A stretch of 5,562 nucleotides of DNA, taken from the IMG/VR virus record IMGVR_UViG_2585427777_000004, positions 1 through 5,562 of that record, one strand, 5' to 3'. The translations under genes were made by a program, and so were the position numbers. This document shows positions 1 through 5,562 of the stretch, piece by piece (the first letter of the stretch is position 1; each line of letters begins with the position of its first letter). This DNA comes from a virus (Duplodnaviria; Heunggongvirae; Uroviricota; Caudoviricetes). Below the pieces are notes generated by a model, which searched no databases, had not been told where the DNA came from, and was given only the letters and a program-made list of their open reading frames with translations.

Positions 1-392
1 GTAAATGGCTTATCGTCAGGATTACCCCAACAGCAATTACCCCTGGGCCATCCATGTACTTTCCGTACTCTTCCGTTAACAACGTGAAGTAATCCCCAGC
101 CGGGAGGTAAATCCTCAACTGAAATAATTTCCGGCTCACTAATAAAGAATCGCCAGTCGCCCATGCCAAGTGAGGGATTTTTACGGAAACGCTTTTTTCT
201 ATCTGCCAACAAGTCAGCACGAGAACACTTCGCCTCTATCAGGCATGATGCTGAATTTCTGAATCCCATAGCATCTGGCTGTTCTCCGGTACTGGTTACA
301 GCAACAAAGCGGTCATGAAAGCAAACCTTGAACCCGTTGCGCTTAAGGAACTTGTACGCAATCTGACAGAGTTCGTGGTGTGTTAACGCCAT
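1..392 (-). CDS. Hypothetical protein, N-terminal ~130 aa only (gene runs off the window start); possible PD-(D/E)XK nuclease-like fold
   Basis: Hand translation of the minus strand from ATG at 392..390 gives an open frame to position 1 (MALTHHELCQIAYKFLKRNGFKVCFHDRFVAVTSTGEQPDAMGFRNSASCLIEAKCSRADL...). SD-like AAAGGAGAG lies 5 nt upstream. The stop of the upstream gene (TGA 396..394) and this ATG form TGATATG. A PD ... EAK motif pair (PDAMGF, then CLIEAKCS about 12 residues later) resembles the PD-(D/E)XK nuclease core. Not in the supplied ORF track because it is open-ended. Confidence 0.45.
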   Translation of the reverse strand, partial: MALTHHELCQIAYKFLKRNGFKVCFHDRFVAVTSTGEQPDAMGFRNSASCLIEAKCSRADLLADRKKRFRKNPSLGMGDWRFFISEPEIISVEDLPPGWGLLHVVNGRVRKVHGWPRGNCCWGNPDDKPF

Positions 393-393
393 A

Positions 394-930
394 TCACTCT
401 CCTTTGATGCGAATGTCAGCGACGCGTAATGCGTGTTCTAGGTCAATCAGGTAAAGCCAACAGCCATTTTCTTTAGGTATCATGACTTGTCGCTCATCTG
501 CATTTATCGGGTGTCCATATCGAAGGTCGTAGCGAGTCGGTAATTGAACTTCCCGCGCTTCCAGTTCAGCAATACGCTTGCACCCATCAGAGATAACTCC
601 CTCGTAATACTCGCGCTGCTCGTTGAGTTTTGATTTTGTCTCCTCAAGCTCAACGCGCAGCTTCCCAACCGTAAGCGCAATATCCTCGTTCTCCTGGTCG
701 CGGCGTTTGATGTATTGCTGGTTTCTTTCCTGTTCATCCAGCAGTGCCAGCACGGTTTCTGGTCCGGTCAGAAATTTGAAGGCGTTGAGCGCATCAATAT
801 CCACACCGTAATCTTTAAGTTCCTGTTCACTTAACAAGTCATCATCAGCTGGCAACATTAACAGGCGTTCCATTGCTGGAATTGCACGTTCCGCCACCTC
901 ACGCAGTGCCTGGTAATTAATTTCGCTCAC
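394..930 (-). CDS. Ead/Ea22-like family prophage protein (178 aa), coiled-coil rich
   Basis: ORF track 394..930 (-). GTG start at 930..928 preceded by AAAGGAGG with 6-nt spacing. The N-terminus MSEINYQALREVAE matches, from memory, the conserved N-terminal motif of Ead/Ea22-like proteins of lambdoid prophages. Central region is rich in charged heptad-like sequence (QERNQQYIKRRDQENEDIALTVGKLRVELEETKSKLNEQREYYEG). GTGA start/stop overlap with the upstream gene. Confidence 0.6.
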   Translation of the reverse strand: MSEINYQALREVAERAIPAMERLLMLPADDDLLSEQELKDYGVDIDALNAFKFLTGPETVLALLDEQERNQQYIKRRDQENEDIALTVGKLRVELEETKSKLNEQREYYEGVISDGCKRIAELEAREVQLPTRYDLRYGHPINADERQVMIPKENGCWLYLIDLEHALRVADIRIKGE

Positions 931-946
931 TGGTTGCCTCCTTTGC
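888..946. repeat. Copy A of a ~59-bp duplicated module (5' end and RBS of Ea22-like genes)
   Basis: gttccgccacctcacgcagtgcctggtaattaatttcgctcactggttgcctcctttgc; about 50 of 59 positions identical to 1573..1631 by hand alignment. Covers the first ~13 codons, GTG start and AGGAGG SD of the 178-aa gene. Confidence 0.6.
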
Positions 947-1433
947 GAAGCTGGGCAGCAAAGTCAACTAACCACTCAGTCATTTCAACCTTCCCTACCA
1001 AGTCTGAACCAGGGTACATACAGCAATCACTCTGCGCCGCTTTGAAATCCTTATACTCATATTCTTGGGCCACCAGATTTTTTGCAGCTTCTATAGCAGC
1101 ATCCACCCCCTGCGCCCGGACTTCAGCCAGGAAAGCATCAGTGGTTGGCGTTTCAGGTATCTGTCTCCTCATCCGTTCTATTGCATGATTGAACCCGAAG
1201 TCTTCCGCGAGAGATACGTCATCCATATTGTCATTGTCATCTTCAATATCCCGTGATTCTGGAATTGCAGACTTTATTCCCGCATTCTCCGCTGCCAGCG
1301 CCGCGCACTTGGCCTCAAGAGCGGCAACCACTTCCTGATGGTCTTTGTACTTAACGTATGAGCCGGAGATGTCATCACCTTCGGTGTTTAGCCATGCGTC
1401 ATTGCAATTCACTGCGTAGGTTCTGATGCTCAT
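927..1433 (-). CDS. Acidic hypothetical protein (~168 aa); start placed at internal ATG 1433
   Basis: ORF track 927..1490 (-). I prefer the internal start at 1433..1431 (MSIRTYAVNCNDAW...) because it has an SD (GGGAGAG, about 7-9 nt upstream) and forms an ATGA overlap with the stop of the 61-aa ORF (TGA 1432..1430). Stop TGA 929..927 overlaps the GTG start of the next gene. Protein is acidic (IEDDNDNMDDVSLAEDFGF). Confidence 0.5.
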   Translation of the reverse strand: MSIRTYAVNCNDAWLNTEGDDISGSYVKYKDHQEVVAALEAKCAALAAENAGIKSAIPESRDIEDDNDNMDDVSLAEDFGFNHAIERMRRQIPETPTTDAFLAEVRAQGVDAAIEAAKNLVAQEYEYKDFKAAQSDCCMYPGSDLVGKVEMTEWLVDFAAQLRKGGNQ

Positions 1434-1615
1434 GTTGATGCTCTCCCGCCCCTGACAGACGCCAGGCCAGTCAATAAAGTATCCGCACAATGCCTACCCT
1501 CAGACGTGCGCGCAGGATAAATGCCGTTATGACCCGGCAAAATATATGCTACCCATTCATCTTGCGTTGCCTGTTCCGCCGCCTCGCGCAGTGCCTGATA
1601 GTCAATCTTGCTCAC
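1430..1615 (-). CDS. Short Ea22-like N-terminal-module protein (61 aa); possibly a truncated paralog
   Basis: ORF track 1430..1615 (-). GTG start at 1615..1613 preceded by AAAGGAGG, in a ~59-bp block about 85% identical by hand alignment to the start region of the 178-aa Ea22-like gene. N-terminus MSKIDYQALREAAEQATQDEW parallels MSEINYQALREVAERA. After about 30 residues the sequence loses similarity to the paralog. Confidence 0.4.
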   Translation of the reverse strand: MSKIDYQALREAAEQATQDEWVAYILPGHNGIYPARTSEGRHCADTLLTGLASVRGGRAST

Positions 1616-1631
1616 TGGCAGCCTCCTTTGC
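1573..1631. repeat. Copy B of the ~59-bp duplicated module (5' end and RBS of the 61-aa Ea22-like ORF)
   Basis: gttccgccgcctcgcgcagtgcctgatagtcaatcttgctcactggcagcctcctttgc; direct repeat of 888..946 in the same orientation. Confidence 0.6.
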
Positions 1632-1916
1632 CGGGATTTCTAACTTTTGAGTGGTTGTATCAAATTCAAACAACTTAACCACGTCATCAAACAGGACATA
1701 ATCACCATCAGGATTTTCAGTCATATCTGCGCCACAATCCTGACCGCACGAGTCGCAACCATCCATATCAAGCTCGTATCGCTTCAGGTTTGCGATATTT
1801 GATAAATTCAGCGCCAGTACAGCCAGGTCATAAACCTCTTCGGCAGTGACATCGCTGTTCAGTCCCATTTCATGGCGATATATGATTTTTTCTACTCGTT
1901 GTTTTGTGATCGTCAT
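1602..1916 (-). CDS. Acidic hypothetical protein (~104 aa; start uncertain, alternative ATG at 1868)
   Basis: ORF track 1602..1940 (-). Preferred start ATG 1916..1914 (MTITKQRVEK...) with GGAG about 11 nt upstream; an alternative ATG at 1868..1866 lies 1 nt after the stop of the upstream membrane-protein gene. C-terminal half is very acidic (DMDGCDSCGQDCGADMTENPDGDYVLFDDVVKLFEFD). Stop overlaps the next gene start by 14 nt. Confidence 0.45.
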   Translation of the reverse strand: MTITKQRVEKIIYRHEMGLNSDVTAEEVYDLAVLALNLSNIANLKRYELDMDGCDSCGQDCGADMTENPDGDYVLFDDVVKLFEFDTTTQKLEIPAKEAASEQD

Positions 1917-2187
1917 TTTTCTCTTCACTCCGATATACAAGGATTACTACCCCCCCTCTGCTGATTGCGCGAGCTGGATCCCCTGGTTCCATGCCGTCAA
2001 TTCCGAAGGCTTCGGAAAACGCATTCATTGCCTTCTGGCGTTCATCCTGCTTACGGCGTTTATTCCATTTTTTCAGGAACAACAGCGACAGCCACCGTCC
2101 GCTGCAGAACACGATGTAAAAATAACCAAGGAGCGCCAGGCCGACATTCAGGGCCGTTTCTATGGTTAGTTGTGAGTCAGTTGCCAT
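1870..2187 (-). CDS. Small predicted single-pass membrane protein (105 aa)
   Basis: ORF track 1870..2187 (-). ATG 2187..2185 overlaps the last 11 nt of the 279-aa gene (ATGGCAACTGA). Acidic N-terminus (MATDSQLTIET), a ~25-residue hydrophobic stretch (ALNVGLALLGYFYIVFCSGRWLSLLFL), then a basic cluster (KKWNKRRKQDERQK), consistent with positive-inside topology. The antisense plus-strand ORFs here look like shadow frames. Confidence 0.5.
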   Translation of the reverse strand: MATDSQLTIETALNVGLALLGYFYIVFCSGRWLSLLFLKKWNKRRKQDERQKAMNAFSEAFGIDGMEPGDPARAISRGGVVILVYRSEEKNDDHKTTSRKNHISP

Positions 2188-3016
2188 TTCTTACCTGTTT
2201 AAGTAACTGGTTGAACATAACACTTAGGGGATTGCTGTATCCAAACGGCAGATTGTTTACGCAGTACAGAATCATTTTGTTTTTTTCTCCAGTTCGTACT
2301 ATTAACCCATTCCACAATAACCGTGATAATTCATTACTGATAGAAGTTGCGCTTCTTCCAAGTGCGAGGGATATATCTTCTCTACTGCAATCTGGATTTT
2401 CCTGGATATACTCGATAACGGTCATGTGGTCCCTTTTACTTAATATCTGTTCGGATTGCATGCCATGAGCATTCATTTCGTTAATAATTTCATCCAGAAG
2501 GATTTCAAGCCCTTCTCGACCCATATCTGAAAGAATGAAACCTTTATCAGGGGAAGTAGTGAGCATTTTCTGATAAAGAAACAGCGCTCTTCCCATTCCT
2601 TCAGCTTCGCCGTATTTTTGAATTAAATTCCATTCAATATACTGTTGTAAGGCAAATCGAATGGGGCCGGGATATATCGTCATAAACCCATACATCCCGT
2701 TATATACCACGGCGTGTTCAGTTGTTCCGTGTTCATTCAGGATATCAATTGTGCCGTTCTTGTCTTCTTCTTCGTTGATGAATGTCGTCACATACAACCA
2801 TCGCCACTGAGCAACCTTCATCTCAACCGGAAGTTTACCCAGTAATCCTGCTTCGTCGGCTTGCGCCAGACACTGAAGGATACGTAAACCTCGCACATTA
2901 GGAGTATCGAATTCTCCGGCATCCAGACGACGTATGGCGTCGTGATAATCAATCGTCATACTGCCAGTTCGTATACCATTGGCTGTTGCTTCAGCCTGGA
3001 ATTCATCGTATTGCAT
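2177..3016 (-). CDS. 279-aa protein: unrecognised ~200-aa N-terminal domain plus C-terminal winged-helix DNA-binding domain
   Basis: ORF track 2177..3016 (-). ATG 3016..3014 with GAGGA 9 nt upstream; only 5 nt after the stop (TAA 3024..3022) of the 62-aa gene. C-terminal segment DCSREDISLALGRSATSISNELSRLLWNGLIVRTGEKNKMILY follows the helix-turn-helix-wing pattern of CRP/FNR-type C-terminal domains (compare CRP [40 protein letters not shown], recalled). No known motif recognised in the N-terminal 200 aa. Local GC is low (about 33-40% in sampled 60-nt lines). Confidence 0.65.
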   Translation of the reverse strand: MQYDEFQAEATANGIRTGSMTIDYHDAIRRLDAGEFDTPNVRGLRILQCLAQADEAGLLGKLPVEMKVAQWRWLYVTTFINEEEDKNGTIDILNEHGTTEHAVVYNGMYGFMTIYPGPIRFALQQYIEWNLIQKYGEAEGMGRALFLYQKMLTTSPDKGFILSDMGREGLEILLDEIINEMNAHGMQSEQILSKRDHMTVIEYIQENPDCSREDISLALGRSATSISNELSRLLWNGLIVRTGEKNKMILYCVNNLPFGYSNPLSVMFNQLLKQVRNGN

Positions 3017-3021
3017 GATAT

Positions 3022-3210
3022 TTATTCCTCATCTTCATCTTCATCTGCTGGTGCAATAACGTCATATCCTGCCTTTTCTGCAATAAACAGGAATGTTGAA
3101 AGAGTTCCTACAAGTTCATCGTCATGAACATGGCGAATGAATATTACTTTCCCGTTTTTGATGGTCAGCAATATTCTGGTTTGTTCGTGTTCTGCTGTTT
3201 TCTGATGCAT
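3022..3210 (-). CDS. Small acidic protein (62 aa) with poly-acidic C-terminal tail
   Basis: ORF track 3022..3210 (-). ATG 3210..3208 with GGGAGA SD 5 nt upstream. Sequence ends APADEDEDEE. Stop TAA 3024..3022 is followed 5 nt later by the 279-aa gene ATG. Confidence 0.5.
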   Translation of the reverse strand: MHQKTAEHEQTRILLTIKNGKVIFIRHVHDDELVGTLSTFLFIAEKAGYDVIAPADEDEDEE

Positions 3211-3212
3211 TA

Positions 3213-3326
3213 TTATCTCCCGTATGCTTTACGCAGAAATAAGCAGGCAATATGCATGTAATTTTCACCGTATTGTGCAATAAGGCAGGCGGTCTTGTGT
3301 GATGCCATATTCTTTATAAAAGTCAC
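3213..3326 (-). CDS. Candidate small leader ORF (37 aa), not in the supplied track
   Basis: Hand translation of the minus strand: GTG at 3326..3324 preceded by a perfect AGGAGG (3339..3334) with 7-nt spacing; frame reads (M)TFIKNMASHKTACLIAQYGENYMHIACLFLRKAYGR and stops at TAA 3215..3213, 2 nt before the ATG of the 62-aa gene. An internal ATG (3308..3306) would give 31 aa. Evidence is SD strength and tight coupling only. Confidence 0.25.
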   Translation of the reverse strand: MTFIKNMASHKTACLIAQYGENYMHIACLFLRKAYGR

Positions 3327-3404
3327 AATAAAGCCTCCTGTGGATTAAGGTTGTAACAATCCCCGGCGATAAAACCGCAATAAACGTTCAGGGCATATTT
3401 GTTG

Positions 3405-3770
3405 TTATTGCGCTAATTCTTTTTCGGCAGCAGCTTTTGTATACTCACATGCAAAACTCAGAATTTCGCTGCCGAGTGTTTTCGTTTCGTGATTACTGGA
3501 CATATGTAATACCTGTGTTGCATGCAATAAATGATAAACATTTACCGCAAATGAATCAGGCTCCAGACAAATGCCTTCGTAATTATCTTGCTGTGAGGTT
3601 GTTTCTGTCATTGCTCCTGAAGTGCATGCGAGCCTGTTTTTGACAATTCTCTTTTCTCTAATCACTATATCGGCAACATCTATTGCCTTTACAACCTCCG
3701 GGAGAAGTTCCGGGTTTGTATAATCAAAGTCATCAACATGGAGAACAGTTATGTTTTCGAACTTTTTCAT
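3405..3770 (-). CDS. Hypothetical protein (121 aa), acidic, no recognised domain
   Basis: ORF track 3405..3770 (-). ATG 3770..3768 preceded by GAGGAAGCC. Sequence MKKFENITVLHVDDFDYTNPELLPEVVKAIDVADIVIREK... has no motif I recognise. Flanked by non-coding gaps of about 128 bp upstream and 194 bp downstream. Confidence 0.55.
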   Translation of the reverse strand: MKKFENITVLHVDDFDYTNPELLPEVVKAIDVADIVIREKRIVKNRLACTSGAMTETTSQQDNYEGICLEPDSFAVNVYHLLHATQVLHMSSNHETKTLGSEILSFACEYTKAAAEKELAQ

Positions 3771-3785
3771 GGCTTCCTCAGCTGA

Positions 3786-3837
3786 CTTATATGTTCTGCT
3801 ATATAGCGAGTCTCAGAAGTGTTTTCATATTGAGACT
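3786..3837 (-). promoter_or_regulatory. Possible promoter/operator upstream of the 121-aa gene: -10-like TATAAG plus a 7-bp perfect inverted repeat
   Basis: On the minus strand, CATATAAG (complement of 3791..3786) lies about 15 nt upstream of the ATG at 3770. Inverted repeat AGTCTCA (3809..3815) / TGAGACT (3831..3837) with a 15-nt spacer lies just upstream of that. No convincing -35. Confidence 0.3.
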
Positions 3838-3855
3838 GTTTCCGCAATGATTGAT

Positions 3856-3886
3856 AAAAATGTTCGCATGTACCTTGAAGGGCGAA
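3856..3886 (-). terminator. Weak intrinsic-terminator-like hairpin plus T-tract downstream of the 167-aa HTH gene
   Basis: Minus-strand RNA: 5-bp stem (3886..3882 pairs with 3867..3863, UUCGC/GCGAA), 14-nt loop, then CA and UUUUU (3860..3856), starting 13 nt after the stop at 3899. Short stem and long loop, so weak at best. Confidence 0.2.
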
Positions 3887-3898
3887 GCGGCGATTATG

Positions 3899-4402
3899 TC
3901 ACCATTGGTATTGGTTCTTCCGCAGAAGAGCTTCGCGAGATAAGGGGCAAACTTGTTGAGATGCGTCATGGTGTTGCTGCTCCTCACTTTTTGGTTGCTC
4001 CGGAGGAGTAACCTCACCAGTTAACAGGCACATCGGATCGCAGCCAAGAATATTTGCCAGTGGGATAAGCATACTGATAGTTGGTTCATACTCTCCGCTC
4101 TCCCACTGGATGATAATTTCTTCATCGAGATCGAGCAGCCTGGCGAGTTCGGCGGTTGTTAAGCCGCAGGCTTCGCGTTGGGTGCGAAGACGGTTGTTGA
4201 TTGCAGAATTTTTGTTCTGTAAAAGCATTGCTGACGATAGCTTTCTGGATATGCTATTTGTCATATCCCATGCCAGTCCTGCGCATGACTCTATATCGCT
4301 AGAGAGCGTAGCATCAGGTGTTGCTTTTGCTATTAGTGTAATGAGGCTGCCGAGGTTTTTCAGTTCTTCGAGACAGTCAAGAGTTGTAGCTTTATTGATC
4401 AT
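3899..4402 (-). CDS. Atypical HTH (XRE/Cro-C1-type) DNA-binding protein (167 aa) with the HTH in the C-terminal half
   Basis: ORF track 3899..4402 (-). ATG 4402..4400 with GAGGT about 9 nt upstream. Residues ~65-125 (INNRLRTQREACGLTTAELARLLDLDEEIIIQWESGEYEPTISMLIPLANILGCDPMCLLTGE) match the XRE-type HTH pattern (helix, GxT turn, recognition helix, conserved W/E). It is preceded by a ~60-aa N-terminal segment and followed by a ~40-aa Q/E/P-rich tail. Internal ATG at 4228 lacks an SD. The antisense plus-strand ORF 4110..4409 is Ser/Arg-rich low complexity, supporting minus-strand coding. Confidence 0.6.
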   Translation of the reverse strand: MINKATTLDCLEELKNLGSLITLIAKATPDATLSSDIESCAGLAWDMTNSISRKLSSAMLLQNKNSAINNRLRTQREACGLTTAELARLLDLDEEIIIQWESGEYEPTISMLIPLANILGCDPMCLLTGEVTPPEQPKSEEQQHHDASQQVCPLSREALLRKNQYQW

Positions 4403-4445
4403 GAGATGATACCTCAGTTACGAACTTTGTTTTATGGTAACTAAG

Positions 4446-4485
4446 GTATCAAGGTGTGGCAAGTGATTTTTGATACTTTGGTTTC
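4446..4485. promoter_or_regulatory. OL-like operator: inverted repeat GGTATCAA-N16-TTGATACT carrying a copy of the TTGATACTTTGG motif
   Basis: ttgatactttgg at 4470..4481 is identical over 12 bp to 5209..5220 in the OR-like region. ggtatcaa at 4446..4453 is its inverted partner. Lies in the 103-bp gap between the repressor stop (4506) and the start of the 167-aa HTH gene (4402), the position expected for OL/PL. Confidence 0.45.
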
Positions 4486-4505
4486 TTTTTGTGTTTTGTG
4501 TCTGG

Positions 4506-5162
4506 TCAGAAAATATCCCATCTGGCATCAACCACAACACCTACTATTTCGCAATCATTGTCCATTTCTATGATTGGATATTGTGGATTAAGGGGCTTTA
4601 GAAACGCCTTTCCCATGTCAGAAATATATTTTTTGAATGTTGCTTCATTGGTGGATTTTTTTCTGGCGATGACGTAACACCCTGAAAAAACTTCTTTATC
4701 TGGGTTGACAAGGATCGACATTCCTTCAGGAAATGTTATTCCTACGGGCGAAGTCATTGAGTCTCCGTGCACTTCCAGCCAGAACCCCCTCTCACCAGCG
4801 TATTTTACAGAATGCCTCCAATTATCCTGATCATACATGTTGTAGTCATCACCAGAAGTTGCGAATAATCCTGCCTGAACCCAGTTAATTACAGGGTAAG
4901 AGTGTGCTGTGTCTCTCTGTGGGCAGCTCTTAACATTATTTTCCCAATGCTTATCTTTTTCATCTCCGTTCTGAAGCCACTGCGGTGAACACCGCAGTGC
5001 AGCTGCAACTTTAAAAAGGGTGTCACCGTTGAAACTTTTTGTAAGGCCTTGCTCGGCTTTACTTATTGCAACTCTGGTGACCCCAGCTTTTTTAGCCAAC
5101 GCATCTTGTGTTAACCCAGCTTTTTGCCGTGCGTTGATGAGACGTTCACCTAAAGACTTCAT
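4506..5162 (-). CDS. cI: Phage CI/C2-family repressor (218 aa): N-terminal HTH plus C-terminal LexA-like S24 autopeptidase domain
   Basis: ORF track 4506..5237 (-), trimmed to ATG 5162..5160 (MKSLGERLINARQKAGLTQDALAKKAGVTRVAISKAEQG...) which has a strong SD AGAGGAG about 7 nt upstream. By recall the sequence is collinear with P22 C2: HTH GLTQDALAKKAGVTRVAIS, probable Ala-Gly cleavage site in NWVQAGLF, catalytic Ser in HGDSMTSP, catalytic Lys in ATFKK, and a C-terminal block ATFKKYISDMGKAFLKPLNPQYPIIEMDNDCEIVGVVVDAR versus P22 ATFKKLVMDAGRKFLKPLNPQYPMIEINGNCKIIGVVVDAK. Confidence 0.9.
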   Translation of the reverse strand: MKSLGERLINARQKAGLTQDALAKKAGVTRVAISKAEQGLTKSFNGDTLFKVAAALRCSPQWLQNGDEKDKHWENNVKSCPQRDTAHSYPVINWVQAGLFATSGDDYNMYDQDNWRHSVKYAGERGFWLEVHGDSMTSPVGITFPEGMSILVNPDKEVFSGCYVIARKKSTNEATFKKYISDMGKAFLKPLNPQYPIIEMDNDCEIVGVVVDARWDIF

Positions 5163-5273
5163 TTTTCTTCTCCTCTCATGGCTGTTGATACTAAAGTAAC
5201 AGAATTTCTTGATACTTTGGGTTCCTGTGGTTAACATCGTTGGATAACAAAGTATCTGGTGTGAGACTAAAGA
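5163..5273. promoter_or_regulatory. Divergent immunity control region (OR / PRM / PR analogue) with three TTGATAC-type operator-like sites
   Basis: Intergenic region between the repressor start (5162) and the first plus-strand ORF (5274). Sites ttgatactaaagta (5185..5198), ttgatactttgggt (5209..5222) and an inverted partial site ggataacaaagtatc (5242..5256, GATA-N6-TATC). Possible rightward promoter: -35 TTGATA (5209..5214), 17-bp spacer, -10 TAACAT (5232..5237). Promoter calls are by eye. Confidence 0.5.
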
Positions 5274-5501
5274 ATGACCCTTTATGAAATATTAAAAATT
5301 CAATTTAAAACCAATGCCGCTATTGGTCGCAGGTTCCCAAAGAAAGGAAGGCCTCGTGGCAGTCAAGGTGTTGGAAAGTGGAAAACGCGAGGTGTTCCGG
5401 AGGATGTTGCCATTCTTTGTCATCTGGATCCGAGCATTCCATATACACACCCAAGTCTAGCGAATACAGAAGATGACAAGCCCACAGGAGACCAACAATG
5501 A
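5274..5501 (+). CDS. Hypothetical small basic protein (75 aa); weakly supported
   Basis: ORF track 5274..5501 (+). First ORF on the rightward side of the immunity region. Basic stretch AIGRRFPKKGRPRGSQGVGKWKTRG. Stop TGA overlaps the ATG of the next gene (ATGA at 5498..5501). No strong SD and no HTH pattern, so it may be an untranslated leader. Confidence 0.3.
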   Translation: MTLYEILKIQFKTNAAIGRRFPKKGRPRGSQGVGKWKTRGVPEDVAILCHLDPSIPYTHPSLANTEDDKPTGDQQ

Positions 5502-5562
5502 ACACCGCAATTTTTAACGGCAAAGCATCCATGACCAGCGTTGAGATCGCAGAGCTGGTGGG
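5498..5562 (+). CDS. Rha-like phage regulatory protein, N-terminal 21 aa only (gene continues beyond window end)
   Basis: ATG 5498 preceded by AGGAG (5486..5490) with 7-nt spacing. Translation MNTAIFNGKASMTSVEIAELVG; the S-x-EIAEL-x-GK pattern matches, from memory, the N-terminus of Rha-family (Phage_pRha) regulators. Only 65 nt are available. Confidence 0.4.
   Translation, partial: MNTAIFNGKASMTSVEIAELV

Follow-up and report, generated by a model that had tools for sequence, protein, structure and literature searches.

The window, the whole 5,562-nucleotide stretch IMGVR_UViG_2585427777_000004 that was analysed, comes from a phiP27/Stx1-like lambdoid prophage of E. coli and corresponds to its immunity and early-left (pL) region; in its genome context the prophage adjoins mlrA, with int/xis to the left and cI/cro to the right. 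A LexA-like cI gene lies at 4506-5162, beside an OL/pL region (4403..4505, minus strand) in which three TTGATAC...GTATCAA elements resemble operators and a sigma-70-like, pL-like promoter is predicted at 4462->4434; operator-like repeats of this type are found at 4407-4483 and 5185-5256. The leftward operon opens with a gene for an L10-type Xre-family HTH regulator (3899..4402, minus strand; PF01381, E 2.5e-10; phrog_4739, phrog_4836 'CII-like regulator'), and the gene order L10-L08-L07-L06 is kept in phiP27, ASU11, Stx1 phages and PhiR49_2. The acidic ORFs considered below are all on the minus strand, within this operon under CI control; their early-left placement in the earlier note is borne out, and they are CI-repressed, non-structural accessory genes. 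The exo, bet and gam genes are absent from the region, so it is not the classical exo-xis region. A search for internal promoters in the run gave no candidate beyond shuffled expectation and an Rfam scan of the window returned no RNA family. A neighbouring ORF is flagged as frameshifted by RefSeq.

Three ORFs exceed the PF13935 (Ead/Ea22) gathering score of 27 bits. Just left of the acidic run, an intact gene for a protein of 178 aa and pI 4.68 (394..930, minus strand) matches the family at 126 bits. The other two, p168 (927..1433, minus strand; phrog_368) and p61 (1430..1615, minus strand), are fragments of a single gene: p61 consists of 43 native residues of the N-terminus followed by an out-of-frame tail and matches only profile positions 1-45 (54 bits), and p168, the downstream fragment with the coiled coil and C-terminal domain, matches only positions 48-138 (43.3 bits), together with positions 101-239 of phrog_368. 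In phage HZ41 the same gene is intact as a single ORF (71.8 bits, profile 1-114), and the DNA alignment places a (TG)2 site at 1486..1489 (minus strand) where HZ41 has TG once; it is this 2-bp TG insertion that separates p61 from p168. By sequence comparison with the intact HZ41 ORF, the splitting of one Ea22 gene is proven. N-terminal segment, coiled coil and C-terminal domain are no longer on one chain in p61/p168, and they are unbroken in the 394-930 copy. The identical split allele is carried by 33 E. coli records, both chromosomes and P1-like plasmids, and the second half of the gene is equipped with a Shine-Dalgarno-like GGGAGAG and an ATG of its own.

Further right lies p104 (1602..1916, minus strand; phrog_3126, no Pfam match), and a small basic DUF4752 protein whose N-terminal segment is hydrophobic (1870..2187, minus strand; PF15944, E 7e-37; pI 9.41). 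It is followed by a 279-aa ORF (2177..3016, minus strand), in which the phrog_1515 (L06) protein, 193 aa long with a pI of 4.6 in relatives, is fused to an 84-aa MarR-like winged-helix gene because one nucleotide is missing between 2449 and 2450; none of the 121 complete E. coli genomes having the segment carries this deletion, and the fusion may be either genuine or a homopolymer error. The p62 protein (3022..3210, minus strand; L07 family, phrog_340; 62 aa, pI 4.74, net -8) has a neutral core of ~54 aa and a C-terminal D/E tail of variable length, here ending ADEDEDEE. The phiP27 and ASU11 homologues have no acidic tail and a pI of 6.7, and on comparison of these proteins p62 owes its acidity to a tail that is specific to its lineage and varies in length. 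A resemblance of p62 to anti-repressor C-termini (PHROG E 5e-6) is a weak lead only, as Rha/Ant of the prophage and its relatives gave no likeness. Abutting p62 is a 37-aa basic ORF (3213..3326, minus strand) that is annotated in related phages.

The last acidic protein, p121 (3405..3770, minus strand; L08 family, phrog_5451), is conserved over its full 121 aa, and its pI of 4.99 and net charge of -8 are ordinary for a family with a median pI of 5.0. Its C-terminal half is paralogous to the L10 N-terminal domain: residues 62-115 share 43% identity with PhiR49_2 L10 (BLASTP, E 9e-10), a p121 homologue shares 57% identity with ASU11 gp50 (E 8e-18), and alignment of the two domains by hhalign gave a probability of 94.6% (E 6.9e-8). 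Direct BLASTP of p121 against the window's own L10 gave no match, and the homology emerged only with other L10 alleles and profiles. No HTH was matched in p121 by Pfam even at E<=10. At the level of these alignments p121 is a domain paralogue of the L10-type Xre regulators and not a member of them. Truncated regulator paralogues without a DNA-binding domain are a generic class, which p121 resembles in retaining a copy of the L10 N-terminal domain without the HTH, but from which it differs in having its own conserved N-terminal half of ~55 aa. Co-variation between p121 and L10 alleles is absent, p121 being 94% identical across phages with differing L10 N-domains.

The earlier note had described p168, p104, p62 and p121 as consecutive, markedly acidic products. 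All four are present where it placed them and have pI values of 4.2-5.0, the lowest being those of p104 (104 aa, pI 4.16, net -14; containing DMDGCDSCGQDCGADMTENPDGDYVLFDD) and p168 (168 aa, pI 4.36, net -16; containing IEDDNDNMDD), but "strongly acidic" is too strong. Calculated net charges per residue are -0.135 for p104, -0.129 for p62, -0.095 for p168 and -0.066 for p121, thus -0.07 to -0.14 against -0.24 for Ocr, which has 34 acidic and 6 basic residues in 116 (PMC4872106). The clustering of acidic products is above chance: in the complete relative PhiR49_2, six of the eight CDS from Ea22 to L10 have a pI<5 and 8 of the other 53 do (post hoc Fisher test, p=0.0012), and no other product of its 61 CDS is as negative per residue as the 104-aa and 62-aa proteins. 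The run is not unbroken, however, being interrupted by DUF4752 (pI 9.4), the 37-aa ORF (pI 9.5) and the near-neutral 61-aa ORF. The charge is also localised, to a 7-residue tail in p62, a linker (EDDNDNMDD) in p168 and a 40-residue module in p104, and the four proteins are a heterogeneous set. In the lambda pL operon, computed charges show Ea22, Ea8.5 and Ea10 to be similarly acidic and Ral to be basic. Ral is the lambda anti-restriction protein, and Ea22, Ea8.5 and Ea10 are not known to be anti-restriction factors. In lambda, anti-restriction is not tracked by acidity, and acidic composition together with early position predicts an anti-defence function only weakly.

The p104 protein has a near-neutral helical leader (1-45), an acidic Cys-loop module (46-85, net -10) and a disordered tail, with its charge confined to the conserved 40-aa module at -0.25 per residue. 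The module has the consensus R-Y-x-L-D-M-x-G-C-D-S-C-G-Q-D-C-G-A-D-M-x-E-D-x-D-G-x-Y-V-L-F-D-D-V, in which C54 and C61 are invariant and the acidic residues conserved, and its charge is kept at -7 to -11 in relatives of 30-40% identity. An AF2 model (pLDDT 71, about 60 in the loop) consists of two helices, the Cys loop, a hairpin and a helix; a fold search with this model, of moderate confidence and the sole structure predicted, found no structural relative. Leader and Cys loop are two independently shuffled modules, present here as a stand-alone pair, and a domain-fusion census found them in relatives fused to DUF551 (8), Ead_Ea22 (5), DUF3850/ASCH (2) and dATP/dGTP pyrophosphohydrolase (1) domains. 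The segment is mosaic. The P22-like and lambdoid mosaic 'ea' proteins, which include EaE and DUF551-containing proteins, resemble p104 in that both modules recur N-terminal to these same domains, and p104 adjoins genes annotated 'EaE' in Skatevirus phages; p104 differs from the mosaic proteins as a module pair lacking a C-terminal effector domain, with a module that has no Pfam model. Two long repeat proteins that match the p104 profile, P0221 and P0237, are compositional artefacts.

Alone or fused to varied effectors, the p104 module is common to temperate lambdoid/P22-like phages and to phages without an annotated integrase or repressor. Homologues of >70% identity are found in the latter (Skatevirus Pu29, Bas80), so a purely lysogeny-related role cannot hold and the unit serves lytic growth too. 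On plasmids it is found in only 7 records, all classed as non-mobilizable. It is a long shot that the ~40-residue module is a portable host-targeting module not described before, perhaps binding a nucleic-acid-binding host or defence protein via charge mimicry and possibly in a metal-dependent manner; if functional, it would be a new portable interaction module.

The composition and early position of the acidic proteins had been likened to the DNA mimics Ocr and ArdA, and by extension one or more of them, most plausibly p104, could be an early anti-defence factor, either a DNA mimic directed against restriction or BREX-type enzymes or another inhibitor of immunity. The operon position, the mosaic, high-turnover segment and the Ocr-like density of the p104 central module (net -10 over 40 residues, maintained in the distant relatives) are consistent with such a role, as are the retention of the unit at >70% identity in phages without annotated integrase or repressor, which extends it to lytic growth, and a search that turned up no competing known function or fold for p104. 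Like Ocr and ArdA, the proteins are small, early-expressed and acidic. Nevertheless, we found no sequence or profile similarity to Ocr, ArdA or any solved chain in PDB searches with p168, p104, p62, p121 and the 279-aa ORF, and the p104 model has no fold similarity to them. None of the four carries an acidic excess of the Ocr type over the whole protein, the overall density being about half that of Ocr, and only residues 46-85 of p104 reach -0.25. In the sequences and the p104 model, the acidic residues lie in a tail, linker or loop, and not as in the mimics, where helices array them along the length of an elongated dimer (PMC4872106, PMC2731889); the acidic stretch of p104, a Cys loop and hairpin with invariant C54 and C61, looks closer to a metal or interaction knuckle than to carboxylates in an extended helical array. 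PADLOC-DB 2.0 gave no match for p168, p61, p104, DUF4752, p62 or p121, its matches being limited to the generic HTH and winged-helix parts of L10 and the 279-aa ORF C-terminus; an NCBIfam scan found nothing specific, and Pfam at E<=10 returned only noise for p62, p104 and p121. Literature searches found no paper naming p104, p62, p121 or phrog_1515, nor any on DUF4752, the PHROG numbers or the RefSeq protein accessions. With p62, p168 and p121 each better explained otherwise, the few non-mobilizable plasmid records of p104 and the example of the basic lambda Ral, DNA mimicry of the Ocr/ArdA kind is not supported, nor is the wider anti-defence idea, and we consider an anti-defence factor among these proteins unlikely, least so in the case of p104.

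The best explanation, held with about as much confidence as doubt, is that the run is an accessory part of the CI-repressed pL operon encoding Ea22-type protein-binding and regulatory factors, with no DNA mimicry. It starts from the gene identities, operon position, mosaicism, frameshift, domain paralogy and charge location described above, and would extend them by analogy to a mechanism of protein binding and regulation. The pro-lysogenic effect and tetrameric state of Ea22 are known only from lambda and Stx phages; the protein is reported to be mosaic, with mostly acidic C-terminal domains (CTDs) and an unknown host partner (PMC10834534, PMC7093339). Yeast two-hybrid surveys found no partner of Ea22 (PMC10834534), which counts against the explanation. 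The family is known to influence whether the host survives and whether lysis or lysogeny follows (PMC7093339, PMC10834534), which gives some substance to the host-takeover half of the earlier note's proposal, although not to its anti-defence half. The ORFs here resemble lambda and Stx-phage Ea22 in being early leftward genes close to xis/int and in their mosaic build of N-segment, coiled coil and variable C-terminal domain (PMC10834534), and their net charge per residue of -0.079 to -0.095 differs little from the -0.077 of lambda Ea22. They differ in that one copy is split by the 2-bp insertion into 61-aa and 168-aa products, no exo/bet/gam genes are present, and the C-terminal domains are unlike the solved lambda CTD, a PDB sequence search giving no match.

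According to this explanation the operon would comprise two blocks. The conserved block beside the immunity region, made of the L10 Xre regulator, L08 (p121), L07 (p62), L06 (phrog_1515) and the MarR-like gene, looks regulatory, and p121, as a copy of the L10 N-domain without a DNA-binding domain, may pair with or titrate L10 or a shared partner. If functional, such pairing would add a layer of control to the induction of phiP27/Stx-type prophages. The second, hyper-mosaic 'ea' block (DUF4752, p104 and the three Ea22-family ORFs) would be made of shuffled modules, namely the leader helix pair, the acidic Cys-loop module, coiled coil and variable acidic C-terminal domains. Its products, by analogy to lambda and Stx-phage Ea22, could be oligomeric protein-binding factors that, soon after infection or induction, engage proteins of the host or phage and bias development and host survival. 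The acidic proteins are ordinary accessory and regulatory products of a lambda-like prophage in E. coli, and are most likely Ea22-type protein-binding factors. Stx-converting prophages of pathogenic E. coli, and prophages related to them, carry this segment, a typical piece of viral dark matter; dividing it into pieces of the Ea22 family, a shuffled acidic module and a block linked to a regulator reduces the number of experiments worth doing.

Two frame-disrupting changes in the window suggest weak selection on some of the genes, which also counts against the best explanation. With the Ea22 gene split by the 2-bp insertion, two genes fused by the 1-nt deletion and the neighbouring ORF marked frameshifted by RefSeq, several ORFs might be decaying, functionless remnants whose acidity is merely inherited composition. 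We regard this as quite unlikely: protein conservation of p104, p62 and p121 reaches 30-50% identity across genera, and the split Ea22 allele is unchanged in the 33 records from chromosomes and P1-like plasmids, with a ribosome-binding-like site and start codon of its own for the second half.

Very doubtful is a role of the 37-aa ORF, p62, phrog_1515 and the MarR-like gene as an exclusion/defence or toxin-antitoxin-like cassette beside the immunity region, comparable to lambda rexAB or sieB and not a counter-defence, for although the genes lie close together, their stops and starts almost touching (3213/3210, 3022/3016), include a winged-helix partner and give a weak PHROG match to a Ren-like exclusion protein (E 2.6e-4), PADLOC matched only the generic winged-helix part and weakly, NCBIfam gave no assignment, and genes downstream of a CI-repressed pL should be silent in the lysogen unless served by an internal promoter, of which none stood above shuffled expectation. 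The co-occurrence of phrog_340 and phrog_1515 in early-left regions of both Escherichia and Klebsiella phages also fits a cassette; the Klebsiella phages retain the core of p62 but not the pattern of its acidic tail.

Prophages at least 99% identical to the window are common in E. coli genomes; in one of these, O111:H2 strain 12A, the segment is flanked on one side by int/xis, next to mlrA, and on the other by a Rha/replication module. Parts of the window are also identical to phage PhiR49_2, to Stx1a-converting phages and to phiP27. The best genome match covers 96% of the window with the alignment in two pieces, which fits mosaic exchange within Ea22 genes. Three operator-like TTGATAC...GTATCAA elements lie on either side of the LexA-like cI gene (4506-5162, minus strand, like the genes to its left in the window unless stated), at 4407-4483 before the Xre-type HTH gene of the phiP27 L10 type (3899-4402) and at 5185-5256 before a cro-like gene, an OL/OR layout like that of lambda. 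Together with a leftward sigma-70-like promoter (4462->4434), these elements make the early-left operon of the earlier note a fair label. The first leftward gene is the Xre regulator, labelled 'CII-like' in PHROGs, and an N-like gene is absent downstream of pL in the window. A plus-strand ORF of 86 aa (3751-4011) extends into the 3' end of L10, a plus-strand 'L09' is annotated in the equivalent gap of phiP27, and the sign of the GC skew switches at ~3600-4400.

The four acidic proteins described from the sequence between 927 and 3770 are all present, with pI values of 4.16-4.99: the 104-aa p104 (pI 4.16, net charge -14), the 168-aa p168 (4.36, -16), the 62-aa p62 (4.74, -8) and the 121-aa p121 (4.99, -8). 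Using the complete relative PhiR49_2 as baseline, pI values below 5 were found for 6 of 8 CDS from Ea22 to L10 vs 8 of the other 53 CDS (Fisher p=0.0012, post hoc), and p104 and p62 rank as its two most negative products per residue. The clustering is therefore real, but the run is not unbroken, being interrupted by the basic products DUF4752 (pI 9.4) and a 37-aa ORF (pI 9.5; 3213-3326). Acidity combined with operon position is also a weak predictor of anti-defence function: in the lambda pL operon 5 of 17 products have a pI below 5 (Ea22, Ea8.5, Ea10 and two small ORFs), whereas Ral, which counters restriction, is basic (pI 8.8) and Gam, an inhibitor of RecBCD, is just slightly acidic (pI 5.5). 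The suggestion of DNA mimics of the Ocr or ArdA type is not supported: analyses of the four proteins gave no positive evidence of mimicry, and their net charge, -0.07 to -0.14 per residue, falls short of the -0.24 of Ocr, in which 34 of the 116 residues are acidic and 6 are basic (PMC4872106).

The run comprises two different things, an apparently regulatory and conserved block adjoining the immunity region (L10-L08-L07-L06/MarR) and a hyper-mosaic 'ea' block (DUF4752, p104 and the Ea22 copies). Our preferred reading, at about even odds, is that the acidic proteins resemble Ea22 in being accessory and regulatory factors that bind other proteins, and they would act on the phage developmental decision and on host physiology. 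Only two points are modestly new, the paralogy of p121 with L10 and an acidic Cys-loop module that has no Pfam model; the remainder of the set provides additional representatives of already known kinds.

In the regulatory block, p121 (L08, 3405-3770) is annotated in RefSeq as 68 aa only (3405-3611), whereas all 121 residues, the N-terminal half included, are conserved down to 44% identity, which argues that the RefSeq version is probably too short. The N-terminal domain of L10-type regulators has a homologue in residues 62-115, with 43% identity to the L10 of PhiR49_2 (BLASTP, E 9e-10), 57% between a p121 homologue and ASU11 gp50 (E 8e-18), and a probability of 94.6% in profile-profile comparison (E 6.9e-8). 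No HTH was found in p121 with Pfam. A C-terminal half paralogous to the L10 N-domain but lacking the HTH suggests that p121 may partner or antagonise the regulator, or share its ligand; p121 is 94% identical among phages carrying three different L10 N-domain alleles.

In the mosaic block, p104 (1602-1916) has no named close homologues, and searching 1.84 billion representatives with a profile gave 115 relatives. The family consists of two independently shuffled modules, a near-neutral helical leader (residues 1-45, net -1) and an acidic module (residues 46-85, R-Y-x-L-D-M-x-G-C-D-S-C-G-Q-D-C-G-A-D-M-x-E-D-x-D-G-x-Y-V-L-F-D-D-V) in which C54 and C61 are invariant and the charge, net -10 or -0.25 per residue, is conserved (family range -7 to -11); a disordered tail is predicted to follow. 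An AF2 model from a diverse alignment (pLDDT 71) shows two helices, the Cys loop, a hairpin and a helix. Among the 60 longer relatives, DUF551 forms the end of 8, and others carry Ead_Ea22 (5), DUF3850/ASCH (2) or a dATP/dGTP pyrophosphohydrolase (1). The two-module unit is more than 70% identical in Skatevirus-type siphoviruses, among them Salmonella phage Pu29 (400-747) and Bas80 (3501-3848), and since neither integrase nor repressor is annotated in Pu29, the role of the unit cannot be purely lysogenic. For p104 alone among the proteins, binding of a host factor through charge is still a credible idea, and a candidate anti-defence role acting mainly through p104 is the best placed of the alternatives, though an unlikely one; on plasmids p104 occurs in only 7 records, all classed as non-mobilizable. 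The Skatevirus-type unit lies within a small-gene cluster adjoining 'EaE', divergent from the replication genes. In the window, the p104 and DUF4752 (1870-2187) genes share 47 nt (1870-1916), read in different frames, and only the DUF4752 tail past the Pfam match is involved.

The acidity of p168 (927-1433) is a family trait already described. Published studies describe Ea22 as a mosaic, tetrameric and pro-lysogenic protein with an unknown host partner, and its C-terminal domains as mostly acidic regardless of sequence (PMC10834534, PMC7093339). The Pfam Ead_Ea22 match of p168 is limited to profile positions 48-138, and the 61-aa p61 directly upstream (1430-1615) matches positions 1-45. A 'repaired' reading constructed across the junction aligns in one piece with phage HZ41 at 99% identity, and also with P1-like phages; the gene is intact in both, the single continuous HZ41 ORF (listed as 246 aa) matching profile positions 1-114 in one stretch. 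At the junction the window reads CATTGTGCGG and HZ41 CATTGCGG, a 2-bp TG duplication at 1486-1489. These alignments show p168 to be the downstream product of an Ea22 gene split by the duplication into 61-aa and 168-aa ORFs, its acidic IEDDNDNMDD being the linker following the coiled coil. Such a lesion would suit the view that the genes are decaying, which we find slightly less credible still than anti-defence: p168 has its own start (GGGAGAG-ATG), and the split allele is identical across 33 E. coli records, both chromosomes and P1-like plasmids (~110 kb), and is tolerated or still useful. The remaining Ea22-family ORF (394-930) is 51 nt longer than the annotated copy in the closest complete genome (6394-6879).

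In p62 (L07 type, 3022-3210), residues 1-54 carry net -1 and the remaining -7 lies in a D/E run at the C-terminus. A GAT/GAA repeat (3022-3045) codes for this run, and its length differs between alleles, from 3 to 11 residues, a pattern that resembles repeat slippage. Small as it is, with 26 clusters, the family (phrog_340) includes members from phiP27 and ASU11 that terminate in IIPPAKEQTL and have a pI of 6.7, and a Klebsiella homologue shares only a ~40-residue core. What the family conserves is thus not its acidity. The least probable alternative, that p62, phrog_1515 and MarR form a candidate exclusion or toxin-antitoxin-like cassette, draws on the p62 gene lying directly upstream of a phrog_1515 gene in E. 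coli phages and on both occurring in the early-left region of a Klebsiella phage. In relatives, the region of the 279-aa ORF (2177-3016) holds two genes, one for a phrog_1515 protein of 193 aa (pI 4.6) and one for a MarR-like winged-helix protein of 84 aa, which are fused in the window because a single T is missing from a T run at 2449/2450. Every one of the 121 complete E. coli genomes carrying the segment has the extra base, and its loss here reflects either a mutation specific to the strain or an error in sequencing the homopolymer.

Follow-up and report, generated by a model that had tools for sequence, protein, structure and literature searches.

The minus strand of the window, i.e. the whole stretch of 5,562 nt that was analysed, carries an open reading frame for 105 amino acids at 1870..2187 (stop codon included). 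Its product was originally predicted to be a single-pass membrane protein and, together with the 279-aa winged-helix (wHTH) protein encoded upstream, the effector of an exclusion or abortive-infection system. The locus raises the question whether this frame is a gene, whether its product is membrane-anchored and whether the two neighbors form a functional unit.

Reading frame and family of the 105-aa gene

The frame exists, as the ORF listing and the translation confirm, and it starts with ATG; this ATG at 2187 is the first start codon 3' of an in-frame stop two codons upstream. The length of the frame alone is not significant because equally long ORFs, 1846-2169 (+) and 1965-2468 (+), are found on the opposite strand. 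The product matches the Pfam family DUF4752 (PF15944) with E 7.2e-37 over aa 8-90 (profile positions 2-84 of 84), its 125.8 bits being above the gathering cut-off of 27 bits across the whole domain, and phrog_667 with E 3e-40 (136.9 bits, 1-93 of 94). In comparison with 11 diverged relatives, substitutions in the DUF4752 frame are mainly at codon position 3 and pN/pS is 0.17-0.45. The other frames gave pN/pS of ~1 or more, except for the antisense frame sharing third positions, which has 2-3 stops in each of the 11 relatives. These patterns indicate that purifying selection acts on the 105-aa frame and that the antisense ORFs are not conserved; judged by them and by the family matches, the 105-aa ORF is a genuine gene. 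Long ORFs are certainly present on the plus strand, but the chance that one of them (1846-2169 or 1965-2468) is the gene, or that the region is non-coding, is negligible: the plus-strand frames opposite the DUF4752 gene contain 1-4 stops in relatives, only the minus-strand frame is both open and has pN/pS below 0.5, the Pfam and PHROG matches belong to the minus-strand product, and the entire operon is situated on the minus strand. The choice of the minus strand as coding, which the original prediction had made, is thus upheld.

The gene is also already known. The exact 105-aa protein is present on at least 1000 public contigs, where it is named “DUF4752 family protein”, which makes it, by its sequence, a catalogued member of an uncharacterised phage family. 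This family is narrow (61 clusters at 50% identity among 1.84 billion representatives), and the source-given names of its members are all from Enterobacterales; judging from these members, it is restricted to temperate phages and prophages of that order. Relatives occur in VT2-Sakai, ST64T, D6 and mEp043 and in prophages of Klebsiella, Serratia and Edwardsiella, and the family is widely distributed among the prophages of E. coli, Salmonella and Klebsiella. An identical DUF4752 copy is carried by the inducible phage PhiR49_2 of ECOR13. One family member, P0232, was not located on contigs. A full-text search of a literature library found no publication mentioning the DUF4752 family, and a broader search for small lambdoid-prophage membrane proteins, as well as the epsilon34 genome paper, yielded nothing on it.

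The allele in the window has an N-terminal half that matches one sub-lineage (P0019) and a C-terminal half that matches another, which, on sequence grounds, indicates intragenic mosaicism. Its length is atypical, since most family members have 84-96 aa, and it is 105 aa long because its frame continues for 47 nt within the gene that follows. This overlap (1870..1916, minus strand) encodes the unconserved tail aa 91-105, which is outside the Pfam domain, is absent from most family members, has pLDDT below 50 and co-occurs with a downstream gene of the phrog_3126 type. The downstream gene itself, 104 aa long (1602..1916, minus strand), was assigned to phrog_3126, a group with no assigned function, by its PHROG match and by annotation; in NC_017656 it is annotated from the ATG at 1916.

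A putative membrane anchor and a conserved C-terminal module

All features that had been read from the translation, an acidic N-tail, one hydrophobic segment and a basic run KKWNKRRKQDERQK, are present. The anchor was assessed with the Kyte-Doolittle scale and the summed Hessa scale in 19-residue windows, with soluble and membrane proteins as controls. The best 19-residue window of the 105-aa protein, aa 11-29 or 12-30, has a Kyte-Doolittle value of 1.67, and the Hessa sum for the same window is +2.3 kcal/mol (+2.28). Ten soluble proteins encoded in the analysed stretch gave +6.7 to +14.1, and the membrane controls gave 0.0 (lambda RexB), +4.4 (the lambda ORF annotated SieB) and +5.9 (YdfD). 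The core segment aa 11-29 (TALNVGLALLGYFYIVFCS; 2101..2157, minus strand) is moderately hydrophobic and clearly apart from these soluble proteins, and together with the evidence of relatives and AlphaFold2 this makes it a putative membrane anchor. It is part of a wider hydrophobic or amphipathic stretch (aa 7-38; 2074-2169, minus strand), is preceded by the N-tail MATDSQLTIET with net charge -2, and is followed by a basic juxtamembrane stretch, aa 39-52 (2032..2073, minus strand), recognised by its charge and conservation, with net charge +6 over aa 39-54. In relatives down to ~22% identity the hydrophobic segment and the charge asymmetry recur, and the neutral or acidic N-tail, the basic stretch and the C-terminal motif are also kept. 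K39, W41, K43, R45, K46 and Q47 are nearly invariant in close relatives; distant members carry +1 to +7 charge after the hydrophobic segment. Hydrophobicity itself varies, a Kyte-Doolittle value of 1.6 being reached by only 25 of 45 sampled relatives, with a family Hessa range of 0.15 to 5.1.

AlphaFold2 predicts aa 5-61 as a single long helix with pLDDT of ~90 over aa 11-40, and strands at 72-77 and 80-85 with low pLDDT (54-59); the long helix and the weak hairpin appeared in both of two runs, based on alignments of 32 and 46 sequences, at pTM 0.28-0.29. The conserved C-terminal module, aa 53-90 (1918..2031, minus strand), delimited by the family consensus and AlphaFold2 and putatively cytoplasmic, comprises the end of the long helix (AMNAFSEAF) and then a beta-hairpin ARAISRGGVVILVYR; its family consensus is QKA.N.FYDAF.L..IEPG....h.TKGDL.I.hYR. 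In a few clusters this module is found behind other N-termini, which in five family clusters are non-hydrophobic. A Foldseek search of the model against BFVD gave no match at E <=0.001 (the best, E 0.16, was on a 40-residue helix), and searching PDB sequences with a profile yielded nothing better than E 0.4. The model is not globular enough for fold searches to be informative, and with its low confidence and the lack of a structural match no target of the module suggests itself. Two leads were disregarded: a sub-threshold Pfam match to HemY_N (E 0.005, 17 bits against a cut-off of 31), which covers the hydrophobic helix only, and the 1194-aa protein P0160, whose 13 repeats match profile positions 57-89, a hairpin-level similarity inflated by repetition.

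The originally proposed positive-inside topology is plausible in the light of the hydrophobic segment, the charge asymmetry and the AlphaFold2 helix, and it is kept across the family. We infer one membrane anchor with an N-out/C-in layout. The protein might, however, not be integral to the membrane at all: its N-terminal helix would then either form the core of a coiled-coil oligomer in solution or serve as an amphipathic anchor of the peripheral kind. The only moderate hydrophobicity, the conservation of a charged residue (K/R, here R31) and of W32 within the wider hydrophobic stretch, and the occurrence of the C-terminal module behind non-hydrophobic N-termini speak in this direction. Yet in hydrophobicity the segment far exceeds every soluble protein of the analysed stretch, its Hessa value falls between that of RexB and those of SieB and YdfD, family members consistently show the charge asymmetry across it, and the variant N-termini resemble products of recombination or frameshift. 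A non-integral protein is therefore quite improbable, and a single anchor is the reading that we follow below.

Changing neighbors and position in the operon

The upstream ORF of 279 aa (2177..3016, minus strand), which ends in TGA at 2177-2179, is itself atypical. Residues 1-192 of its product match phrog_1515 (E 9.6e-90) and residues 194-277 match phrog_1687 (E 1.3e-23). These correspond to two genes: a 193-aa gene with no assigned function (2436..3016, minus strand), whose usual stop, here a latent TAA at 2436-2438, is bypassed, and an 82-aa MarR-like winged-helix gene (2177..2425, minus strand), the true immediate upstream gene, here fused to it in frame. Pfam MarR_2 and HTH_24 match the 82-aa portion below their cut-offs, and the 82-aa gene is annotated as MarR family in Stx1 phages. 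In 38 related loci the 193-aa gene, a stop, a Shine-Dalgarno sequence (AAGGGA) and a separate 82-aa MarR-like gene follow each other, and the 193-aa CDS is present in NC_017656, PhiR49_2 and Stx1 phages. The 279-aa ORF arises because a single base is missing at 2450-2451, where TT stands in place of the TTT of relatives (coding strand CCGAACAG vs CCGAAACAG). The fused product was present on 4 contigs against at least 1000 for the 193-aa form, and it was found only in the source assembly (two contigs) and one Logan run. By this comparison the 279-aa ORF is a rare one-base frameshift fusion of the 193-aa and 82-aa genes, and the idea of a 279-aa wHTH gene as the partner unit falls with it.

The 11-nt overlap ATGGCAACTGA (2177..2187, minus strand), which contains the DUF4752 start and the upstream TGA within DUF4752 codons 3-4, was confirmed from the coordinates and the coding-strand letters. 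The same 11-nt overlap, with its +8 stop position, is also found with an unrelated DUF4406-like upstream gene, and DksA-like upstream genes have a 4-nt (A/G)TGA overlap with the DUF4752 gene. Of the proposed co-translation with the 279-aa protein, the overlap stands and fits translational coupling, but the pairing with that protein does not. Across 80 IMG/VR loci with DUF4752 proteins of 76-100% identity, the upstream position was occupied by a wHTH gene ~41-46 times, by a DksA-like zinc finger ~20 times and by a DUF4406-like gene ~15 times; the DksA-like and DUF4406-like neighbors belong to relatives of 82-86% identity, and DUF551 is also among the upstream genes. In more distant members the gene follows replication genes in a nin region or stands between other genes, so that the contexts of the family include ea regions, nin regions and P1-like phages. 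Conversely, in P88-like phages the gene after the wHTH homologue is an Ead/Ea22 gene and not DUF4752. Precisely where the upstream gene meets DUF4752, the G+C content jumps from 0.39 to 0.48, and in an IS-deletion variant DUF4752 is retained and the upstream block is gone. The DUF4752 gene is, as far as these genomes tell, an independent mosaic cassette, and the wHTH gene is one of its neighbors, not a dedicated partner. On the other hand, the wHTH-DUF4752 adjacency persists across DUF4752 variants of 100, 92, 83 and 76% identity, and a lineage-specific cooperation of the two may exist.

The DUF4752 gene overlaps both its neighbors. It is located in the middle of the leftward operon that adjoins cI, and the likely pL is ~2.2 kb upstream of it. 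The candidate pL promoter (4434..4481, minus strand) was recognised from a promoter-like TTGCCA-17-TACCAT at 4462..4434 (-) and from operator-like sites, TGATACTTTGG-like sequences being found only in the two intergenic regions flanking cI. A promoter scan of the window found no promoter-like site near the DUF4752 start. A 10/12 promoter-like site is present at 3611..3582 (-), inside a 121-aa gene, and could drive lysogenic expression. Promoter-like and terminator-like sites occur in the window at chance frequency. Two terminator-like matches within the DUF4752 ORF (2105..2087) have no proper T-run and were rejected, and Rfam showed no RNA family in the window. The layout suggests that the gene would be expressed from pL only.

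These observations bear on the originally proposed two-gene exclusion or abortive-infection system, in which DUF4752 would be the effector and the wHTH protein a sensor or regulator, phage attack leading to depolarisation or arrest. The tight overlap with the upstream gene, the adjacency kept over variants of decreasing identity, and the low G+C of the upstream block, as in many accessory islands, would suit such a system, as would weak PADLOC matches of the wHTH protein to the wHTH portions of CARF/CasR/Csa3 (E 4e-5 to 5e-2). These matches, however, span only the generic DNA-binding domain, and for the 105-aa protein PADLOC-DB 2.0 gave 0 families at E <=0.1. NCBIfam gave no match for it, Pfam no match to RexB, SieB or a holin, and neither PHROG nor NCBIfam a holin family. 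Besides, the supposed partner is a rare frameshift fusion, relatives carry DksA-like, DUF4406-like, replication or other genes upstream, wHTH homologues occur without DUF4752, and the gene, situated midway along the pL operon, lacks its own promoter-like site. The role of DUF4752 as the effector of such a pair has to be abandoned as the leading explanation, and we consider it improbable.

Only a little less improbable is a superinfection-exclusion or lysogenic-conversion protein that works alone, i.e. is made in the lysogen and from the membrane blocks DNA entry or the development of incoming phages. DUF4752 is a small, presumably membrane-anchored prophage protein, it is under purifying selection and common in prophages, and the site at 3611..3582 (-) could permit pL-independent transcription. 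But with ~10 periplasmic residues and the conserved module in the cytoplasm it would be poorly suited to blocking injection from outside, and Pfam and PADLOC revealed no similarity to known Sie or Imm families. Moreover, other phages carry the gene in delayed-early nin regions downstream of replication genes, and in lambda biology such regions are not expressed in lysogens.

Possible function and comparison with known systems

From all these results, the explanation that we regard as somewhat better than an even choice is that DUF4752 is a stand-alone accessory protein of early operons which tethers a cytoplasmic helix-hairpin domain to the inner membrane. The product would be a bitopic inner-membrane protein with ~10 N-terminal residues in the periplasm, whose anchor helix (~aa 11-29) continues into the basic juxtamembrane helix, so that the helix-plus-hairpin module (aa 53-90) would be kept close to the membrane on its cytoplasmic side. 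The cassette, residing in early operons (pL ‘ea’ or pR ‘nin’), would be transcribed with its operon after induction or infection, and its translation would probably be coupled by the stop/start overlap to whichever gene recombination had put upstream. During early lytic development the tethered module, possibly as a homo-oligomer, may bind or sequester a host (or phage) factor at the inner membrane, resulting in a non-essential accessory or host-modulating function. More speculatively, and with a chance that we consider small, DUF4752 would represent an unstudied class of early proteins that tether a module of ~40 residues to capture a host factor (for example a protease or a component of division or transport), or else a stand-alone exclusion or growth-arrest factor. 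If true, this would give a function to a gene that a considerable proportion of the prophages of E. coli, Salmonella and Klebsiella carry, Stx phages among them. The family is functionally blank, yet common in clinically relevant prophages (Stx1 and Stx2 phages, an ST131 genome according to a source-given protein name, and P22-like Salmonella phages), and its conserved, putatively membrane-tethered architecture is a concrete starting point for tests. The corrective outcome is also of use: the membrane effector and the 279-aa wHTH sensor are not a unit, and the cassette recombines freely next to unrelated genes.

The known representatives of DUF4752/phrog_667, for example VT2-Sakai orf78 (NP_050577), ST64T gp30 (NP_720304), ST104 ORF7 and mEp043 gp31, share with the protein described here the N-terminal hydrophobic helix, the basic stretch, the C-terminal AFxDAF...PG...KGDLxIxxYR module and the setting in early operons of lambdoid phages; the allele differs from most of them in its 105 aa as opposed to 84-96 aa. 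Outside the family, hhalign of DUF4752 against RexB, SieB and YdfD gave probabilities that were all below 1%. RexB and SieB, which are expressed in lysogens, are prophage-encoded membrane proteins near the immunity region, as DUF4752 would be. Lambda RexB (hhalign probability 0.1% or less, no Pfam or PADLOC match at E <=0.1) is a multi-pass protein, made in the lysogen from pRM/pLIT, and works with a cytoplasmic partner, RexA. DUF4752, by contrast, has one segment, is located mid-operon downstream of pL and is not accompanied by a conserved partner gene. For the lambda ORF annotated SieB (NC_001416) the hhalign probability was 0.07%, with no Pfam match. Lambda CIII, an inhibitor of FtsH, is a small early protein of the pL operon acting through a helix at the cytoplasmic face of the inner membrane. 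Its hhalign probability is 0.08% and its Hessa value, +11.7, shows no hydrophobic anchor, so this functional analogy is offered only as a lead.

DUF4752 belongs to the early-left operon and not to a late lysis cassette next to an endolysin, as would be expected of a holin or pinholin. A toxic early protein of another kind, viroporin-like, holin-like or similar to Kil or YdfD, whose helix would oligomerise and damage the membrane or block an essential membrane-linked step, is unlikely, though the least so of the rivals considered here. The anchor helix has conserved small or polar residues (N14, G16, G21) typical of helix-helix packing and forms one long helix with an amphipathic basic continuation; however, N14 is not conserved in distant members, Pfam shows no holin match, a simple pore would have no need of the conserved cytoplasmic module, and the gene is kept intact in thousands of prophages, even if repression would permit that. 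The tethered accessory protein remains our preferred reading also beside YdfD of the Qin prophage (E. coli K-12 b1576), the single-TM lysis protein that serves as an analogy for toxicity: its hhalign probability is 0.4%, it has 63 aa against 105 aa, and its C-terminal part is different. In layout YdfD is nevertheless the closest analogue of DUF4752: it is small, it has one N-terminal hydrophobic segment, and its gene overlaps by 4 nt the end of another small gene, dicB, within an early lambdoid-prophage operon that is repressed.

The DUF4752 gene and the architecture of its product

The 105-aa open reading frame (ORF) at 1870-2187 on the minus strand is present as originally predicted: it starts at the first ATG past an in-frame stop, and its overlap with the upstream ORF, including that ORF's TGA, reads ATGGCAACTGA. 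Its length alone is uninformative, since the opposite strand also holds long ORFs of 107 and 167 aa. The product matches Pfam DUF4752 (E 7e-37) and phrog_667 (E 3e-40). In comparison with eleven diverged relatives, pN/pS in this frame is 0.17-0.45 with changes biased to the third position, and in relatives stops interrupt the antisense frames. Taken together, homology and selection establish the ORF as a gene, and the chance that the wrong strand was read, or that the region is non-coding, is negligible. Its identity is well supported: the protein is an already catalogued DUF member, with identical copies annotated in many genomes.

Both the predicted acidic N-tail (net charge -2) and the basic run KKWNKRRKQDERQK are found in the product. 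The most hydrophobic 19-residue segment (aa 11-29 / 12-30) has a Kyte-Doolittle value of 1.67. Its Hessa sum is +2.3 kcal/mol, against +6.7 to +14.1 for the window's soluble proteins and 0.0, +4.4 and +5.9 for the controls lambda RexB, the ORF annotated SieB and YdfD, respectively. The hydrophobicity of this segment is only moderate, and a non-integral protein or a soluble oligomer is an alternative that we regard as improbable. Members as distant as approximately 22% identity share one plan: after a short N-tail, neutral or acidic, come a hydrophobic helix (h-GL-hh-IGY-L-Y-I), K/R-S/T-x-x-W together with a brief amphipathic stretch, a run rich in K/R and finally QKA-x-N-x-F-Y-D-A-F-x-L...PG...T-K-G-D-L-x-I-x-x-Y-R. 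AlphaFold2, with two alignments, predicts a single helix at aa 5-61 (pLDDT ~90 at aa 11-40) and, with low confidence, a beta-hairpin at aa 72-85; past aa 90 the tail is predicted to be disordered. No fold or PDB relatives were found. Family plan and predicted helix support a putative single N-out/C-in anchor with the conserved module in the cytoplasm, and membrane insertion is probable.

The family is small: among 1.84 billion representatives, profile searches, both word-seeded and exhaustive, recovered 61 clusters (50% identity). Every member with a name is from Enterobacterales (Escherichia, Shigella, Salmonella, Klebsiella, Serratia, Enterobacter, Edwardsiella, Rosenbergiella, and phages of Erwinia and Hafnia). 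Several proteins from the profile searches (P0064, P0173, P0175, P0153 and P0190) are chimeric, some without the hydrophobic helix; they combine PF14359 (DUF4406-like) ahead of DUF4752, the DUF4752 anchor with a PF14359-like C-terminus, or an Ead/Ea22-like N-terminus with the DUF4752 C-module, which suggests frequent frameshift or recombination at overlapping gene junctions. Another protein, P0160 (1194 aa), consists of 13 near-identical ~87-aa repeats, each matching DUF4752 profile positions 57-89 (…SRQIVNGNLYTIVYRNPEG…); its whole-protein match (E 2.8e-14) probably reflects a resemblance at the level of the hairpin, which the repeats magnify. No mention of the family was found in the searchable full-text library.

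The upstream reading frame and the mosaic of neighbors

The original prediction took the overlap to imply co-translation of the membrane protein with a 279-aa winged-helix (wHTH) protein. PHROG divides this 279-aa ORF into phrog_1515 (aa 1-192) and the MarR-like phrog_1687 (aa 194-277). Against 38 related loci, a one-base deletion lies at 2436-2451 on the minus strand, within the ORF at 2177-3016: these loci have CCGAAACAG (TTT) at a T-run where the window has TT (2450-2451; coding strand CCGAACAG). There a 193-aa protein ends in ...MQSETDIK and a stop; the Shine-Dalgarno sequence AAGGGA and the ATG start of a separate wHTH gene (82 aa) follow, and in Stx1 phages the two genes are annotated separately. 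The 193-aa form is present in at least 1000 contigs, the fused product only in two contigs of the window's assembly and one independent Logan run. The 279-aa "wHTH gene" is thus a fusion artefact of this allele, the deletion being either a rare real allele or a homopolymer error.

The upstream gene itself varies. Among 80 IMG/VR loci with DUF4752 proteins 76-100% identical to the window's, it is the wHTH gene in ~41-46; another ~20 have a gene for a DksA-like zinc finger of 73 aa there, and ~15 a DUF4406-like gene. The 11-nt overlap, common to the wHTH and DUF4406-like genes, arises because their stop TGA falls in DUF4752 codons 3-4 (xxT GAx), and DksA-like genes overlap by 4 nt, (A/G)TGA. The downstream gene changes independently of the upstream one. 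More distant members lie in nin regions of ST64T, Klebsiella and Edwardsiella after DnaB or P replication genes, in Serratia between a phiTE_015-like and an MT-A70 methylase gene, in the P1-like phage D6, and among other ea genes in mEp043. Conversely, in P88-like P2-type phages an Ead/Ea22 gene follows the wHTH homologues; in P88 itself (2001-2757 of the compared locus L102) a 45%-identical wHTH gene and an Ead/Ea22-like gene precede a 67-aa gene annotated 'membrane protein', and P88 is absent among the DUF4752 tblastn matches listed.

Exactly at the junction, G+C content rises from 0.39 in the wHTH gene to 0.48 in DUF4752, and at two IMG/VR loci (L048 and L049) an IS3-family element takes the place of the whole upstream block with DUF4752 intact. 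Variable neighbors, wHTH genes without DUF4752, the G+C step and the IS loci together indicate that the overlap reflects the tight packing, and probably the coupled translation, that are usual in the early operons of lambdoid phages, and a system of DUF4752 protein and wHTH, with the overlap in its favor, is highly unlikely. The independence of the DUF4752 cassette from its neighbors is well supported.

The 3' end tells of the same mosaic pattern. Most members are 84-96 aa long and end near ...YRSEEKNERD; the window's allele has 15 further unconserved residues, predicted disordered, which cross the next gene's start (ATG at 1916), overlap it by 47 nt and go together with that downstream phrog_3126 gene.

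Some further observations concern this region. The block of 121-aa, 62-aa, 193-aa and wHTH genes (2177-3770) has a G+C content of 0.39-0.43, versus 0.48-0.54 in the DUF4752 and Ead/Ea22 genes, and seems to be an accessory module that was acquired separately; the strongest promoter-like site of the window (10/12; 3611..3582, minus strand) lies inside it. The IS3-family element of L048 (1724-2928) has 112-aa OrfA-like and 279-aa transposase ORFs and is flanked by a truncated HTH gene (167 aa) and DUF4752, which in L048/L049 carries one substitution, G30R.

Genomic setting

The window corresponds to contig JOST01000012.1 of E. coli 5-366-08_S4_C1 and spans a lambdoid prophage's immunity and early-left region. 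A gene for a CI-like repressor (HTH_3 and Peptidase_S24 domain matches; 4506-5237, minus strand) is divergent from a cro-like gene (5274-5501, plus strand), and the leftward string on the minus strand encodes, in order, 167-aa XRE-HTH, 121-aa, 62-aa, 279-aa, 105-aa and 104-aa products and three Ead/Ea22-like ORFs. Complete E. coli genomes with nearly identical DNA number 101; in O55:H7 RM12579 the prophage is integrated beside mlrA. PhiR49_2, an inducible phage from ECOR13, carries this DNA as well. Five TGATACTTTGG-like sites, two of them exact, form inverted pairs confined to the two intergenic regions either side of the cI-like gene (4434-4481 and 5191-5257), and probably serve as oL/pL and oR/pR operators in this immunity type; the overlapping promoter-like site at 4462..4434 (minus strand) is the likely pL. 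From the first ATG the cI-like ORF encodes 243 aa; the 218-aa start of public gene calls (MKSLGERL…) is more plausible, since operator-like sites (5191-5220) lie inside the longer version.

The three Ead/Ea22-like ORFs (61, 187/168 and 178 aa) lie in a row at 394-1615 on the minus strand. Those of 61 and 178 aa have near-identical N-termini (MSKIDYQALREAAEQA and MSEINYQALREVAERA, respectively), and the shorter of the two appears to be an N-terminal remnant of recombination between paralogues. In other phages, too, DUF4752 genes often have Ead/Ea22 genes nearby.

Possible role and comparison with known systems

We consider it fairly probable that DUF4752 is a stand-alone accessory gene of the early operon, whose product, possibly an oligomer, would tether a small helix-hairpin module to the cytoplasmic side of the inner membrane and would act there on some host or phage factor; the molecular role itself is guesswork. 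A very common, uncharacterised prophage gene family now has a testable architecture. Of the original interpretation the topology is supported as probable, and the partnership and the defence role are not supported. The protein matched no PADLOC or NCBIfam model, and in Pfam no family besides DUF4752, save a sub-threshold HemY_N match of the helix. Against lambda RexB and CIII, the ORF annotated SieB and YdfD, the lysis protein of Qin, profile comparison gave negative results throughout (probabilities <1%). A membrane-perturbing or toxic early protein is unlikely, and an exclusion function of the single gene quite unlikely. RexB and SieB are active in lysogens. The DUF4752 gene has no promoter-like site of its own and follows the putative pL at a distance of ~2.2 kb. 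Judged by layout, this mid-operon position and the delayed-early nin position elsewhere suggest that the gene would be expressed as the phage develops lytically, not in the lysogen. YdfD, although not related, comes nearest in layout: it has a single N-terminal hydrophobic segment, and its gene, in a repressed early operon, briefly overlaps the small gene upstream of it.

Follow-up and report, generated by a model that had tools for sequence, protein, structure and literature searches.

Copies of a short motif, TTGATAC, recur on both sides of a phage repressor gene, which raises the question of whether they are the operators of a conventional genetic switch, the arms of an unusual operator, or sequences with some other role. 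The locus lies within a 5,562-nt stretch of a caudoviral genome (IMG/VR record IMGVR_UViG_2585427777_000004, positions 1 to 5,562), referred to here in its entirety as the window. In an initial annotation, the repeats were likened to OL and OR, the left-hand pair was read as an operator of unusually long spacing, and the same inverted repeat was proposed to fold as a hairpin.

The window was identified as the immunity region of an Escherichia coli prophage resembling phiP27. Its repressor, CI, has the architecture of the lambdoid repressors, with an N-terminal helix-turn-helix domain (HTH_3, 1.6e-14) and a C-terminal S24, LexA-like domain (Peptidase_S24, 3.2e-22) recognized by Pfam. The lambda CI structure 3bdn matches it at 8.9e-34, and it is 45% identical to P22 C2 over 211 aligned residues. 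The residues of the autocleavage set, Ala97-Gly98, Ser135 and Lys177, are conserved. Beside the repressor gene lies a divergent gene in the position of cro, as in a lambdoid switch, and its 75-aa product is predicted to adopt the Cro fold from the fold search only. A Pfam search of this ORF gave no match, even at E = 10, the PHROGs search returned 'unknown function' only, and hhalign against P22 Cro gave a probability of 3%. CI and a Cro-fold gene were found together in every locus compared. The features of the region are collected in Table 1.

Table 1. Genes, predicted promoters, predicted operator sites and candidate hairpin of the immunity region, in window coordinates.
Feature	Coordinates	Strand	Description
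First gene of PL operon, 167-aa HTH_3 protein	3899..4402	-	HTH_3 2.5e-10; phrog_4836 'CII-like regulator' 3e-39
Site F, third OL site	4406..4423	+	ATGATAC CTCA GTTACGA; 14.6 bits; overlaps ribosome-binding region of first leftward gene
Predicted PL	4434..4462	-	TTGCCA-17 nt-TACCAT, promoter scans; drives leftward operon
Site E, OL1-like	4435..4452	-	TTGATAC CTTA GTTACCA; 21.1 bits; spans PL spacer and -10
Inverted repeat (E against D) and T-rich run	4439..4500	+	Candidate plus-strand hairpin; low confidence as functional RNA
Site D, OL2-like	4470..4487	+	TTGATAC TTTG GTTTCTT; 26.4 bits, top match of the window; upstream of PL -35
CI repressor gene, 218 aa	4506..5162	-	HTH_3 N-terminal domain and Peptidase_S24 C-terminal domain
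Site A, OR3-like	5185..5202		TTGATAC TAAA GTAACAG; 15.0 bits on either strand; nearest CI start codon
Site B, OR2-like	5209..5226	+	TTGATAC TTTG GGTTCCT; 22.1 bits; left half TTGATA is the PR -35
Predicted PR	5209..5237	+	TTGATA-17 nt-TAACAT, promoter scan; drives cro-like gene
Site C, OR1-like	5241..5258	-	CAGATAC TTTG TTATCCA; 14.7 bits; covers ~+1 to +14 of predicted PR transcript
Cro-family gene, 75 aa	5274..5501	+	Cro fold by fold search; annotated hypothetical everywhere

The repeated unit is an 18-bp pseudo-palindrome, TTGATAC-N4-GTwwC-nn, with a 7-4-7 layout and an imperfect dyad of GATAC. Judged by sequence comparison, the TTGATAC motif very probably marks six such sites for CI and Cro, with A, B and C to the right of the repressor gene and D, E and F to its left. 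The sites were located with a weight matrix built only from the loci of CI homologues in other genera (53-85% identity). Because GATAC occurrences in the homologues served as its anchor, this matrix favours that core by construction, while the window's own sequence was excluded from it. Exactly six matches were obtained in the window, of 14.6-26.4 bits, none of them outside the two intergenic regions on either side of cI; the next-best match scored 8.5 bits, and the mean best match in shuffles was 8.4. Within the phiP27 genome, five of the six sites rank at the top, but the equivalent of site C, at 7.7 bits, falls below one stray 12-bit match elsewhere. The weak half-sites are quite degenerate, and A, C and F score only ~15 bits. 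Across 42 sites the dyad is seen in the invariant G at position 3 and C at position 16. This clustering of dyad sites of one family in both intergenic regions beside a repressor gene is the arrangement of a lambdoid switch. Site D additionally lies over an A-rich stretch resembling an UP element.

The repeats reported initially were all recovered within these sites. The 12-bp repeat TTGATACTTTGG is exact at both 4470-4481 and 5209-5220, and the third related copy, TTGATACT(AAAGTA), was located at 5185-5198. The GTATC half-site does occur at 5252-5256, but the inverted partner is of nine rather than five nucleotides (CAAAGTATC, 5248-5256, the reverse complement of GATACTTTG). Likewise, the left half-site GGTATCAA exists, but occupies 4445-4452 rather than 4446-4453, so that the gap separating it from TTGATACT is 17 nt and not 16. 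A sixth related site, ATGATACCTCAGTTACGA at 4406-4423 (site F), lies just beyond the range covered by that annotation and was missed there. The exactness of the 12-mer repeat is itself at chance level for 5.5 kb, with ~0.9 pairs expected under a uniform base model, and it was rejected as evidence by itself because a second, unrelated exact 12-mer pair, taken as a control, occurs in the window at 3339/4582. The placement of the motif copies and their membership of one family, on the other hand, are not chance. A genome-wide count had been suggested as a check on enrichment, and in the 42.6-kb phiP27 genome TGATAC occurs 23 times, five of them within ~215 bp of the two intergenic regions; GATACNNNNGTWAC occurs three times, in each case inside these regions. 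The proposal that operators flank the repressor as OL and OR do is supported by these OL/OR-like clusters beside a CI-type gene.

The second suggested check, conservation in related prophages, was made across 14 loci whose CI proteins are 53-100% identical, using leave-one-out matrices. The informative range of 53-85% identity was drawn from a protein database and contig look-ups; a scan of contigs, with one genome per species, returned only distant CI relatives (<=51% identity), which served for contrast only (L006). The sites are kept at equivalent positions. Centre-to-centre spacings of 32 bp (C-B) and 24 bp (B-A) are found in all 14 loci, and the D-E spacing is 34-36 bp throughout and 35 bp in the window, within intergenic DNA that is otherwise unalignable. 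Site B is nearly invariant as TTGATACTTTGGATTCTA across genera, and site E is invariant in five E. coli-lineage sequences and holds the same position in every genus. Site A is the weakest OR site in most other genera, where GCTAC replaces GATAC. Some relatives carry more symmetrical versions: site D of L052 is a perfect palindrome, GATACTTTAGTATC (GATAC-N4-GTATC), and site C of the Stx2a phage is a near-perfect one, GGATAC TTAA GTATCG, in which the core GATAC-N4-GTATC is perfect. Site F is missing from L043-L046 and L049; the window, phiP27, the Stx1a and Stx2a phages, VL46, L047, L048, L050 and L052 all have it. Among the E. coli-lineage sequences, substitutions spare 87 of 108 positions within the sites, as compared with 58 of 106 outside them (Fisher p = 7e-5), and the GATAC cores are invariant at 29 of 30 positions.

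In most of the 14 loci the recognition helix of CI reads VTRVAISKAEQGLTK; L046 and L049 differ from it by one Q to L substitution. In Serratia sp. Ag1 (L006), the helix is VSRMAISKIEMG and the half-site TGTAAAC, with a retained geometry of 32/24/34, and in L051, where the helix carries both T to S and Q to L changes, the half-sites are of GACAC type. Operator sequence thus appears to change together with the recognition helix, in what are few independent cases (L006 and L051).

The sites also overlap the predicted early promoters in the manner of a lambdoid switch, with the -35 of PR inside site B and site E over the spacer and -10 of PL. Transcripts are predicted to begin near 5244 from PR and near 4427 from PL. 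The PR -35 is followed by a TAnnnT -10 at 17-nt spacing in 13 of the 14 loci. Equivalents of PL stand in the same place in the other loci, with a -35 of TTGCSN or TTGACA and a -10 of TAC(C/A)(A/T)T. A consensus promoter scan found none for cI, and when PRM was sought by hand on the 14-locus alignment, no candidate combined a credible -35 with a suitable placement with respect to site B. For the possible -10 hexamers within site A, site B would be centred near -31 to -37. The classical activating position is -42, so that activation of PRM from site B cannot be inferred, and autoregulation is an analogy.

These positions suggest how the switch might work. The six operators would be contacted by the helix-turn-helix domain of a CI dimer, and most likely also bound by the Cro-fold product of the divergent gene. 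Since B holds the PR -35 and C covers the PR start, occupancy of the two would shut off cro and the rightward early genes. By analogy, cI would be autoregulated from site A, which lies immediately before the CI ribosome-binding site. On the left, E may act over the PL spacer and -10, D just upstream of the PL -35, and F over the ribosome-binding region of the first leftward gene. Because the Ala-Gly, Ser and Lys residues of the autocleavage set are all present in CI, the repressor should be inactivated by SOS-activated RecA, with both promoters then released. We infer binding itself, the assignment of each protein to its sites and the affinities involved, and cooperativity between sites. The C-B distance of 32 bp, as opposed to 23-24 bp between OR1 and OR2 of lambda and P22, means that the rules of cooperativity cannot simply be copied.

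Sites D and E could also act at the level of RNA. The inverted repeat at 4439-4483 and the T-rich run at 4484-4500 may form a plus-strand hairpin or intrinsic terminator which, in addition to or in place of the operators, would stop rightward antisense transcription, for instance from the ORF at 3751-4011(+), ahead of its head-on entry into cI. The hairpin proposed initially does fold in the phiP27 lineage: the plus-strand RNA has a predicted energy of -15.6 kcal/mol (z -3.2) and forms a 17-pair stem with a 13-nt loop, followed by UCUUUUUGUGUUUUGUG. The CI-sense strand folds far worse (-5.5 kcal/mol, z -0.3), because G:U pairs become C-A mismatches. Additionally, the plus-strand ORF upstream belongs to a PHROG family, and in the phiP27 lineage no other terminator-like element was found between it and cI. 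The stability of the fold is nevertheless variable, with z-scores from +0.8 to -2.4 among the 14 loci and only -8.7 kcal/mol in the Stx1a phage, and where the Stx phages have TATG in place of TTTG in site D, site E shows no compensating change, which is not the behaviour of a conserved structure. Nor does the element resemble an intrinsic terminator beyond its U-rich tail, as the stem is rich in A/U and G:U pairs, with only ~2-3 G-C pairs, and closes a 13-nt loop. The terminator scan did not call the hairpin at 4439-4500, and no known RNA family in Rfam matched positions 4300-5400. Two operators in opposite orientation account fully for the inverted repeat. A terminator is consequently unlikely, and the hairpin is best seen as a consequence of the two inverted operators. 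An intrinsic terminator does follow cI in other genera and is absent from the E. coli/phiP27 lineage. There, the D/E pair and its T-rich tail could have a second job as a strand-specific hairpin or terminator shielding cI from convergent antisense transcription, in which case nothing but CI at OL would keep PRM transcription from reading through into the leftward lytic operon. The chances of this are slim, but if true, one DNA element would be both a protein operator and an RNA insulator.

The same pair was first described as one operator, GGTATCAA-N16-TTGATACT, of unusual spacing. In its corrected form, GGTATCAA-N17-TTGATACT, it would be a single long-spaced operator of novel geometry, bound by one repressor dimer or tetramer. 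The strong half-sites do face each other across 17 nt, and this arrangement is kept in 14 of 14 loci. However, the two arms belong to different 18-bp sites (E and D, respectively), in each of which the arm is the strong half and has a partner half-site 4 bp away, and these 18-bp units score 21-26 bits with the matrix from other genera. Units of the same kind also stand singly, as A, B, C and F, and relatives have perfect 14-bp palindromes at the same positions. Furthermore, P22 OL1-OL2 produces the same 35-bp layout from two ordinary 18-bp operators, and the conserved PL -35 hexamer sits within the 17 nt. A single long-spaced operator is therefore very unlikely, and the description as one operator was abandoned in favour of two ordinary sites.

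Another possibility is that the sites serve a regulator other than CI or Cro, whether the 167-aa CII-like protein or a host factor. The 167-aa protein has an HTH_3 domain and matches a 'CII-like regulator' PHROG, and site F overlaps its own ribosome-binding region, as the site of an autoregulator might. Yet the motif and its spacing persist in six of the nine other loci although no called HTH_3 gene follows CI there, whereas CI and the Cro-fold gene occur in every locus. The 167-aa protein belongs to the regulated unit and is not a likely binder of the sites. A host-factor site would hardly be kept only at these positions in Escherichia, Serratia, Photorhabdus, Xenorhabdus and Morganella, and yet have changed with the CI helix in Serratia sp. 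Ag1. Recognition by another regulator is accordingly highly improbable. Least credible of all is that the repeats are mere promoter hexamers or chance A/T-rich repeats with no repressor-specific role. TTGATA matches the -35 consensus at five of six positions, the copy in B is the predicted PR -35 and the exact 12-mer alone is at chance level in the window, but only B among the six copies is placed as a -35. On its own strand D is followed by neither a -10 nor a gene, E falls between the two hexamers of PL, and C and F are downstream of predicted starts. Moreover, 16-18 bp are conserved with dyad symmetry and fixed spacing across genera, and in L006 the motif changes along with the recognition helix.

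The reading that remains, with CI and Cro at six 18-bp operators, amounts to a conventional genetic switch of the P22/lambda style, without any unusual operator design. The closest counterpart is the P22 C2 system, which is also the cI type of phage 21. Read from the P22 sequence, its operators are likewise 18 bp long, with 7-bp outer half-sites and a 4-bp centre, and three stand on each side of the repressor gene. Its OL pair is also 35 bp apart; the PL -35 separates the two sites, and the one nearer to the promoter covers the spacer and -10. The P22 half-site, however, is ATTTAAG rather than TTGATAC, and the recognition helix is SNVAISQWER rather than TRVAISKAEQ. OR spacing in P22 is 23/25 bp, whereas it is 32/24 bp here, where the PR -10 lies in the C-B gap. 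The third OL site of P22 lies beyond OL2, unlike site F, which is downstream of PL over the ribosome-binding region. The cI gene here has a Shine-Dalgarno leader, unlike that of P22, and the terminator that follows the P22 repressor gene is missing from the phiP27 lineage.

With lambda, the locus shares the gene order of leftward operon, OL/PL, cI, OR with divergent promoters, and cro, as well as one pair of adjacent sites 24 bp apart. The C-terminal domain is clearly homologous to that of lambda CI, including the conserved Ala-Gly, Ser and Lys, but the N-terminal domain is only distantly related, and the lambda operators are 17 bp long and of other sequence. The first PL gene of lambda encodes the N antiterminator, in contrast to the HTH protein here, and site B is off the OR2 activating position for any PRM proposed. 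Operator number varies among Stx phages, with three OR and two OL sites in 933W and four OR sites in H-19B (Tyler et al. 2004; Shi and Friedman 2001, as cited in PMC8065619). These are likewise lambdoid Stx-phage immunity regions with a variable number of sites, and the third OL site is optional among the relatives compared here. They are nonetheless of different immunity types, and the repressors of the 933W-like phages are only ~34-36% identical to the CI described here.

A literature search on the phiP27 operators and repressor and on TTGATAC, with the original phiP27 genome paper outside its scope, returned no description of the sites, and the only non-gene features annotated in the phiP27 record are attL, attR and cos. 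What is new is the set of sites of this switch, not previously written down; the concept adds nothing to the lambda/P22 paradigm. The consensus TTGATAC-N4-GTATCAA, the site map and the predicted PR and PL provide a ready design for binding and reporter work, and a widespread family of 'hypothetical' genes gains a name (Cro). The operator map can also be used to predict shared immunity among these prophages, and offers a starting point on how repressor-operator strength relates to spontaneous induction and Shiga-toxin release. Among 5,426 complete E. coli genomes, 195 carry this immunity type, some of them ST131 strains, as do converting phages of the Stx2e (phiP27), Stx1a and Stx2a types. The same recognition helix, or one with a single Q to L change, is also present in Kosakonia, Serratia, Yersinia, Photorhabdus, Xenorhabdus, Providencia and Morganella.

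The intergenic regions on either side of the CI repressor gene carry six putative operators, sites A-C on the right (OR) side and D-F on the left (OL) side, and the switch to which they belong is of a P22-C2-like and lambda-like immunity type with a new specificity, TTGATAC. Judged from its bases, each site is an 18-bp unit of 7-4-7 form that pairs a consensus half with a weaker, imperfect reverse-complement half. CI homologues were taken from the protein database in a manner that avoided circularity, and nine loci of other lineages were used. Over the range from 85% down to 53% CI identity, no residue of the recognition helix (VTRVAISKAEQGLTK) varies apart from a Q to L change found in two of the nine loci (L046 and L049). 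The intergenic DNA of these loci cannot be aligned with the window except for the same sites in the same places. When a weight matrix is made from the GATAC-anchored 18-mers of the nine loci alone, its positions 3 (G) and 16 (C) are invariant, which constitutes a dyad signature. In the window this matrix finds precisely six sites, which score 26.4 (D), 22.1 (B), 21.1 (E), 15.0 (A), 14.7 (C) and 14.6 bits (F), against 8.5 bits for the next-best match and a mean best score of 8.4 in shuffled windows.

Operators, genes and predicted promoters of the immunity region
Feature	Coordinates	Strand or position	Sequence (oriented) or support
Site A			TTGATAC TAAA GTAACAG
Site B			TTGATAC TTTG GGTTCCT
Site C			CAGATAC TTTG TTATCCA
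Site D			TTGATAC TTTG GTTTCTT
Site E			TTGATAC CTTA GTTACCA
Site F			ATGATAC CTCA GTTACGA
CI-type repressor, 218 aa	4506-5162	minus	HTH_3 1.6e-14; Peptidase_S24 3.2e-22
HTH_3 protein, 167 aa	3899-4402	minus, same strand as CI, left of CI	
cro-position ORF, 75 aa	5274-5501	divergent from CI, on its right	
Predicted PR	5209-5237	plus	TTGATA-17-TAACAT; promoter scan
Predicted PL	4462-4434	minus	TTGCCA-17-TACCAT; promoter scan

The initial annotation had proposed operator-like repeats around the repressor gene, and a scan of related prophages bears this out, with the sites kept at equivalent positions in 14 loci. Leave-one-out matrices recovered the layout in all of them; the centres of C and B lie 32 bp apart and those of B and A 24 bp apart throughout (14/14), D and E are separated by 34-36 bp, and nine of the loci have, 24-29 bp past E, a third left site that the other five lack. 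Within the E. coli lineage, 87 of 108 positions inside the sites are invariant versus 58 of 106 outside (p = 7e-5), as are 29 of the 30 positions of the GATAC cores. GATAC-N4-GTATC forms a perfect palindrome at site D of the homologous locus L052 and a near-perfect one at site C of a Stx2a phage.

As to the protein that binds, every locus has both CI and the small divergent gene, together on the same contigs, and the motif occurs with or without a called HTH_3 gene after CI, such a gene being missing from six of the nine other loci. The CI relative of Serratia sp. Ag1 (L006; 51% identity) has a different recognition helix, VSRMAISKIEMG, and its operators (1403-1476 and 2214-2265 of that locus) retain the 32/24/34-bp geometry with TGTAAAC half-sites. 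Here nature has varied the specificity of the switch and left its architecture as it is. A Yersinia ruckeri relative combines helix changes of T to S and Q to L with GACAC-type halves. Such change of the half-site alongside the helix is what one expects of immunity-specific operators.

Some details of the repeats as first noted require adjustment. The 12-mer TTGATACTTTGG is indeed exact at both 4470-4481 and 5209-5220, and TTGATACT recurs as a third copy at 5185. The right inverted partner, GTATC, lies at 5252-5256 as reported, but the match extends over 9 nt (CAAAGTATC, 5248-5256) instead of 5. GGTATCAA occupies 4445-4452, so that 17 nt instead of 16 separate it from TTGATACT, and a sixth copy, ATGATACCTCAGTTACGA (4406-4423), had been overlooked. 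The exactness of the 12-mer is insignificant in 5.5 kb, because ~0.9 such pairs are expected by calculation and an unrelated exact pair exists at 3339/4582. The placement of the repeats, unlike their exactness, is significant: 5 of 23 TGATAC copies and 3 of 3 copies of GATACNNNNGTWAC in the whole phiP27 genome (42.6 kb) fall within the two intergenic regions, which together measure ~215 bp. Operator-like clusters stand on both flanks, but what was formerly described as a single long-spaced operator on the left consists of two, E and D, which point in opposite directions and enclose the PL -35. Nor is this geometry unusual, as had been suggested, since P22, read from its sequence, shares the left layout of 18-bp operators, with OL1 and OL2 35 bp apart centre to centre and TTGACC between them. 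The OR sites of P22 are 23 and 25 bp apart; the present region differs in geometry from P22 and lambda solely in its 32-bp C-B spacing, where the PR -10 occupies the gap.

The promoter matches place the predicted PR -35 in the strong half of site B, and site E over the spacer and -10 of predicted PL. Homologues show these arrangements too, 13 of 14 loci in the case of PR. Site C lies over the predicted start of PR, and site F over the ribosome-binding region of the leftward operon's first gene. Site D, placed on an A-rich stretch, adjoins the PL -35 on its upstream side, and site A is 18-30 nt ahead of the cI start codon. By the classical mechanism, which is the most likely one here, CI dimers would occlude PR and PL, Cro would work at the same sites, and RecA-stimulated autocleavage would lift CI repression. 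No placement was found for PRM, the cI maintenance promoter; with any of the candidate -10 hexamers in site A, the centre of site B would fall roughly between -31 and -37, compared with a lambda-like -42, and positive autoregulation is therefore unsupported. The A-rich run spans the weak half of D and its flank (4467-4487, minus strand), just upstream of the PL -35, with equivalents in L043-L049 and the form GAAAAAAAAGTATCAA in several genera. An UP element would be expected at this spot, so that competition between site D and the alpha subunit of RNA polymerase is conceivable.

The left inverted repeat had also been proposed to form a plus-strand hairpin. It does fold in this lineage (-15.6 kcal/mol, z -3.2; CI-sense strand only -5.5 kcal/mol, z -0.3), but a functional RNA element is very improbable: the stem is rich in A/U and G:U and closes a 13-nt loop, terminator scans do not call it, Rfam gives no match, its stability over the 14 loci ranges from z +0.8 to -2.4, and in Stx phages site D changes without compensation in site E. 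In L043-L050, from other genera, a strong GC hairpin and T8 terminator directly follow the CI stop codon. Such a terminator is lacking after this codon in the window (4482-4508), phiP27, the Stx phages and L052, and site D starts 18 nt past it, or only 2 nt past it in the case of L052. PRM transcripts would consequently enter the same-strand PL operon, unless blocked, e.g. by bound CI or Rho.

The surrounding 921 bases share 96.8% identity with the immunity region of phiP27, a Stx2e phage, and ~87% with those of several Stx1a and Stx2a converting phages; among 5,426 complete genomes of E. coli, 195 carry them, as one chromosomal copy in every case. CI matches lambda CI at 8.9e-34 and P22 C2 with 45% identity over 211 residues, and its cleavage site (Ala-Gly) and catalytic pair (Ser and Lys) are conserved. 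Conservation of the 75-aa ORF among Enterobacterales is very high (63-95% identity), and its stop codon shares bases with the ATG at 5498 that opens a Rha-like gene. This ORF is ‘hypothetical’ in every source (PHROG 4749, ‘unknown function’). In predicted fold it comes closest to Cro of N15, Xfaso 1 and P22. The HTH_3 protein, whose gene opens the leftward operon in the place of lambda's N, matches a ‘CII-like regulator’ PHROG (3e-39) and varies in length (138-216 aa) and C-terminus among close relatives. The phiP27 record carries no operator annotation, and no description of these sites was found in the searchable literature, which does not include the original phiP27 paper, where an earlier description is possible. 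The sites are useful for ST131 prophages and Stx phages of this immunity type, and will not surprise a specialist.

The HTH_3 ORF (3899-4402, minus) converges with an opposite-strand ORF (3751-4011, plus) over a 113-nt overlap, and the pair have end-to-end matches to phrog_6104 and phrog_4739. Only the minus-strand ORF is annotated in RefSeq for strain MLI109, and the shorter HTH gene of phiP27 does not overlap its plus-strand neighbour. A 279-aa ORF (2177-3016, minus) has weak winged-helix matches (MarR_2, HTH_24 and HVO_A0114) in its C-terminal 80 residues, the remainder matching no named family. Two minus-strand ead/Ea22-like ORFs, 394-930 and 1430-1615, the latter of only 61 aa and apparently truncated, have 5' ends that correspond to a 65-nt direct repeat (882-946 and 1567-1631; 83% identity).
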